Shown here one piece after another: positions 1 through 64,000 of a DNA stretch of 64,000 nt. The translations under genes and the position numbers were made by a program. A model generated the notes under the pieces. That model was not told the DNA's origin and ran no database searches. It saw only the letters and a list, made by a program, of their open reading frames with translations. Where the stretch lies: positions 11,667-75,666 of the forward strand of contig JAGWGA010000001.1 in the NCBI GenBank assembly GCA_028867675.1. The letters run 5' to 3'. This stretch comes from Nitrososphaerota archaeon (lineage in GTDB: Archaea > Thermoproteota > Nitrososphaeria > Nitrososphaerales > Nitrosopumilaceae). Each line of letters begins with the position of its first letter. Position 1 is the first letter of the stretch.

Positions 1-154
1 CAGTCAGAGAAAACAGACCGCCTGGACCGTTTATGTCATCATGATCTTCGCCTGATGCATTTTGAGCAAAAGCTCCAGGAACTGCAAAACTTGAAGTGAT
101 TAATAATACTACAAGAAATGGAATAGATAAAACTGCCTTGTGCACGATTGGCAT
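1..154 (-). CDS. secreted protein, N-terminal fragment (gene runs off the left edge)
   Basis: Not in the ORF track because it is too short. The minus-strand ATG at 154 reads MPIVHKAVLSIPFLVVLLITSSFAVPGAFAQNASGEDHDDINGPGG, a textbook signal peptide. The frame is open to base 1. Confidence 0.4.
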   Translation of the reverse strand, partial: MPIVHKAVLSIPFLVVLLITSSFAVPGAFAQNASGEDHDDINGPGGLFSLT

Positions 155-219
155 GTTTGAATTCTATTTTAAAAGGATTACTACACATTTGTAGTCATCC
201 AGTGTCAAAAAATCTAGGC

Positions 220-741
220 TCAACCTAAACTATGCCTCTTTGAGACCATCACAATGGTAGATATTGTCGCTATTGCAAATATTATACCAACCATAGATGG
301 AAATTCAGGAATAATCGCGCTTTGAGATATATCAAATGTAAAAGTCTTTGAAACAATATTTTCGGTATTATTTGTTGCATGGTATGCAAATGTTACATTT
401 GCATTTGTTGTACCAGATGAGGTCGCAGCATACAAATTAGCCGAGCCGGGTCCAACTACAGTAGTGTTTTCTCCCGGATTGAGAACTACCTTATAGATTG
501 CAAGACATCCCATTGCTTGTCCTACAGATACATTATTGTCAAAAGTTGCAGAAAGTGGAGACAAACAACCACCATTAAAATTAATTGTATCAGGTGAATT
601 ATTTACTATAGTAGCATTAATTCTAAAACTATCCCCAACATGAACTTGAGATGGATTAGTTTGAATATTTGTAATGATTATTTCTTGAGCAAAAGCTGGT
701 GAACTGGAGATGAAGTAGATAGTAAAGACAGTCAAAGACAA
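220..741 (-). CDS. small PEF-CTERM-anchored surface protein
   Basis: 173 aa. N-terminal signal peptide (MSLTVFTIYFISSSPAFAQE). The C-terminus IIPEFPSMVGIIFAIATISTIVMVSKR has a PEF motif, a TM helix and a basic tail, which is the PEF-CTERM archaeosortase-type sorting signal. Confidence 0.7.
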   Translation of the reverse strand: MSLTVFTIYFISSSPAFAQEIIITNIQTNPSQVHVGDSFRINATIVNNSPDTINFNGGCLSPLSATFDNNVSVGQAMGCLAIYKVVLNPGENTTVVGPGSANLYAATSSGTTNANVTFAYHATNNTENIVSKTFTFDISQSAIIPEFPSMVGIIFAIATISTIVMVSKRHSLG

Positions 742-880
742 GATGATTATTTTTTTCGTCCAGGAGACACCTGTTCTTATCTTTGTTTACATATCTCTTA
801 AAGTATGCTAGATATGTGATTTTGAATCGGGTGCTACAAAGACGGATATTTATGTACCAAAATCAAAGTCTTGTCAGACT

Positions 881-977
881 GCCAGGTTAGCCAAGTGGAA
901 CGGCGACCGCCTCGAGATCAAAATACAAGGTAGCGGTTATGCGCAAGCATGCAGGGGTTCGAATCCCTTACCTGGCG
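881..977 (+). tRNA. tRNA-Ser(CGA), class II, with an approximately 15-nt intron
   Basis: Cloverleaf folded by hand. Acceptor GCCAGGT/ACCTGGC, 3-bp D stem GCC/GGC, anticodon stem ACCGC/GCGGT, loop CU-CGA-G. Extra 15 nt (917-931) sit at the canonical 37/38 intron site. Long variable arm ATGC-GCAA-GCAT, T arm AGGGG-TTCGAAT-CCCTT, discriminator G. A TATA-like ATATTTAT lies about 30 nt upstream. Confidence 0.8.
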
Positions 978-1009
978 CTGTATAATTTTATTTTAAAAAC
1001 AATATTCAA

Positions 1010-1765
1010 TTATTGTCTTAGCTTCTTTGCTTTTTCATAACACTTGTCAGATTCTTTCTTTTTACCAAGTTTCAAAAGAACACCACCTTTGTTATGCCAA
1101 GCAACTCCAAATTCTGGACTAAGTTTTGTTGCCCTATCAAAACATTCCAATGCTTGTACTAGTCTTCCCAAGATGAAAAAACAAACACCCTTAAAGTTCC
1201 ATGCAGCCGCATGTGTAGGGTCTAACAGAATTGCTTCGTCAAAGGACTCTAATGCAGAGTCATATCTTTTCAAGTCAGAAAGACATATTCCTTGCAAATT
1301 CCAAGCATCTACAGATTCGGGATTTATCTGCAAAACTTTACCATAACAATATAACGCATCTTCGTATCTTTTCAGATGTGATAACGTATTACCTTTTTTA
1401 AGCCAAGCATTTGCATACCGTGGTAACTTTTCAAGTGCCTTATCAAGAAATTCAAGTCCCTCTTCATACTTTTGTAGTAAAATCTTGGTCTCGGCTTGCT
1501 TGTAGAATTCTACAGCATCTTCAGGATAGATATCACTAAACTTTGTTGTAGATTTTAATTCCTTAATTTGTTGTACCCTCAAAGTTTGATAGGCATCACA
1601 AATTTGCATAAACCTTGTTTCATTTCCTTCTGAAGAATCCTTGTCAGGATGATATTTTAAAGCAAGACCTCGATATGCTTCTTTTATTTCCTGCACAGAT
1701 GCACCAGGCTTTAATCCTAAAATTTCATAGCACGATATTACATCCAATATCGAGTTTACAAACAT
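1010..1765 (-). CDS. J-domain (DnaJ-like) protein with TPR repeats
   Basis: N-terminal J domain YEILGLKPGASVQEIKEAYRGLALKYHPDK with the HPD motif. The rest is about 5 TPR-like repeats (AW..KG..L..L.RY.(D/E)AL pattern recurring). Confidence 0.8.
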   Translation of the reverse strand: MFVNSILDVISCYEILGLKPGASVQEIKEAYRGLALKYHPDKDSSEGNETRFMQICDAYQTLRVQQIKELKSTTKFSDIYPEDAVEFYKQAETKILLQKYEEGLEFLDKALEKLPRYANAWLKKGNTLSHLKRYEDALYCYGKVLQINPESVDAWNLQGICLSDLKRYDSALESFDEAILLDPTHAAAWNFKGVCFFILGRLVQALECFDRATKLSPEFGVAWHNKGGVLLKLGKKKESDKCYEKAKKLRQ

Positions 1766-1890
1766 GCGTTAAACAAGTCTTTCTTGTAAAATTACTTTAG
1801 ACATACAATTTGACTCACCCTATCCAGAATTTTATTTGCTTTCAATATAGAAAGTATGACTATTTCTATAAGTGATGTTTACGGAATGTA

Positions 1891-3348
1891 TTGACTCAGG
1901 TTCAAAATGGGATAGACCGCATCCAGATCCTCCTAGTGTGCGGGATATTTGCCATATTGTTTTATGCAGTATATCTAATGAACACCAATCTTACTTTGGT
2001 TTCGCTTGTATTTGCTGCTGGAATAATGTTTTATCAAATTCTCAGTGCAAGAGGCAAACTTTCATCAAAATTCAAGTATGGAAAAAAATTGCCTTCACCA
2101 TTTGCAGTCATAATGATTGCACTTCCATTTGTTCTTGGTACGGTATCTGCGTATGAGGGATTTGCCATATGGGAATCGCCAACTAGAATCATAATTTTAT
2201 GGGGAATGACCATAACATTTTGGAGTACACTGATGTTTGTACCTCTTTCAGTGTATAGCAAATATAGAGAAAATATGCAGCCAGATCCAACCACATATCC
2301 AACTCTTAGCGTTCTAGTACCCGCATATAATGAAGAAAAGGTAATTGCAAGAACGATAGAAGGACTCCTTGATACAAATTATCCAGACAAGGAGATAATT
2401 GTCATAGATGATGGCAGTAAAGATGATACACTAAAGATAGCCAACCGATACAAAACCAAAGTCAAAGTAGTACACAAAGAAAACGGAGGCAAGGCATCAG
2501 CACTTAATCACGGAATTGCATTTGCAAAAGGAGAGATAATTGCAATAGTTGACGCAGATACCATTGTTGGAAGAGATGCATTAAAACAACTAGTCAAAGG
2601 ATTTTCTGCCGGAAAAGACGTTGCTGCAGTGGCAGGAAATATCAAAGTAAGAAACAGAATGAATTGGCTTACATGGACTCAGGCTCTTGAATATGTTGCA
2701 GGAATTGAGATAATTAGAAGAGCTTTTGATTTTTTTGGTTCCATCACAATTGTACCAGGAGCATTAGGAGCATTTAGAAAATCCGTATTAGAAAATGTTG
2801 GGACATATCACAAGGACACATTGGTAGAAGACTTTGATGCTACAATCAAAGTTCTAAAGTCGGGATTTGTAGTTCAAGGAAGTACAGGATCTACGGCATA
2901 CACAGAAGCACCACAAACTTTTCAGGATTTTTACAAGCAACGAAAAAGATGGTATCGTGGAAATTTACAAGTATTATCACGACATGGCGAGACCTTGTTT
3001 AATCCAAGGTATGCATTTTTGTACAGAATTGCGTTTCCATTTATGATAATATCCATGGTTGTATTACCATTTGCAGGACTTGCAGTTGTAATCACATCAA
3101 TTTACGAATTGCTTACAGGAGACTGGATATTTGTTGCAGAGATGTTTGGCCTGTTCATCACATTGCAGACTTTAATGTCAGCCTTGGCTATACGAATAGA
3201 CAGAGAGGACCCCAAATTGATATTATTTTCACCATTCCTAGTCATAGGATACAAACAAATTGTAGACATTTTACTCATAAAGGGAACCCTTGAGACAATA
3301 TTCAAGGCTAAAACAAGTTGGACAAGTGCAAAAAGGATAGGAGTGTGA
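1891..3348 (+). CDS. membrane-integrated processive family-2 glycosyltransferase (PgaC/IcaA/NodC/chitin-synthase-like)
   Basis: 485 aa with N- and C-terminal TM helices. GT-A motifs VLVPAYNEE, IVIDDGSKDDT and VDADT, plus the processive-synthase motif QRKRWYRG (QxxRW). TTG start in the track; an in-frame ATG 29 codons later is an alternative start. Confidence 0.8.
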   Translation: MTQVQNGIDRIQILLVCGIFAILFYAVYLMNTNLTLVSLVFAAGIMFYQILSARGKLSSKFKYGKKLPSPFAVIMIALPFVLGTVSAYEGFAIWESPTRIIILWGMTITFWSTLMFVPLSVYSKYRENMQPDPTTYPTLSVLVPAYNEEKVIARTIEGLLDTNYPDKEIIVIDDGSKDDTLKIANRYKTKVKVVHKENGGKASALNHGIAFAKGEIIAIVDADTIVGRDALKQLVKGFSAGKDVAAVAGNIKVRNRMNWLTWTQALEYVAGIEIIRRAFDFFGSITIVPGALGAFRKSVLENVGTYHKDTLVEDFDATIKVLKSGFVVQGSTGSTAYTEAPQTFQDFYKQRKRWYRGNLQVLSRHGETLFNPRYAFLYRIAFPFMIISMVVLPFAGLAVVITSIYELLTGDWIFVAEMFGLFITLQTLMSALAIRIDREDPKLILFSPFLVIGYKQIVDILLIKGTLETIFKAKTSWTSAKRIGV

Positions 3349-3350
3349 AA

Positions 3351-5198
3351 ATGAAATTCTATTACCTTTTTGGATTAATTGCAATATTATCAAGTACATT
3401 TTTTCTGACAGCTCCAGCTTTTGCAGAAACCACAGGTTCTATCGCAGTCACTTTGACATATACAAATGGTGATACTGCAGACTATTGGCCGGTATCGCTA
3501 AAAATTTATCAAGATTTTGACAAGACACCTTACAAAGAAATTGTATCACTATCTGCAAATCCATTCAATATCGTATCTTTACCAATAGGCCATCAGTACA
3601 AAATAGAAGCATATGCAAACAGCATGTACTCTAGTGTAGTTTATGTCGACTTGCAACAACCGCACCAAGATGTTAATGTAATACTTCCACTTCCAGGAGG
3701 AATGCGTGTTGATGCATTCTACAATGACGGCCTGACACCAATCTCAAACGCTACAGTCTATGTAAGAGCTCAAGACAACAAGACATGGGCCCATGGCCCA
3801 GTAGACACCAGTGGAAAGACAATGCGTTTTTGGATAGAGTCAACCACTTTGGATACTGATCATTATACCATCGACGTAAAAATTGGAGACAATCTAACAT
3901 ATACACAGTCGCCGATATTTCTCAGACCAGGAACATCCCAGGAAATAAAAATTGTAACAGGCTGGCCTCCCATAGTAAACACGCTTGTTACAGTAAATGT
4001 GCTAGATCTTCAATCACACCATGTATCTTCTTCAGATGGAAAATTCGTCGTAGATCTTTATGATAGCAGTGGAAACAAGATAGCACAGTACCCAGTGACA
4101 ATACGAGGCCAAGCATATTTTTCCAACTTGAAAGTGGGTGACTATACCTTCAAGGTCATACAAGTAAATAACAATACAGACTGGGCAACCTCAAAGATAA
4201 CACTAGACGGAACAAAGCTATTTTTTGACGTATCAGAGAGCCAAAAAACACCAGTCATCCCTGTGCCTACTCCAGTCACTCCTACTCCAGTCACTCCTAC
4301 TCCAGTCACTCCTACTCCAGTCACTCCCACTCCAGTAACACCCGAGCATACACCAATTACCCAACCTCCACCTACAATTACAAACTGTAACTGTGTGGCA
4401 TTCAGATTAGACAACGTTCAAGATTATTGGTTAGACAATGTACAAACCAAAGTCATGGACACATTTGATGAAAAAAATGCAAACTTGACTGTTGGAATAA
4501 TTGGTAAGGCATTTGGAAATGATTCCAAATTAACAGATGACATAAAATCAAAGATGCAGACTGGAAAAATTGACATTGCAATTAACGGATGGAGTTTTGA
4601 GGATTTCACAACAGATACAAAATCCCAACAAGTGCAATTGCTAGAATTATCAAAAGATAAAATATCTACAATGTTTGGTGTTGTGCCATCAATCTTTGTG
4701 CCACCATATGGAAAAGCAAACAATGACACATTTTACGCCATGATGGACAATGACATTTATTTCATCAGTGGAAATTCGGATTTTCATATTCCATCAGAAC
4801 TGGCAGGACGGATTCATTCTTATCCTCCAACAGTATTTACTGATACTGTGCAGTATCAAGATACTAATCAAAGTATTACAAACGATAAAATCATATCAGA
4901 CATACGCAATAGCATCAAATCTAATGGATATGCCATAGTTACAATCAACTTTCAAGATTATGCACAAAACAACGACACCACAAAATTAAACATGCCAGAC
5001 AATGACAAGATTCAGAACTTGCAGTCTTTGATTGACAGTGTAAAAAGTAACGGTTACCAGATAGTAACTATAAAATCAATATCAAATACTTCAGCAGTTC
5101 CAGAGTTTGGACCACTTGCCGCAATCACTCTAATTCTATCAATTACAGCTGTAATTATAACACGATTCAAAACAAATCGGATTACATCTAGATTCTAA
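3351..5198 (+). CDS. PEF-CTERM-anchored extracellular protein with polysaccharide-deacetylase-like (NodB/CE4-type) domain
   Basis: Start moved to ATG 3351 (MKFYYLFGLIAILSSTFFLTAPAFAE signal peptide), 3 nt after the GT2 stop. N-terminal beta-rich domain and a Pro/Thr linker. The C-terminal half begins VAFRLDNVQDYW ... INGWSFEDF ... VPPYGKAN, which resembles the deacetylase fold. Ends AVPEFGPLAAITLILSITAVIITRFK (PEF-CTERM). Confidence 0.65.
   Translation: MKFYYLFGLIAILSSTFFLTAPAFAETTGSIAVTLTYTNGDTADYWPVSLKIYQDFDKTPYKEIVSLSANPFNIVSLPIGHQYKIEAYANSMYSSVVYVDLQQPHQDVNVILPLPGGMRVDAFYNDGLTPISNATVYVRAQDNKTWAHGPVDTSGKTMRFWIESTTLDTDHYTIDVKIGDNLTYTQSPIFLRPGTSQEIKIVTGWPPIVNTLVTVNVLDLQSHHVSSSDGKFVVDLYDSSGNKIAQYPVTIRGQAYFSNLKVGDYTFKVIQVNNNTDWATSKITLDGTKLFFDVSESQKTPVIPVPTPVTPTPVTPTPVTPTPVTPTPVTPEHTPITQPPPTITNCNCVAFRLDNVQDYWLDNVQTKVMDTFDEKNANLTVGIIGKAFGNDSKLTDDIKSKMQTGKIDIAINGWSFEDFTTDTKSQQVQLLELSKDKISTMFGVVPSIFVPPYGKANNDTFYAMMDNDIYFISGNSDFHIPSELAGRIHSYPPTVFTDTVQYQDTNQSITNDKIISDIRNSIKSNGYAIVTINFQDYAQNNDTTKLNMPDNDKIQNLQSLIDSVKSNGYQIVTIKSISNTSAVPEFGPLAAITLILSITAVIITRFKTNRITSRF
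4266..4340 (+). repeat. 15-bp tandem repeat CCTACTCCAGTCACT (4 perfect copies plus 1 degenerate), encoding the (PTPVT)n linker
   Basis: Read directly: perfect units at 4266-4280, 4281-4295, 4296-4310 and 4311-4325. Unit 4326-4340 is diverged (CCCACTCCAGTAACA). Confidence 0.95.
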
Positions 5199-5201
5199 AA
5201 T

Positions 5202-5510
5202 TCAGGGGTTTTTTGGACCTAGCATCTCACTGTCTTTTACATCATAGTCCCATTTGCCCCTAATTCCTTTGAAGAGGACAAATCCCCCAATCCCTAGCAA
5301 CCCAATTGATAGTGCCATGTATAGCGTATAATCCAGGGTTTTGTCAGAGCACTTGACATGCACCTCTGTACCTGATGAATAGTCAAAGCAGTCATCAAAG
5401 TTCTGTTGCTGTACTGCAAACTGGGAATAGTTAGAGTTTGCCATGCTTCCAACTACAAAGCCTGCAAACATGATCACGGCACCAAGCATTATCAGCCGTA
5501 TGTCACTCAT
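5202..5510 (-). CDS. small two-TM membrane protein (hypothetical)
   Basis: The track ORF 5202..5621 overlaps the divergent gene at 5576. The internal ATG at 5510 (MSDIRLIMLGAVIMFAGFVVG...) removes the overlap and starts at the first TM helix. Confidence 0.45.
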   Translation of the reverse strand: MSDIRLIMLGAVIMFAGFVVGSMANSNYSQFAVQQQNFDDCFDYSSGTEVHVKCSDKTLDYTLYMALSIGLLGIGGFVLFKGIRGKWDYDVKDSEMLGPKNP

Positions 5511-5575
5511 GACAGCAAGAATTGATTCTGCACAATATTTAACGTTGTCACCATTATAGAATAATTGATCAAGCC

Positions 5576-6856
5576 ATGGTTTTCGGATTCGGTAAGAAAA
5601 AATCACAAGAGCAGCCTGCACCTACAACAGAAAAAGAGAGGACCATATCACTTGACGATATTCCAGTACTTCTCCAAGAAACAGAGTCTCCGCATGTTGC
5701 CGAAGTTGTAAATATTGCCAAGTCAGTCAAGGAAGAAGTAGAAGCAAACAGGAAAAAAATTCATGCGTTAATTTTACACCTAGAATCTGATGACTTGAAG
5801 CTTGATGACATTGACAGAAATTTAATGATAATTGTAAAACGAGGAAAAGATTCTATCGTATCCATAATAAAAAAAGAGACCACATCAAACCTGACTAGCC
5901 CTACAAAGTATGACCAAGCAATATTACTCAATACCGAAATCAATCAGATACTAAAAAGAATAGGTGATGTCTTGGGATTAAATTCTAGAATCATACACAT
6001 ATTTGCAAAAAAATATGCAGACAGTCTCAAAGAGGAGATTGCAAAGATGGCAGGAAACAGAAACCGATTACAGGTTTCAATAAATTTCGTAGAAGGCCTC
6101 AGAGAAAGTTCCAGAATTACATCAGACATGAGGGAAAACATAGCAAAAGAGAGAGAAAAGATCTTGAAAAAGACTGACAGGATATCAGAGATAAACTCTG
6201 AGATTGTCACTCTAAAAAACAACATCTCATCACTTGAGAGACAGGTACATGATCTAAAATCCATGAATGAGCATGCCATATTTTTGGAGATTAAAAAAAA
6301 TATCGAAGCACTATCTTCTGAAAAAAATGATGTAAAAAATATCATTGATATGCAATTCTCAAAGATCTCAAGGCCTCTTGGCAAGTACAGCTATATCTCA
6401 TCATTTGAAAAACCTGTCAAGAAGATGATGGAGGAGCTCGTCGAAAATCCCTATCAGGTAATTTCTTCCCAGAATAAAGATACAATAATCCAGATACTAG
6501 AGGCCGTTGCCAAGTCAGTCGCATCAGGTGCCATCTCTGTCAAGGACACAGACAAGGCATTAGAACAGATTCAAGAAACGATATCTCGATTGGATGAATT
6601 TATGGCATTAAAGGAATCCTACTCTAGCAAGGTATCAACCCTTGAAAAAGACCTCGTCATATTTGACATCAAACTATTAGAATCAAAAGAACATGACTTG
6701 CATAAAACTAGGACAGATTTTACAAACATGGAGAATGTAAAAAAGAAACTCGAGTCCGAGATAAACGAAGAAAGCAAATTGTTAGAAAAACACGTATCAG
6801 ACATACAGTCTAGTCTTTCAAAGATAACAAACTCAAAGATAACTCTAAAGATATAA
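5576..6856 (+). CDS. long coiled-coil protein (hypothetical)
   Basis: 426 aa, rich in K/E/L/I with heptad-like periodicity throughout. No catalytic motif recognised. Confidence 0.55.
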   Translation: MVFGFGKKKSQEQPAPTTEKERTISLDDIPVLLQETESPHVAEVVNIAKSVKEEVEANRKKIHALILHLESDDLKLDDIDRNLMIIVKRGKDSIVSIIKKETTSNLTSPTKYDQAILLNTEINQILKRIGDVLGLNSRIIHIFAKKYADSLKEEIAKMAGNRNRLQVSINFVEGLRESSRITSDMRENIAKEREKILKKTDRISEINSEIVTLKNNISSLERQVHDLKSMNEHAIFLEIKKNIEALSSEKNDVKNIIDMQFSKISRPLGKYSYISSFEKPVKKMMEELVENPYQVISSQNKDTIIQILEAVAKSVASGAISVKDTDKALEQIQETISRLDEFMALKESYSSKVSTLEKDLVIFDIKLLESKEHDLHKTRTDFTNMENVKKKLESEINEESKLLEKHVSDIQSSLSKITNSKITLKI

Positions 6857-6912
6857 GAAATGACATTACACCACATTGAATCTTAATTAGTTTCCAAGTC
6901 AGAGTTAGTATA

Positions 6913-7326
6913 ATGATATTCAAAAAATCACAAAACCAGCAGCGAACCGTTACAATCAAGAAAGACACCAGAGATGGAATTTTATCATATTGCAAGATGA
7001 ATCATCCAAATGAAGGAATTCTAATACTTCGTGGAAAATCAAGAAAGGGGAAAGTATTAGTCGACGGTCTGGTGATTCCCCCATTCTTTCACACAGGTCC
7101 AACTTTTGCAGGATTTCCTCATTCTTTTCTGCCTTTTGATACAAGCTATGTTGGAACAGTACATTCTCATCCAACAGGACTTGCCAAACCATCAGTTACG
7201 GATCTTCATAATTTCTTTGGCTTTGTTTCAATCATAGTCCAATCACCGTATGAAGACGGTGACATTTTCGCTTACGATCGCGATGGAAATCAGCTGGAAG
7301 TGACAATAATTCCAGACGATTCATGA
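6913..7326 (+). CDS. stand-alone JAMM/MPN+ metalloprotease
   Basis: 137 aa. Conserved Glu in EGILILRG and the JAMM motif HSHPTGLAKPSVTD (HxHx7Sx2D). Confidence 0.75.
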   Translation: MIFKKSQNQQRTVTIKKDTRDGILSYCKMNHPNEGILILRGKSRKGKVLVDGLVIPPFFHTGPTFAGFPHSFLPFDTSYVGTVHSHPTGLAKPSVTDLHNFFGFVSIIVQSPYEDGDIFAYDRDGNQLEVTIIPDDS

Positions 7327-7362
7327 CAAAAATTTATAAGCTTTTTGATGTAACACCTAGCG

Positions 7363-7671
7363 TTGATTAATTACAAGACTTATCTCATATTCCTTTTCGG
7401 ATCACTTGCAGTAAGCATAGGTTTGCAAATGTTATTGCCATTCCCATATGGCTTGATTGCGGCACTTGCCATTTTCATAGTATTTCCACTCTTCCTAAGA
7501 AACAGAGCCATGAAACGAATGGGTGGAATGGGTTCTGATGGCGGTTCAGGTGCAGGAGGATTCTTTGGTCAGAGTCAAGGTGTCAAATACATCTGTCTTG
7601 CTTGCAATAACAAGTACAAGGGTGGAATGTGTCCTAGATGCGGCTCTAAGATGAAAAGAGCAGACTTTTAG
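7363..7671 (+). CDS. membrane protein with C-terminal zinc ribbon
   Basis: Two TM helices, a Gly-rich linker, then CLACNNKYKGGMCPRCGSK (CxxC-x9-CxxC). TTG start. Confidence 0.5.
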   Translation: MINYKTYLIFLFGSLAVSIGLQMLLPFPYGLIAALAIFIVFPLFLRNRAMKRMGGMGSDGGSGAGGFFGQSQGVKYICLACNNKYKGGMCPRCGSKMKRADF

Positions 7672-7683
7672 ATATTTTCAGAA

Positions 7684-8013
7684 ATGAAACTAGAAGAACT
7701 TAGGACTAAAGCATTATTTCAAAATACAATAGACACCTGGATAATGTTGTGTGAAGAAAAAAATGCAGATTGGTATTCACCTGAAAATTACATGAAGTTT
7801 ATTGCACACCTATTCAAGAGCGGTTTGAAGCTCCAAAAGTTTCCATTGTGCATCAAAGAATCTGGAGGCATGTATCAGAGAGGCAAGGACAAAACACAGT
7901 TTGCAGAGATACTTGCTCAATCGACTGATCCAAATGCAGCAGCGTATACCATCAAACTTTCAGATGACACAATAAGAATAATCCGTGAGTTTAATTCTAC
8001 CGTCGTAGTCTAG
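7684..8013 (+). CDS. hypothetical protein
   Basis: 109-aa ORF with normal composition. No motif recognised. Its 3' end overlaps the convergent permease gene by 17 nt. Confidence 0.4.
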   Translation: MKLEELRTKALFQNTIDTWIMLCEEKNADWYSPENYMKFIAHLFKSGLKLQKFPLCIKESGGMYQRGKDKTQFAEILAQSTDPNAAAYTIKLSDDTIRIIREFNSTVVV

Positions 8014-9358
8014 GATTTACTATAATATCCATTGCCTGACCTATAAACACAAATGCAAGACCTGTAATTGCAATCATAATTCCGGGTGGCAGTATCCACC
8101 ACCACATACCACGAGCCGCTGCACTGTAGGAGCTTGCATCATGTAAAATTTGTCCCCATGTTGGAAATGTGGGATCACCCAGCCCTAGAAAACTAAGACC
8201 TGCTTCGGTAGTAATTGCAGCTGGAACTGATATTGCAATACTTGCAAATGCATACGGAAGGAGTTGTGGCAGAATATGCTTGAAAATTATTTTGTAGTCT
8301 TTTTGTCCCATCAGTTTTGATGCTTCTACATATTGTAGTGTCTTAATCTGTAATGCCATGCTTCGTGAAACTTTGGCAATTCCCACCCAACCAAATATTA
8401 CTAGAAATCCAACCATCAAAAATATGCTATTACCTATAGTTACAGCTAGAATAATCAACAGAGGCAAAGCAGGCATTGCGTATATGATATCATTAAACCG
8501 CATAAGCACCTCATCAGTGGCTTTTCCCTTGTATCCTGCAAATACACCATAAAGTAGACCAAGTATTACAGATCCAATTGATACTGTAATACCTATGAAA
8601 AGTGCGAGAGGCGTACCCCATAGCAATCCAACAGACAAATCACGCCTGAGTTCATCAGTGCCCATCATTCCATAGACTTTACCTCCAAGAATTAGATGTG
8701 ATTTTGACAAAACTGGCTTGCCTGATACATCATATACGTGGACTCTAAAAACATAACTTCCTTTTAGAATTTTATTTTCATCAAGTTTTGAAAATACGAT
8801 TTTTTCAGAAGTTAAATCATCAAATGAAAAAGAGTATTTACTTTTAACATTTGCAATATTTTTTGAAATTACATTTTGAGTTGAAAATATCATACTAGAA
8901 TATGTTGCAGTATCATTGGCATAAGGCAAAGAGGTAGACAATAACGATAATTCAATTCCATCAGGTCTTGTTACAGACAACTGTAACAATGGAGAGCCAC
9001 TGTACTTTATATCATATTGATAGATAAAATCACTTGGAAATCCATCATATTGATAATTTACCACGAATGAATCAGTCATGACATATACAGAGCCTAACTG
9101 TTGGGACATGCTTTGTGGAGATAGAATCAAATGTTCCGGAATTTTTTCAGATTGGAAATAATTCACCCATGCAGGTTGTGCAGATTTTGGATATAATAGC
9201 CAGCTTGCAGGGTCATTCCATGTCTTGAAATTATCAACCGGAATAGTTACAAATGCAATAACAGACATGGAAAAAAGTACAACTAGAATTACAATTCCGG
9301 TCATCCCAATTTTATTGTGGGAAAATTCACGCCATATCCCCTTGGCTGAAAAACTCAT
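7997..9358 (-). CDS. ABC transporter permease (DppC/OppC-like) with large extracytoplasmic insert
   Basis: 453 aa. The C-terminal part has the BPD-type permease core (EASKLMGQKDYKIIFKHILPQLLP, an EAA-loop-like segment). Third gene of the SBP-permease-permease operon. Confidence 0.8.
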   Translation of the reverse strand: MSFSAKGIWREFSHNKIGMTGIVILVVLFSMSVIAFVTIPVDNFKTWNDPASWLLYPKSAQPAWVNYFQSEKIPEHLILSPQSMSQQLGSVYVMTDSFVVNYQYDGFPSDFIYQYDIKYSGSPLLQLSVTRPDGIELSLLSTSLPYANDTATYSSMIFSTQNVISKNIANVKSKYSFSFDDLTSEKIVFSKLDENKILKGSYVFRVHVYDVSGKPVLSKSHLILGGKVYGMMGTDELRRDLSVGLLWGTPLALFIGITVSIGSVILGLLYGVFAGYKGKATDEVLMRFNDIIYAMPALPLLIILAVTIGNSIFLMVGFLVIFGWVGIAKVSRSMALQIKTLQYVEASKLMGQKDYKIIFKHILPQLLPYAFASIAISVPAAITTEAGLSFLGLGDPTFPTWGQILHDASSYSAAARGMWWWILPPGIMIAITGLAFVFIGQAMDIIVNPRLRR

Positions 9359-10407
9359 TCTCTTCTCACCCTCGGATCAAAATATCCATACAAGACATCT
9401 GCAACAAAGACACTTGCAAGGAAAAATGCCGTTAGAACATATGTTGCTCCAATTATAACAGGCAAATCCAAAACACTGATCGCTTCATAATATAGCCTGC
9501 CCATACCAGGCCAATCAAATACTGCTTCAGTAATAATTGCTCCACCAAGAGAGCCAGACAAGCTTAATGCAAGAACTGTAACTATAGGAGGTGCAGCATT
9601 TTTCAAGGCATGAGAGTATAAAATTCGCTTTTCATCTATTCCTGCAGCCCTTTTTGCCATGATAAAGTCCTCTTGTAAAACACCCACTAGGAAATTTCTT
9701 ACCAAGTATGCCCACGAACCAAATCCAATTAGAACTAGAGTAATCAGTGGGAGTGCCATGTGATACAATAATGAACCCAAATACCCAGGGTCACTTGCAG
9801 GAACTTCTGGGGTTGCCCTTGCAGGAAATATTGGATAAAGGAATGCAAAGACAAAGATCATAAGAACTCCTATCCACCAAACCGGAAAGCTGCTGGATAC
9901 AATAGCAAATCCAGATGTTATCTTGTCAATTTTAGAATTGATTTTGCTTGCTGCAATTGCTCCAAGAAATATTCCAAGTACCGAAACTATAGCAGTAGCT
10001 GTTGTAAAAAGAAGAATTGTCTTGGGCAATTTTTCAAGTATGATATCTTTAACATCAGATGAACCACTATCACTTGTTAGATACTTTGCATGACCAAAGT
10101 CAAGTGTTAAAATTTTATACATTGAAAGCCCAATTCGTTGTGGAGAATACCAAGGTCGGTCCAACCCAAGAGATGTAATTTTTTGTTTAATTTGATTATC
10201 AATGTATGAGTTTAACTGATCAGTTGTCTTGAAACTTGCAAGAAGACTCTTGTTATTTGTAACTTGTTGCCTTACCTCAAGTGATACACTTTGTTTTGAT
10301 ATAGAGTCCATGTTGGCACCCACAAGAGCTATTGTAACAAGAAGTGTTGCCATCAATACCCCAAACATTGTAATGGCCCGTTTTGCAAGGAATTTTTTAA
10401 ATCCCAC
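9355..10407 (-). CDS. ABC transporter permease (DppB/OppB-like)
   Basis: 350 aa, 6 TM helices. MAKRAAGIDEKRILYSHALKNAAPPIVT is an EAA-loop-like segment. 4-nt overlap with the downstream permease. Confidence 0.8.
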   Translation of the reverse strand: MGFKKFLAKRAITMFGVLMATLLVTIALVGANMDSISKQSVSLEVRQQVTNNKSLLASFKTTDQLNSYIDNQIKQKITSLGLDRPWYSPQRIGLSMYKILTLDFGHAKYLTSDSGSSDVKDIILEKLPKTILLFTTATAIVSVLGIFLGAIAASKINSKIDKITSGFAIVSSSFPVWWIGVLMIFVFAFLYPIFPARATPEVPASDPGYLGSLLYHMALPLITLVLIGFGSWAYLVRNFLVGVLQEDFIMAKRAAGIDEKRILYSHALKNAAPPIVTVLALSLSGSLGGAIITEAVFDWPGMGRLYYEAISVLDLPVIIGATYVLTAFFLASVFVADVLYGYFDPRVRRE

Positions 10408-12864
10408 CTATTTCATTCCCCTTTTTCTAATTAAAAGAAACACAAAAACTGATACTATAACTGCTAAAATTAGAATACTTGTAAGATATACATAATTTTC
10501 AGTCAAAGATACTGGACTCGTTACAAGACTTTCTGGAGACAGAGTATTTTCTCCGAGGGTTACAAGAAAACTACTATGATACATGTCTGGTTTATACGCC
10601 ATATCAGATACTACAAATATTTGAAAATCATTAGAGCCAAGATCAAGATTTGCAGTCTTGTCAGGCCCAAGCGTTACAGCCATTGAACCATTAACAGATG
10701 CTTGTTTTCCACTGTCAACTATCTTTCCTTGTGAGTTTGTAAAATAATAGTAGACAGTAGCGTTAGGCGTTACTACAATCGGAATATTCAGTGTACTACC
10801 AAGCGTTACACTAGTTGGAACAATTACATTTTCAATTTTAGGGATGCTTATCTCTTCGAATTTTTTCCAGTAACCTGCTGGGAATGGATATGTAGGATCG
10901 GAAAATGAATCAATTGTGATTGTTCTTGCCTCGGGAGAATAATTATCTAGATAGTATGGACCATTACTTATTACTGCGTGATTATGTTGTGCAATCCATG
11001 ATGCCGATGCATTATATCTTGAATCAAAATAGTTTGAATCGTTGACAAATGCAAGTGCTGGAGGAATCGATTTTTCCTTTGCAAAGTCTTCAAGATTGGT
11101 CTTAATGATATTTGCATCATCAGGTATGATTAGTGACATCCAGTCAACATTTTTGCTTACTGCATCTGACTTTGAAAATGCAAGTTTTCCGTCAGTTACT
11201 GCTTTTTCCATCGAATAGACAACCTCCCATGGCATTGCAGGCCATACCTGAGCCGAATCTGCAACCTCACCAGAGTCAAAATGCCAGAAATTTTGATAAA
11301 CTTCTATGGTAGCATCATCAATAACTCTAATTCCTATGAGAGTTTTTGCTGCCTGATTTGCTTTTGGAGAATATTCTGAATCAAATGTTGTGGTATCGTT
11401 TGTTTGGTCAGCCCCCCACTGGTACAAAAAGTATATTCCATAAAGAACATCGTTCATGTCCATTGGCATTTTGTTATGCCAATTTCCAAATTTCAAGTGA
11501 AATGTCACTTTGCTTGTTGCATAAATTCCAGGTCCGACATGAATCCACTTTTGTTTTACAGCATCCCATTTTATTGCATCAGACGGTACATCGAGTTTAT
11601 TCAATGGTCCCGCTGTTTGAACTTGCCAATCAGATCTTACAGGTATTGTATATCCGGTGTAAGGATTTTTGAAGCTTCCAGGATCATTTACTATACCCCA
11701 TATCTGTTGACTGTACGAATCTGGAAATCCCGCAATGGGATTCCATGCACCCTGATAGATCTTCTTTACACCTATTGTCAGAGTATCAGAATCCGATCTT
11801 GCATTAATTGGCGTAAACCTACTTGCAATACCTGCACCAAAATCATTGATTGTACCATTCACTTTTTTATTTGTGATGAATTGATCTGTTTTTGATGCAA
11901 GAAAAACTCTAACGGAATCATGGATTCCTCGGTCAACAGCCTGTGATATAAGAAAGGAGCGTTGCTCTGAAGATGTGAAATTTCCAAAAAATATTGCTTT
12001 TGATAATGAATCAATTTGAGGCTCTTGGAAATTCCAGTATGACGGATTGTTAAATCCAGGCATGTTCGAAAACCAAGGAGAGTACATTTGTGCAGTCATT
12101 ACAGAATCATATCGTACAAAACCGCTCATAGACCAGGCTTCTGTGTAAATACTCCATTTCATATCAGACGGATTAGAACCATATACAATTGAGAACGCCT
12201 TTGTCAAGTCACCGTAGTCTTTTTTCACAGTAAACCCCATTGTTTGTAATTGTGAGGCAAGAATCTCACCAATGGATTTTCGTATAGGGTCATCATTTCT
12301 TATAAAAATTGTAATTTGAACAGGTTTTGACTGGTACTGCCACACTCCTCCAATTTTTTGTGCACCTGCCTTTTCTAATGCACTAGAGATCATTTGATTT
12401 GCAAGAGTCGGATTGTGTCTGAAATTAAATGACTGGAGTTCTTGAAGTATCAAAAGATAATCAGGATCATATGGCTTGTATGCAGATATCATTGGAGTTC
12501 CATATCCATTTAGGACCTCATCTACAATCAGATCTCTATCTATTAGGTAATTTAGTGCAAATCGTACTTGTTGAATTGAAAAAGGATTGAATTGTTCCGA
12601 TACTGCAGGGTTTATCAAAAGACTATAGCTTGTCCCAGCAGATTGAAACACTTTCAAATTTTGCCTAGACTGATCATCAAGCCGATCTAACGGTATAGCA
12701 GAATAGTAAATATCTAGATGTCCATTTTTTACTTCTTCAACTGCCGTATTTTCATCAGAGTATTGAATAAATTCCACTTTGTTAAAATTTGTACCTTTTT
12801 CGCTAAATGCAATCTCTGGACCTAAAATAAAAAGTGCTAGTATGAAGACTAGCAAAAGTTTCAT
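10408..12864 (-). CDS. ABC substrate-binding protein, family 5 (peptide/nickel type), with C-terminal extension and TM anchor
   Basis: 818 aa. Signal peptide MKLLLVFILALFILGPEIAFS. The size and position ahead of Dpp/Opp-type permeases fit a family-5 binding protein. C-terminal beta-rich extension and anchor LTSILILAVIVSVFVFLLIRKR. Confidence 0.7.
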   Translation of the reverse strand: MKLLLVFILALFILGPEIAFSEKGTNFNKVEFIQYSDENTAVEEVKNGHLDIYYSAIPLDRLDDQSRQNLKVFQSAGTSYSLLINPAVSEQFNPFSIQQVRFALNYLIDRDLIVDEVLNGYGTPMISAYKPYDPDYLLILQELQSFNFRHNPTLANQMISSALEKAGAQKIGGVWQYQSKPVQITIFIRNDDPIRKSIGEILASQLQTMGFTVKKDYGDLTKAFSIVYGSNPSDMKWSIYTEAWSMSGFVRYDSVMTAQMYSPWFSNMPGFNNPSYWNFQEPQIDSLSKAIFFGNFTSSEQRSFLISQAVDRGIHDSVRVFLASKTDQFITNKKVNGTINDFGAGIASRFTPINARSDSDTLTIGVKKIYQGAWNPIAGFPDSYSQQIWGIVNDPGSFKNPYTGYTIPVRSDWQVQTAGPLNKLDVPSDAIKWDAVKQKWIHVGPGIYATSKVTFHLKFGNWHNKMPMDMNDVLYGIYFLYQWGADQTNDTTTFDSEYSPKANQAAKTLIGIRVIDDATIEVYQNFWHFDSGEVADSAQVWPAMPWEVVYSMEKAVTDGKLAFSKSDAVSKNVDWMSLIIPDDANIIKTNLEDFAKEKSIPPALAFVNDSNYFDSRYNASASWIAQHNHAVISNGPYYLDNYSPEARTITIDSFSDPTYPFPAGYWKKFEEISIPKIENVIVPTSVTLGSTLNIPIVVTPNATVYYYFTNSQGKIVDSGKQASVNGSMAVTLGPDKTANLDLGSNDFQIFVVSDMAYKPDMYHSSFLVTLGENTLSPESLVTSPVSLTENYVYLTSILILAVIVSVFVFLLIRKRGMK

Positions 12865-13009
12865 GATATGTTTCTCATTAAACTGTATTTAACCATGGTC
12901 CAAGAACCCAAATCATTTCAATATAAAAAACATTTAGAAGAATTTCCACTGCCATGTTTTATGTAATAACACAAATAGTATTTTATAAAAGAAAAATAAT
13001 TCACAGATT

Positions 13010-13630
13010 ATGAATCTGCAAATGTTACTAAAAGGAATTCAGGGAATAATTCCAGGTGGACTTTCTGTCAAAGACTTTAGCATGGCAATTCAGACTAGCG
13101 ACGGATTGGCAAGAGAGATACTAGACAATTTCATGCAAAACGGCATAGGAAGATTTGAAGGAGGGCAAATCCATTTTGAAGAGACTGATAAACTAAAGAC
13201 AAGTATTCTTGCAATCAACATGGGGGCTGCAATTGATGAGGTATCTCGTCTATTAGATTGGCAAGACTTTGAGTCTCTTGCTGCTGAAGTACTTGAAAAG
13301 CAAGATTTTGAGACTACAAAAAATGTGATTTTAACAAAACCTAGGATGCAGATAGATGTAGTAGGTATCAAATCAGGTGTTGCAGTATTAATTGATTGTA
13401 AACATTGGAATAACATGAGCCAATCAGCCCTTCAAAGCGCTGTGAAAAAACAAATTGAGAGAACCAAACAGTATTTGTCAAAAGAAAAAATAAGAGCTGC
13501 AGTTCCCGCAATAGTTACCCTTTATCAGCATGATCTACAGTTTATAGACAGAGTACCAATAATTCCAATTCACCAGTTAGATTCATTTTGTGAAGAGTTT
13601 TATGGAAATGTAGAAAAACTTCAGAATTAA
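13010..13630 (+). CDS. hypothetical protein: wHTH-like N-terminus plus PD-(D/E)xK-like nuclease fold
   Basis: 206 aa. The C-terminal half has IDVVGIKSGVAVLIDCKHW (D ... DxK arrangement), as in Mrr/Hjc-type endonuclease folds. Motif-level inference only. Confidence 0.4.
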   Translation: MNLQMLLKGIQGIIPGGLSVKDFSMAIQTSDGLAREILDNFMQNGIGRFEGGQIHFEETDKLKTSILAINMGAAIDEVSRLLDWQDFESLAAEVLEKQDFETTKNVILTKPRMQIDVVGIKSGVAVLIDCKHWNNMSQSALQSAVKKQIERTKQYLSKEKIRAAVPAIVTLYQHDLQFIDRVPIIPIHQLDSFCEEFYGNVEKLQN

Positions 13631-15366
13631 AGTAAAGTATAGATAAAAAATCCAGTAGTTATCAAAAGAAATGCCTGTGTAATTCTCATTGCATTATCAA
13701 GGGATTTCGAATATAGTTCAAGTTGGTTTCCACCCATGACTTTGACATCGGTATGACTTTCTAAGAGATCAAAAGATGCAGAAGATGCAGTCTGTTCTGC
13801 TTTTGTGGCAAGATCTAAAAACCAAGATACCACATCAGGGGCTTTTGAGAGACTACCAAATTCGAAATATCCATGTTTATTTTTAGCAGTTCTTGCCTTA
13901 TAATGCGTATCAGAGGTGCATATCTCAAGAAAATTATACCCATTCTTTGAAAATTGATTTGCAATTTCTTCTCGTAGACCATTTAACATGTTATTTGCAT
14001 CTGCCCATGCAAGAAAGAATTTCTCATCCCCAATCTTAAAACACATTATTGCAACCTTGCCAGGACCAAGGTCATCAGCTTCAACATTCAAATTTTCAGA
14101 GTTGGCATACCCTACTTCTAATGGTAATGATTCTTTTGTTATCAGAGTATCCAGTGTAGATTTGGCTGCATTTAGAAGATCATCTGCGTCGAGTTTTTCA
14201 ATTTCTTTTCCCATTGCATTATGGCTATCAACAATAAGTATTCTTTCAAATCCTCGATTCCCACCATATTGTTCCAATTCAGATTTGATATAATATGGGA
14301 TATCTTCCATTCCATGGGGAGATAATGAAAGGATCAAGACAGCAGTCTTGTCAAATAACAAGCCAGTAGTTCGCGCTCTATTTACTTGGATTGTAACAGG
14401 TTTGGTACTTTTGGTTCCTTCTTGAATCTTTGAGTTTTGTTGGAGACTTGCAATATATTGATCAACTTGAGATTTAGACGGCAAGTTAAGTGAGTGATCA
14501 GATATACTGTGCATGACCATTGCAGAGGAGTTGAGATTTTTATAGATAAGATAAGGAATGTTACTTCCACCAATGGGATGGAATGGTCCAGGATGAAGGT
14601 CTGGAATTACCAGTCGACAGTCTCCTCCTTTTTTCTTGAACAGAATTTGAAAGGTTGAAACCTTAGATGGTTCTGAGCGTTTTTCCATCAAAACTTCCAT
14701 CGGTTTAGGATCATCATTTGTCCATGCTGCAAGATATGCTTGCAAAAATGCATGAGTGCTAGATAATTTTCCACTACCTGCAATTCTGTCACTTAACAGA
14801 GTCCAAAGACTCCCAAGAACACAGAAGACTACACCATATGCAATAGACTTTTGATCAGACAACATGGGAATCCAAAGATTTGTAGGTACAAATGCAAGAA
14901 ACATTGCAAGTGGTTGAATTAATGAAATTGCCCATGCAGTCTTTAGTTTTGCACCCAATACAGATGTAAATATTGCAATTCTAAAACTAGTAAACAGGAA
15001 CATTCCTTCAATTACAAATATTGGTAATAGTTTTGGTTTAGAAAATACGTAAAAAGATAGTATTCCACAAAGAATGGTTACAAGCCACAAGAGATTTCCA
15101 AATGCAGACATGTGTATAGATTTAGAATATTCAGTCTTCAAAATTCTAGTATCAATGACTTGAGTAATCATTAATGCTGCAACTGTGATAGGAATTGCAT
15201 ACATCAACCTATCAGTTGATTTGAAATAATCAATGCTTGAGACTGCAACAATAACAGATGCAACAACAATAGCAATTACTAGTGATACATAGTGTGAAGT
15301 TGGAGTAAATGTTGTTAACGTATACCGTTTGTGAATGCGAGATACGTCGTTAGAACTTTCCGTCAT
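13627..15366 (-). CDS. polytopic membrane protein with large C-terminal soluble domain (DUF2070-like, recalled from memory)
   Basis: About 7 N-terminal TM helices followed by a roughly 330-aa soluble domain. I prefer ATG 15366 (MTESSNDV...), which forms an ATGA overlap with the stop of the upstream sec61-beta gene, over the track GTG at 15393. Confidence 0.55.
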   Translation of the reverse strand: MTESSNDVSRIHKRYTLTTFTPTSHYVSLVIAIVVASVIVAVSSIDYFKSTDRLMYAIPITVAALMITQVIDTRILKTEYSKSIHMSAFGNLLWLVTILCGILSFYVFSKPKLLPIFVIEGMFLFTSFRIAIFTSVLGAKLKTAWAISLIQPLAMFLAFVPTNLWIPMLSDQKSIAYGVVFCVLGSLWTLLSDRIAGSGKLSSTHAFLQAYLAAWTNDDPKPMEVLMEKRSEPSKVSTFQILFKKKGGDCRLVIPDLHPGPFHPIGGSNIPYLIYKNLNSSAMVMHSISDHSLNLPSKSQVDQYIASLQQNSKIQEGTKSTKPVTIQVNRARTTGLLFDKTAVLILSLSPHGMEDIPYYIKSELEQYGGNRGFERILIVDSHNAMGKEIEKLDADDLLNAAKSTLDTLITKESLPLEVGYANSENLNVEADDLGPGKVAIMCFKIGDEKFFLAWADANNMLNGLREEIANQFSKNGYNFLEICTSDTHYKARTAKNKHGYFEFGSLSKAPDVVSWFLDLATKAEQTASSASFDLLESHTDVKVMGGNQLELYSKSLDNAMRITQAFLLITTGFFIYTLL

Positions 15367-15530
15367 GGTGAGAAGAAGAACTTTAGAATCCACGAAATTC
15401 CAATCAGAGATGCAGGAATTGCAATTACCACCTCTGGTCTTAACTTGTAGCCTTTAGTCTCATCTTCGAAGAATCTCAATAGACCTGCACTGGATGCTGG
15501 CAGTGGTGCAGATTTTTTGCTGCTGCTCAT
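15363..15530 (-). CDS. secG: preprotein translocase subunit Sec61-beta (SecG, archaeal)
   Basis: Not in the ORF track (55 aa). MSSSKKSAPLPASSAGLLRFFEDETKGYKLRPEVVIAIPASLIGISWILKFFFSP has the typical AGL(L/V)R(F/Y)F(D/E)E box followed by a single C-terminal TM helix. Confidence 0.7.
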   Translation of the reverse strand: MSSSKKSAPLPASSAGLLRFFEDETKGYKLRPEVVIAIPASLIGISWILKFFFSP

Positions 15531-15574
15531 GATATTTCTGCTTCAAGGATGTTTAAATAAATACCTTTTTGTGC

Positions 15575-15910
15575 CTAGAGTGACTTGAGTTTCTCTTTAA
15601 TTGCAATTATCTCATTTATGGCATGTAAGATCTGTTTTTGTTTCTCATAGTCTTTTTCTTTTTGAAGATCTTCCGTTAGTTCCTTAATTTTCTTGTCTAA
15701 ATTATCCAACGACGAACTCTCTGTTTTTTGTTGAGTTTTTGTCAAGATTGATTCAACTTTCTCCTCCACTGCCTCTTTTCCACAAGTAACACATAACGCG
15801 CTACCACTTTTCATGATTCTCACACCCTTACAATATGGACAAGGTTCACGGACAAGAGTAGCTCCATTAAGTAGCATTTCAACTGCTTTTTTTGTCAGTT
15901 CTTTAGACAT
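15575..15910 (-). CDS. zinc-ribbon plus coiled-coil protein (autoantigen-p27/UPF0148-like)
   Basis: CPYCKGVRIMKSGSALCVTCG (CxxC-x12-CxxC) followed by a K/E-rich helix. Confidence 0.5.
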   Translation of the reverse strand: MSKELTKKAVEMLLNGATLVREPCPYCKGVRIMKSGSALCVTCGKEAVEEKVESILTKTQQKTESSSLDNLDKKIKELTEDLQKEKDYEKQKQILHAINEIIAIKEKLKSL

Positions 15911-15988
15911 GATTTTTACACATCATCTGAATAAAAAAACTTAGGGATAAACAAGGCTTAAAAGTAGGATTTCGACTTTTTATATCGA

Positions 15989-16297
15989 ATGGCGGTAATC
16001 TGCAACACTTGTGGACTTCCTAATGATTTATGCGCCTGTGGTGAACTCGAAAAAGATCAAACCCAGATTGTTGTTAGAATAGAAGAAAGGCGTTTTAAAA
16101 AGAAAGGAACTATGATAGAAGGAATAAATCCAAAGATGAATGATCTTGGAAAAGTTGTAAAAGAATTAAAAGCTCGTTATGCTTGTGGTGGAACTGTAAA
16201 AGAAGGATACATCTTTCTTCAAGGAGATCACAGAGACTCAATTAAGACAACGCTTGTTAAGCTTGGATTTCCAGAAGCCAGTATAGAAGTTCATTGA
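15989..16297 (+). CDS. sui1: translation initiation factor aSUI1 (eIF1 homologue)
   Basis: 102 aa. N-terminal CxxC..CxC zinc knuckle (CNTCGLPNDLCAC) and SUI1 core RYACGGTVKEGYIFLQGDHRDSIKTTLVKLGF. Confidence 0.9.
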   Translation: MAVICNTCGLPNDLCACGELEKDQTQIVVRIEERRFKKKGTMIEGINPKMNDLGKVVKELKARYACGGTVKEGYIFLQGDHRDSIKTTLVKLGFPEASIEVH

Positions 16298-17307
16298 TAT
16301 CAAGTTTGGAAAAAATAGATAAAATAATTAAAGTTCTCTCCATACCATATTCTGGATTTTTATCAGTCATATTTGGAATAATGATACTCTCATTTCCAAT
16401 CGGTCTTTATGTTATGTATAATTCAGATATTGGAAAAGAAATCAATTATCAATATCCCATTAACGGACTTGATTTATTTTTAGGGGGAATTGGTTTTAAA
16501 CTCCCGATCACTTTTGAGTTGGGCGATGCATTCATTATAACATGGGCTATTTTTTTGATACTATTTTCAATATCATACATGGGTCCAGAGGATTCCTTGC
16601 TAAAGACGCTTTCAAATCTTATGTCAAAAGGATGGAGAAACCTACGAGGAAATGCTCTGGTCAATACGATAACATGGTTTTCAATTTTAATTTTATTTTC
16701 AGTAATAATTGAAACAATACAGCAAAGCTTTGGAGTTAAAATTGAATCTCCTCATGCAGATAACAATCTAATCCGTTTCTTTCAGTTAGGCATATCACCA
16801 CTGACTGAAGAGACAGGTTTTAGAGTTCTCCTAATAGGCATTCCGTTATTTTTAATGTATTCACATACTTCTTCATGGAAATTATTTTTCAAATCTTTGT
16901 GGAGACCTTCTAAGCATCTCCACATTGAAAATTATCAAAGATCAATGATATTAATCATAACTATTGGATTATTTTTTGGAGTGTCACATATAATTTCAGG
17001 AACACCATGGAGCCCTGGAAAAATAACTCAAGCTACAATTTCAGGAATAATAATTGGGTGGGTTTATGTTAGATACGGTTTTGCACCAGCAGTATTAATC
17101 CACTGGGCTACAAACTACTTTGTATTTTCGTACCTGTATTTTATTTCAAATCTAAGTCAAAACCCAACAATAAATGAATCAACAAATCCCTTTTCAAACA
17201 CTCTTGAAGCCATCATAGTCTGTACAGGAATAATTGCAATAATAATTAAAATTCTAATCTACATGGAATCAAGAAGGGACATTAATAAAACAAGTGTCAT
17301 TAAATAA
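16294..17307 (+). CDS. CPBP family intramembrane glutamic endopeptidase (CAAX protease/Abi-like)
   Basis: Polytopic protein with motifs EETGFR (EExxxR), FFGVSH (FxxxH) and HWATN (HxxxN). Confidence 0.75.
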   Translation: MISSLEKIDKIIKVLSIPYSGFLSVIFGIMILSFPIGLYVMYNSDIGKEINYQYPINGLDLFLGGIGFKLPITFELGDAFIITWAIFLILFSISYMGPEDSLLKTLSNLMSKGWRNLRGNALVNTITWFSILILFSVIIETIQQSFGVKIESPHADNNLIRFFQLGISPLTEETGFRVLLIGIPLFLMYSHTSSWKLFFKSLWRPSKHLHIENYQRSMILIITIGLFFGVSHIISGTPWSPGKITQATISGIIIGWVYVRYGFAPAVLIHWATNYFVFSYLYFISNLSQNPTINESTNPFSNTLEAIIVCTGIIAIIIKILIYMESRRDINKTSVIK

Positions 17308-17309
17308 TA

Positions 17310-17951
17310 TTAGAAGTCTAGAATTTTTTTCAGGGAGTTTGCTATTTCAGTATCAGAAAACGACAGAATAAACCGGAGATCAGATTGATCATCAATATCC
17401 AACATAATTCTTCGAATCAATACAAGTGCAGATTTTGCATTTCTTTTTTCTGCAGTATTTAGGTGGATTTTGTAACTATCCTCATCATAATGAGTCTCCA
17501 TGACATTTGTTGGAGTTCGAAAAAGTGCATTAGTGCCATCAAACTTTCTAGATGGTACAACAAGAACGCACCTATCAGATGTTCTCATCTGATACAATGT
17601 TTGAATATCTTCAGGCTGTATCAGCGGTACATCTTGTGGAAATATCATGGTACCATCAAAACCCTCTTGTGAAAAGTATTCATCTGCAAGCAAAACTGCG
17701 CTATTTACGCCCTGCTCTGATTCATCATAAATCCCATGGGCACCAAACTTTTTTCCAATGCCAAGAGCTTTTTCATCTTTGCTCACAAGAACTATTTTTT
17801 TAATAACATCAGAATGAGTTACAGTTTGTAATACAGATTCTAACATTAGTTCACAAATTTTTGTAGTTTTTTCTTGAGATAGATTAAGGCGTGTTTTAGC
17901 TCTTGAGAAAGTTTTTACAGGAATTATTGCGCCAATGCGTAAATCAGACAT
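17310..17951 (-). CDS. cofC: 2-phospho-L-lactate guanylyltransferase (F420 biosynthesis)
   Basis: 213 aa. AIIPVKTFSRAKTRLNL N-terminus and a DGTNAL motif typical of CofC. 8-nt overlap with cofD upstream. Confidence 0.75.
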   Translation of the reverse strand: MSDLRIGAIIPVKTFSRAKTRLNLSQEKTTKICELMLESVLQTVTHSDVIKKIVLVSKDEKALGIGKKFGAHGIYDESEQGVNSAVLLADEYFSQEGFDGTMIFPQDVPLIQPEDIQTLYQMRTSDRCVLVVPSRKFDGTNALFRTPTNVMETHYDEDSYKIHLNTAEKRNAKSALVLIRRIMLDIDDQSDLRFILSFSDTEIANSLKKILDF

Positions 17952-18864
17952 GAACTTGTTTTAGAATGAAAGATGCAAGTGCTTCTTCGTCTTTTTTGTC
18001 TTTCATTCTTATTTTAGTTTCGTAGACTTTCATGTCCAGATTTTCTATTTTTCTAGTTAGCAATCTATCTGCAGTGTCAATTACCATATGTGATGCCACT
18101 TCAGAATACATCTTTGCAAGACCATATACTGAAACTTCCATTCCTGCAGCTTCCATGTATTTGGTAGCAGGTCCACTAATTGCGGTGTTACCAATAAGAG
18201 GACTAACCACAACTACTTTTTTCTTGTTTTTTGACAGTTCTTTTCTGATTCCCTTAATGGATAAGATTGGCCCTATACTAGTCAATGGATTACCGGGTGC
18301 AATAATTACTAATTTTGAATCATGAATTGCATTAACAGCTGCAGGGTTTGCACGTGCTTTATCTGCACCAATGTATTTTATTCCCTCAACTTTGTCTTGG
18401 CCTTTGTATTTTACCCAATATTCTTGAAGATGAAGATCTCCTTTATTGGTTACAATTCTAGTTTCTACGCTATTATCAGTAACTGGGATAATTTTTACAT
18501 CGATTGCAAATTTACGGCACATCCATTCTGTAATGTCAGATAGATTCTTTCCATTCTTTAGCATATTAGTTCTCAAAAGATGAATTGCTGCATCTCTATC
18601 ACCAATGTTAAACCAAGTTTCTTCCCCAAGAACTTCCATTTGACGCAAAAATCCGTACGTGTCTTTTTTTATTCCCCAACCTTTGTCAGTATCCAAAATA
18701 TCTGCCAATCCATAGAGAATTGTATCAATGTCAGGACAAATGTAAAGGCCATAGAGCCAATAATTGTCACCGACGTTTGAAATTACAGAGATATCTCTTG
18801 TTTGAGTAGCTATTCCGCGTACAAGTTTAACAGAACCTGTTCCGCCTGCAAGAATTGTAATCAA
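17944..18864 (-). CDS. cofD: 2-phospho-L-lactate transferase (LPPG:FO transferase)
   Basis: 306 aa. ILAGGTGSVKLVRG N-terminus and the conserved GNPLTSIGPIL segment typical of CofD. Confidence 0.85.
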   Translation of the reverse strand: MITILAGGTGSVKLVRGIATQTRDISVISNVGDNYWLYGLYICPDIDTILYGLADILDTDKGWGIKKDTYGFLRQMEVLGEETWFNIGDRDAAIHLLRTNMLKNGKNLSDITEWMCRKFAIDVKIIPVTDNSVETRIVTNKGDLHLQEYWVKYKGQDKVEGIKYIGADKARANPAAVNAIHDSKLVIIAPGNPLTSIGPILSIKGIRKELSKNKKKVVVVSPLIGNTAISGPATKYMEAAGMEVSVYGLAKMYSEVASHMVIDTADRLLTRKIENLDMKVYETKIRMKDKKDEEALASFILKQVHV

Positions 18865-18953
18865 TCGTCCATTTCCCCCGCGTTGTCTGTGGTTTAGACT
18901 AAAATATTACTCTTGCCTCGATATCACACAAAAATTTTAATCATTCAAAAATA

Positions 18954-20144
18954 ATGCTAAAGTTTATTACTATCCTGAAGAAAATTCACACCGTGACTAA
19001 GAGATTACTTTTAGCATCAGCAATTTTAGGGTTATTGGTTTTTGGAACAGTTTCACCAATTTGGGCAACTGTTGACTTTAATGCATATCTACCAATTGAA
19101 GGAACACCGATTAATCCTGAATTCAAATTTACAAAGAGTATTGCAATTGATTATTCAGGTGGTGGAAAACTAAAGGATGCATTAATGGGCAAGAATATGA
19201 CAATAGCATTTACTGACACTTCTGATAACAATACAAGTATCAAATCATTCATGGAAGCAATAAACACAGAACTTGCAACAGACAGAAAGACTACAGCAAC
19301 AATGTCCAATTTGAAATTAGATTATCAAGTACAGATTAACGGTGATGATAAAGGTGCTACATTTGACTATAGAATTGTACTTGTTCCCACCATGGTTGGA
19401 TACACCTTGAACAAGGGAACTGGAGACCAGCCCACAGTATTAGACATATCATGGATGGGATTTAATATTAAAAACTCAACAATCATTACAACCAGCCAAT
19501 ACGGAAACTTGGAGATCAATTATCCGTTAGGAGTAATACAGAATCAATTACCAGATGTATACAACTTATTGAAAGGAACTACTGCAGAATCAGCCTTGAA
19601 TTTCAACTTGATAGATGCAAGTGGTCTTGTTGTATACCCAATTGATAAGTGGAATACCCTTTTTGATCCAGCGTATACCCTTTCTGAAACTGCAGGATAT
19701 GGATACGCCGGACAAAAAGTTGCAGTAACAGGTTTTGCATATGGCCAAAGTGATCTTTATCAAGGTCAATTGAAAACCCAAAATATCGATACAGACTTTA
19801 CAGTAGATTCCAAATATCATTTGACTGCAATTGAGAGAGCTAGTTCAGGCACAATAGATGCTGCAGGACATGCAAATGGATACATGGTGCAAGGTACACC
19901 TGCAATTTCTACAACAGCTCAAGCTGGAACTGGTGTAACAAATACAACTGCTCAAGGTCTATCCACCATGACAATATATGCAATGGCAGCATTTGCTGCG
20001 ATCATAGCTGCAGGAGTTTTCTGGTGGAGTAATAGAAAGATGAAAGAAACATTGAAGCGAGGTAAAGACACTAGTCCACCTCCAACATTCCAATATGAAG
20101 AAAGAAAACACTGGGCAGACAAGTTTGACGAAGAAAAGAAGTAA
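18954..20144 (+). CDS. secreted protein with C-terminal TM anchor and charged cytoplasmic tail (hypothetical)
   Basis: Signal/anchor LLLASAILGLLVFGTVSPIWA. C-terminal helix MTIYAMAAFAAIIAAGVFWW followed by a K/E-rich tail. No PEF motif. Confidence 0.55.
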   Translation: MLKFITILKKIHTVTKRLLLASAILGLLVFGTVSPIWATVDFNAYLPIEGTPINPEFKFTKSIAIDYSGGGKLKDALMGKNMTIAFTDTSDNNTSIKSFMEAINTELATDRKTTATMSNLKLDYQVQINGDDKGATFDYRIVLVPTMVGYTLNKGTGDQPTVLDISWMGFNIKNSTIITTSQYGNLEINYPLGVIQNQLPDVYNLLKGTTAESALNFNLIDASGLVVYPIDKWNTLFDPAYTLSETAGYGYAGQKVAVTGFAYGQSDLYQGQLKTQNIDTDFTVDSKYHLTAIERASSGTIDAAGHANGYMVQGTPAISTTAQAGTGVTNTTAQGLSTMTIYAMAAFAAIIAAGVFWWSNRKMKETLKRGKDTSPPPTFQYEERKHWADKFDEEKK

Positions 20145-20179
20145 TCCAAATTATTTTAGAAACATCTTTTTAAAAAATA

Positions 20180-20460
20180 GTGCGCGCCAGCCGTAACCCT
20201 CCTTCTGTTTTTACGATATTACGCTATGCGGCCTACCTAAACAAAGTGCAGCGCTTATTGTTTGATTTGGCCTTTCTCCGCGCGGGACAGATTTTTCATT
20301 CCTTGCTGGAAACCTCAGGCATTACCATCATAGTACGCCAGGTCGGATTTTTTTCTGTGCTGTTGCCAATCATCTCTGATTATCCGTCTCCGGATCGCAC
20401 TTGCTGCATGGAGGGAGGAGTTTCCTCTGCCGTGGCAGTAATCGTTCACCGGCTCGCACC
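20180..20460 (-). ncRNA. rnpB: RNase P RNA (archaeal type)
   Basis: GC-rich island in AT-rich DNA. The minus strand reads 5'-GGUGCGAGCCGG..CUGCCACGGCAGAGGAAACUCCUCC (CR-I-like, consensus GAGGAAAGUCC) ... ACAGAAGGAGGGUUACGGCUGGCGCGCAC-3' (CR-V-like ACAGAA..GGCUUA). The ends pair as P1. TATA-like TAAAATAG is centred about 26 nt upstream of 20460. End coordinates are approximate (about 10 nt). Confidence 0.8.
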
Positions 20461-20621
20461 TGACAAAATGTATCCAATTTGCTATTTTAGCATTGGCTTA
20501 GAGGTACAAATACTAGAATTGTAGATAATAGGCTTTTCCAATCCAGTAAAGTTTGTTCGTATTTACACATAGATACGGGTAGAGATTTATTCGACCATTC
20601 TGCCCTCTCGAATAGATTCAC

Positions 20622-22955
20622 TTGGCACATGATGAACATCATGCTGGACTAGTACGTAGTCTCTCATTATTAGACATAACAATGATCGGTATTGCCGCCA
20701 TGATCGGTGGTGCAATATTCAATCTAGTAGGTCCTGCAATGCATGAAGGAGGTCCATCCCTTCTAATAGTATTTGTTGTCAGCGGAGTAATCAGTTTCTT
20801 TACAGCATTGACATATGCAGAATTAGGATCTGCTTTTCCTGAAGCTGGCGGTGGTTATAGGTGGGTAAGAGAGGGTCTTCCAAGACCAAATGCATTCATC
20901 AGTGGATGGATAGCTTGGTTTGCCCACATGATTGCAGGTAGTTTGTATGCTGTCTCCATTGGAGACTTTGTCGGAAGCCTACTAACAAGTATCGGTGTTG
21001 CAGCCCAATATGGAGGAATTCCAATAGAAAAAATTATTGCAATAATTTCGATAATAATATTCACATATGTAAATTTCAGAGGAGTTTCACTAACTGGGAA
21101 AGTTGGAAATGGACTAACAATTATGCAACTAATAATCATCATAATTCTCATCACATCTGGAATTTACGCAATGGGTTTTGTCAATCATAATTGGGCAGTA
21201 AATTTCCAGCATTTCGTTCCAAAGGGAATCACGGGTTTTATTCTGGCAATGGGAATTACATTTATTGCTTTTGAGGGTTATGAGATAATTGTCCAAGCGG
21301 GCGAAGAAGTAAAGAATCCAAGGAAGAACATTCCAAGGGCAATTTTCATCACGTTAGGAACAGTAACGGTACTTTACGTAGTCTTTACTTTTGTTTTTCT
21401 TGGAGGAATTGATTCTTCAAAACTGGGTAAGGAAGTATGGCAATTCATTGGAGACAATCAAGATGTTGGAATTGCAAAGGCTGCACAGTATCTTTTCCCC
21501 TATGGCACAATTTTGGTTTTTGTTGGAGGAATTGTTTCAAGCATAGCTGCACTTAGTGCCACTACATTTTCTTCAAGTCGTGTATCTTTTGCAATGGGCA
21601 GACAATACAATCTACCATACATATTCAGTGCAGTACATCCAAAATACCATACACCACATTTTGCAGTGATCGCCTCTGGCATTATCATGTTGATAATGGC
21701 ATCATGGCTCCCATTAGAACAAATTGCACTTGTCGCAGGAGTCATGTTTCTTTTTCTTTTCACCCAGGTAAACTGGGCTGGAATTAAGATTCGAAGACTA
21801 TATGGTCACAAACTTGATTATGGATTTAAAATTCCATTATTTCCCCTCATGCCAATCATTGGAATAATTTGTAAAGCCGGACTTGCAGTTTTTCTGTTAA
21901 TTTACAATCCACTAAGTTGGGTGATTGCAATAATTTGGATATTAATAGGATTTTCAGTTTACAAATTATACATATCAAAAAAAGAGATTGAGCATTATGC
22001 TCCATTAGTTGCAAATATTGGCCCATCAGAAAGAAAAAATTATCGCATAATGGTGGTTTTTAATAAAAAAACAATTGAGAAACTTGCCAAGATTGCATCC
22101 ATTATTGCCAAAAACAAAGAAGGGGAGATTTCGCTTCTAAATGTGGCAACAATTCCCCTTCAGATACCGCTTTCAATGGGACATAGATTTGCAGAACCGA
22201 TAATGAAATCATTTGACGAGTTAAAAAAGATGCCAGGTTTTTCAGAATATAGATACTTGGTTAGACTATCTCATGACAACACGGAAGCAATTCTTGCAAC
22301 TGCAGAAGAGCAAGGAATAAACTTGCTCATAATGGACTTTTTCGATCTTAAAAACAATAGAAAGTTACTTTCTCTTGCAACTTGTGATATTTTAGGAGTA
22401 AACATCAAAAAAGAGTTTGAAAAAGAACTTTCCCATGTAGTGGTATCATATGATAAAGGAAGACATTCTGATTTAGGAATTGAAATTGCAAATGCCTTTT
22501 CCAATTCAATTGGAAGTAAGATTCGAATTATACGCGGAGTTGTCGAATCCCCCGAAGAGGAAAGAGACATTCTAGGCAGAATTAATGAAAAAATGTTCGA
22601 TTTAGATCTTAAAAAAGTACCAGTAGAAAGAGTATATCCTACAAGTTCTGAAATCATAAAGGATATTCTAGTGAATTTGAACAAAAACCCCGAAATTGTC
22701 ATAGTGGGGGCAGGAAATCAATCAGAACAAGCATTTAGCCCAAGGACAATAGAGATTGTGGAAAAATCTCTTTACAGCGTATTTGTTGTACGAGATTCAA
22801 GATTTTCAAGCATCAAAGCAAGATACTTTTGGCAAATGATTGCACCGAGATTAAAAGAAAACAGAGTAATTTACAGAATATATCGTAGCACATACAGATT
22901 ACTTCCTAAGAAGAAAGTTATATCAGATGAAGAATATTTTTCACAAAAAATCTAG
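20622..22955 (+). CDS. APC-family amino acid/polyamine permease fused to tandem universal-stress-protein (Usp)-like domains
   Basis: 777 aa. About 12 TM helices with APC-type N-terminus (IGAAMIGGAIF ... ELGSAFPEAGGGYRW). The roughly 300-aa cytoplasmic C-terminus has two alpha/beta repeats of Usp type. TTG start in the track. Confidence 0.75.
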   Translation: MAHDEHHAGLVRSLSLLDITMIGIAAMIGGAIFNLVGPAMHEGGPSLLIVFVVSGVISFFTALTYAELGSAFPEAGGGYRWVREGLPRPNAFISGWIAWFAHMIAGSLYAVSIGDFVGSLLTSIGVAAQYGGIPIEKIIAIISIIIFTYVNFRGVSLTGKVGNGLTIMQLIIIIILITSGIYAMGFVNHNWAVNFQHFVPKGITGFILAMGITFIAFEGYEIIVQAGEEVKNPRKNIPRAIFITLGTVTVLYVVFTFVFLGGIDSSKLGKEVWQFIGDNQDVGIAKAAQYLFPYGTILVFVGGIVSSIAALSATTFSSSRVSFAMGRQYNLPYIFSAVHPKYHTPHFAVIASGIIMLIMASWLPLEQIALVAGVMFLFLFTQVNWAGIKIRRLYGHKLDYGFKIPLFPLMPIIGIICKAGLAVFLLIYNPLSWVIAIIWILIGFSVYKLYISKKEIEHYAPLVANIGPSERKNYRIMVVFNKKTIEKLAKIASIIAKNKEGEISLLNVATIPLQIPLSMGHRFAEPIMKSFDELKKMPGFSEYRYLVRLSHDNTEAILATAEEQGINLLIMDFFDLKNNRKLLSLATCDILGVNIKKEFEKELSHVVVSYDKGRHSDLGIEIANAFSNSIGSKIRIIRGVVESPEEERDILGRINEKMFDLDLKKVPVERVYPTSSEIIKDILVNLNKNPEIVIVGAGNQSEQAFSPRTIEIVEKSLYSVFVVRDSRFSSIKARYFWQMIAPRLKENRVIYRIYRSTYRLLPKKKVISDEEYFSQKI

Positions 22956-22988
22956 TACTAATAAAAATCATTCCATCATTTTAAAGAA

Positions 22989-23483
22989 TCATTGTTCTAG
23001 ACCATATTCTTTCGAAATTCTCTCGACGTCCTCCACGGTTTGTGCAAGGGAATAATCTTCCAACAAATATCGATTTAGATCATAAAATGTATGTCCCCAC
23101 TTGAATTTACCAATAACAGAATTGGCAAGATCTGAATAATCCATAATGTATAGAGCCCCAGCTATTGCCTCAGCAGTTGTAAGTTTACCTATTTTAGAAT
23201 AATTAACAGGATTTCCTGCAAGTAATGGTGGAAGCTTTCTTGACAGACCTACAAAGTTTTTAAGAAACATTTTTTGTGCCTGTTCCCATGAACAGTCAAT
23301 AGCTGTGATCGATTTGGTATGGTCTCGGTCAGATCTTAGAACAAATTCTTTTGCAAACGGATTTAGAATCATATCTTTTCCAGTGAGATGTTTTATGCGT
23401 TTAGCAATACCAAATTTTACAAGTTTGGCAGCTGTACATTTGGCTGGGTCATCCTGCTCAAACATGAGAACTTGAATTTGCAT
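22989..23483 (-). CDS. tsr3: 16S rRNA aminocarboxypropyltransferase Tsr3
   Basis: 164 aa. N-terminal FEQDDPAKCTAAKLVKFG (Tsr3/DUF367 'DPKKCT' box) and conserved AIDCSW. Confidence 0.75.
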   Translation of the reverse strand: MQIQVLMFEQDDPAKCTAAKLVKFGIAKRIKHLTGKDMILNPFAKEFVLRSDRDHTKSITAIDCSWEQAQKMFLKNFVGLSRKLPPLLAGNPVNYSKIGKLTTAEAIAGALYIMDYSDLANSVIGKFKWGHTFYDLNRYLLEDYSLAQTVEDVERISKEYGLEQ

Positions 23484-23532
23484 CTAGTCTCAGTGTATCA
23501 ATCAAGAATAAATTGCTTGAGATTTTGTAAAA

Positions 23533-26500
23533 TTATTTTCCATTATAGGTTACTTGATAGTAGAATCTTGTAACCTGGTCCTTTTTGATTACATTTACGC
23601 TCCACTGTCCATCGGAGATAACATCGTTTGCATTTGCAGGAATAATACTAAATTGTTGTAATCTAATACCAGTACCAGAATAGCCAACAAGGTAATTTGT
23701 ACCATTAATTGCCACTGTCTGATATAACATTCCAGATTGTACAGTAGATTTTGTAACAAGGCAATTTTGATCTTGGCCAATTACACAAGTTCCGTCTTGT
23801 GAGCTAACTTTAACGGTAACATCATTTTCATTCCCAGGATTTATTCTAAGTAGACCATCAAGTTCTCTTGGATGGTATGTCATATTACCAATAGATTGAG
23901 TAGCAAATGTAATAGGTATAACAGAGTCGGATATTTTACCAAGTTTTTCAGTAAAGGTATTTGCAGATACAGCATGTTTTGGAACAGGTCCAATTGTAGA
24001 AGGAATTACTGTTTGAATAGACGGGGTTTGTGTAACATTTGTTGAAGGAACAACTTGTGTTTGGTTTGAAGGAACTGGAACATTTTGAATTGGAAGTTGA
24101 TTTACCACGTTAAAGTCAGCAGTGTATGGTCCAAATGGCACCTGTGCGATTATAGTATATACTCCAATAGGTGCATTATTTGGAATTTTATAATCATAAG
24201 TAAAGGAACCGAATTGATCAAATGGAACAGTAACTTTTGGTACAAAGATTCCTTTTATCGATTTAACTTCGCCCTCACTAATGACTGTGTCATTTTTCAA
24301 ACCAAATGCAAGATCTACGTTATCCAGAGATATTATGGAGCTAGTTCGTCCAGTTACAAGAACAGTCTGACCAGGAATATATTTGTCAGCATCAGTAGTT
24401 ATGAATAGTTGAAGCTTGCCAGAACTTGTTGTAAACGGATCAGATACATTAAATGATGAAATTACTTTATTTGTTGAGTAATCAGCATAAATCTTGTATG
24501 CCCCAGTAGCCCAAATACCAGTATGGAATGGAATTGTGGCATAATACTGTCCGCCTTGGTTGACATTGGCATTACCACGGTATAATTCCTGACCTTGGTT
24601 TGAATATACCAAAATTTGGACCACCGCATTTGCTTCTTGTGTTGCTGAATTTTGTATTGGAATTACTTGACCCCAAATTCTTGCCACATCAGTTGATAGA
24701 TAATCTGTTTTATCAGTCTGGAGGGTGATAGTAGATATATCTTGGTTGGGTTGCGGGTTTTTAGACACTTGGAAGAAAAGTTCAGAATTTGCATGTGCTG
24801 AATTTATAGATATTCGGTATATACCATAAACAGTTAGTGTAGGATCCACTGTGGATGAAGAAGACCTATCAGTGGTTATGATTGCACTACCTGTTGTATC
24901 AGTACTTGGTATAGTCCAAGTCCATGAAAATTGTCCATCGTTTAGATGTAATGGAAATGTGATAAGATTACCCGATGGTCTTGTCAGAGTTAGAGTATAG
25001 GTATCAGTACCAGTGAGTGCTGAAATCTTTCCAGTCAACTGAACGGCATCACCTACGCCGTAAACTTTCTTGTCAGTGCTTACCATTACAGAATTAATTG
25101 AGCCACTTGCAAGCGGGTCATAGACAGTAAAGGTAGTGAATGTAGACAGATTATCAGCATAAGTTGCTTTAAGAGTATAAGTTCCTGGAATATACATTCC
25201 ATTTGAGATGGGCTGTTGGATCTGAAATGCACCATTAGCATCAGGAAATGCAGAATAAGTTAATGGAACAGATGTAGGTACATTCAGATTATTTTTAAAA
25301 CTACCACCACTATTAATCGTCCCACCAGTGGAATCGAGTATTTGTATCGATACAGAAGCTCCTGCATTTTGGGTGGAAAGTTGTACTGGATTTAAAATTT
25401 TACCGATTATAGTCATAGTATCACCAAGAGCATAAACACTTTTGTCGGTAACAATAGTAAATGGAGATGACGAGATTTGAGTCGTTGTGTAATTTGAGGG
25501 ATTTTCCACCACAACAAAGTCAGTCTCTGCAGTACCTTGTGGTAATGTTACAATGGCTCGATAGCTACCTAAACTATCTGAAGTTCCAGGAAGTACAAAA
25601 TTGTATGAGAAAGTGTTATCAGTTTTAAGATTCACCAATGTTTTAATATTTGCAGAATTTGGAACTACGCCACGATTTCCAGAAGTTTGCGTTCCAGCAC
25701 CTCCCGACACAAAAGTTTGTGTTATCTGCAAGCTAGGGGAAAGTCCTACGTTTTGCAATCCCATAAGTTTCGTACTGCCACTGATAACGACTGTTTCACC
25801 TGGAGCATATGCCCTTTTGTCAGTAGATATTACAATTTCATTACTTTGTACACCAGTAGGAATCAACGCAAAAGTGGTAAAATTAGATGCTCCGGCATAA
25901 GTTGCTGCTATTCTGTATATGCCATAAATTGGATTTACACTGTTGATAAGCAATCCAGAGTTTGCTTCACTTCGTTGATATTGATTAACAGTAGTTAATT
26001 TTCCTTGGGAATCTGGAAATAGAGTTCCCTGATAAACCACAACGTTGGTCGGATCGTAAACTTTGTAAACTACAGGAGTTAGTGGAATTACTTTTGAAAC
26101 AGTACCTTGTAGAATAATAGGTTGAGATAACTGATAATTAGAATTGTCTGTTGAGATAGATATTGTTGTAGGAACAATAGCTGCTGGAGGGGCAATAGTG
26201 GTAGAACCAAGTGAAAAGGTAGCAGATGTTTGTACACCACCATAAGATGCAGTTATCGTATATGTTCCCTGAGAAAATCCCAAGAGTTGATCAAGTTTTT
26301 GATAAGTCGAGAACTTCAAATCTGTTGCAGGATATAATGAAAAAGTTTTTTGAAACCCGTGAGGTCCAGAGAGAACAACACTAACAGTCTGCGGAATAGA
26401 AGATACTGCCGAATTTGTTACAATTTGTGATACTTGGCCGTTGATATTTACTACATCATCAAAGACATAGTTTTGTTTATCAGCTGAAACTGATACAGAA

Positions 26501-27030
26501 AGTTGATTTGCAGTAGTAACTACAGGAGGCTTGCCATTTGAAGATCCTGGAGTTCCAGCCTTGAAGATCCAATCATTTTGAGTACCGGTGTCATAACCAT
26601 CATAGATTCTCTGCCAGGTATTACCATCACCTTGTTGATCAGTAAGTGGCGGAGTCTGATCAATTATTGTACCAGTTGAGCTTGTCAGTTGTACTACCGC
26701 TCCAGCAGTTGGGAGCCAATTTGCCACATAGTGATAAGCAATGAATTGTTGACTTTGTATGACAGTTCCTGTAGATATTGTGTAAGCTTGTTTTAATCCA
26801 GTGGTTGCCCCAATTGTCCAACCGCCAATGCTTACAGGAGAATTAGTGGGGTTGTAAATTTCCACCCATTGCAAAGGCTGATGAATATAATCACCCGGTG
26901 GATTGATTTCTATCTCATTTATTACAACATGGTTTGCAATTGGAATTGTTTGGGCACTAGCAGAATAACTTGAACCAATTAAAAGTAAGACTAGAATTCC
27001 TGCAATAAAGTACGGATTAGAGTATTTCAT
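23533..27030 (-). CDS. giant secreted protein: lamin-tail (LTD) domain followed by many Ig-like beta repeats
   Basis: 1165 aa with a signal peptide. LTD signature VVINEIEINPPGD ... WVEIYNPTNSPVSIGGWTI. Recurring approximately 90-100-aa Ser/Thr/Gly/Val-rich repeats with D(K/R)xxYxxGDxV..G motifs. No C-terminal anchor. Confidence 0.75.
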   Translation of the reverse strand: MKYSNPYFIAGILVLLLIGSSYSASAQTIPIANHVVINEIEINPPGDYIHQPLQWVEIYNPTNSPVSIGGWTIGATTGLKQAYTISTGTVIQSQQFIAYHYVANWLPTAGAVVQLTSSTGTIIDQTPPLTDQQGDGNTWQRIYDGYDTGTQNDWIFKAGTPGSSNGKPPVVTTANQLSVSVSADKQNYVFDDVVNINGQVSQIVTNSAVSSIPQTVSVVLSGPHGFQKTFSLYPATDLKFSTYQKLDQLLGFSQGTYTITASYGGVQTSATFSLGSTTIAPPAAIVPTTISISTDNSNYQLSQPIILQGTVSKVIPLTPVVYKVYDPTNVVVYQGTLFPDSQGKLTTVNQYQRSEANSGLLINSVNPIYGIYRIAATYAGASNFTTFALIPTGVQSNEIVISTDKRAYAPGETVVISGSTKLMGLQNVGLSPSLQITQTFVSGGAGTQTSGNRGVVPNSANIKTLVNLKTDNTFSYNFVLPGTSDSLGSYRAIVTLPQGTAETDFVVVENPSNYTTTQISSSPFTIVTDKSVYALGDTMTIIGKILNPVQLSTQNAGASVSIQILDSTGGTINSGGSFKNNLNVPTSVPLTYSAFPDANGAFQIQQPISNGMYIPGTYTLKATYADNLSTFTTFTVYDPLASGSINSVMVSTDKKVYGVGDAVQLTGKISALTGTDTYTLTLTRPSGNLITFPLHLNDGQFSWTWTIPSTDTTGSAIITTDRSSSSTVDPTLTVYGIYRISINSAHANSELFFQVSKNPQPNQDISTITLQTDKTDYLSTDVARIWGQVIPIQNSATQEANAVVQILVYSNQGQELYRGNANVNQGGQYYATIPFHTGIWATGAYKIYADYSTNKVISSFNVSDPFTTSSGKLQLFITTDADKYIPGQTVLVTGRTSSIISLDNVDLAFGLKNDTVISEGEVKSIKGIFVPKVTVPFDQFGSFTYDYKIPNNAPIGVYTIIAQVPFGPYTADFNVVNQLPIQNVPVPSNQTQVVPSTNVTQTPSIQTVIPSTIGPVPKHAVSANTFTEKLGKISDSVIPITFATQSIGNMTYHPRELDGLLRINPGNENDVTVKVSSQDGTCVIGQDQNCLVTKSTVQSGMLYQTVAINGTNYLVGYSGTGIRLQQFSIIPANANDVISDGQWSVNVIKKDQVTRFYYQVTYNGK

Positions 27031-27179
27031 ATGTTATACCATTTCAAAGCCTATATTTGCAATTTTAGGTGTTGATTGTGGAAAAGTTGAGCTAGTTGTT
27101 AATGCCCAATATGCCTCAAAGTGCATAACCAAAAGATCTCTTTCAAGTATTATAAGTCGTACGTAGAATTGATACCAGA

Positions 27180-27440
27180 TTACATCTTTTCTTGTTTATC
27201 AGAATCACAGTTAGGACACTTGTTTTCTTGGATTTTCGCTCCACATGTGACGCATAAACCCTCTCCAACTTCTCTTTCAATCTGTCTTTTTCTCCTTCCA
27301 ACAAATACCTTCATCCCAAAATATACCAGAATTGCAATGATTACTGCGTATACCAAATTCATGTGTGGTAATGCCATCACACCTATCATGATAAACAAAA
27401 CTCCTACAATTAACAAAATATCTCGTTTTTCAAATTTCAA
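27180..27440 (-). CDS. small membrane protein with C-terminal zinc ribbon
   Basis: 86 aa. Two TM helices then CVTCGAKIQENKCPNCD. Confidence 0.5.
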   Translation of the reverse strand: MKFEKRDILLIVGVLFIMIGVMALPHMNLVYAVIIAILVYFGMKVFVGRRKRQIEREVGEGLCVTCGAKIQENKCPNCDSDKQEKM

Positions 27441-27611
27441 TTTAATCTAGGACTAAAACATTTCAATAAATAGATATGCCAGAACTCAGAGTCACTGAAT
27501 TAACATTCATCTCGTGTCATGTCTCTAACTCTTCTTCATCGCCTGGCTATCACCATCAGTCAAAGTCAGATAATAACTAATTGCATTATTAGGTAATTTT
27601 TAGTTAAAACA

Positions 27612-27688
27612 TGGTGGGATCGGCCGGATTTGAACCGACGACCTCAGGTACCCAAAACCCGAATCATACCAAGCTAGACCACGATCCC
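27612..27688 (-). tRNA. tRNA-Pro(UGG), CCA encoded
   Basis: The minus strand reads GGGATCG-TG-GTCT..AGCTTGGTA..TGAT-T-CGGGT-TT TGG GT-ACCTG-AGGTC-GTCGG-TTCAAAT-CCGGC-CGATCCC-A-CCA. All arms pair by hand, with one 13:22 mismatch and G-U pairs. Confidence 0.85.
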
Positions 27689-27773
27689 GATGTGATTGCA
27701 CAAAAATGTCCCCAATTTAATCTTCTCATGCATATGATGATTTTAAATAATAATCAAAATTAAGGCATAATCG

Positions 27774-28664
27774 TTGCAAATCCAAGATTACATCAATGCC
27801 GGAAAGATAGCATCAGAAGTTAGAGAAAACGCCAGAAAGAAGAATCATGTGGGTTCCACATTGGAAGAGATTTGCAATTCAATTGAAAAAGAGATTGAAA
27901 GTAAAGGTGGAAGATGTGCATTTCCAGTCAATGTTAGTCTAAATGAAATTGCTGCACATTATACAGCAGAGCCAAATGATAGAACAGTAGTCAAAGATAC
28001 TGATCTTTTAAAAATTGACTTGGGTGTTCAGATTAATGGTCACATTGCAGATACTGCGGTAACTGTATGCTATGAGCCAAAATATGATTTTCTGGTACAA
28101 GCTGCTGAAGCTGCTCTCAAAGAGGCAATGTCGATCATTCGAGTTGGAACAAAATCAAGTGATGTTGGAAAGACCATAGAGAATACAGTAAAACAGATGG
28201 GCGGCATACCTATTGCAAATCTTAGCGGCCATTCTCTTGAACAATATACGATTCATGCTGGAAAATCTGTTCCAAACATATGGTCAATTGGTTCATTTTC
28301 TTTTCAATCAACAGAAGCATATGCATGTGAGCCATTTGTAACAACGCCAGAAGGTTCAGGCTTTGTAAGAGAAGGCAAAATCAGAAATATTTTTTCTCTT
28401 GTTACAAGAAAAAGAACAAAGGATGACGATGCTAACAAAATGATTGATTTCATATGGCAGAAATTTAACATGTTGCCCTTTGCCTTAAGGTGGTTTATCC
28501 CAGAATACAATGAAAAGACTGCAAGAGAGTTACTTGAAAAATTAATAAAAAATAAAGTTGTCAGATCTTATCCAATACTAGTTGAAGCAAATGAACAAAG
28601 AGTAGCTCAAGCAGAGCACACGTTTATCCCCCAAGAAAATGGGGTCATCGTAACTACGATTTGA
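27774..28664 (+). CDS. map: methionine aminopeptidase, type 2 (archaeal)
   Basis: 296 aa. AAHYTA, DLGVQINGHIADTA and AEHTF motifs carry the metal ligands of MetAP2. TTG start. Confidence 0.9.
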   Translation: MQIQDYINAGKIASEVRENARKKNHVGSTLEEICNSIEKEIESKGGRCAFPVNVSLNEIAAHYTAEPNDRTVVKDTDLLKIDLGVQINGHIADTAVTVCYEPKYDFLVQAAEAALKEAMSIIRVGTKSSDVGKTIENTVKQMGGIPIANLSGHSLEQYTIHAGKSVPNIWSIGSFSFQSTEAYACEPFVTTPEGSGFVREGKIRNIFSLVTRKRTKDDDANKMIDFIWQKFNMLPFALRWFIPEYNEKTARELLEKLIKNKVVRSYPILVEANEQRVAQAEHTFIPQENGVIVTTI

Positions 28665-28848
28665 TGGACTCGCCGAAGATTTTAGATATAATAATTTGTC
28701 CATTACCGCAGGAAGTGCATTTTTCCAGAATTTTAAAGACATAATCCCCTTCCTTGAATTGTCGTTTTGATGTTTTATTGCAGCTATTGCATTGTTCTAC
28801 AGTGTAAGGGTCAAGCAACTCTTCTTTTTTCTTGAAGGGATTCTTCAT
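28654..28848 (-). CDS. small zinc-ribbon protein
   Basis: I prefer the internal ATG 28848 (MKNPFKKKEELL...), which forms an ATGA overlap with the upstream stop. Contains CNSCNK ... CTSCGNG (two CxxC pairs). Confidence 0.5.
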   Translation of the reverse strand: MKNPFKKKEELLDPYTVEQCNSCNKTSKRQFKEGDYVFKILEKCTSCGNGQIIISKIFGESIKS

Positions 28849-29972
28849 TGTGCCACTCCCAAAGTATTTCCAACGCCGATAATCAGAGCACATTGACCAG
28901 TTTTTGTATTGTATTTTACAATATCATAGATTTGAGTTGACACTTTTTCAGATGCATCTGAAATTTCCTTTTTCATTAAAGTGATTGCTTCTTTGATTGA
29001 CTGTTTTATCACGATTGCATATATTGGAATGTTATGTTTAGTCGCAATCTCTTCTATTTGGAATCGTTCAGTTCCAATTCCGCCAATTGCTGCGCCAAAT
29101 CCTTGAGCAATAGATCCAGTATCTTCTCCTTCAAGTTTTAGTGCAGCATCAACCATGACTATAATATCAGGTTTCTTTTCAGCGAGTATTTTCTCAAGTG
29201 CGTCAGCTGGTCTTCCAACTGTTGCTGCAGGACCTTCTGCTTTTAAGAGATAAATTTTCCTGCCTTCAAAGTCTTTTTCACTCCAAACAGTTTCAAGTTC
29301 GATTAGTTTTTTTTCGGTGTTAAGCATCATTTTACCAACAATCATGGGTCCAATCCCATCACCTATTGGCTGACCTTGTTTGAATGCAGATACAGCAATT
29401 TTGAGGGCTTCAGCTTCTTCCATGATAAACGGCAGCATCATTTGTAAAGGTAAGATTAATGGAAAATTATTTTGTTTTTTCGCAGTAAGAAAAAAGTGTC
29501 TTACCATTTTGTACAACAGTTGCAACGTAGTTACAGCTTCCAAGATATTGATTATTTTGCTTGCTTCAATATGATCAATATTTGCAGATAGACTTTTGAC
29601 TTGTTCCCTAGTAGAATCTTCTCGGGTCCTCATCATGTGTCGTATTTTTGGCACAATTCCATTTGGATCCATGTCTGCAGGCATTATAGTAAAGTATTCA
29701 AAATATCTATCAAGTTTTGATGTTGGATCTTCGGATGGTTTTACTGTATTTTTGATATAATTGATTAATTCAGTTCTTGTTTCATCTCTATATAATTTCA
29801 GTTTCTCAAGTCCCTTGTTAATTTCAGACGATGTTACTTGAAGCTGGATCCTCTGACCATACAACATAAAGATAAAGATTGGTACAATCCACACTAACCA
29901 CATTAGCGGGTTAGAATTATCACCAGAACTTAATGCCTTATCCCAGTCAATCCCTAAAAAATTCAATAACAA
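28845..29972 (-). CDS. membrane-anchored protein of unknown function (DUF1512-like, recalled from memory)
   Basis: 375 aa. One N-terminal TM helix (LMWLVWIVPIFIFMLYGQRIQ) and a soluble alpha/beta C-terminal part. Translationally coupled to the zinc-ribbon gene. Confidence 0.5.
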   Translation of the reverse strand: MLLNFLGIDWDKALSSGDNSNPLMWLVWIVPIFIFMLYGQRIQLQVTSSEINKGLEKLKLYRDETRTELINYIKNTVKPSEDPTSKLDRYFEYFTIMPADMDPNGIVPKIRHMMRTREDSTREQVKSLSANIDHIEASKIINILEAVTTLQLLYKMVRHFFLTAKKQNNFPLILPLQMMLPFIMEEAEALKIAVSAFKQGQPIGDGIGPMIVGKMMLNTEKKLIELETVWSEKDFEGRKIYLLKAEGPAATVGRPADALEKILAEKKPDIIVMVDAALKLEGEDTGSIAQGFGAAIGGIGTERFQIEEIATKHNIPIYAIVIKQSIKEAITLMKKEISDASEKVSTQIYDIVKYNTKTGQCALIIGVGNTLGVAQ

Positions 29973-30046
29973 AAAGACATTTTTTTACTAAATTAAATCT
30001 TTCAGAAAATTAAATCGTTTTAAGCATTTGCTACCTAGTTCATCTA

Positions 30047-31495
30047 ATGAAAATAGATGAAATGGGTGAGAAATTATCCAAGAGAGTGAATTGTCAAGTC
30101 TCATGGGACGACTATGCACGTAATTTTTATTCAGTTGATTCAAGCTCCTACACCTTAAAGCCATCAATTGTGGTCTTTCCCAAAAATGAATTAGATATAA
30201 TAAAAATAATAAAATTTGCAAAAAAATATCACATTCCAGCTACTGCGCGAGGTGGAGGCACTGGACTTGTAGGCAGTGCTCTTGGAAGTGGAATCATAAT
30301 AGATATGAAAAATCTAAACAAGATAAGTCTTGGAACAAATCATGTCAAAGTTGATGCAGGGGTTTTCAAAGGACATCTGGATAAAATATTGAAAAAACAA
30401 GGAAAATTCATTGGACCAAATCCGTCCATAGGGCCGTTTTGTACAGTAGGAGGGATGATTGGGACCAATGCAAGTGGCGCTCGTTCTTTGAAATATGGTA
30501 GCATGATTGACAATCTAATCGAAGTCAAACTAGTTAACGCATTTGGCAACATGATAAAACTTCCAAACAGTCAACATGCAAAACAAGTGTTGGATATCAT
30601 TCCTTCCAACATTGAGAAAGTGTTTCCTAAAGTTTCCAAGAATTCGTGCGGATATAGAATTGACAAAATTTATTCAAAAACAGATGTACATAAAATAATT
30701 GCGGGGTCAGAGGGAACTCTGGGTATAATAGTTTCTGCAAAGATTAGAACATACAAGATTCCAAAAAACATCTTGTTATGCATAATATCATACAAGACAT
30801 TGTTAGAAGCAGCAAAGGATGTCTCAAAAATAAATGAATTAAAACCGTCGGCCGTTGAACTTGTAGATAACAACATAGTAAAACACATCAAAATAAAGAT
30901 CCCTTCACAAACTGAATGTATTCTTTTTGTAGAGTTTTATGATAACATAAAACAAAACATAAAACAAATTCGAGATATAACGTCAGGTAGGATAATCAAA
31001 ATAGAAACAAACATAAAAAAAATTACAGAGTTGTGGGGTTTTAGAAATTCTGCTCTTGTATACAGTCTAAAAAGCATAACAAAGAATGAGACTATGCCTA
31101 CACTCATAGAAGATGCTGTGGTTCCAGTAAAGAGACTCCCGTTATTACTAAAGATTTTAGATATAATTTCAAAAAAATATGGACTAAAGATGATAGTTTA
31201 TGGGCATGCTGGAAATGGAAATCTCCACATAAGACCCATTCTTAAGAGAAGAGATAGACATCTCATTAAAAAAATTGCCTCAGAGTTCTTTATAGGCGTA
31301 ATAGGAATTGGTGGAAGCATAACAGGAGAGCATGGTGATGGTCTTGCCAGATCAGAGTTTGTTAAATTGCAATATGGAAAACAAGTCTATTCTGTTTTCA
31401 AAGATATAAAAAATCATTTTGATCCACAGAACATTCTAAATCCTGGAAAGATTATCTCAAATCAAAGTACTGTAACAAAAAACCTAAAGATCTAA
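30047..31495 (+). CDS. FAD-linked oxidase (GlcD / D-lactate dehydrogenase family)
   Basis: 482 aa. FAD_binding_4-type N-terminus (VVFPKNELDIIKIIKFAKKYHIPATARGGGTGLVGSA) and C-terminal HGDGLARS. Confidence 0.85.
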   Translation: MKIDEMGEKLSKRVNCQVSWDDYARNFYSVDSSSYTLKPSIVVFPKNELDIIKIIKFAKKYHIPATARGGGTGLVGSALGSGIIIDMKNLNKISLGTNHVKVDAGVFKGHLDKILKKQGKFIGPNPSIGPFCTVGGMIGTNASGARSLKYGSMIDNLIEVKLVNAFGNMIKLPNSQHAKQVLDIIPSNIEKVFPKVSKNSCGYRIDKIYSKTDVHKIIAGSEGTLGIIVSAKIRTYKIPKNILLCIISYKTLLEAAKDVSKINELKPSAVELVDNNIVKHIKIKIPSQTECILFVEFYDNIKQNIKQIRDITSGRIIKIETNIKKITELWGFRNSALVYSLKSITKNETMPTLIEDAVVPVKRLPLLLKILDIISKKYGLKMIVYGHAGNGNLHIRPILKRRDRHLIKKIASEFFIGVIGIGGSITGEHGDGLARSEFVKLQYGKQVYSVFKDIKNHFDPQNILNPGKIISNQSTVTKNLKI

Positions 31496-31834
31496 CTATT
31501 TTATTCTAGTTCCAAGTGGAACATTTTCAGTAACTGTTAACCAAAATGGCTTATCATTAAGATCAGCTGCTAAAAGCATGGCGCCTGATTCTATTCCTGC
31601 AATTTTCCGCGGCTCTAAATTTACAAGAGATATGACAGTTTTGCCTATCATTTCTTCAGGTTGAAAATATTCAGCTCCTCCAATTATTACATCACGTTTC
31701 TCATCACCAAGATCAATTATTCCTTTAACAATTTTTGATTTTCCAGGAATTTTTTCAACTGAAATTACTTTGGCCACCCTCATATCCAGCTTGGCAAAGT
31801 CGTCATATGTGATCAGTGTCACAGTAAGTGTCAA
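31496..31834 (-). CDS. tRNA-binding domain protein (CsaA/Trbp111/EMAP-II-like OB fold)
   Basis: 112 aa. FAKLDMRVAKVISVEKIPGKSK ... GIESGAMLLAA is typical of the family. TTG start. Confidence 0.8.
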   Translation of the reverse strand: MTLTVTLITYDDFAKLDMRVAKVISVEKIPGKSKIVKGIIDLGDEKRDVIIGGAEYFQPEEMIGKTVISLVNLEPRKIAGIESGAMLLAADLNDKPFWLTVTENVPLGTRIK

Positions 31835-31937
31835 ATTATGAGATTAAAATTGATTTCGAAATCACAATTTTGTCATTATTGTAGAGATGAAATCTATTTA
31901 GTTACAACATAAATATGAAGAATGGAGTTCTTAGATT

Positions 31938-32354
31938 ATGGTTCAGATTATGGCGTCAATTGAGATTGATGCCCCTGTGGATAAGGTTTGGGAGATAGTA
32001 TCAGACCTTGATTCAGAGCCAAAATTTTGGAGAGGAACTAAAGAGGTAAGAAACATCTCAAAGGAGGGAAATACCATAACAAGAGAAGTTACAATAGCAT
32101 TCAAGGATTCTAAATGTATGCAAAAAGTGATGCTATATCCAAAAGAGAAGATTGAAGTCCAATTTACAAAGGGAATTATCGAAGGCAACAAGATCGTCAC
32201 ACTTACACCTCTTGATAACAAGACAAGACTTGATGCCATGTGGGACATGAAATTATCAGGAATGATGGGAATGTTTACTGGCATGATAAAAAAGCACATT
32301 CAAAGCGGGACTGAGCAGGCACTACAGAGTATAAAGCAAGAAGCGCAGAGATAG
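31938..32354 (+). CDS. SRPBCC (START/polyketide-cyclase-like) ligand-binding protein
   Basis: 138 aa. IEIDAPVDKVWEIVSDLDSEPKFW has the N-terminal pattern of the cyclase/dehydrase fold. Confidence 0.6.
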   Translation: MVQIMASIEIDAPVDKVWEIVSDLDSEPKFWRGTKEVRNISKEGNTITREVTIAFKDSKCMQKVMLYPKEKIEVQFTKGIIEGNKIVTLTPLDNKTRLDAMWDMKLSGMMGMFTGMIKKHIQSGTEQALQSIKQEAQR

Positions 32355-32358
32355 TCAG

Positions 32359-33567
32359 ATGTATTTTTTAGCAGATGTAATTAATTATGCTCTATCAGCT
32401 ATTTTGTTAGGAGTTTCATTAGCATGGATATTTTTGATAAAATCCATGTGGATAACTTTTCGTGATTCCCCGTTTTTAGACAAATTTGTTTCCAAGCCAC
32501 ATCACAATCCAAAAGTATCAATTATTTTGCCTGCAAGAAATGAAGAGTTGTTTATTGAAAAATGTATCAACTCACTTTTAGATCAGGATTATGAAAATTA
32601 CGAAATAATTGCAATTGATGATAGATCAGATGACAATACTGGAGAAATAATTAAAAAAATTGCCAAGAAGAATTCCAAAGTAGTGCATGTTTTAGCAGAA
32701 CCAAAACCAGAAAGATGGACTGGAAAAAACTGGGCATGTATGGAAGGTTTTAGAAAATCATCTGGAGAGTTATTACTATTTACAGATGCAGATACATTTC
32801 ATACAAAAAAAATAATTTCACTTGCAGTGGATCATCTCTTGAGTGAAGAACTAGATGCACTCACAGTAATTCCAAAGATGCTCTGCCTTGATTGGTGGAC
32901 AAAGATTACATTGCCAGTATTATCTACTTTTCTTCATACAAGATTTTCCGCTCTCAGAGTAAATGATCCATCTAAAAAAACAGGATATTTCTTTGGGAGT
33001 TTTTTCATAATAAAAAGAAAAACGTATGAATCTACAGGAACCCATGAGGGAGTAAAAAGTGATATTGTTGAAGACGGAGCATTAGGCAAAAAAGTAAAGG
33101 AACAAGGGTTTAAGCTAAAGATGGTACGTGGAGAACACCTAGTTGAGGCAGTATGGGCAAGAGATTGGCCTACTTTGTGGCATGCCCTCAAGAGATTAAT
33201 GATTCCACTTTACATCCAGTCAAACAAAGTAGCTGTAGGCATTTTCTTTGCAGTCCTTTTCTTGTTGTTTATGCCATTTCCAATTCTTGCCTATTCCACA
33301 CTTTTTGTAAATCTATCAGAATCCTTTGTGATTTTGTGCGGAATTTCATCACTTGCCGCAGGATTATTTTATCTTGGAAGCATTATAGATGCAACAAAGG
33401 GGCTCTCGCTGGGATTACGATATGCAATATTCGCCCCAATTGGTAGTGCAATTATAGTATCAGGATTTGCAACTGGAATACTACATGCAAAAAGAAGTAA
33501 TTCTCTTACATGGAGAGGTAGGACTTATTCCATATCAGAAACTGCCCAGCACTCCATTACATTGTGA
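32359..33567 (+). CDS. membrane-bound family-2 glycosyltransferase
   Basis: 402 aa. VSIILPARNEE, IIAIDDRSDDNT and TDADT motifs, flanked by TM helices. No QxxRW motif seen. Confidence 0.8.
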   Translation: MYFLADVINYALSAILLGVSLAWIFLIKSMWITFRDSPFLDKFVSKPHHNPKVSIILPARNEELFIEKCINSLLDQDYENYEIIAIDDRSDDNTGEIIKKIAKKNSKVVHVLAEPKPERWTGKNWACMEGFRKSSGELLLFTDADTFHTKKIISLAVDHLLSEELDALTVIPKMLCLDWWTKITLPVLSTFLHTRFSALRVNDPSKKTGYFFGSFFIIKRKTYESTGTHEGVKSDIVEDGALGKKVKEQGFKLKMVRGEHLVEAVWARDWPTLWHALKRLMIPLYIQSNKVAVGIFFAVLFLLFMPFPILAYSTLFVNLSESFVILCGISSLAAGLFYLGSIIDATKGLSLGLRYAIFAPIGSAIIVSGFATGILHAKRSNSLTWRGRTYSISETAQHSITL

Positions 33568-33605
33568 GTAAGGAATATACAGCAAGATTGAATTCTTTTT
33601 AATTC

Positions 33606-34736
33606 TTGGACAAGACAACAGCAATTCTAGGTGGAACATATGGAGTAATTGTATTAATTTTAGTATTTGTGTTTGTGTTTGAGCAACCAAAAACAGATTC
33701 CTTGCAAGAAACAACTACGCCTCTAGAAAATATTGTTCAATCAAATTCAGGATCACATTTAAGCTTGGCAGATCTTTTTTCAAAATCTCAAGATGGTGTT
33801 GTACAAATCATAGTTCGCAAATCAACAGACAATTCCACCGACAGAGCCATTGGTTCAGGTATTGTTTATGATTCTTCAGGACACATAATTACAAGTAACC
33901 ATGTTGTTGACCAGTATCAAGGTATCAGAGTGGTATTTCATGACGGAGAATCATATCCAGCCAAGGTCTCTGGTACAGACCCATTTGCAGATCTTGCAGT
34001 TATCCAAGTAGATGCAGACCCACCAACATTTCACACATTACCATTAGGAGATTCTTCAAAACTTCGAATAGGGGATGAAGTCATAGCAATTGGTAGTCCT
34101 TTTGGTTTGAGCGGATCTCTTACATCTGGAATAGTAAGTCAGTTAGGTAGAATACTAAATCCTCCAGGTATTGGCTCATTTTCCATTCCTAATGTAATTC
34201 AAACAGACGCTGCAATAAATCCAGGAAATTCTGGTGGTCCGCTTTTAAATGATCGTGGCGAGGTAGTAGGAATTAATACCGCAATTCAAACACAGACTGG
34301 AGAATTTTCAGGAGTAGGTTTTGCAATTCCCTCTAATACCATGAAGAGAATTGTGCCATATCTAATACAAGATGGACATTACAAACATCCATGGTTAGGC
34401 GTCTCAGGAATAACAATCGACCCAGACTTGGCAGATAACCTAGGGCTTTCAAGACAAGATGGTTTTCTTATTGAAAATATAGTACCAGACAGCCCAGCTT
34501 TCAAAGCAGGTTTGCATGCATCAAATCAGACTAAAACAGTAGATGGTGTCAAATACAAATTTGGAGGAGACATAATAATTGGAGTAGACAACATACCAGT
34601 TAAGAAACTAGAAGACTTGCTAAATTATTTACAAGATAACAAATCGGCAGGAGACGACATGATAGTAAAAATAGTTAGAAATGACAAACAGATGCAAGTT
34701 ACTCTGCTCCTACAGGAAAGACCTTCCAACCCATAG
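33606..34736 (+). CDS. htrA: HtrA/DegP-type serine protease with PDZ domain
   Basis: Catalytic triad contexts ITSNHVV, DLAVIQV and GNSGGPLLN. C-terminal PDZ-like segment. N-terminal TM anchor. Confidence 0.85.
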   Translation: MDKTTAILGGTYGVIVLILVFVFVFEQPKTDSLQETTTPLENIVQSNSGSHLSLADLFSKSQDGVVQIIVRKSTDNSTDRAIGSGIVYDSSGHIITSNHVVDQYQGIRVVFHDGESYPAKVSGTDPFADLAVIQVDADPPTFHTLPLGDSSKLRIGDEVIAIGSPFGLSGSLTSGIVSQLGRILNPPGIGSFSIPNVIQTDAAINPGNSGGPLLNDRGEVVGINTAIQTQTGEFSGVGFAIPSNTMKRIVPYLIQDGHYKHPWLGVSGITIDPDLADNLGLSRQDGFLIENIVPDSPAFKAGLHASNQTKTVDGVKYKFGGDIIIGVDNIPVKKLEDLLNYLQDNKSAGDDMIVKIVRNDKQMQVTLLLQERPSNP

Positions 34737-34778
34737 CAGCACAAGCATAAATACAGCTGTCAAAGCTATTATGGCTAG

Positions 34779-35948
34779 TTGAGCGAGCTCATCCTTAGAT
34801 CTGAGTTGTTAAACAGTTTAGTTGATGGTAATATTCCATCAAAAGATCAAGCTTATCAGGTTTATCAAGATGCGGAAAAAGAACCTTTGGAACTTTACAA
34901 AGTGTCCCAATTTTTAAGAAGTAAATCAAAGGGCGTTACTGTGACATATTCAAGAAAAATCTTCATCAATTTGATAAACCTCTGTCGAGATACATGTTCT
35001 TATTGTACTTACAAATCTGAACCAGGCCAGACAAAAATATCAATGCTATCAAAAAAAGATATTTCTAAACTTATAGAGGTTGGAAAAAAATACAATTGCA
35101 CCGAGGCCTTGTTTGTTACAGGTGAGCGACCTGAACAAAAATATCAAGAAGCGAGAGAATGGCTTGGAGAAAATGGATTTTCAAGCACTGCAGAATATCT
35201 CTCACATGCATCGGAGATGGCACTAAAAGGAGGACTGTTCCCACATACAAATGCAGGAAATCTTACAAAAGATGAGATGAGAGAATTAAAAAAGACAAAT
35301 GTAAGTATGGGACTGATGCTTGAGAACGCAAGTGAAAGACTAGTAGAAAGAGGAATGGCGCATCAATTCGCTCCAAGCAAAAATCCTAGGGCAAGAATAA
35401 AGACACTTGAAAATGCAGGAGAATTGAAAATACCAATGACTACAGGATTACTTGTTGGAATTGGAGAGAGTCCTTTCGAATTAATTGATTCAATTTATGC
35501 AATTAAAGAAATTCACGACAAATACCAAAATATCCAAGAAGTAATTTTACAAAACTTTCATCCAAAACAAGATACACCGATGAAAGACAATCCTTCTCCA
35601 CAGGAAAAATATTTCAAGACGTTAGTTGCATTGACTAGAATAATTTTACCCGACATGAATATCCAAATACCTCCAAACTTATCTCCCAAATCATATTCAT
35701 CATTTCTAACAGCTGGAATCAATGACTGGGGAGGAATATCACCAATAACTCACGATTATGTAAATCCAGAATTTCCATGGCCTCAGATTGAAGATGTCAA
35801 GAAGAATTGTTTTGATGCAGGATTTAATCTACAAGCAAGATTTCCAGTGTATCCAGAGTTTTTCTCACATGTTAATTCTGATTTGAGAGAAAAAATGTTA
35901 GAAATTGCAGATTCTGAAAATCTTGTCAGTGAGGAGTATATCAGATGA
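34779..35948 (+). CDS. cofG: FO synthase subunit 1 (7,8-didemethyl-8-hydroxy-5-deazariboflavin synthase, radical SAM)
   Basis: CRDTCSYCTY radical-SAM cluster (CxxxCxxC). Length and overlap with cofH fit. TTG start in the track. Confidence 0.85.
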   Translation: MSELILRSELLNSLVDGNIPSKDQAYQVYQDAEKEPLELYKVSQFLRSKSKGVTVTYSRKIFINLINLCRDTCSYCTYKSEPGQTKISMLSKKDISKLIEVGKKYNCTEALFVTGERPEQKYQEAREWLGENGFSSTAEYLSHASEMALKGGLFPHTNAGNLTKDEMRELKKTNVSMGLMLENASERLVERGMAHQFAPSKNPRARIKTLENAGELKIPMTTGLLVGIGESPFELIDSIYAIKEIHDKYQNIQEVILQNFHPKQDTPMKDNPSPQEKYFKTLVALTRIILPDMNIQIPPNLSPKSYSSFLTAGINDWGGISPITHDYVNPEFPWPQIEDVKKNCFDAGFNLQARFPVYPEFFSHVNSDLREKMLEIADSENLVSEEYIR

Positions 35949-37210
35949 ACGTACAATCATCTTCATTTGATTCTCTTGTAAGAGAATCCGACCCGTTAAT
36001 TTCAGAGACTCTGAATCGAGCGTTGGATGAAAAAGAAATTTCAATCAAAGAGGCAACAAGATTGTTTTATGCAAAAGGACTTGACTTTCATCTAATAGGA
36101 ATAGTTGCAGACGAACTTAGAAAAAGAAGAGTTGGAGATACAGTAACATATGTTGTAAATCGCAACATCAACTTTACAAATGTCTGCATAAAACAATGCG
36201 GTTTTTGTGCATTTAGTAGAGATTTTCGTGAAGAGGAAGGATATTTTTTACCTACAGATGAGATAGTGCGCCGAGCCAAAGAAGCACGTACTCTAGGGGC
36301 AACGGAGGTTTGCGTCCAAGCTGGATTACCTCCAGACATGGATGGAAATACGTATGAGGATATTTGCAAAGCCATCAAATCAGAAGTTGGTGACATTCAC
36401 ATTCATGGGTTTTCGCCAGAAGAAGTCCTGTATGGTTCTACAAGGTCAAATTTATCCATAAAAGAATATTTGACAAGATTAAAGGATGCAGGGGTAAATT
36501 CCCTGCCGGGAACTGCCGCTGAGATTTTAGATCAGCCAATGCGAGATAAAATCTCTCCAGGAAGAATTAGTGTTAGTAAATGGATTGAAGTTATCAAAAC
36601 TGCACACAAGTTGGGAATTCCATCTACATCAACTATCATGTTCGGACATTTAGAATCACCAGAGGATAGAACAAAACACATTGCGTTAATTCGAGACATA
36701 CAAAAAGAGACAAAAGGTTTTACAGAGTTTGTTCCATTAAATTTCATCCATACAGAAGCACCCATGTACAAAGAGAATCTACATTCAGGTATCAGAAATG
36801 GTGCCGATGGAAAAGATGTCTTGTTAATGCATGCAATATCGCGTATAATGTTAAACAACCAAATTAACAATATCCAGACATCATGGGTAAAAGAGGGTGC
36901 AGGCATGGCGCAGTTATCGCTTTGTTGGGGAGCAAATGACTTTGGTGGAACTCTGATCAATGAAAGTATCTCTACAGCCGCTGGTTCAGGATTTGGTCAA
37001 TTATTAAAACCAAAAGAAATCAGACAAATCATAAGACAGGTTGGAAGAATTCCTGCCCAGAGAACAACATCTTATAAAATAATCAAGACTTTTGCCTCAG
37101 AGGAGGGAACGGATCCATTAGATGAGGTTTCGAACATATCGCAATTTGGATCTTATCAAGAATTGATAAAATTAGATGGATATAGGTACAAAAACAATAG
37201 GCGAAATTAG
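35945..37210 (+). CDS. cofH: FO synthase subunit 2 (radical SAM)
   Basis: CIKQCGFCAF cluster. 4-nt overlap with cofG. Confidence 0.85.
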   Translation: MNVQSSSFDSLVRESDPLISETLNRALDEKEISIKEATRLFYAKGLDFHLIGIVADELRKRRVGDTVTYVVNRNINFTNVCIKQCGFCAFSRDFREEEGYFLPTDEIVRRAKEARTLGATEVCVQAGLPPDMDGNTYEDICKAIKSEVGDIHIHGFSPEEVLYGSTRSNLSIKEYLTRLKDAGVNSLPGTAAEILDQPMRDKISPGRISVSKWIEVIKTAHKLGIPSTSTIMFGHLESPEDRTKHIALIRDIQKETKGFTEFVPLNFIHTEAPMYKENLHSGIRNGADGKDVLLMHAISRIMLNNQINNIQTSWVKEGAGMAQLSLCWGANDFGGTLINESISTAAGSGFGQLLKPKEIRQIIRQVGRIPAQRTTSYKIIKTFASEEGTDPLDEVSNISQFGSYQELIKLDGYRYKNNRRN

Positions 37211-38567
37211 TTTGTCATATTGTGATGACATACTCAAAAGATCAGAGGCGCTCCATTTGGATGAATGTGAAGTCATTTCCATTCAGAAAAAAATTACAAC
37301 TGTAAGAATTACAGATTCAGAAATTGCAGAGATAAAGCAAAATCAAGAAGATTCTGTTGCAGTACGTATAATTCATGGGAGAAAAATCATGTCAGGCAGA
37401 ACCTCTTCAAACAGAGAGGAAAATTTACTTGAAAAGATTTTAGAGATTAAATCATTTGTTCAACCAAAGGATTTTTGGAAGTCATTTCCATTTCCCTCAA
37501 AGTTTGCATCAATTGACAAGACATACGATTCTAAACTTGCAAGCATATCAGGTACTGGAGCAATAGATATTGCAAACGAGATGATAAATTCTGCAACACA
37601 TAATTCCATAATAAGAATTTCAGGCTCACTCAATATAGTTTCAGAACAATTTCACATCATGAATACAAACGGTATTGATTATACGGATGACTCTACGTTT
37701 ATTTCAGGAACAATAAATGCAGATTCCGAAGTATCAAACTTGCCTGTCAGTGGCATTGGCGCAATCTCTTCAAGAACGATTGGAAGCTTTTCAGCAACAG
37801 ATGTTGGAAATGATGCATTAGATATGTGTGTAAATTCCATCAATCCAAAGAAAGTCGAGCAAGACTCGTATGAGATAATTTTTGAGCCTTATGCATTTGG
37901 AGAGTTGTTGGCATTTGTTTTTTCTGCAAACTTTAATTTGAAAACTTATTCTGAGAAGCGAAGTTGTTTTTCAGATAAATTAGGAAAAGACATTGCAAAT
38001 GAGAAGTTCAATCTCATAGACGACCCCCATAGTCCTGAAGGCATAGGTAGTAAACCATTTGATGATGAGGGAACTCTAACCTCTCCCCAATTTCTGATTA
38101 AATCAGGAATATTGACAAGCTTGTTTTCTGATTCTTTTGAGGCATTCAAGAGAGAAACTAGTTCTAGTGGAAATGCAGCAAGACCTGGTTCACCAATGGG
38201 AAGATCTGCACAGCCTCTCCCATTTCCTCTTCCGCACAACTTGAAAGTTGTAAATGGCAATACTAGAAAAAGCGAGATAATCCAAGAAACAAAGAAAGGG
38301 TTGTTGATTGGTAGATTATGGTATACATATCCAGTAAATCCTGAACAGGGGGATTTTTCCTGTACTGCAAGAAGCGGAATTAGAATTATAGAAAACGGCA
38401 AAATAATCAGCCCTGGTAGATCAGTTAGGATAGTTCACAATCTCAAAACACTACTTGAAAACATATCTGCAATTGGAAATGATTCAAAAAATATTCTCCA
38501 GTGGAGTTCTTTACCATCTATAACACCCACCATCAAAGTGGATAAAGTAAATGTCTCTCCACTCTAA
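37176..38567 (+). CDS. TldD/PmbA-family metalloprotease
   Basis: 463 aa with family-typical C-terminal GDFS motif region (EQGDFSCTARSG). The track start overlaps cofH by 35 nt. TTG at 37212 is an alternative start. Confidence 0.7.
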   Translation: MDIGTKTIGEISLSYCDDILKRSEALHLDECEVISIQKKITTVRITDSEIAEIKQNQEDSVAVRIIHGRKIMSGRTSSNREENLLEKILEIKSFVQPKDFWKSFPFPSKFASIDKTYDSKLASISGTGAIDIANEMINSATHNSIIRISGSLNIVSEQFHIMNTNGIDYTDDSTFISGTINADSEVSNLPVSGIGAISSRTIGSFSATDVGNDALDMCVNSINPKKVEQDSYEIIFEPYAFGELLAFVFSANFNLKTYSEKRSCFSDKLGKDIANEKFNLIDDPHSPEGIGSKPFDDEGTLTSPQFLIKSGILTSLFSDSFEAFKRETSSSGNAARPGSPMGRSAQPLPFPLPHNLKVVNGNTRKSEIIQETKKGLLIGRLWYTYPVNPEQGDFSCTARSGIRIIENGKIISPGRSVRIVHNLKTLLENISAIGNDSKNILQWSSLPSITPTIKVDKVNVSPL

Positions 38568-39571
38568 AGTGATGACATAACAAATTGCATTCCAATTCCT
38601 ATAGCATACAAAACAAGTAGCAGTATTCCAGATTTTATGCCCATTTTGTTCTTAAACATTGGAATTAGTGCAACAATAGTAATCACCGTGACAAGTATCA
38701 TTTGATTTTCTAACATTGCAGTGTTTGGTATTTTTGTAGAAAATCCCTTGTAACTCATTGCTGCAAATATGGCTACGGCAAGCAATAATGTATTATTGAG
38801 TATTTTTGAACCAAGTACATTTGCAATTGCAATAGATGCTCCCGCTGCACCTTTTCTTGCAAGCATTATCATGGATATTTTTTCAGGCATTTCACCTGCA
38901 AGAGGACTAACTATGACAGCAAGCACGACTACAGAGACGCCAGTATCTACTGAGACACCTTGAAGCACCTGTACAAATGGTGCAGCCCCAAGAAATATCC
39001 CACCTGTTCCTATAACAAACAGAATCATTGCTCTTGTAAAGTGCTTTTTTGATTTTATTTGTGACTGATCTTCATGAAGATTTGCTTGAAATGGAATTTT
39101 CGTCTTTTCTTTTTTCATATCTCTAAAAGCAAATCCCAGATAGACTGTAAACAATCCTGCAAAGACCATGCCATCAAATACATCAAAACCATTTAGAAAC
39201 ATGACTGCCCCAGCAACAGCAGTGATTATTAGAAAAATTTTATCCAATCCAAATTCTTTAACATCGATGAATTTTTGAGATGCCTTTGATAATCGTGTTG
39301 TCGCGATAATTATCATAATGGCCAATCCAAAAGTCATCATGAATAAATTACTTCCAAGTGCAGAACCTATTGCAGTACCATATGATCCAGTCTTTGCGGC
39401 AGCAACAACTATAGCTATTTCAGGAAGTGTTGTTGCAACACTAAGTAATGTCCTACCAACAAATCTTCCTCCCCATCTTTCTGAAAGATGTTCAGCTCCC
39501 TCAGATAACAACCAACTAGAAAAGATCAATTCCCCTAGCCATCCAAGTAACAGAAACACATTAGATGTCAA
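38564..39571 (-). CDS. Ca2+/cation antiporter (CaCA, YrbG-like Na+/Ca2+ exchanger)
   Basis: 335 aa, about 10 TM helices. Two alpha-repeats (ATTLPEIAIVVAA..GSALGSNLF and PLAGEMPEKISMIMLA..ANVLGSKILN). Confidence 0.8.
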   Translation of the reverse strand: MTSNVFLLLGWLGELIFSSWLLSEGAEHLSERWGGRFVGRTLLSVATTLPEIAIVVAAAKTGSYGTAIGSALGSNLFMMTFGLAIMIIIATTRLSKASQKFIDVKEFGLDKIFLIITAVAGAVMFLNGFDVFDGMVFAGLFTVYLGFAFRDMKKEKTKIPFQANLHEDQSQIKSKKHFTRAMILFVIGTGGIFLGAAPFVQVLQGVSVDTGVSVVVLAVIVSPLAGEMPEKISMIMLARKGAAGASIAIANVLGSKILNNTLLLAVAIFAAMSYKGFSTKIPNTAMLENQMILVTVITIVALIPMFKNKMGIKSGILLLVLYAIGIGMQFVMSSL

Positions 39572-39688
39572 TTACCCATTCTTCAAACTCTTATGCTATT
39601 ATTTGTGGCGATGGGATAATTTTTAGAAGACATATGTATGAATCGAATTTGTACAGAATATCAATAAAATTAGTTCTAATTTTGAAGT

Positions 39689-39925
39689 TTATTGATCTTT
39701 AACTATTATCATGGTAAGCGTTGATTTTATTCCATATAGTTTTCTCACATGATCTGTTATAGTCTCTCTTAGTTTCTCCATTGAATCAGATTCTATTATC
39801 ATCAATACATCGTAAACACCATAAACTGGATAAGCCTCCTTCACATTCGGAATTTTTTTTATTTCATTCACAATTGAAAGTTCTTTTCCAAGTTCAGCAT
39901 TCATCAAAACAAAGGCACTGTGCAT
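39689..39925 (-). CDS. stand-alone Lrp/AsnC-type ligand-binding (RAM) domain protein
   Basis: 78 aa, babbab-type pattern AFVLMNAE...EAYPVYGVYDVLMIIESDSMEKL. Paralogue of 45816..46046. Confidence 0.6.
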   Translation of the reverse strand: MHSAFVLMNAELGKELSIVNEIKKIPNVKEAYPVYGVYDVLMIIESDSMEKLRETITDHVRKLYGIKSTLTMIIVKDQ

Positions 39926-40046
39926 GTAAAAAGTGAGTATGTCTAGAATAAAAACAGATTGAATTTGTTCAAAAAAGCTATTGTTAAGCTTAAAAAATTC
40001 ACCCAGCTAGAATTAATAAGGTATAGTACGGTACCAATACCGTAAC

Positions 40047-40397
40047 ATGAAGACCAGAATGACATACATTTCAGTAGAAATGGCAGATCACTTTTCAGAT
40101 TTCATAATAAAAAGAGACGAACAAATACTTGATGCAGTAAAGGCAAGAACTAGAGATTTTAGCACTATTTCCATCCTAAAACTATTGTACCAACTAAAAT
40201 GTAGTCCCATGACCTTCTCTGATCTGTATGTAAAATCAAACATCAGAATGAAAAGATCGTTTCTAAACTACCTACACTTGTGCGTATCATATAATTTCGT
40301 GAGAAAGGAACCAGTTGGATCAAATATGGTATACTCCATAACAGACAAGGGAAGAACAATGCTTGAGTTATTCATGCAAAAAAGCATCAAGACATAA
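40047..40397 (+). CDS. winged-helix DNA-binding protein (hypothetical regulator)
   Basis: 116 aa. ILKLLYQLKCSPMTFSDLYVKSNIRMKRSFLNYLHLCVSYNFVRKE..YSITDKG fits the helix-turn-helix-wing layout. Confidence 0.45.
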   Translation: MKTRMTYISVEMADHFSDFIIKRDEQILDAVKARTRDFSTISILKLLYQLKCSPMTFSDLYVKSNIRMKRSFLNYLHLCVSYNFVRKEPVGSNMVYSITDKGRTMLELFMQKSIKT

Positions 40398-40429
40398 TTC
40401 TTTTATTCCAATCACATAGAGCAGATTCA

Positions 40430-41449
40430 TTGGTAATTACTTACAAAGATGCAGGTATTGACATCAGCAAGATAAAGAAGAGTCAGGTAAGCATAGGAAA
40501 ACTCATTGCATCAACCCACAAGTTACAAAAAAAGGCCAAGACAATGTCTGGATTTGGGCATTATGCAGGAATCGTAGAGATACCAGGAGGAACATTATTA
40601 GCAACACATACTGATGGTGTAGGAACCAAAATCATGATTGCTCAAGCTATGAAAAAGTATGATACTGTGGGAATAGACTGTGTTGCAATGAATGTAAACG
40701 ACATAATATGTACAGGTGCAGTCCCTATTTCTTTTGTTGATTACATTGCAGCAAATAGAAATGACCAAACAATATTCAAACAAATAGTCGTAGGTCTTGT
40801 AAAAGGTGCAAAAGAAGCTCAGGTGCCCATAGTAGGAGGAGAGACTGCGATAATGCCTGATTTGTTACCAGGAAAAAATTTCTCATTTGATTTGGCAGGA
40901 ATGGTTGTAGGAATTCTTAACAAACATGATATGATACTAGGAAATAAAATAAAAACTGGGAATACCATAATTGGAATTAACAGTAGTGGATTACATTCAA
41001 ACGGATATTCTCTTGCAAGAAAATCTCTTTCAAAATACACCATAAATGAAAAGATAAAGGGTTTAGGAGTTTTAGGTGATACCCTTCTTACACCTACCAA
41101 GATCTACGTCAAGCCAGTTCTTCAAGCCATCAAAGAATGCAATATCAACGGGCTTGCACACATAACTGGCGGCTCATTTACCAAGCTTTTGAGATTAAAA
41201 AATACTGGATTTATGCTTGATAATCTACCAGAACCATTACCAATATTTCAAACGATACAGAATCAAGGCGTAGAAAAGGAAGAGATGTACAAGACATTTA
41301 ACATGGGAATTGGATTTTGCCTGATTGCACCAAAAGATGAAGAGGTTAGAATATCCCAGATATTCAAAAAACATGGACTTCATAGCAGGTCAATTGGTAA
41401 AATAATTGAGAAAAAAGGCGTGTACATTGACAGACTAAGAATAGCATAA
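40430..41449 (+). CDS. purM: phosphoribosylformylglycinamidine cyclo-ligase (AIR synthetase)
   Basis: 339 aa. ATHTDGVGTK and VGGETA motifs. TTG start. Confidence 0.9.
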   Translation: MVITYKDAGIDISKIKKSQVSIGKLIASTHKLQKKAKTMSGFGHYAGIVEIPGGTLLATHTDGVGTKIMIAQAMKKYDTVGIDCVAMNVNDIICTGAVPISFVDYIAANRNDQTIFKQIVVGLVKGAKEAQVPIVGGETAIMPDLLPGKNFSFDLAGMVVGILNKHDMILGNKIKTGNTIIGINSSGLHSNGYSLARKSLSKYTINEKIKGLGVLGDTLLTPTKIYVKPVLQAIKECNINGLAHITGGSFTKLLRLKNTGFMLDNLPEPLPIFQTIQNQGVEKEEMYKTFNMGIGFCLIAPKDEEVRISQIFKKHGLHSRSIGKIIEKKGVYIDRLRIA

Positions 41450-41524
41450 TTACATGTAAAAATAGAAAACCACTTTGATGTGTTCTAGATTAGGATTTAA
41501 TACCCAAATTCATTCTAAGAAGGC

Positions 41525-43111
41525 GTGCAAAAAGCAGGAGTAACATTTGAAGATGCATGTAAAGAGATATCAGATAATCTTCTTTCCATTTCAAATCCTA
41601 CTGAAAAGGATGCAAAAAAGGAAGTAAAACGAATTTGTATAAAATATGCTTTAGAGAGAATTCCAAGAAATTATGAGATACTTGCACATGCAACAGGTCA
41701 GGAATACATCAAACTGCAAAAGGCTCTGGTGAGAAAACCTGTCAAGACGGCATCTGGTGTTGCAGTAATCGCATTGATGCCAAAGCCATATGCATGTCCG
41801 CATGGAAGATGCAGTTATTGTCCTGGAGGCATAGAGTTTAACACTCCAAATAGTTACACAGGTCGAGAACCTTCAACTCAAAATGCCATTGCAAACAGAT
41901 ATGATCCAAAAAAACAGATTCTTGACAAACTTGAACATCTAATAGCATATGGTCATGACAGTACAAAACTAGAACTTGTAATAGTTGGCGGAACTTTTCT
42001 TTTCATGCCTCGTACATATCAAATAGATTTTATCAAATCATGTTATGACGCATTAAACGGATTTGATTCTCTAGATTTAGAAATAGCCAAGAAAAACAAT
42101 GAGAAGACAAATTTTAGAAATGTAGGATTTACAATAGAAACCAAACCAGATTATTGCAAAAAAGAACACGTAGATTGGATGCTAGAGTATGGTGTGACAA
42201 GAGTAGAGATAGGAGTACAAAGTCTTCATGATAGGGTGTATGAACTAGTAAACAGAGGACACACATACAAAGACGTTATAGAATCATTTGAGATATCAAA
42301 AGATGCTGGTTACAAGATTGTAGCTCATATGATGCCAGGACTTCCATCAATGACTCCAGAAGAAGACATTACGGATTTTAAGAAGTTATTTTCCGACCCC
42401 GACTTACGCCCAGACATGTTAAAGATTTATCCAACTTTAGTTTTAGAGGATACACCACTTTATGCAACGTATAAGGAAGGAAAATTTACACCGTATTCTG
42501 ATGATGAAATGGTAAAGGTCTTGACTGAAATAAAAAAAATCATTCCAAGATGGGCAAGAATTATGAGAGTTCAAAGAGAGATATCATCAGATCAGATAAT
42601 TGCAGGTCCAAAGCTTGGAAACTTGCGTCAGATTGTACAGCAGAATCTAAAAAAACAAAACGTGTCATGCAAATGCATTAGATGCAGAGAAGCAGGATTG
42701 TCTGAGAATATCATAAACATTGATGATATAAAATTGCACAGAGAAAATTATGATTCTTCTGGCGGAAAAGAAGTATTCTTATCATATGACGATTCACGTG
42801 ATAAAATATTTGGGTTTTTAAGATTAAGAAAACCAAGTGATAAAGCACATAGAAGTGAAGTCTCTGGAAATACTACCATAGTAAGAGAACTTCATGTTTA
42901 TGGCAAGTCATTAAAATTAGGTGAAAGAGACCAAGACAGCATACAACATTTAGGACTAGGAAAGAATTTGATGAGTGAGGCAGAAAAGATTTCAAAGGAA
43001 GAGTTTGATTCAAAGAGATTGCTAGTTATTAGTGCAGTAGGTACAAGAGAATATTATAGGAAACTAGGATATACACAACTTGGCGCATACATGTCAAAGG
43101 ATTTGAAATAA
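41525..43111 (+). CDS. elp3: Elp3-type tRNA uridine(34) acetyltransferase (radical SAM plus GNAT)
   Basis: 528 aa. CPHGRCSYCPGG cluster, radical-SAM core and C-terminal GNAT segment (QHLGLGKNLMSEAEKI). GTG start. Confidence 0.9.
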   Translation: MQKAGVTFEDACKEISDNLLSISNPTEKDAKKEVKRICIKYALERIPRNYEILAHATGQEYIKLQKALVRKPVKTASGVAVIALMPKPYACPHGRCSYCPGGIEFNTPNSYTGREPSTQNAIANRYDPKKQILDKLEHLIAYGHDSTKLELVIVGGTFLFMPRTYQIDFIKSCYDALNGFDSLDLEIAKKNNEKTNFRNVGFTIETKPDYCKKEHVDWMLEYGVTRVEIGVQSLHDRVYELVNRGHTYKDVIESFEISKDAGYKIVAHMMPGLPSMTPEEDITDFKKLFSDPDLRPDMLKIYPTLVLEDTPLYATYKEGKFTPYSDDEMVKVLTEIKKIIPRWARIMRVQREISSDQIIAGPKLGNLRQIVQQNLKKQNVSCKCIRCREAGLSENIINIDDIKLHRENYDSSGGKEVFLSYDDSRDKIFGFLRLRKPSDKAHRSEVSGNTTIVRELHVYGKSLKLGERDQDSIQHLGLGKNLMSEAEKISKEEFDSKRLLVISAVGTREYYRKLGYTQLGAYMSKDLK

Positions 43112-44700
43112 TGGAAGAAGATCAACAAATCATTGGCAGAGGAACTTGGATTGACAAACTTGCACATGAGCTTTTAGAGAGAGAGAAAGCCCTTGGAAGA
43201 AATACAGATTTAATCAGAGTGGAAAGTGGACTTGGGGCGTCTGGAATTCCACATATTGGAAGTTTGGGTGATGCAGTTAGAGCATACGGAGTCAAACTTG
43301 CATTAGAGAATTTTGGATACAAGTCGGAATTAATTGCATACTCGGATGATTTGGACGGGTTACGCAAGATTCCAGAAGGACTGCCAGAATCATTAAAGGA
43401 ACATATTGGAAAACCAGTCTCTTTTATTCCAGATCCATTTGGATGTCATGATTCTTACGGCCTGCATATGAGCAGTCTACTTTTAGATGGTCTTGATAAG
43501 CTTGGAATAGAATACAAGTTTCAACGAGGTCTTGATACATACAAAGACGGATTACTCAAAGATCAGATTCATAAAATTTTAACAAATAGCAAAAAAATTG
43601 GTGAAAAGATAGCCGAGATGGTAGGTCAGGAAAAATATCAAGAAGCCCTACCATATTTTCCGGTATGCGCAAATTGTGGCAAGCTATACACTGCTATATC
43701 ATACGAGTATTTGTCCGATGAGAAGAAGATCAAATACAAGTGTTCAGATACAACAATTGGTTCCAAGCCATTACAGGGGTGTGGTCATGAAGGAATTGCA
43801 GACATTACAAAAGATTTAGGCAAACTTCCCTGGAAGGTAGAATTTGCAGCAAGATGGCAGGCATTTGATATCAGATTTGAGGCGTATGGAAAGGACATTA
43901 TGGATTCAGTAAAGGTAAATGACTGGGTGGCAGAAAAGATTTTGAACTTTCCTCCCCCTACGCATGTAAAGTATGAGATGTTTTTAGACAAGGGTGGAAA
44001 AAAGATATCAAAATCACTTGGAAATGTACTGACCTCACAGGCCTGGTTACGATACGGAACTCCAAAAACAATTTTACTATTACTTTACAAAAGAATTACA
44101 GGAGCACGTGAAGTCGGCATTGACGACATACCTGCTTTGATGGATGAATATAATGAACTTGAGAATATTTATTTTGGAAAGATAAAACTGGACAATGAAA
44201 CCAAAGTGGTAAGATCAAAGGGACTATACGAATATGTCAATCTGTTAAATCCTCCCAAGACCCAAAGCCCATATGTAAATTACAGATTATTAATTCAGCT
44301 CTGCAGCATATTTAGAGAGAATAGAATTGCACTTGTTACAAAAAAACTATTAGAATATGGAACAATAAAAGAATCAAGCAAAGAAATAGAGCAACTCATC
44401 ACTCTTGCTGGAAATTATGCTGATGATTATGACAATCCAACAAAAGTAGAAATTCAATTAGATAATACTTCAAAAAATGTTTTAACTCATTTGGTAAGTA
44501 TATTATCTGCTGAAGAAGAACCAGTAGATCTTCAAAATACCATATATCAAATTGCAAAAGAAAAAGGCATGCAACCAAAGGATCTTTTTAGAATATTATA
44601 TCAAATAATACTAGCATCAGACAGAGGACCAAAAATCGGACCCTTGATTATAGACATTGGAAGAAAGAAGGTATCTTCCTCAATTTCAGAGTACTTGTAA
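43111..44700 (+). CDS. lysK: lysyl-tRNA synthetase, class I
   Basis: 529 aa. HIGH-type motif GIPHIGSLGD and KMSKS-type KISKSLGN. ATGA-type junction with elp3. Confidence 0.9.
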   Translation: MEEDQQIIGRGTWIDKLAHELLEREKALGRNTDLIRVESGLGASGIPHIGSLGDAVRAYGVKLALENFGYKSELIAYSDDLDGLRKIPEGLPESLKEHIGKPVSFIPDPFGCHDSYGLHMSSLLLDGLDKLGIEYKFQRGLDTYKDGLLKDQIHKILTNSKKIGEKIAEMVGQEKYQEALPYFPVCANCGKLYTAISYEYLSDEKKIKYKCSDTTIGSKPLQGCGHEGIADITKDLGKLPWKVEFAARWQAFDIRFEAYGKDIMDSVKVNDWVAEKILNFPPPTHVKYEMFLDKGGKKISKSLGNVLTSQAWLRYGTPKTILLLLYKRITGAREVGIDDIPALMDEYNELENIYFGKIKLDNETKVVRSKGLYEYVNLLNPPKTQSPYVNYRLLIQLCSIFRENRIALVTKKLLEYGTIKESSKEIEQLITLAGNYADDYDNPTKVEIQLDNTSKNVLTHLVSILSAEEEPVDLQNTIYQIAKEKGMQPKDLFRILYQIILASDRGPKIGPLIIDIGRKKVSSSISEYL

Positions 44701-44703
44701 ATC

Positions 44704-44892
44704 ATGGCCCATAGTGAACACAACAGACCCAAGGGAACCGGAATAATACTAATTGCAATAGGAATTTTGATCTTTTTTCTGGCTCCAAAGTTTTTCAAAC
44801 AAGACCTCATAGGAGGCCTGAGTGCAATCATTATCGGTTTTGTTTCAGGCGGAATTGGCTTTTACATTGCATTTTTGAAAAAAAGAGTCTAA
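44704..44892 (+). CDS. small two-TM membrane protein (hypothetical)
   Basis: 62 aa with two hydrophobic helices. Starts 4 nt after the lysK stop. Confidence 0.45.
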   Translation: MAHSEHNRPKGTGIILIAIGILIFFLAPKFFKQDLIGGLSAIIIGFVSGGIGFYIAFLKKRV

Positions 44893-44948
44893 TTTCAAGC
44901 ACAAACTAAAAGGAATACTTTTCTTACCTTCAAACCAAAGTTATTTCA

Positions 44949-45755
44949 ATGGGATTGTTTGGGCGTGCAAAAAAGGATGATGGTAGATTAGAAGACATCA
45001 AGCGAGAGGCAGTTGAAGATACTTCAGATGTCAAAGAATTATCAGAATTAAAAAAAGAAATACAAAATGCAGCAATAACTTTAGAATCACATGTTCACGA
45101 ATTAGAAAAAGTAAAGTCAGAGCTTGACACAATGACTCAGGAATTAAAAAAATCTAAAGAAGAGTTGGAATTTACACGAAATGACATACAGACAATAAAA
45201 AAAGAAAAAGATTCCACATTAGACCAGATAAAAACTGCAAAGGAAGAACTAGAACTAATCAAACCACTACATGCTCAAGAGCAAATAGAACAAGTTAAAG
45301 AACAGATTAATGCAGTCAAAGAAGAATTATCAAAAATAAATTCTGAAAAAGAATCAGCATTGTCTGAACTAGAATCTATAAAATTTAACATGCATAACAT
45401 CAAAGAAGAATACGAGAAAATTTTATCCTCTAAAGAAATGGAAGAAGAAGAAATAGAGTCGTTAAAGGCTCAGCACGAAATGAAGAAGAAAGAGATCCAA
45501 TTATCCAAAAAAGAACTAGAATTTATCGAAACAGAACTTGCCACAGTTGGAAGAAGTGATAGTACAAAGAAAATTGTTGAAGCTGCGGGAGCTGTTGCTG
45601 CAGCAATTAATGCAAAATATGAAGGAACCAAAAAAGAACTAGAAATTATCAAGATGGCTCTTGAAAGAACAAAAGAAGAGTACGAATCGGCAAAAAAAGA
45701 AGCAGAAGTACTAAAAAGCAAAATCAGCGAAAAAAACATTGCATCGAAAACATAG
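44949..45755 (+). CDS. coiled-coil protein (hypothetical)
   Basis: 268 aa, E/K/L-rich, with repeated KEELE/KKELE heptads. Confidence 0.5.
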   Translation: MGLFGRAKKDDGRLEDIKREAVEDTSDVKELSELKKEIQNAAITLESHVHELEKVKSELDTMTQELKKSKEELEFTRNDIQTIKKEKDSTLDQIKTAKEELELIKPLHAQEQIEQVKEQINAVKEELSKINSEKESALSELESIKFNMHNIKEEYEKILSSKEMEEEEIESLKAQHEMKKKEIQLSKKELEFIETELATVGRSDSTKKIVEAAGAVAAAINAKYEGTKKELEIIKMALERTKEEYESAKKEAEVLKSKISEKNIASKT

Positions 45756-45815
45756 TATACAAAAACAGAGAGTGAAATTAGACATCTTTTTAAGATATGA
45801 TACATACACAGTCCT

Positions 45816-46046
45816 GTGAACGAGGCTTTTGTCTTATTAAATGTCGATTATAAAAAACAACAAAATGTAATCGAGGCTGCAAAAAAGATCCCAATAGTTA
45901 AAGCAGTAAAGCCAGTTTATGGAATGTATGATGTAATAGTAATTCTCGAATCATCAAATATGCAAGATATCAAGGCTGCAATTGATGGAAATCTTCACAA
46001 AATTGATGGAATAAACAATCTTACCTCACTTATCTCTGTAAACTAA
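45816..46046 (+). CDS. stand-alone Lrp/AsnC-type ligand-binding (RAM) domain protein
   Basis: 76 aa. AFVLLNVD...KPVYGMYDVIVILESSNMQDI aligns by eye with 39689..39925. Stop lies 1 nt before the trxB-like start. Confidence 0.6.
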   Translation: MNEAFVLLNVDYKKQQNVIEAAKKIPIVKAVKPVYGMYDVIVILESSNMQDIKAAIDGNLHKIDGINNLTSLISVN

Positions 46047-46047
46047 A

Positions 46048-47022
46048 TTGCCTCAAGAATATGAAATTATAATAGTTGGGGGTGGACCTGCTGGACTATC
46101 AGCAGGAATATTTATTGCAAGGCAAAAAGTATCGTGTTTATTAATTTCAAAAGATTTGGGAGGGCAGCTAAATCTCATTCCAAAGCTTGAAAATTATCCG
46201 GGGACTATAATGTCAAGTGGACCATTACTTGCAAAGACTCTAGAAAATCAATTCTTAATGTTTGGCGGCGAAATGATTTATGACACTGTGGAAAGAGTTG
46301 ATGAAGTTGAATCAGGAATTAAAGTTAAGACAACACGCTCTGAATTTACAGCTAAAGCCATAGTTGTTGCACCAGGTAAAGTACCAAATAATCTAGGTGT
46401 TGAAAATGAATCTGCATTTGTAAATAAAGGAATACACTATTGTACAAAATGTGATGCGCCGTTTTATCAAGGCAAGACAACTGCAGTGATTGGAGTAGGC
46501 GCATATCTTTTAGAATCAGGCATTTTACTTTCCAGAATGGCATCAAAGATTTACATGATATACAAAGGTGGAGCATTAGGGGGAGATAAAGAAATGATCG
46601 CAGCAATTGAAAAGAAAGAAAACATAGAACTTGTTCCCCAGTCTTCTGTCAAGTCCATATCCGGTGGAAATAATCTCCAGACGATAACCATAGTTGATAA
46701 TTCAGGAACTGAAAAAGTTGTCAATGTAGACGGGCTTTTTGTAGAGATGGGGTCAAAGATAAATCTCGATTTTATAAAACACATCGTAAAACTTAACACG
46801 AAAAATGAAATAGAGGTTGAAAGTGATGGAAAGACGTCTCATCCTGCCATATTTGCAGCAGGAGATGCCTCAAGTATTCCTTACAAGCAGATTGTGGCAG
46901 CTTGTTCCGGAGGGGCCAATGCCGGATTATCTGCATTCAATTACGTTGAAAAACTCAAGGGAAGACCGGGAATACGAGCCGATTGGAAGAAGACAATCGG
47001 AGATACAGTATTTCATTACTAG
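46048..47022 (+). CDS. trxB: thioredoxin-reductase-like FAD/NAD(P) disulfide oxidoreductase
   Basis: 324 aa. IIIVGGGPAGLSAG dinucleotide fold, redox CTKCDAPFY (CxxC where TrxR has CATCD), second GxGxxx fold VIGVGAYLLE and FAAGDA. Confidence 0.75.
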   Translation: MPQEYEIIIVGGGPAGLSAGIFIARQKVSCLLISKDLGGQLNLIPKLENYPGTIMSSGPLLAKTLENQFLMFGGEMIYDTVERVDEVESGIKVKTTRSEFTAKAIVVAPGKVPNNLGVENESAFVNKGIHYCTKCDAPFYQGKTTAVIGVGAYLLESGILLSRMASKIYMIYKGGALGGDKEMIAAIEKKENIELVPQSSVKSISGGNNLQTITIVDNSGTEKVVNVDGLFVEMGSKINLDFIKHIVKLNTKNEIEVESDGKTSHPAIFAAGDASSIPYKQIVAACSGGANAGLSAFNYVEKLKGRPGIRADWKKTIGDTVFHY

Positions 47023-47050
47023 TCCAACATGATACAAGATCAATTCAAGA

Positions 47051-48535
47051 CTAATGTTCAAGAATTGGAGATTTTCCAAGTTGGTTTCTTAGGAAAAGTG
47101 CAAGACATATTGACAGACATGAGATTATTGTAGCAGTTAGAAATATTAGATTATATGAGTAGGGAGTAGGAAATGAGCCAACAATTCCAGGCAATGAAGT
47201 TTTGTGTGTCTGCATGTACATTCCCGCCATAGCAGGACCAATTGATGCGCCAATTATACGAATAAGTGTACTCATCCCAAGTGACACTCCCATATCTTGT
47301 CTAGGAGTAGTCAGCATTATGACATTCATCGCACCTACATTTGTTAGTGAAAGTCCGGTTGATAGAATTGCAAGGTCTGTTGAGACTAGAAATTCTGTAG
47401 AGTGATACAAGTAGAGACTTACAAATCCAATTGTGCTGATAAGACTTCCAAGTATGATAGGTTTTGTTGAACCAAGTTTCGATACAATAAAACCAGATGT
47501 AGGTCCAAATATTAACAAGACAATTGCAAATGGAAGTTGAACATTACTAGTCATCAAAGGATTTTCCCCAAATCCCAAAGGTGAAGGGCTTCGAACAAGT
47601 ACAGGAATTGTCTGAAATACCATGAACATGGACATGCCAACAATCATTACCATTACATTAGCAGGAAGAATTGTTTTGTGTGCAAGTATTTTCATGCTAA
47701 CAAGTGGAGAGCTCGATCTTTTTTCAATGATTGCAAACAATGTAAGATAAACAATTCCAATTACAAGGAGACCAATCATTATAAGGGAGTTTGAATTATC
47801 ACCATTTTCCACCATGGTAAGTGCCATCAGAAATGCACTAATAGAAATTGTCAGAGTTATTGCCCCTGGAATATCTATTTTATTTTTAGAATCATTCCCA
47901 CTTTGACCGATTTTTTCATTCTTGCTGTGCAAATGAGGATCTTCAACATGTATGAAACGGGTGATGATTACAAGTAAAGCAACCGAGATTGGAATCATGG
48001 AGAAAAAGGTCGCTTTCCAGCCAAAATTTTGTATTATATGACCACCTGCAACTAGACCAATAACCGCTCCAGTTGCAAACATAGACGTGATTATACCTTG
48101 ACCTATGGCTAGCTTGTTTCTTGGAAATAGTTCGCGAATAATTCCAAATGCAATTGGGAACATGGACATCCCTATTCCTTGAATAATGCGAACCCCAAGC
48201 ATTTCATAGATATTTGTGACAAATCCTCCTAGTGATACTCCAAGTACATATATTGCCATTATAATTAGTAGGACTTTTTTTCGTCCGTAGATATCAGCAA
48301 GTTTGCCAGTAATAGGAGTCATAATAGCACCTGCAATCAGATAAGTAGTAAGAATCCACGATGACATGCTGTAAGATATATGGAAATCACTAATCAAGTC
48401 AGGAATGGCTGGAATCAACATAGTTTCAGCATACATTACCATCGTAGCAATCAAACTCAAGATAGCTAGAGTCTTCCATGCAGATGACGAAATTTTTTCT
48501 TGAATATTCTTATCAGTGGATTTTGATACGTCCAT
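47051..48535 (-). CDS. MFS transporter (14-TM DHA2/EmrB-like)
   Basis: 494 aa, about 14 TM helices. MFS motif A-like GKLADIYGRKK. Confidence 0.85.
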   Translation of the reverse strand: MDVSKSTDKNIQEKISSSAWKTLAILSLIATMVMYAETMLIPAIPDLISDFHISYSMSSWILTTYLIAGAIMTPITGKLADIYGRKKVLLIIMAIYVLGVSLGGFVTNIYEMLGVRIIQGIGMSMFPIAFGIIRELFPRNKLAIGQGIITSMFATGAVIGLVAGGHIIQNFGWKATFFSMIPISVALLVIITRFIHVEDPHLHSKNEKIGQSGNDSKNKIDIPGAITLTISISAFLMALTMVENGDNSNSLIMIGLLVIGIVYLTLFAIIEKRSSSPLVSMKILAHKTILPANVMVMIVGMSMFMVFQTIPVLVRSPSPLGFGENPLMTSNVQLPFAIVLLIFGPTSGFIVSKLGSTKPIILGSLISTIGFVSLYLYHSTEFLVSTDLAILSTGLSLTNVGAMNVIMLTTPRQDMGVSLGMSTLIRIIGASIGPAMAGMYMQTHKTSLPGIVGSFPTPYSYNLIFLTATIISCLSICLALFLRNQLGKSPILEH

Positions 48536-48540
48536 TTAGA

Positions 48541-49053
48541 TCATACGTTCCTTTTGTTTCCCTTTATGGACAAAATTGTTTTATCCAATTCAAAAAATGT
48601 TGACAAGTTTACAGATATTTTACGAAGTGTATCAAGAGTTATTTCAATATCACTTTCTGAAATATTTTTAGTTGAAGATTTTCTTATTTTTAGAGCACAA
48701 TCGATCATAGATGTCCACAAAGAATCAGCTTTTGGTGTAAGATAGATTCTGTTTACTCTCCTATCAGTTGAATCTTGTTTTCTTTTTAGCAATCCTTCCT
48801 TTTCCATTTTATCAATTACTGGAACCAATGTTGCCCCTTCAATTCCCATTTTATCAGCAATCTCTTTTTGTGTAAGACCGGGTTGTAATACTAGTGCACT
48901 GACTACACGCCATTGGCTAATAGTAACACCAACATTTTTTCTAAGCTCAATATCCAAGGATCTCTGAAAAGATTTAGCTGTATTGTTTACAACAAATCCC
49001 ACACTATTTTCAAAGTCATATTTAGCCATACTTAGACTACTAATGATTAGCAT
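48541..49053 (-). CDS. MarR-family transcriptional regulator
   Basis: wHTH core ISQWRVVSALVLQPGLTQKEIADKMGIEGATLVPVIDKMEKEGLLKRKQDSTDRR. Adjacent to the MFS pump. ATG 49029 is an alternative start. Confidence 0.8.
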   Translation of the reverse strand: MLIISSLSMAKYDFENSVGFVVNNTAKSFQRSLDIELRKNVGVTISQWRVVSALVLQPGLTQKEIADKMGIEGATLVPVIDKMEKEGLLKRKQDSTDRRVNRIYLTPKADSLWTSMIDCALKIRKSSTKNISESDIEITLDTLRKISVNLSTFFELDKTILSIKGNKRNV

Positions 49054-49090
49054 ACTAATGATTATAAATATTCATTGAATAACTAACGAT

Positions 49091-49699
49091 TTGCTTATAT
49101 CTGAAGCAATCTTGAATGCAATTATGAGTAAAGAACCAAACGTAGTAGGAGTAAAAGTCCTAGAACAAAACGGTGTCAATGTAAAAGAGCTAATAGAGGC
49201 CCTAGTATACAATGCATCAGTAGAGTTTACGGCATACTATTACTTCACAAATCTTAGAGCCCATTGTGTAGGAATGGAAGGAGAGGCGCTCAAAGGAGTA
49301 ATCGAGGATGCAAGAATGGAAGACCTTAGTCATTTTGAATCTTGTCTGTCTAGAATCTATGAGCTTGGAGGAAAACTACCATTAGATGCTCAGGATTTTA
49401 TCAAGATGTCAGGCTGTGAGTTTCTAACACTTCCAACAAATCCAATTGATACAAAAGCAATTTTGGAAAAATGTCTAAAGGCAGAACAAGGTGCTATTGT
49501 AAATTGGAATAAAGTATGCATAATGACACATGGAAAAGATCCAGCTACATATGATGTTGCAAAAGACATCTTAAGAGAGGAGATAGAACATGAGGCATGG
49601 TTTCTGGAATTACTTTATTCAAGACCATCTGGTCACATGAGAAGAAAATTCCCAGGAGAAAGACCTCATACCCATAAGCATTCAAGAGCTTTGGGTTAA
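49091..49699 (+). CDS. ferritin-like di-iron protein (Dps-like/bacterioferritin-like)
   Basis: Two ExxH-type ligand motifs (EDARMEDLSHFE, EEIEHEAWF) in a four-helix pattern. ATG 49124 is an alternative start to the track TTG. Confidence 0.65.
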   Translation: MLISEAILNAIMSKEPNVVGVKVLEQNGVNVKELIEALVYNASVEFTAYYYFTNLRAHCVGMEGEALKGVIEDARMEDLSHFESCLSRIYELGGKLPLDAQDFIKMSGCEFLTLPTNPIDTKAILEKCLKAEQGAIVNWNKVCIMTHGKDPATYDVAKDILREEIEHEAWFLELLYSRPSGHMRRKFPGERPHTHKHSRALG

Positions 49700-49800
49700 A
49701 CTATTTTTTATTTCATTTTTTATTTTACCATATTGTCATGTAGATTTTTATTAAAGGATGAGATAAATATCTACAAACAAACTAGAAACAGGATTACATA

Positions 49801-50307
49801 TTGATAATTATAATATGTGGCTTGCCAGGGGTTGGAAAAAGCACACTTGCAAAAAACCTGGCTCCAATGATTAACGCTACTATTTTATCGTCAGATAAAA
49901 TTAGAAAGGAGTTATTTTTAAATCCAACGTATTCTCCATTTGAACGAAAGCTAGTCTATGATGTGATGATAATCGTGGCGAAATATCTCAATGAGACAGG
50001 AAACAATTGCATACTTGATGCCACATTTAACAGAGATGATTCCAGATTAGAAATAAAAAATAAACTACAACTCCGTGATAAAGAATTTCAAATTGTAGAA
50101 TGTTTTTGTCATGAAGAGGTTGTGATTTCTAGGCTAGAATCTCGTAAAGATGATTATTCAGACGCAACTATAGAAGTATATCAAAGGATGAAAAATATCT
50201 ATGAGCCAGTAACAATTGAACACATCAGTGTAGATACAGCAATTTCCCCACTAGAAAACTCTCAAAGAATAGTTGAAGAGATAAAGAGAAAAACTCAGAT
50301 TTTGTAG
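49801..50307 (+). CDS. P-loop kinase-like protein (AAA_33 / zeta-toxin-like fold)
   Basis: 168 aa. Walker A ICGLPGVGKST at the N-terminus and an Asp in ILDATF. TTG start. Confidence 0.6.
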   Translation: MIIIICGLPGVGKSTLAKNLAPMINATILSSDKIRKELFLNPTYSPFERKLVYDVMIIVAKYLNETGNNCILDATFNRDDSRLEIKNKLQLRDKEFQIVECFCHEEVVISRLESRKDDYSDATIEVYQRMKNIYEPVTIEHISVDTAISPLENSQRIVEEIKRKTQIL

Positions 50308-50311
50308 ATTT

Positions 50312-50452
50312 TCAGTCTTTATGTTGATGCTTGCCTAGCCTACAAATTGAACATATGTATTTTCCATCTTTTTCAGGAGTCATAAGCACAGAGTTACAAT
50401 GACATTCAGTACATTGACATTTTGTGGCCATATTAGTATCAGAGTAACTCAT
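50312..50452 (-). CDS. Cys-rich micro-protein (46 aa), putative metal-binding
   Basis: Not in the ORF track. The minus strand reads MSYSDTNMATKCQCTECHCNSVLMTPEKDGKYICSICRLGKHQHKD, with a CxCxxCxC cluster, a CxxC pair and a His-rich tail. Confidence 0.35.
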   Translation of the reverse strand: MSYSDTNMATKCQCTECHCNSVLMTPEKDGKYICSICRLGKHQHKD

Positions 50453-50641
50453 AATTCTTAATATTTTCGTCCGAGATAATGAATTAACATATCATCATAC
50501 AATACAGAAAATCAACAATATTGAAAAGAGATGTTTGGAATGTCATCAGTAGTAATATTTACTTCAATTAATTAGCACAAGTTAACCACTGAAAAAATCA
50601 GAAGTTATAAAACCAAAATTATTGTAGTTTTTCTCAATATA

Positions 50642-50824
50642 TCAGGGCAATTCTTCTGAATTTGGAGCACAGTGCTTGTGAACCCATTTACCTTCAGGGT
50701 TTTTCAAAATCTCTGCACCTGATTTAATTGGTGCATTACACTCAGAACAAGTAGTCTTGAATTTTGCTTTCACATCATTACTATTACATACAGATAGATA
50801 AACCATCAAAAATACAAATATCAC
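50642..50824 (-). CDS. small protein with N-terminal hydrophobic segment and CxxC...HxHC zinc knuckle
   Basis: 60 aa. MIFVFLMVYLSVC then CSECNAPIKSG...WVHKHC. Confidence 0.4.
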   Translation of the reverse strand: MIFVFLMVYLSVCNSNDVKAKFKTTCSECNAPIKSGAEILKNPEGKWVHKHCAPNSEELP

Positions 50825-50842
50825 ATCATTACATGATGAGAT

Positions 50843-51790
50843 TTGATGTTCGATAATATTTTCAGTTTAATTCTTGCAACAATACTAATTTCAAGCATGT
50901 TCATACCGGTGTATGCTTTACAATCTAACATGTTAGACCCAAACATACAAGTTACTTTAGACTATCCAGATGTAATACAACAGGGAGACAAGTTTGTCTT
51001 GTCATCAATAATAAAATCTACTGCAGATCAAGTATCAAACATCACTTTGACCATATCTTCACCTGAGTTGTATATAGTTACTAATACATTCAATCTAGCA
51101 AAACTTGCAAAGGATTCCACTTATGGAAATGACTTTAAACTTAGTGTAAAAAACGATACGCCAGATGGAGAATTTGTTGCAAATGCCCAAGTTACCTATT
51201 TTGTCAAAGGGATGTTTGATGCAAATCCAGTAAAAAATACATTCACTCAAGCTTTTCATCTAAATACCCAATCTAAACCAATTTTGATATTAGATGTAGA
51301 AGCCCCAAGTAATGTATTTTCTGGAGAGCCATTTTCCATAAAGGGCACTATAAAAAATCATGGTGCAACAGCACAAAACATACAGTTGAAAGCATATTCA
51401 TCAGACATCAATCTAGATGGTAAAAAATCATTTTTACTTTCCAATCTATATTCTGGCAAAAATTCAGATTTTGAATTTGTAGTTAACACTTCAAAAGATC
51501 TTGATATTCCAACCAATGCAATAATTCACATTAATGGAACATACTTTGATGATTTGAATAAATCGTATTCAATTGAAGACTCAGTCAATATCTTTGCAAG
51601 ACATAGAGGAATGTTAGAAATAGGAGATGCTAACGGAATATGGATTGGTAATTTTTTCATAGCTCCGGTGGTAGGAGTTGGTACAATTGTCTCTAGCGCC
51701 ATTGGGTTTTTCATATTTTTATGGCATTTTAAAAACAAGAAAAAATCCAAGAATAATAAAAAAACAAAATTTAACACCACCCTTAAATAA
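50843..51790 (+). CDS. secreted beta-rich protein with C-terminal TM anchor and poly-Lys tail
   Basis: 315 aa. Signal peptide and two roughly 100-aa beta-sandwich-like halves (CARDB-like by pattern). C-terminus VVGVGTIVSSAIGFFIFLWHFKNKKKSKNNKK. Confidence 0.5.
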   Translation: MMFDNIFSLILATILISSMFIPVYALQSNMLDPNIQVTLDYPDVIQQGDKFVLSSIIKSTADQVSNITLTISSPELYIVTNTFNLAKLAKDSTYGNDFKLSVKNDTPDGEFVANAQVTYFVKGMFDANPVKNTFTQAFHLNTQSKPILILDVEAPSNVFSGEPFSIKGTIKNHGATAQNIQLKAYSSDINLDGKKSFLLSNLYSGKNSDFEFVVNTSKDLDIPTNAIIHINGTYFDDLNKSYSIEDSVNIFARHRGMLEIGDANGIWIGNFFIAPVVGVGTIVSSAIGFFIFLWHFKNKKKSKNNKKTKFNTTLK

Positions 51791-51818
51791 CCAAAGTTTG
51801 GTTTCCAATTAGAAGATA

Positions 51819-52166
51819 ATGGTTAAACCAATAATATATGGAGCAATTGGTGGAGGAGTTGGAGTTGCAATAATTGTTGTCGTTCTTTTTGTATTGCCAC
51901 ATTCTTCTCAACAATATGGATTATCTGTGGATTCTAGAACCGAGATGGTCATGGGGGTAGGAAATGTTGTTCGCGTTTATGTACAAAATACAGGTTCATC
52001 TCAGGTTACAAATATAAAAATTGATTATGGCACGACATCAGATAATTTACCAGCTTTGGATCCAGGTCAAAAGATAATGTTCTCACCTCCAAGTGGCACA
52101 AAAATGGTAACAGTCACTGATGATCAAGGTGATAAGGTAGTGAAGCCAATTTCAGATTCAATGTAA
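51819..52166 (+). CDS. N-terminally anchored small beta-rich protein (hypothetical)
   Basis: 115 aa. TM helix IIYGAIGGGVGVAIIVVVLFVL followed by a roughly 80-aa beta-type domain resembling those of the upstream gene. Confidence 0.45.
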   Translation: MVKPIIYGAIGGGVGVAIIVVVLFVLPHSSQQYGLSVDSRTEMVMGVGNVVRVYVQNTGSSQVTNIKIDYGTTSDNLPALDPGQKIMFSPPSGTKMVTVTDDQGDKVVKPISDSM

Positions 52167-52278
52167 TATATCTGGAATATCAAAAAATCAAAAAGTTTGT
52201 GTTATCTCTTAAATCATATAAAATGTAATAATATTTTGCTGTAACCGTTCTAAGGTAATAAAAAAATCCAGTACATTA

Positions 52279-52368
52279 CTAGGATTTAGTTCTGATTATC
52301 GTAACCTTGTGGTATTCCTCAGGGTTTTCTTCCTTTAGCCTTTGGAAATAGACTTCTTCGTATGGCAT
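52279..52368 (-). CDS. leaderless micro-ORF (29 aa) behind the duplicated promoter module
   Basis: Not in the ORF track. ATG 52368 reads MPYEEVYFQRLKEENPEEYHKVTIIRTKS. TATA TTTAAATA (52392-52399) is centred 27.5 nt upstream of the ATG, the spacing expected for a leaderless archaeal transcript. Confidence 0.3.
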   Translation of the reverse strand: MPYEEVYFQRLKEENPEEYHKVTIIRTKS

Positions 52369-52375
52369 TTCAGCA

Positions 52376-52409
52376 TGTTTTGCTAAATTCCTATTTAAAT
52401 AAAAGATTC
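52376..52409. repeat. 34-bp promoter-like repeat, copy 1 (TGTTTTGCTAAATTCCTATTTAAATAAAAGATTC)
   Basis: Identical to 52875-52908 by direct reading. Contains the palindromic TATA-like core TATTTAAATA. Confidence 0.9.
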
Positions 52410-52547
52410 ATTAATTTTACTAAGTTAGGTCAAATTGTTCACAATTTAGACATGAAAATTACGTGTATATCTACAGAACCTGCAGATTTAAAATTGAATA
52501 AAATAGCGGATTTTTAACCAAGCATTACAAATGATCTTTGGAGTTAT

Positions 52548-52802
52548 ATGGTAGAAAACACTCTAGTCAAAAAAATTAAGGAGAAAATAAGTAAGGACGA
52601 GCATAAATTACACAAATTAATAACAGAGGTAGAAAAAATTTGGGAGGATACGGGTCTTGACCCAAAAGATTCATCCTATCTTATTGAAAAGACAATGAGA
52701 TTTGAAATGGCGCAAGAAAACATCGGTAAGGTAATTTTACTTTTCAATGAAACAATTACTGATTACAAGAAGCTATGTGCTGAATTAGAAAAATCAGATT
52801 AA
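52548..52802 (+). CDS. hypothetical helical protein
   Basis: 84-aa ORF bracketed by the two 34-bp repeats. K/E-rich helical composition, no motif recognised. Confidence 0.4.
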   Translation: MVENTLVKKIKEKISKDEHKLHKLITEVEKIWEDTGLDPKDSSYLIEKTMRFEMAQENIGKVILLFNETITDYKKLCAELEKSD

Positions 52803-52874
52803 CAATTATTTAATAAAAATCAGGCCCAACAAAGATTAAAATTAATTCATAGTTGCAATAGCTTGAGCAACATC

Positions 52875-52908
52875 TGTTTTGCTAAATTCCTATTTAAATA
52901 AAAGATTC
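52875..52908. repeat. 34-bp promoter-like repeat, copy 2
   Basis: 34/34 identical to 52376-52409, in direct orientation, 499 bp apart. Confidence 0.9.
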
Positions 52909-52944
52909 TTGGCAGTTATCAGATTTGAATATGAGAATAGAATT

Positions 52945-53124
52945 TCAGAGGGTTTTTGAATCTTGATTGTTCAAGGCATGTACTTCTTCGTTGACTCTAG
53001 TAATTGCAGTATACAATTGAAAAAGAAGCTCATTACTAGGATGTGTCGCTTCCAGCAGTTTGCGATCAATACCATATTCGGTTATTTTTTCCCATATTTC
53101 GTCTAAAGATAATTCTGAATCCAA
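52945..53124 (-). CDS. possible small helical protein (59 aa, TTG start)
   Basis: Just under the track cut-off. Reads (L/M)DSELSLDEIWEKITEYGIDRKLLEATHPSNELLFQLYTAITRVNEEVHALNNQDSKTL, a protein-like composition. Only a TTG start is available. Confidence 0.3.
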   Translation of the reverse strand: MDSELSLDEIWEKITEYGIDRKLLEATHPSNELLFQLYTAITRVNEEVHALNNQDSKTL

Positions 53125-53237
53125 ATGCTCCCCATGATTAGATTAAACCGTATTTTTTAAAACTTTCTTTGGATACAATTGACAAACAAGTATAATCAAG
53201 ATAATTTGAAAACTGAAGTTATTTCCAAATTTGGAAA

Positions 53238-53666
53238 TTAATTGAAAAATTTAATTCGGCCAAGATTTGCGTCAGATTCAATGTCATTGACTATTTTAAC
53301 CAAATCGTTGATATCAAATGGTTTGTAGATTATCGCAGTTGCTTTAAGAGATTCTAACCGCTTTGCAGTATTGTGCGAAAGATCTGTAGTAACCATTATG
53401 ACTATGGCCTCTGGATTTATTTCTCTGATACGATCTAACGCGTAAACTCCATCAGCATTAGGCATTACAACATCCAAAAATGTGATGTCTGGTCTTAGTT
53501 GCTCATACAATTCAACTGCTTCCATCCCATTGCGGCCTGTTCCTACAACCTGAAAGTCTTTTAATTCCAAGAGTTCAGCAAAAAGTGCTAGAACATCAGG
53601 ATTATCATCTACTACTAGAGCAGTTTTTAGATGTCGTTTATCTTTCACAAGTTGTGTACTGGACAT
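53238..53666 (-). CDS. orphan response regulator, receiver domain only (CheY-like)
   Basis: ALVVDDNPDV ... DITFLDVVMPNADG ... IVIMVTT ... IYKPF places the phospho-acceptor Asp and conserved T/K. TATA-like TTAAATAG (53670-53677) is only 4 nt from ATG 53666 but 25.5 nt from in-frame GTG 53648, so a leaderless GTG start is plausible. Confidence 0.8.
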   Translation of the reverse strand: MSSTQLVKDKRHLKTALVVDDNPDVLALFAELLELKDFQVVGTGRNGMEAVELYEQLRPDITFLDVVMPNADGVYALDRIREINPEAIVIMVTTDLSHNTAKRLESLKATAIIYKPFDINDLVKIVNDIESDANLGRIKFFN

Positions 53667-53822
53667 TTCCTATTTAAGGTATTTCTATAGCAAACTTCTC
53701 CATTAAAAGAGAATATCGTAAAACCCATGAATAAAGTGGTCTCAAAAACACCAGAAACGGAGAAAATAATTGGGAAATACCAATAATCATATATTTCCCA
53801 GTTTTTTATTAAAATCATAGAA

Positions 53823-54788
53823 ATGAAAACAACCACTGTAAAAAATAACATTAATCCAATAAACATGGAAGTGAACAACAACAATCTTGCTCTAAGAGAC
53901 AACTCTAAACTCTTAGCACATCTGACTGATGTATTTTCAGTTTTATCAAAAAATGATGCATTGACAATTTTCCTAATATCAGAAGAAGGAATAAGATCAG
54001 AATTAGATACGCCAGCAAAAATAGGGCTCACAAAAAAACAGTACTATACCAGGCTAAAACAGCTAGTAGACCTAGGGTTGGTGGTAAAAAATAATGAATC
54101 TTATATTCAAACTGCATTTGGAAAAGTGGTATATCAAAAACATATTTTGGGTCTTTCAAATAATATCAAGAATTCAAAATACTTACAAATGGTCGATGTA
54201 TTAAGAGCCAATCCAAAATTCGATGATAAAGACATTATGGAATTTATTTCGAAAGTAGAACCACAAATCAACTCTGATTTACAAGAATCATCCAGGAAAA
54301 ACTCTACGGTTGCCGCATCGTATGAAGATATGATTAGAAAAATTTTAGAAATGATAGAATTTGCTCAAAGTGAAATACTTTTGGTTACAAGATTTCAGAA
54401 CGAACTAATCATAAACTCAATTTTAAAAAAAGCCAGTTCAGGAATAAATGTCAAGATTCTTGCAGACAATGGAATGGTTAAAGAATATTTTGAAAAAGAA
54501 TCACAAATAAAATCAGATAAGAACCAGACAGAACGTGAAAAAGTTGTTTCAAATCCATTTTATCCTTCAAAGGCAGATAGAAGGTATGTACAAGTTCCTT
54601 TCTGCTTCATCATAGTAGATAACAAATTTGTAGGATTAGAAATCATAGACATAGTAGAACCAAGAAAATTTAAAATGGCAATTTTTGCAGAAGATCCAAT
54701 TCTTTCATCTTCCATGATCACCTCATTTAACAACCTATGGCAAAAATCAGACGCAAATCCTCCAAAAATAGTCACAAAAACTCATTAA
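53823..54788 (+). CDS. wHTH transcription regulator with C-terminal alpha/beta domain (TrmB-like architecture)
   Basis: N-terminal wHTH (FSVLSKNDALTIFLISEEGIRSELDTPAKIGLTKKQYYTRLKQLVDLGLVVKNNESY). The roughly 170-aa C-terminal domain is arranged as in TrmB-type regulators. Start uncertain (ATG 53823 or 53865). Confidence 0.5.
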   Translation: MKTTTVKNNINPINMEVNNNNLALRDNSKLLAHLTDVFSVLSKNDALTIFLISEEGIRSELDTPAKIGLTKKQYYTRLKQLVDLGLVVKNNESYIQTAFGKVVYQKHILGLSNNIKNSKYLQMVDVLRANPKFDDKDIMEFISKVEPQINSDLQESSRKNSTVAASYEDMIRKILEMIEFAQSEILLVTRFQNELIINSILKKASSGINVKILADNGMVKEYFEKESQIKSDKNQTEREKVVSNPFYPSKADRRYVQVPFCFIIVDNKFVGLEIIDIVEPRKFKMAIFAEDPILSSSMITSFNNLWQKSDANPPKIVTKTH

Positions 54789-54795
54789 AAAAATA

Positions 54796-55734
54796 TCAGG
54801 ACAAATGAATTTTAGATAACACCATACCTGTAAACATAGATATTTGAATAGCAAATATTCCCAATCTTACAGTTGTTCTGGCATGACTGAGATTTTTCTT
54901 ATTTTCATATCGTAAAAATAATTTTTTTATTTTAAGTACAAAAAACATACATATTGTTAATCCCAGTGCCAGCCCTACTAAAGGCAATCCAAAAAAGTAA
55001 TAATCTACAAGAAGAATTAATGCCATCATAGAAACGGAACCTAGAATTATTCCAAATGTTTTTTTAACACCTAAAACAATAGGTATTGTTCTCCTTCCAC
55101 CTTTTCTATCTCCATTTATGTCACCAATATCACCAAGAGGGCCATTTACAAAATACATTAAAAAGAATATCAGCGATGCGGATATTCCAATGTAAGATAC
55201 ATCATTTACCGCCAGAGCGCCCATCAATGAAGCAACAAATCCTCCAGATGATGTGACTAATGTTTTTATGACAAATATTTTCTTTAATTGTATTTTAGGA
55301 TGAGAATATACAATTGCCAATCCCAAGAAAACAAGGGATCCAATACCTGTTTGCATATTGATTGAGAATGCAAGCAGTATTGAAACTACAAAAAATCCAA
55401 TTGTAGAAAATAGTATTTGGCTATAGTTTGCTTTTTTAGAACTGTATTTAGAATCACGGCTATTTTCTTTATCGACTTCATAATCGGTAAGATCATTATA
55501 GAGGTAAGTTGCAAGAGCAAGAAAATATACTGAAATGACCAGTCGTACAAGTACGAAAAAATCTGGAATCTTTACACCTGAAGAAAGCAGAAAAGTGCCC
55601 GTTGCGGCCAATGCAAAAGCATAGACCAGAGTCCTTGATCTTACAATTGAAAACAATGTAGAAAATGGTAGAATGATTTTACGCATTCCATCAGATTCAT
55701 GAGAAACAGGAACTATTGCCATACTCTTACCCAC
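54796..55734 (-). CDS. UbiA-superfamily aromatic/isoprenoid prenyltransferase
   Basis: 312 aa, 8-9 TM helices. First Asp-rich motif NDLTDYEVD (NDxxDxxxD) and second DIGDINGDRKGGRRTIP. Confidence 0.8.
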   Translation of the reverse strand: MGKSMAIVPVSHESDGMRKIILPFSTLFSIVRSRTLVYAFALAATGTFLLSSGVKIPDFFVLVRLVISVYFLALATYLYNDLTDYEVDKENSRDSKYSSKKANYSQILFSTIGFFVVSILLAFSINMQTGIGSLVFLGLAIVYSHPKIQLKKIFVIKTLVTSSGGFVASLMGALAVNDVSYIGISASLIFFLMYFVNGPLGDIGDINGDRKGGRRTIPIVLGVKKTFGIILGSVSMMALILLVDYYFFGLPLVGLALGLTICMFFVLKIKKLFLRYENKKNLSHARTTVRLGIFAIQISMFTGMVLSKIHLS

Positions 55735-55772
55735 AATCTCAAATCACATTTTTGAGTAAAGTAATGATTATA

Positions 55773-55792
55773 ATTCTCCATATATGGAGAAT
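55773..55792. promoter_or_regulatory. perfect 20-bp palindrome ATTCTCCATATATGGAGAAT upstream of the UbiA gene (candidate operator)
   Basis: Read directly. Arms ATTCTCCATA / TATGGAGAAT. Lies 38 nt upstream of ATG 55734, inside a 270-bp very AT-rich spacer. Confidence 0.5.
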
Positions 55793-56008
55793 CATACTAG
55801 TATATTATAACTTTTTAGATAATACAGGGTAAAAATTGAAAATTATATATCATTATATACATTTTTTATGAAAATTTGTAATATTTTAAAAATTAGATTA
55901 TTACGAGTGAAAACAAGTAAAAACAGTCTCATCAAACTACAATAAAACAGAATTTATGGACACCAAGTCTAACAAAGATTAAAAGTCATCACATAATTTT
56001 TTCACATA

Positions 56009-56230
56009 TTGTATTCTAATTTTGTGACCAAATATTGTCAAAAGATAAACAAAGTATTACTTTTTACAATACTTGTAACAGGCAGCGTGATTTTTTCAAA
56101 TACCATTTCATCGGCAAATGCCATGACCCCACTTAATCCAAAAATTGAACCAGTAGAACATAGTTCATCCAATCCCAATCTGTATGTATCTGCAGAAAAT
56201 TCGTTTTATGTCAATACTTTTCAGCCCTAA
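56009..56230 (+). pseudogene. 5' fragment of a secreted-protein gene, terminated at the composition break
   Basis: 73 codons: signal peptide (VLLFTILVTGSVIFSNTISSANA), then about 35 residues of mature sequence (..NPNLYVSAENSFYVNTFQP), then a stop. G+C rises sharply within about 80 nt. No continuation is found on this strand. Confidence 0.4.
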
Positions 56231-56309
56231 AACACCCCTTCCACGATCTTAACTACTACCATTACGTCTACCTATGATTCCAACATGATATTAGACCAAA
56301 ATCCCTTTT

Positions 56310-56770
56310 TGCCTACTTTTGCTTTTTGCGAAAAGTAGGTCGCTGAAAGCGAAACCCCTGTCAAACGACTATCAACGAAGTTGAAGGAGTGCGGAGCGAA
56401 GCGGAGACCCTGCGAGTTGGCATAATCCGAGCGAAGCGAGGACGAGCAAGCCGAAGGCTTGCGAAGCCCGAGGGGTCTCAGAGACCCCGAGTGGTTATGG
56501 AGGGGAGGGGTCTCACGAGTTTTACGAAGGAAAACGGGGGTCTCATGTGAGACCCTGTGAGACCTAAAAACGCAGTTTTTAGCAAGACTTGGAGCAAAAG
56601 AGGGGGTCCCAAAGGGACGGGTGAATTTTGCGACAAGTCGAAGTCCTGCCCTCCATAATCGTAGCAATCACGGAGCGGAGCGAAGAATTGCGTAGGTTAT
56701 GCCGACGAGCCATTAGACAAACAGCGAAGTCTCAAAAGGGGAGGAGGAGCAAAGCGACGGAGGGGTGAAT
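56310..56770 (+). ncRNA. GC-rich hairpin-dense non-coding element: candidate large structured RNA (alternative: iteron/hairpin replication or partition site)
   Basis: 62% and 65% G+C in 56401-56460 and 56461-56520 (hand count). Nested long-range complementarity (56354-62/56756-66, 56416-28/56695-706 with G-U pairs valid only on the plus strand, 56495-504/56649-58). At least 6 perfect local stem-loops. No credible ORF. Matches no RNA family that I recognise. Confidence 0.4.
56472..56545 (+). repeat. three direct copies of GGGGTCTCA (iteron-like), with complementary GAGACC(C) copies nearby
   Basis: Copies at 56472-80, 56507-15 and 56537-45 (spacing 35 and 30 bp). GAGACCC is found at 56404-10, 56481-87 and 56549-55, and GAGACC at 56559-64. 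Confidence 0.85.
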
Positions 56771-56797
56771 TGAGATGGAGTGAAAACAAACTCATCT

Positions 56798-56814
56798 TTG
56801 TATTAAAAATACAA
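56798..56814 (+). promoter_or_regulatory. inverted repeat TTGTATT-AAA-AATACAA overlapping a TATA-like box, upstream of the toxin-antitoxin-like pair
   Basis: Read directly. 7-bp arms with a 3-nt spacer. The TTAAAAATA core is centred about 33 nt before ATG 56839 and 12 nt before ATG 56818. Confidence 0.45.
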
Positions 56815-56817
56815 AAC

Positions 56818-56970
56818 ATGAAATATCTGGAATGCTATATGGATAGCATGCAACGAGCAGTAAAGAAGGACGAGGTTTCATTAGGATTGCCAGAAAACGA
56901 GCCTATTGAACACGCAGAAAAGGACATGGATGCGCTAACGAAAAAGATTATGAAAGACCATTGGGATTAG
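56818..56970 (+). CDS. small acidic protein upstream of the MazF-like gene (putative antitoxin)
   Basis: 50 aa from ATG 56818 (MKYLECYMDSMQRAVKKDEVSLGLPENEPIEHAEKDMDALTKKIMKDHWD). The track TTG 56770 lies inside the GC-rich element. ATG 56839 is also possible. Position and size fit an antitoxin, but no known antitoxin fold is recognised. Confidence 0.4.
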   Translation: MKYLECYMDSMQRAVKKDEVSLGLPENEPIEHAEKDMDALTKKIMKDHWD

Positions 56971-56977
56971 CCCATTA

Positions 56978-57331
56978 TTGACTTTTCGATTTAATATCAA
57001 GGCAGGGGACGTTATTCTTGCAAAACCCAATTACCAAGATCAGGTAGATAATTATGTTAGACCAGTTTTAGTTATTTCAAAGTCAAACTTCCATCAAGAT
57101 AGTGGATTCTTTGTTTGTGCAGGCATTACAACAAATCAGACCTCAGACAAATATTTGATTCCAATTACTTCGCAAGACACAAGTCCAAGACTTAAAGAAC
57201 AATCCCAAGTAATGTGCAAAAGAATAGTGACAATAAGAGAAGATGCAATAATCAAAAAGGTGTGTAGTGTGACCCCTGATTTTTACAATAGAGTGAAAGC
57301 CATAATATTGACAGATGTTTTGGACTTTTAG
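56978..57331 (+). CDS. MazF/PemK-family endoribonuclease toxin-like protein
   Basis: 117 aa. Aligns by eye with E. coli MazF: GDVILAKP / GDLIWVDF, RPVLVIS / RPAVVLS, VCAGITTN / LCVPCTTQ, SQVMCKRIVTIRE / ADQVKSIAWRAR. TTG start 8 nt after the upstream stop. Confidence 0.65.
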   Translation: MTFRFNIKAGDVILAKPNYQDQVDNYVRPVLVISKSNFHQDSGFFVCAGITTNQTSDKYLIPITSQDTSPRLKEQSQVMCKRIVTIREDAIIKKVCSVTPDFYNRVKAIILTDVLDF

Positions 57332-57350
57332 TTAGATTCGCCTTGCTCAC

Positions 57351-57384
57351 GATCTTATGTTGTGAATCAATATCAAATGTTAAG
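57351..57384. repeat. 34-bp direct repeat, copy B (GATCTTATGTTGTGAATCAATATCAAATGTTAAG)
   Basis: 32/34 identical to 58933-58966. Lies 27 nt downstream of the stop of the minus-strand gene 57412..58833. Confidence 0.9.
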
Positions 57385-57411
57385 AATGGATTTAGTCGAG
57401 TTTTATTATTC

Positions 57412-58833
57412 CTAAATTTGTTTTATTTTTGGAATTAAAACAATAGAAAATGTGGCAATTATCAAGGCAAGTACCGCAAATGGAAATTCTGGTACTGCGG
57501 GAGTAATCACTTTGGACATGTTTGTTATTGTTATACTGTGAGTTGAAAAGTGAGGAATTAGAACCAACACTTGCACTCCACTTTGAGTAACTACTATGGC
57601 AAAGCTTGGACTATCTGTTGGTTTTGCGTGAAGTAATGCATCCATGTTTGGTGCTGGTTGTATGAGTTTTCCATCATACATAACACCAAGATCCTTTAGA
57701 TTTGCTACGTTAATTGTAGTGGCTTCAAGATTAAATGCAATTACCTTTGGACCTGTCTGACTTGATGCACTTACGTTGACATTTAGGGAATCAGACGTAC
57801 TACTGGTTGTTTGAACTGAAACATTATTGTCAATAGATGTAGTTTGAGCCTGATTATCTCCGACATTTACTTCAGCCGCTATTGTTTGACTGGCTTTTGC
57901 TTGATTGATATTTTGAATATCCTGTTGAGTTGGAGTAAATACAGATGAGGGAGATGATGATGAAGACGTAGTTGTTGATGAAGTTGAAGTTTGTTCATAG
58001 TTGAATGTGGCATTTGCTTGAGTGTATTTACCATACTGTGCTACGATTGTATAACTTCCAGAATTATTCCACAATGGTCCAGTAGCCTGAAAAGCATTAG
58101 TAAAACTTCCATCTGAACTTGGGACTAATTGACGAACTGCCATTAAAATTTGACTAGGATTGAAAATCTGAATAGTTATTGCAGTTGAACTTTGCAAGTC
58201 TCTGACATGTCCAGTTACAACAATAGTATCTCCTAGTTTGTAAGACGGTAAATCTGTCATGATGCTTAACGGTGCCACATTGGATGGACTTATGATTTGA
58301 TTGTTAGAATGCAATAATTGATATGAATTCGTTACATTGGCATTTGGATTAGTTGGTCCTGCTGTTTGTGTTAGATTGTATGATGATTTAATTAGTGCAG
58401 AGCCAGTTACGGTTCCACCCCACCCTGTTCTAGTAAAAGATACTGAAATACCATCAGTGGGTAATGTGCCAATCATCCCATCAGTAGGACCTTTTCCACT
58501 TGCATAATACTGAGTCATCTTCGTTTCATAAAGAGCGACTTTTCCAGCAAACACGCCTGTGTTAGGTCCAGTCTCTATTAGTTGATAATTATCAAGTTTG
58601 GCAGATCTAGTTGATACAGTAATTGTTCCACGTGTGCCATCTCCGATTATATCTATCACATTTGGATCAGTGTTACACGAAGGGACTGTAACGGTGATAG
58701 AAACTACGTCATTTGGTGTATAGACTTGTTTATCTAATTCTACATGAGAACCGCCAATATTGTTACAAATCGCAGTTTTATTCAATGGCGGAGATGTTGT
58801 CTGTCCTGATACTTGGGCAAAGATAGGCATCAC
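57412..58833 (-). CDS. PEF-CTERM-anchored surface protein with Ser/Thr-rich linker; 5' end anomalous
   Basis: C-terminus TPAVPEFPFAVLALIIATFSIVLIPKIK (PEF-CTERM). The first canonical start (GTG 58833/ATG 58830) falls inside a signal peptide. The h-region is encoded in frame upstream (58834-58908: KINLDYRILSVIAFTSLGILVSLAG) but has no ATG/GTG/TTG. Confidence 0.65.
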   Translation of the reverse strand: MMPIFAQVSGQTTSPPLNKTAICNNIGGSHVELDKQVYTPNDVVSITVTVPSCNTDPNVIDIIGDGTRGTITVSTRSAKLDNYQLIETGPNTGVFAGKVALYETKMTQYYASGKGPTDGMIGTLPTDGISVSFTRTGWGGTVTGSALIKSSYNLTQTAGPTNPNANVTNSYQLLHSNNQIISPSNVAPLSIMTDLPSYKLGDTIVVTGHVRDLQSSTAITIQIFNPSQILMAVRQLVPSSDGSFTNAFQATGPLWNNSGSYTIVAQYGKYTQANATFNYEQTSTSSTTTSSSSSPSSVFTPTQQDIQNINQAKASQTIAAEVNVGDNQAQTTSIDNNVSVQTTSSTSDSLNVNVSASSQTGPKVIAFNLEATTINVANLKDLGVMYDGKLIQPAPNMDALLHAKPTDSPSFAIVVTQSGVQVLVLIPHFSTHSITITNMSKVITPAVPEFPFAVLALIIATFSIVLIPKIKQI

Positions 58834-58932
58834 TCCTGCAAGGCTAACTAGAATTCCTAATGAAGTAAAAGCGATAACTGATAATATCCTATAGTCCAGA
58901 TTAATTTTTTATCGTTCTCTCATTAATAAACA

Positions 58933-58966
58933 GATCTTATGATGTGAATCAATATCAGATGTTAAG
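58933..58966. repeat. 34-bp direct repeat, copy C (GATCTTATGATGTGAATCAATATCAGATGTTAAG)
   Basis: Lies 8 nt downstream of the stop of the minus-strand gene 58975..59493 and 100 nt upstream of the first canonical start (GTG 58833) of the PEF-CTERM gene. Confidence 0.9.
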
Positions 58967-58974
58967 GCACTTGT

Positions 58975-59493
58975 TTATGTTTTTACTAGCGGAGTAGATG
59001 AAAATGAGATTACAAAAAATAGCAAACTCAAACCAAAGAGAACAATAATTGTGAAAATTACTTCTACGACTTTACTTTTTTCTTTCTTTAATGTACTCCA
59101 CTGTTTTTTTAAGGGGATTATGTAAGAAATTCCCATTGCGAGAAAACCCCATCCAAAAACTAACGTCATTATCGATGTAATTTTTTGACTGAAATTTAGT
59201 ACAATTAATAATAAATACATAATGCCAAGACCCAAAAAGACATACTGCGACCATCGCACCTTCTGTTTAGTTTCATCACTCAAAGGTATTAGTTGATAAA
59301 CTAACGAAGCAATAAAAGAAAAAAGAAACATGGAACCAGCGATAATAGCATAATTGTACACTGAAGAAAATTCTTCTATTTGATGAATCAGTACGGCTAT
59401 GCCGATTGAAACAGAAGCCAAAAATGCTAAAGGTTGTGAATTTTTTAATGCATCATAAAATCTCTTGTCTTCGCCACCAACTAATTCAACCAT
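58975..59493 (-). CDS. five-TM membrane protein (hypothetical)
   Basis: 172-aa ORF with regularly spaced hydrophobic helices. No motif recognised. Confidence 0.5.
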   Translation of the reverse strand: MVELVGGEDKRFYDALKNSQPLAFLASVSIGIAVLIHQIEEFSSVYNYAIIAGSMFLFSFIASLVYQLIPLSDETKQKVRWSQYVFLGLGIMYLLLIVLNFSQKITSIMTLVFGWGFLAMGISYIIPLKKQWSTLKKEKSKVVEVIFTIIVLFGLSLLFFVISFSSTPLVKT

Positions 59494-59539
59494 CTAAATA
59501 ACAAAAGTTATTCTCACTAATAACATTAAAGTGCAAGTT

Positions 59540-59830
59540 TCACGTTAGTATGTCATCGGCAAAAAAGCCGATGAGGGAATACCAAAATGGGAGACATGAA
59601 CAGGTTGGCTCGGCAAATCGTCCGCCGTGACCCACTGACAAGAAATCTGAGAGGACGACTGTGGTACACCGCAGTAAAAGTAACGGAAAAAGAGATATGG
59701 CGAAACATATACCGCCTATATCCTGTCTTGCGAAGAGACAGACGGCAAGACCGACTTTTTCCGCCAAAACGGAATTAAGCCCAAAAGTAGTTACTCTCTC
59801 AGTGTGTGCCCAAATTTAGTAAGCCACACT
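59540..59830. other. second GC-enriched hairpin-rich non-coding spacer
   Basis: Stem-loops read directly: 59554-73 CATCGGC-A6-GCCGATG; 59618-23/59653-58 TCGTCC/GGACGA; 59694-702/59713-22 GATATGGCG/CGCC(T)ATATC; 59723-41 CTGTCT-TGCGAAG-AGACAG. Only Arg-rich, low-complexity ORFs on both strands. Confidence 0.3.
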
Positions 59831-59959
59831 ACCACTCTTACATCTCAATATTGGAAATGTGTTTTCTTACGATCCTGCCACAATCAAGGCAAGCCCAATT
59901 CTCGTATAGAATATTGTTTTTACGCTTGATGTAAAAAATCACTCTCTTATGTTTGCAGT

Positions 59960-60091
59960 TTATCTGCGTCTCAACTTTTTCAATTCTATTTTCGTGCGTT
60001 CAATCACCTTCAATTTTCCAGCATCATCTTTGTCATTATCATAAGTGCCATCAACCAAGCCAAGCAAGAAATTCAATATTTCATCAATCAT
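59960..60091 (-). CDS. small protein (43 aa), last gene of the element operon
   Basis: Not in the ORF track. Reads MIDEILNFLLGLVDGTYDNDKDDAGKLKVIERTKIELKKLRRR. ATGA overlap with the upstream stop and a GAGGAGGT Shine-Dalgarno-like box 5 nt upstream. Confidence 0.4.
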   Translation of the reverse strand: MIDEILNFLLGLVDGTYDNDKDDAGKLKVIERTKIELKKLRRR

Positions 60092-60324
60092 TTCAACCTC
60101 CTCTTAAAAAACGTCCACGCCAGACCTTGAAGAAACGTGATAATGCTGATACTCTCCCAACTTGATGCCACGATTAAATATTCAGCAAGTTCTATAAACG
60201 AAATTTCATTTATGAAAAACAAAAACAAACCGATAATTCCAGTAAAAAGAAAAAAAGCACTTGCAATTGTTAATACTTCAATTATTACAAGTGCATACCT
60301 AATACGCCTGCGTATGTGTCGCAT
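60088..60324 (-). CDS. small two-TM membrane protein (element-borne)
   Basis: 78 aa. Arg-rich N-terminus and two hydrophobic helices. Starts 2 nt after the upstream stop. Confidence 0.5.
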   Translation of the reverse strand: MRHIRRRIRYALVIIEVLTIASAFFLFTGIIGLFLFFINEISFIELAEYLIVASSWESISIITFLQGLAWTFFKRRLK

Positions 60325-60325
60325 C

Positions 60326-60748
60326 TCATAGGGACTTTTGCTTCTTCTTCATCTGCATCATGGCAAAGTCTACAATCTTTTCTGATACCTTTGCAACAGA
60401 AATGGTGCGGTTGTAGATGTGCAGTGCATTATCGTATATCTCACTCATGAAGAGAGTACCAATATCGTAATCCACATTTGCTACAAACTGCCTCTCATAT
60501 TTTTTCAGAGCATCACCAACAAAGCCAGTCCACACCTCTAGGGTTACATTGTTTTTCTCTTCCCTAAGAAATGCGGATATTGTCTTTTCCTCGCCTTCGG
60601 CGATTTTCTCACTGATGATGGAAGATACCGTGGTCTTCTCCCTATCCTGCCTTACAAACAAGTCCCAAGACTTTTTGCCGTCTTCTTCCGTGTATGTCCT
60701 GTAAATTCTCCTATACCTTGTCTCAATCTGTGGCGTTTCATTTTCCAT
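60326..60748 (-). CDS. hypothetical soluble protein (element-borne)
   Basis: 140-aa ORF with normal composition. No motif recognised. Confidence 0.5.
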   Translation of the reverse strand: MENETPQIETRYRRIYRTYTEEDGKKSWDLFVRQDREKTTVSSIISEKIAEGEEKTISAFLREEKNNVTLEVWTGFVGDALKKYERQFVANVDYDIGTLFMSEIYDNALHIYNRTISVAKVSEKIVDFAMMQMKKKQKSL

Positions 60749-60819
60749 TTCATCACAATTAGATTAGAAAGTAAAGGTCTAAGAACCCGTAACATGTTTT
60801 TTGTTTATTTTGATAAATG

Positions 60820-61773
60820 CTAATCCCAATGCTTACTTTCCCATTCCCTTTTAGCATCGTATCTTCTTTCCTGTGCAAAATCCCTCCAATCACTTTCTTT
60901 TAGTGGACTTGGAGCTCTAAACCCCCATCCTTTTCCACTGCCACCGCCAAAAGTTATTTTCACTTTCCACAAACTCTTCTTTCCAACTTTTGCACCGTAT
61001 TTCTTTTTCAGGTCTTTTTGTATTTTTTCGTTATTACTCAGGTCTTTTTTATTTGCTGAACGCCAGATTACAACTCCTGTTACAAGTGATACCATCCCCA
61101 CAACTAAAATTATTGATTGCATTTCATTTAGCAAGAGTCTTCCGCCAATAGAAAAAAAGAAAAATCCAATTACAAATATTGCAACAACCGCCATATTCTT
61201 CAAAACAGATTTGTTTGCCTTACCATATTTTGCATCATAACTTGCCTTGAAAATAGCCATACTGTTTCTTTCCTGTGCCTCCGATCTAGGCTGTTCACAT
61301 CTTTTACGCTGAACTATAACAAACACATAAGCAAAGAACGAAATGGTTAGGATTCCTGGCACATTTGCCACCAAGCCCATTTCGTTAAAAGCAATACCCA
61401 AGCCCACAAAAATGCCAACAACACAAAGAACAGCAAGCCAATATTTTCTGCTAAAAACATCTACGATCTTGCGTGTTTGACTCTCTATGTTTTTTAATCC
61501 TTGTACCTGTTCCCATGTCCATCCCTTTGGTATCTCTCTGAAATACCTGAGCCTGAAAAACACTGGCAGACCGATAAACATAGCCAGTAGTACAAAAAAT
61601 AGCCAGCTATTGTCTATTGCATTTTGCCCCTTAATGCCTAAAAGTGTCATAACAGCAACCGCAAGGATAATCGAAATCGAGACCCAGAATCTACCCGAAG
61701 TAAAGTGAAACAAGTGTGAGAAGAAATTGTCCCTAGTCTTTCTCCAATTTCTTGGAACTTTTACTTTGTCCAA
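60820..61773 (-). CDS. polytopic membrane protein (element-borne; candidate channel/mating-pore component)
   Basis: 317 aa, about 7 TM helices, Gly-rich GGGSGKGWGF near the C-terminus. 13-nt overlap with the upstream ATPase gene. Confidence 0.55.
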   Translation of the reverse strand: MDKVKVPRNWRKTRDNFFSHLFHFTSGRFWVSISIILAVAVMTLLGIKGQNAIDNSWLFFVLLAMFIGLPVFFRLRYFREIPKGWTWEQVQGLKNIESQTRKIVDVFSRKYWLAVLCVVGIFVGLGIAFNEMGLVANVPGILTISFFAYVFVIVQRKRCEQPRSEAQERNSMAIFKASYDAKYGKANKSVLKNMAVVAIFVIGFFFFSIGGRLLLNEMQSIILVVGMVSLVTGVVIWRSANKKDLSNNEKIQKDLKKKYGAKVGKKSLWKVKITFGGGSGKGWGFRAPSPLKESDWRDFAQERRYDAKREWESKHWD

Positions 61774-63563
61774 TCCTTCAAAACCTCTTCAAGTTCATTG
61801 AGACAGCAGACTCTAAACTTGCCCTCTATGCCATCAACGGCAGAAAACGCATTCTCATATCTCTTTTTGACCTTATAATTTGCACAGACAAAAATTACTT
61901 TCTGTGCAGATTTTTCCAAAAGTTTTCTAACATCATCTTTAACATCCTCCTGAAAACCTGTCTTTGCATCGATGCAAAAATCGGGGGCGTAAATATCCCA
62001 ACCTTGATTGACTTGGCTCTCAGTATATTTTATTTTTAATTTGTCTAAAACTTTTCCAGCATCTTCAATTATAGTTCGGTGTACTTGGCTCTCGCCATTT
62101 GGAATGGAATAATAATATTGTCTTGGCTTCTGCTCGGGTTTTAATGTGATGGTGATATAATCAATTTTTCTAATCTTGCCTTCCGCTTCCAAGTCTTTTA
62201 ATGTCCTTGATATGATATTGCCCCTTTTCGGATGATTTTTGCCATAACCTAAGGAAAGTGCTATCCCGTGAGCCGTCATACAAAACTCATTCTTTTCTAA
62301 ATTCTTGATTATAGTTTTATCATCATCATTTACCGCCTGCACCTGCACGGTCTGCGTGGTCGTTCCTACCTGCTGTTCTCCTGTAAAATATTCCGATATT
62401 GCAAGATCTGAATTTAGTCTAGCCTCCTCCTTTACCTCTAACTTCAAAGTCTGCAATCTTTCATAATTTAGTTTGAAAACGGCTATTACGTCCTCATCAT
62501 GCTCATATTTTATGTCAATAAACTCATAGTCTCTTAATCTAATCACGCCGTCCCTGACAAACGCCCCGTAACCCTTCTCAATTGCCTGCATATCTTTGTC
62601 ATTTGTATTCCTAAAACAAAAAATCGTTCCAAAATGGCTACGATAATCTTCATCCAAGTGCGTATAATTTTGAGTGATACACAAAAAGCGTAGGTAGTAT
62701 GCACCTTCCAATAAAATAGTTCCAACTATGGAACTTTGCTGTTTGTATCTTAGCAAATGCCAAGCCTCATCTATTACGACACGGATTCTTTCCTCTCGCT
62801 GTTCTTTCTGTTCGATCCTGTTAATCTGCCTCAGATAATATTCTGCAAGAAAGGTCTTACTTTCCGTGTCTGGCACATTACCCAAATCTAGAATAATATT
62901 TCCTTTACTGAAATCGATATTGCCCTGCCTTGCACCTGTAGTGGCTCTTTGTAAAAGTTGAACCTTTGATTTTATGATTGACTTTATGTTTTCTTCCCAC
63001 TGCCCGCCATGTTGGCTGTCGAGTATTTTAAAAAATTCCTCAAAGTTTTTTGGATGTTGGAACATCACATATGCAACCCTGTCCAGTATTACGTCAATCA
63101 TTAGACCTTTCATGGAAAGGTCAGCAAAGAAGGCAGTTCTAAAAGCCTCTATGAAACTCTCCCAATCCGAAAACAAATTTGGCAAGTGCTGGGTTACATC
63201 AATCCAGTGATAACCAATTTCAAAATCTCTTTTTGTCAGTAGAAATTTTTTGAAACTAATTATGATTTTCCTCTCAGGTAATTTTAAACAAAGATATTCT
63301 CCAAGGGTTGTCTTTCCGCTTCTCGCTCCACCAATAATAAAAATATTCTCGTTAACTTTCTTTCTAACATATTCAATAAGGTCAAAGCCTTTCCTGCCAA
63401 CAGGCTCGTTTCTAATTTGTAAAAATCCGTCCAAATCCTCATTTTTTATTCTGCGAATGACTGAAACAAGAAACACGTCATAATCTTTTTTATATCTTAG
63501 AAAATCAAACAATCCCATACATACCCCCACAACCAACGCAACAATCCAATAGTGAAATAGCAA
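61761..63563 (-). CDS. membrane-anchored VirB4/HerA-FtsK-superfamily P-loop ATPase fused to wHTH-like and PD-(D/E)xK-like C-terminal segments
   Basis: 600 aa. N-terminal TM helix WIVALVVGVCMGLF, Walker A IIGGARSGKTTLGEY, Walker B RVVIDEAWHLL (DEAW as in the VirB4/TrbE and DUF87/HerA clades). Then ALSLGYGKNHPKRGNIISRTLKDLEAEGKIRKI (wHTH-like) and IIEDAG...WDIYAPDFCIDAK (E...D...DxK). Confidence 0.65.
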   Translation of the reverse strand: MLFHYWIVALVVGVCMGLFDFLRYKKDYDVFLVSVIRRIKNEDLDGFLQIRNEPVGRKGFDLIEYVRKKVNENIFIIGGARSGKTTLGEYLCLKLPERKIIISFKKFLLTKRDFEIGYHWIDVTQHLPNLFSDWESFIEAFRTAFFADLSMKGLMIDVILDRVAYVMFQHPKNFEEFFKILDSQHGGQWEENIKSIIKSKVQLLQRATTGARQGNIDFSKGNIILDLGNVPDTESKTFLAEYYLRQINRIEQKEQREERIRVVIDEAWHLLRYKQQSSIVGTILLEGAYYLRFLCITQNYTHLDEDYRSHFGTIFCFRNTNDKDMQAIEKGYGAFVRDGVIRLRDYEFIDIKYEHDEDVIAVFKLNYERLQTLKLEVKEEARLNSDLAISEYFTGEQQVGTTTQTVQVQAVNDDDKTIIKNLEKNEFCMTAHGIALSLGYGKNHPKRGNIISRTLKDLEAEGKIRKIDYITITLKPEQKPRQYYYSIPNGESQVHRTIIEDAGKVLDKLKIKYTESQVNQGWDIYAPDFCIDAKTGFQEDVKDDVRKLLEKSAQKVIFVCANYKVKKRYENAFSAVDGIEGKFRVCCLNELEEVLKDWTK

Positions 63564-63685
63564 AAATAATCCGACTAACGAAGCCTGTGCCAGATAGCGT
63601 GCAAGATGAACGTCTCGTGGAATATGTCGATACTTGATTTAATCGCCCTTGTCTTACTACATTGTATGTGGATAGTTTCTTAATA

Positions 63686-63994
63686 CTATGCATAGTATTC
63701 GTTTCCTTCCATCTCTTGCGGTCTGCTCATCAGATATTCTAATTCCGTAAATTCTGTGCAGTCTGCAAATTTCTTTAGCGATGCAGGAAACAGCCTGCCG
63801 ATAACAACATTTTCCCTCCTCCGAATTTTAATTAGGAGTTGTCTTACCTCTGGGACTAATTTTTGCCTCTTCTGTGATGATAATTTTGCGAAAGCATCAC
63901 GGATTTCCTCTGACTTTAGATCGCCTGAAAAGGTGTAGACGCTTTGCTCGTCTATACTGCCATTGTTGTTTAATGCATTAATTGTAGTTGCCAA
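63686..63994 (-). CDS. hypothetical protein (element-borne)
   Basis: 102-aa ORF starting 6 nt from the window edge. No motif recognised. Confidence 0.4.
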   Translation of the reverse strand: MATTINALNNNGSIDEQSVYTFSGDLKSEEIRDAFAKLSSQKRQKLVPEVRQLLIKIRRRENVVIGRLFPASLKKFADCTEFTELEYLMSRPQEMEGNEYYA

Positions 63995-64000
63995 CGCCTC

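Follow-up and report, generated by a model that had tools for sequence, protein, structure and literature searches.

A conserved structured non-coding element, most likely an RNA gene, in integrative elements of ammonia-oxidising archaea

A G+C-rich non-coding island in the window

The window, i.e. the whole 64-kb stretch of DNA analysed here, contains an island of high G+C content that is followed by the genes of a toxin-antitoxin module and then by a conserved gene block of an integrative element. The features of this region are as follows.

56352-56785, + strand: conserved core of the island, from the 5' C-tract to the 3' CG(N)AG(C/U)G tail; 15 homologues (nhmmer, alignments) and a covarying structure
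56797-56815, + strand: palindrome TTTGTATTAAAAATACAAA, probable operator/promoter of the cargo operon
56770-56970, + strand: small ORF with a possible ATG at 56810, likely a MazE-like antitoxin from its position; no Pfam match
56978-57331, + strand: PemK/MazF-family toxin gene (Pfam PF02452, E = 1.9e-13)
59587-63563, - strand (63-aa gene on +): conserved core gene block of the element, which runs off the window end and comprises the five genes below
59587-59778, + strand: 63-aa basic protein
60088-60324, - strand: 78-aa membrane protein
60326-60748, - strand: 140-aa hallmark protein
60820-61773, - strand: 317-aa membrane protein
61761-63563, - strand: 600-aa P-loop ATPase

A second G+C-rich island (59540-59800) was considered as another RNA and rejected, as it has no consensus structure and corresponds to the small basic protein gene.

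Nowhere else in the window does the G+C content deviate as strongly as in the island: it rises from 0.15 (positions 55801-55860) to 0.617 (56401-56460) and 0.65 (56461-56520), with 0.359 for the window as a whole. This jump had been described in the original prediction, all of whose coordinates and sequence strings were found to be exact when re-checked, including three long-range complementary pairs, six local stem-loops and several short repeats. The heptamer GCGAAGC occurs three times (56396, 56431 and 56461) and has no further copies in the 64 kb; GGGGTCTCA is found three times in direct orientation (56472, 56507 and 56537), and GAGACC four times, inverted. CGAAG is present in nine copies where the composition would predict 0.9, and its complement CTTCG is absent. 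The better-than-shuffled folding for which the prediction had called was obtained on both strands, with -184 kcal/mol (z = -6.1 versus dinucleotide shuffles) on the + strand and -162 kcal/mol (z = -6.4) on the - strand.

When the whole window was compared with Rfam 15 at the gathering threshold, only two tRNAs and the RNase P RNA were found, the latter being real and located at 20182-20457, where it had been recognised before (at 20.2 kb). The best match in the region 56100-56950, searched at E<=10, had E = 3, far under the gathering scores, and eleven homologous loci yielded tRNAs only. The island reaches the threshold of no Rfam 15 family, including GOLLD, ROOL, OLE, HEARO, RNase P, SRP and group I/II introns, in agreement with the earlier impression that it resembles no recognised RNA family.

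A 131-codon open frame on the - strand of the island might point to a piece of a protein gene that has decayed or was acquired horizontally from a donor rich in G+C. However, this frame has no match in Pfam, and its sole relative among 5.8 billion proteins is an equally spurious frame of a homologous island, so the initial judgement that it is not protein-like stands. No open frame is kept across the island members. Substitutions are compensatory in stems and do not concentrate at third codon positions, and the homologues differ by hairpin swaps and by indels that are not multiples of three. Since such indels and swaps are incompatible with coding, we regard the island as non-coding and the probability of a protein-gene origin as practically negligible.

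Homologues and architecture of the fold

The homologue search proposed with the original prediction, performed with nhmmer, identified 15 distinct metagenomic homologues of the island, which form four sequence groups (A-D). The + strand folds into a conserved nested architecture, common to all 15 homologues and composed of a 5' C-tract, two long-range helices (HA and HB) and two copies of a G-tract internal-loop module. In the window, the parts of the fold are:

56312-56353, + strand: two 5' hairpins, P1 (56312-56339) and P2 (56341-56353), a lineage-specific 5' extension outside the core
56354-56358, + strand: C1 tract ACCCC, proposed partner of the 3' G-tract 56762-56766
56416-56427, + strand: 5' strand of HA, pairs with 56695-56706
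56446-56462, + strand: hairpin GCAAGCC-GAA-GGCUUGC; 4/7 pairs with compensatory changes
56472-56488, + strand: hairpin GGGGUCUC-A-GAGACCCC, the first 'iteron' copy; 7/8 pairs with compensatory changes
56493-56504, + strand: 5' strand of HB, pairs with 56649-56660 and closes the domain containing module 1
56507-56582, + strand: variable multi-hairpin insert of the HB domain, with the other GGGGTCUCA/GAGACC copies and the hairpin CTAAAAAC-GCA-GTTTTTAG
56594-56631, + strand: module 1, stem GCAAAA/UUUUGC around GAGGGGG-hairpin-GGGUGAA; in 15/15 members
56649-56660, + strand: 3' strand of HB, pairs with 56493-56504
56695-56706, + strand: 3' strand of HA, pairs with 56416-56427
56729-56776, + strand: module 2, stem GUCUCAA/UUGAGAU around (A)AGGGG-insert-GGGGUGAA; in 15/15 members

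The order of these elements is constant across the groups. The C-tract is followed by HA, by purine-rich junction strands of the GAGCGA(A)GCGAGG type and by the HB domain with its variable hairpins and module 1; then come a hairpin subdomain, the closure of HA and module 2. The 5' hairpins P1/P2 are present in the window, L007, L010, L011, L017 and L022, absent from L014 and L015, and degenerate in L013, and groups C and D have another 5' hairpin with a CCCCC loop.

Covariation was assessed in group A, i.e. the nine sequences that are the closest relatives, for 96 pairs in 14 helices. In this set 98.0% of the cells were paired, versus 90.8% in shuffles and ~40% in slid controls. Compensatory changes on both sides were found in 27 of the 96 pairs (25 according to RNAalifold), whereas the shuffle mean was 11.0, the slid controls gave at most 9 and none of the 500 shuffles reached 27; these statistics rest on few events, because only about four independent lineages are represented. 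The pairing is also strand-specific: G·U combinations account for 63 cells (in 16 pairs) and A·C combinations for 5, which establishes the + strand as the folded one, as had been deduced from two G·U pairs of a single helix.

Two of the three long-range helices of the original prediction, 56416-27/56695-706 and 56493-504/56649-60, are proven by covariation. HA is paired at 12 of 12 positions, including two G·U pairs, and C-G, U-A and U-G alternate in it within group A; HB is 100% paired in this group, with compensatory changes in three pairs. In groups B-D, in which helices were read from anchored positions because wide-window duplex searches proved too greedy, both helices are fully paired with unrelated sequences. 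HA is replaced at the same topological position by CAACGGC/GCCGUUG, GCGAAGUCC/GGACUUCGC, GCAAAUCC/GGAUUUGC and GCGACUCC/GGAGUCGC, and HB by GAGCAAGAGGGAAGA/UCUUUCCUCUUGCUC, GAGGUAGAGCG/CGCUCUACCUC and GAGGUAGGGGA/UCCCCUACCUC.

Both modules consist of a stem around an internal loop of two G-tracts ((A)GAGGGG ... GGGGUGAA) and a variable insert; in module 1 this inner hairpin varies in sequence and length. The closing stem of module 2, paired in 94.1% of the cells versus 26-41% in slid controls, covaries across the groups and has unrelated sequences in other lineages (GUGGCAA(A)/(U)UUGCCAC and GGGGUA/UACCCC). A hairpin AGAC/GUCU upstream of module 2, proposed by RNAalifold, was rejected, as L022 breaks it yet keeps the competing module-2 stem.

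The third predicted long-range helix, ACCCC/GGGGU, is conserved, but its covariation support is weak. It is paired in 95.6% of the cells, with one compensatory change (C-G to A-U, in L022), and is otherwise almost invariant; the lengths of the C-tract and the G-tract co-vary across the groups. If formed, this pairing might create a pseudoknot with the closing stem of module 2.

The stem sequence of the hairpin 56472-56488 is lineage-specific, recurs in the stems of 56507-56565 and evolves in concert with the HB-domain stems. In the 56507-56582 insert, the window shares its sequence with L014 and L017 only, and other lineages carry different hairpins. These observations bear on the second of the two readings originally offered, i.e. 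a dsDNA origin or centromere of a small integrated replicon, whose GGGGTCTCA repeats would be iterons bound by a Rep or Par protein. The integrated replicon was confirmed (see below). The repeats, three direct and four inverted, are replaced in each lineage by its own repeated stem sequence, as is the case with iterons co-evolving with their binding protein. However, the repeats are always paired arms of hairpins and change by compensation, as in 7 of the 8 pairs of the hairpin 56472-56488. Their number and spacing are not conserved, they occupy the most variable stretch of the island, and GGGGTCTCA itself is confined to the lineage of the window, L014 and L017, with other self-complementary stems elsewhere. 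Moreover, helices whose strands lie 130-330 nt apart, together with the strand-asymmetric G·U pattern, need a single-stranded fold, so dsDNA binding sites cannot explain these helices and the iteron part of the reading is highly improbable.

The integrative element and its exchangeable cargo

The island is hosted by a rare family of ~10-kb integrative elements of ammonia-oxidising archaea (Nitrososphaerota), characterized by genes for a tyrosine integrase, a ~600-aa ATPase and a 140-aa hallmark protein, and by a tRNA gene. The core genes occur in the same order, together with the integrase and the tRNA gene, in L011, L013, L014, L015, L017, L022, L023, L026, L027 and L029, and the host flanks vary by locus (UbiA, secreted-protein, ribosomal-protein and isocitrate/isopropylmalate dehydrogenase-family (Pfam Iso_dh) genes). 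Samples that contain the element include ERZ25039471, ERZ27256801 and JGI 3300031671. The island is a fixed single-copy core component of the family: exactly one is present on each contig that has the hallmark gene and reaches far enough. It is located near one element end, close to the att/tRNA/integrase region, and the core genes are on the other strand. Most commonly its 5' end faces the element boundary; in L026 and L027 its orientation relative to the tRNA/att site is reversed. A tRNA-Ser(GCT) gene adjoins the integrase at the other end in L014, L017 and L019, and in L026 a tRNA gene adjoins the island. Repeats of the type GGGT(C/A)(T/A)A, phased by 11 bp, directly follow the island on its 3' side in five loci and are absent from the window and most loci. 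No att direct repeats or duplicated tRNA fragment of at least 11 nt were detected at the far element end in the relevant regions, nor were circular contigs found, the latter result being uninformative as to a circular or ssDNA form.

When the element proteins were compared with Pfam, PHROGs and PDB sequences, the matches were confined to the integrase, a DnaJ domain and a weak P-loop similarity (AAA_10/AAA_22), and most of the proteins had no match. No replication protein was recognisable with Pfam and PHROGs, and the Rep or Par neighbour that a replicon origin might be expected to have was likewise not recognised in the elements. The predicted structure of the hallmark protein (pLDDT 88) has no significant structural neighbour (none better than E = 0.004). 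The ATPase had no match in phages and the hallmark protein none in viral contigs. The island had no BLAST match in collections of phages and plasmids, and of four conserved 19-20-mers scanned in viral contigs, two had no match at all. The matches of one such scan, L008 and L009, are non-homologous bacterial phage promoters, and L012, from a metagenome scan, is a chance match.

Between elements in which the hallmark proteins share only 35-38% identity, the island is still more than 80% identical, which points to a very strong constraint on it. No other part of this element family, which otherwise resists annotation, is as well conserved. The grouping of the islands is not congruent with the phylogeny of the hallmark protein.

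The gene downstream of the island does encode a MazF-like toxin, and as a first reading the original prediction had proposed an ornate plus-sense RNA of ~450 nt that acts as a leader, regulator or RNA antitoxin of the MazEF-like module or is an element-borne ncRNA. The element-borne fold was borne out, but the functional link to MazF was not. In the window the island lies directly upstream of the MazE-like and MazF genes on the same strand, much as a type III antitoxin of the ToxI kind precedes its toxin gene, and a PemK gene adjoins the L007 homologue too. That gene, however, is oriented convergently to the island, and its product shares only 35% identity with the window toxin. Tabulation of the neighbours showed that MazF is absent from 13 of the 15 homologues, and conversely none of six MazF relatives found in other genomes, of which one is 82% identical, has the island. 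The slot 3' of the island is occupied, depending on the locus, by MazEF, PemK, ParE-like, restriction-modification or unknown genes; in L017 a small gene analogous to the MazE-like one precedes the ParE-like toxin. The palindrome TTTGTATTAAAAATACAAA precedes the first gene 3' of the island also in L011, L014 and L015, and would provide the MazE-like gene with its own operator. Unlike ToxI, the island has no tandem repeat units and no conserved linkage or orientation to a toxin, and the window toxin belongs to type II (PemK/MazF) and comes with a small antitoxin ORF. MazEF is replaceable cargo, not a partner of the structured element, and a role of the island as its leader or antitoxin is extremely unlikely.

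The terminal position of the island recalls the omega-RNAs of IscB/TnpB and the IS110 bridge RNAs, which are also structured ncRNAs at ends of mobile elements. A guide or scaffold RNA of an RNA-guided element enzyme, acting on the junction or the empty site, would fit a large conserved scaffold with variable hairpins, the prevailing orientation of the 5' end towards the boundary and the lack of an assigned function for most element proteins. On the other hand, no IscB, TnpB, Cas or IS110-type protein (i.e. no RNA-guided nuclease or DEDD recombinase) was found with Pfam and PHROGs, and the integrase is an ordinary tyrosine recombinase. The genes neighbouring the island vary, its orientation to the element end is not constant (reversed in L026 and L027), and it has no guide-like complementarity to the flank or the tRNA/att region in L017 or L014. 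We consider this explanation very unlikely.

RNA, single-stranded DNA and known structured elements

Based on these observations, we suggest that the island of the window is a previously undescribed folded non-coding element of ~430 nt, most likely an RNA gene, and that such islands probably represent a new family of large structured ncRNAs (340-480 nt core) at the core of an archaeal integrative element. The RNA would be transcribed from its own promoter at the element edge. Its 5' C-tract might pair with the last G-tract to form a pseudoknot across module 2, resulting in a compacted molecule, and the invariant junction strands would bind a conserved partner. Such an RNA could serve the replication or maintenance of the element, as an origin-associated or a primer-type RNA or as a scaffold, rather than regulate neighbouring genes. 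This role is a weakly supported suggestion made by analogy: the phased repeats 3' of five islands and the lack of a recognisable replication protein in the elements speak for it, and the absence of the repeats from the window and most loci speaks against it. What counts against an RNA gene as such is that the upstream promoter-like A/T boxes are weak, that there is no clear oligo-T terminator, and that C(GAA)G triloops dominate the hairpin loops.

GNA triloops with a closing C-G pair are typical of highly stable mini-hairpins of DNA. Such triloops, C(GAA)G and others, dominate the hairpin loops: of 160 predicted loops, 35 are C(GAA)G triloops and only 4 are GNRA tetraloops, whereas the RNase P RNA of the same window has no C(GAA)G or other GNA triloops. 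Because of this dominance, a function as ssDNA is a live alternative, although we judge it rather unlikely: the same + strand would fold as a single-strand (lagging-strand) origin or as a folded recombination or transfer substrate. The stage at which it would be used is rolling-circle replication, ssDNA packaging or conjugative-type transfer. Strand-specific structure and compensatory changes fit ssDNA as well as RNA, and the ten-fold enrichment of CGAAG, the position by the att/integrase region, the phased repeats at five loci and the lack of a clear terminator are all compatible with it. Indeed, RNA and ssDNA are not reliably separable by bioinformatics, and some plasmid replication-region motifs of 223-349 nt possibly act as ssDNA (Weinberg et al. 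2017, PMC5737381). Against this alternative, Pfam and PHROGs, in which most element proteins have no match at all, revealed no protein of an ssDNA stage such as an HUH/rolling-circle Rep or a relaxase, and the G·U (G·T) pairs, frequent and stably kept, are typical of RNA helices.

Single-strand origins of rolling-circle plasmids and phages, integron attC sites and the attP of CTX phage resemble the island in having a strand-specific fold kept by compensatory change (here 63 G·U versus 5 A·C cells), in lying beside a tyrosine-recombinase/att region and in their DNA-type GNA triloops. Nevertheless, the island exceeds what is known of such sites severalfold in size and greatly in complexity: its 340-480 nt comprise at least 14 helices, a probable pseudoknot and long unpaired strands that do not vary. 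They also differ from it in the rolling-circle Rep, which was not detected here, and in the abundance of stable G·U(T) pairs in the island.

The primer RNA II of ColE1 is a structured RNA of a plasmid replication region. The ARRPOF, GEBRO and PAGEV motifs are structured elements of such regions as well (PMC5737381). Like them, the island is a long structured non-coding sequence that forms a fixed part of a small replicon and lies in its non-coding control region, in some loci beside phased direct repeats, and for all of them a role as ssDNA or RNA is conceivable. However, there is no homology between them and the island, its element has no recognised Rep, and the window and most loci lack the repeats.

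Among the large RNAs of mobile elements, GOLLD has a length of ~800 nt. GOLLD and ROOL are large 'ornate' ncRNAs of bacteria and phages (Weinberg et al. 2017, PMC5737381; Kretsch et al. 2024, doi 10.1101/2024.12.08.627333). The island shares with them a size of several hundred nucleotides (in the window more than about 400), many helices, multistem junctions and covariation support, as well as a probable pseudoknot, which in the island is a proposal with weak support. It also resembles them in its location in integrated mobile or viral elements near tRNA genes, with no associated conserved protein gene: it is always found in an integrase-bearing element, with a tRNA by the integrase (L014, L017, L019) or by the island (L026). 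In contrast, it has an archaeal host, does not match their Rfam models in sequence or structure, is marked by two modules with G-tracts, by C(GAA)G triloops and by junction strands of the GAGCGAAGCGAGG type, and has far more invariant nucleotides. With its core of 340-480 nt it is also smaller than ROOL (581 nt, PMC5737381).

It is conceivable, though we give this a low probability, that the island is the first archaeal counterpart of these giant RNAs, self-organising and possibly self-assembling or catalytic. If so, the two invariant G-tracts of each module, four in total, would combine with the conserved C-tracts into a pseudoknotted or G-quadruplex-like core. The lineage-specific palindromic stems, concerted at two or three positions, would mediate alternative or intermolecular pairing, i.e. 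a conformational switch or a homo-oligomer; such stems are no more than suggestive of RNA-only homo-oligomers. The extreme conservation (>80% versus ~36% in neighbouring proteins) would then reflect an interaction with an essential host machine exploited by the element.

Large, highly conserved structured RNAs are, to our knowledge, rare, and nearly all of those known are ribozymes, ribonucleoprotein cores or, recently, RNA-only assemblies. We are not aware of a comparable RNA in any mobile element of archaea, nor of any description of a structured non-coding element in those of ammonia-oxidising archaea. In a 2019 survey of the integrated elements of these archaea (PMC6563490), the terms 'non-coding', 'noncoding' and 'GC-rich' are absent. 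The present analysis corrects an attractive but wrong tie to MazF toxin-antitoxin biology, and a covariance model of the island provides a ready marker for these elements in metagenomes. As the best-conserved part of the element, the island offers a handle on how the element replicates or persists, and possibly a new RNA fold built of G-tract modules and systematic C(GAA)G triloops.

Composition, relatives and architecture of the G+C-rich island

The G+C content rises from 0.15 (55801-55860) to 0.617 (56401-56460) and 0.65 (56461-56520), as compared with 35.9% for the whole window, which reproduces the jump from 15% to 62% and 65% described in the original prediction. All sequence strings and coordinates of that prediction were exact on recheck, i.e. 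three long-range complementary pairs, six local hairpins, three GCGAAGC heptamers (the sole copies in the window), three copies of GGGGTCTCA and four of GAGACC. Both strands fold far more stably than dinucleotide-shuffled controls (plus strand: z = -6.1, -184 kcal/mol; minus strand: z = -6.4, -162 kcal/mol). The Rfam search of the window recovered only RNase P RNA and two tRNAs, the best match of the island having E = 3, and no Rfam family matched the islands of the homologous loci. No further copy of the island was found within the window. The 131-codon minus-strand frame, already considered not protein-like, matches no Pfam family and is spurious; no reading frame stays open across the members.

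This frame was nevertheless used as a protein query against 5.8 billion proteins and gave a single match, on a 1.8-kb metagenome contig (L007). L007 is a clear homologue, with the same junction sequences as the window and with hairpins exchanged for different yet complementary ones; these two sequences alone provide 14 compensatory pairs. A 20-mer from the longest block identical between them was used to scan JGI metagenomes, which yielded three additional homologues (contigs L010, L011 and L013), while scans of viral contigs, phage genomes and plasmids gave no island homologues. The 140-aa hallmark protein of the mobile element has relatives in just 19 clusters of the protein collection; their contigs were retrieved and examined for islands. 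Every such contig reaching far enough carries one G+C-rich island of 480-600 bp, closely related in L014, L015, L017/L018 and L022, and divergent in L029/L030, L020, L023/L024, L026 and L027. The members sort into four sequence groups (A-D), with an element order common to all.

Two unrelated bacterial-phage contigs from IMG/VR (L008, 8659-8700; L009, ~1519-1560) have in common a 21-mer, TATAATCCGAGCGAAGCGAGG, directly 3' of a TTGAC(A)-17-TATAAT promoter; the 15-mer CCGAGCGAAGCGAGG exactly matches window 56427-56441. In L008, an intrinsic terminator is located ~110 nt further on, so that a small RNA may be encoded here.

Features of the structured element and its surroundings (window coordinates unless a contig is named)
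56352-56785 (+): conserved core
56312-56353: two 5' hairpins, missing in L014 and L015, degenerate in L013
56416-27 with 56695-706: long-range helix HA, 12/12 paired; C-G, U-A and U-G alternate in group A
56493-504 with 56649-60: long-range helix HB
Module 1 stem: GCAAAA/UUUUGC
Module 2 stem: GUCUCAA/UUGAGAU
56797-56815: perfect palindrome TTTGTATTAAAAATACAAA, just upstream of the MazE-like ORF
59587-59778 (+), L017 10788-10970, L023 4970-5152: second G+C-rich island, gene of an arginine-rich 60-63-aa protein
60326-60748 (-): gene of the 140-aa hallmark protein
L011 4215-4290, and directly 3' of the island in L014, L015, L029 and L030: 4-5 GGGT(C/A)(T/A)A repeats, then AGGTAG repeats

The order in all groups is as follows: a 5' C-tract, the HA 5' strand, junction strands of the purine-rich GAGCGA(A)GCGAGG type accompanied by small hairpins, the HB 5' strand, variable hairpins, module 1, the HB 3' strand, a hairpin subdomain, the HA 3' strand, module 2 and a CG(N)AGCG tail. 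In each module, the stem surrounds (A)GAGGGG, a variable insert and GGGGUGAA. The 5' hairpins, being missing or degenerate in other members, are judged from their distribution to be a lineage-specific extension.

Covariation and the folded strand

RNAalifold predicted 97 pairs for the nine group-A sequences, with compensatory changes in 25 of them. In the curated structure of the same sequences (96 pairs, 14 helices), 98.0% of cells are paired versus 90.8% after shuffling, and 27 pairs show both-sided changes (shuffled mean 11.0; 0/500 shuffles reach 27). When the partner is slid by 1-3 columns, pairing falls to ~40% and compensatory pairs to nine at most.

The predicted long-range helices HA and HB are upheld within and across groups. 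In groups B-D they are exchanged for unrelated, fully complementary sequences at the same topological positions (HA: CAACGGC/GCCGUUG, GCGAAGUCC/GGACUUCGC, GCAAAUCC/GGAUUUGC and GCGACUCC/GGAGUCGC; HB: GAGCAAGAGGGAAGA/UCUUUCCUCUUGCUC, GAGGUAGAGCG/CGCUCUACCUC and GAGGUAGGGGA/UCCCCUACCUC). Across 15 sequences, 94% of the module-2 stem is paired versus 26-41% when slid; its variants are GUGGCAA(A)/(U)UUGCCAC and GGGGUA/UACCCC. The third helix proposed, ACCCC (56354) with GGGGU (56762), shows one compensatory change (in L022) and co-varying tract lengths, but is almost invariant; a real helix here would make a pseudoknot with the stem of module 2. With 63 G·U cells versus 5 A·C cells, the plus strand is the folded one, in agreement with the plus-sense fold originally put forward. 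The island is a conserved, strand-specific and intricately folded element.

The GGGGTCTCA and GAGACC repeats, earlier interpreted as iterons, are hairpin arms. They are confined to the window/L014/L017 lineage, and the same positions in other lineages are occupied by different complementary arms (CGUUGC/GCAACG, UGUGUA/UACACA, GGUGUG/CACACC, GGUAGU/ACUACC and GUAGUG/CACUAC), with compensatory changes in 7/8 pairs of helix 7. In each lineage, the stem sequence of the hairpin immediately preceding HB recurs in stems within the HB domain: window 56472-56565 and its equivalents in L007, L010, L022, L020 and L023 contain 2-3 hairpin stems identical per lineage, which change jointly between lineages. 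This match suggests that alternative or intermolecular pairings are preserved under selection.

The mobile element and its cargo slot

Beyond 59.5 kb, the window shares with L011 and L013 a block of genes encoding a 63-aa basic protein, small membrane proteins, the 140-aa protein, a multi-pass membrane protein with the C-terminus ...ESKHWD and a ~600-aa P-loop ATPase with weak AAA_10/AAA_22 matches. Complete elements are ~10 kb in size and carry a tyrosine integrase gene, which in L014, L017 and L019 is directly adjacent to tRNA-Ser(GCT). The island is found at the far end from the integrase/tRNA and on the other strand from the core genes. The host flanks vary, i.e. a UbiA gene (window), secreted-protein genes (L011), ribosomal-protein and TFB genes (L013) and an isocitrate/isopropylmalate dehydrogenase-family gene (Pfam Iso_dh; L014, L017), which argues that the island travels with the element and not with the host. 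It is an obligatory single-copy part of this rare integrative-element family.

In the group-D layout of L026 (1581-1666 and 1670-1820), the tRNA gene has a larger, 473-aa integrase on one side and the island's 3' end on the other; two AGGTAGTATAGTGTAA direct repeats in between may be integrase arm sites. In the window, a 73-codon ORF (56009-56230, +) with a signal-peptide-like N-terminus, preceded by an extremely A+T-rich stretch (13-20% G+C, 55750-55950), ends just before the element and is possibly a host gene truncated at the element/host junction.

The second G+C-rich island was rejected as an RNA: it is a protein gene kept in 9 loci, without consensus secondary structure. The hallmark protein is predicted with high confidence (pLDDT 88) to form an antiparallel sheet of six strands and then two helices, and has no significant structural neighbour in PDB or BFVD; its hit list contains PUR/Whirly-type nucleic-acid binders at faint, non-significant resemblance.

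The gene 3' of the island encodes, as predicted, a PemK/MazF toxin (Pfam E = 1.9e-13). A functional tie to this module is not supported, since no island lies beside the MazF relatives of six other archaeal genomes (one relative is 82% identical), and since the slot contents differ between loci, which makes the adjacency a cargo effect. Where the window has MazE-like and MazF genes, L007 has a convergent PemK gene (35% identity to the window toxin), L017 a ParE-like pair, L022 genes for a methylase, EcoRII-C and Vsr, and other loci small genes without assigned identity. Palindromes nearly identical to TTTGTATTAAAAATACAAA precede the first gene 3' of the island in L011, L014 and L015, and this sequence is probably an operator or promoter shared by the cargo slot. 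Defence-type genes are located by element ends or in the slot (L017 12759-14033, L013 5421-6491, L022 8181-10740): a TPR protein that carries a TIR domain (CAP12-PCTIR), an ATPase of the AbiEii type (AAA_15/AAA_21) and the methylase, EcoRII-C and Vsr set. The region around the island behaves as a hotspot of defence and addiction genes.

Nature and possible role of the structured element

Island identity exceeds 80% where hallmark proteins share 35-38%, so that its sequence is far more constrained than the proteins of the element. The island groups are also discordant with the hallmark-protein tree, e.g. the window and L020 proteins share 68% identity, yet the L020 island belongs to group C.

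The structured element is most likely an RNA. The same fold could, however, work as single-stranded DNA, which is the main rival explanation. GNA triloops with a C-G closing pair are characteristic of DNA mini-hairpins with very high stability, and among 160 predicted hairpin loops 35 are C(GAA)G triloops and only four are GNRA tetraloops; a single strand shows a ten-fold enrichment of CGAAG, and the RNase P RNA encoded in this genome has no such triloops. On the other hand, the element is large and complex, its G·U pairs are frequent and stable, and no rolling-circle or relaxase protein is detectable in the mobile element.

For an RNA, the gene would be transcribed from the edge of the element, as weakly hinted by A/T-rich boxes that precede either the 5' hairpins or the core by ~25-30 nt, and the invariant junction strands would bind a putative conserved partner. 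A role in replication or maintenance of the element seems likeliest, given the control-region position adjoining att/integrase, the lack of recognisable replication proteins in the elements, the 11-bp-phased GGGT(C/A)(T/A)A repeats directly 3' of the island in five loci and, purely by analogy, the RNAs of plasmid replication regions as a precedent (PMC5737381). The phased repeats, absent in the window, may serve as an origin or as an array of protein-binding sites.

Nearest by kind are GOLLD and ROOL, large ornate prophage RNAs of unknown function found near tRNA genes and recently shown to build RNA-only assemblies (PMC5737381; doi 10.1101/2024.12.08.627333), although the present element is archaeal and shows no relation to them in either sequence or structure. 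Four other identities were tested and rejected, namely those of a ToxI-type antitoxin, a leader of MazEF, an iteron origin acting as dsDNA and a guide RNA of the omega or bridge type. In the survey of thaumarchaeal integrated elements (PMC6563490), the terms 'non-coding', 'noncoding' and 'GC-rich' are absent from the text.

The original prediction was accurate in its description; its MazF link and iteron idea are not supported. The island represents a new family of large structured non-coding elements, real and well supported and most likely RNA, carried by an archaeal mobile element. Although the family is rare and its RNA status predicted, its conservation is extreme and its motifs are unusual.
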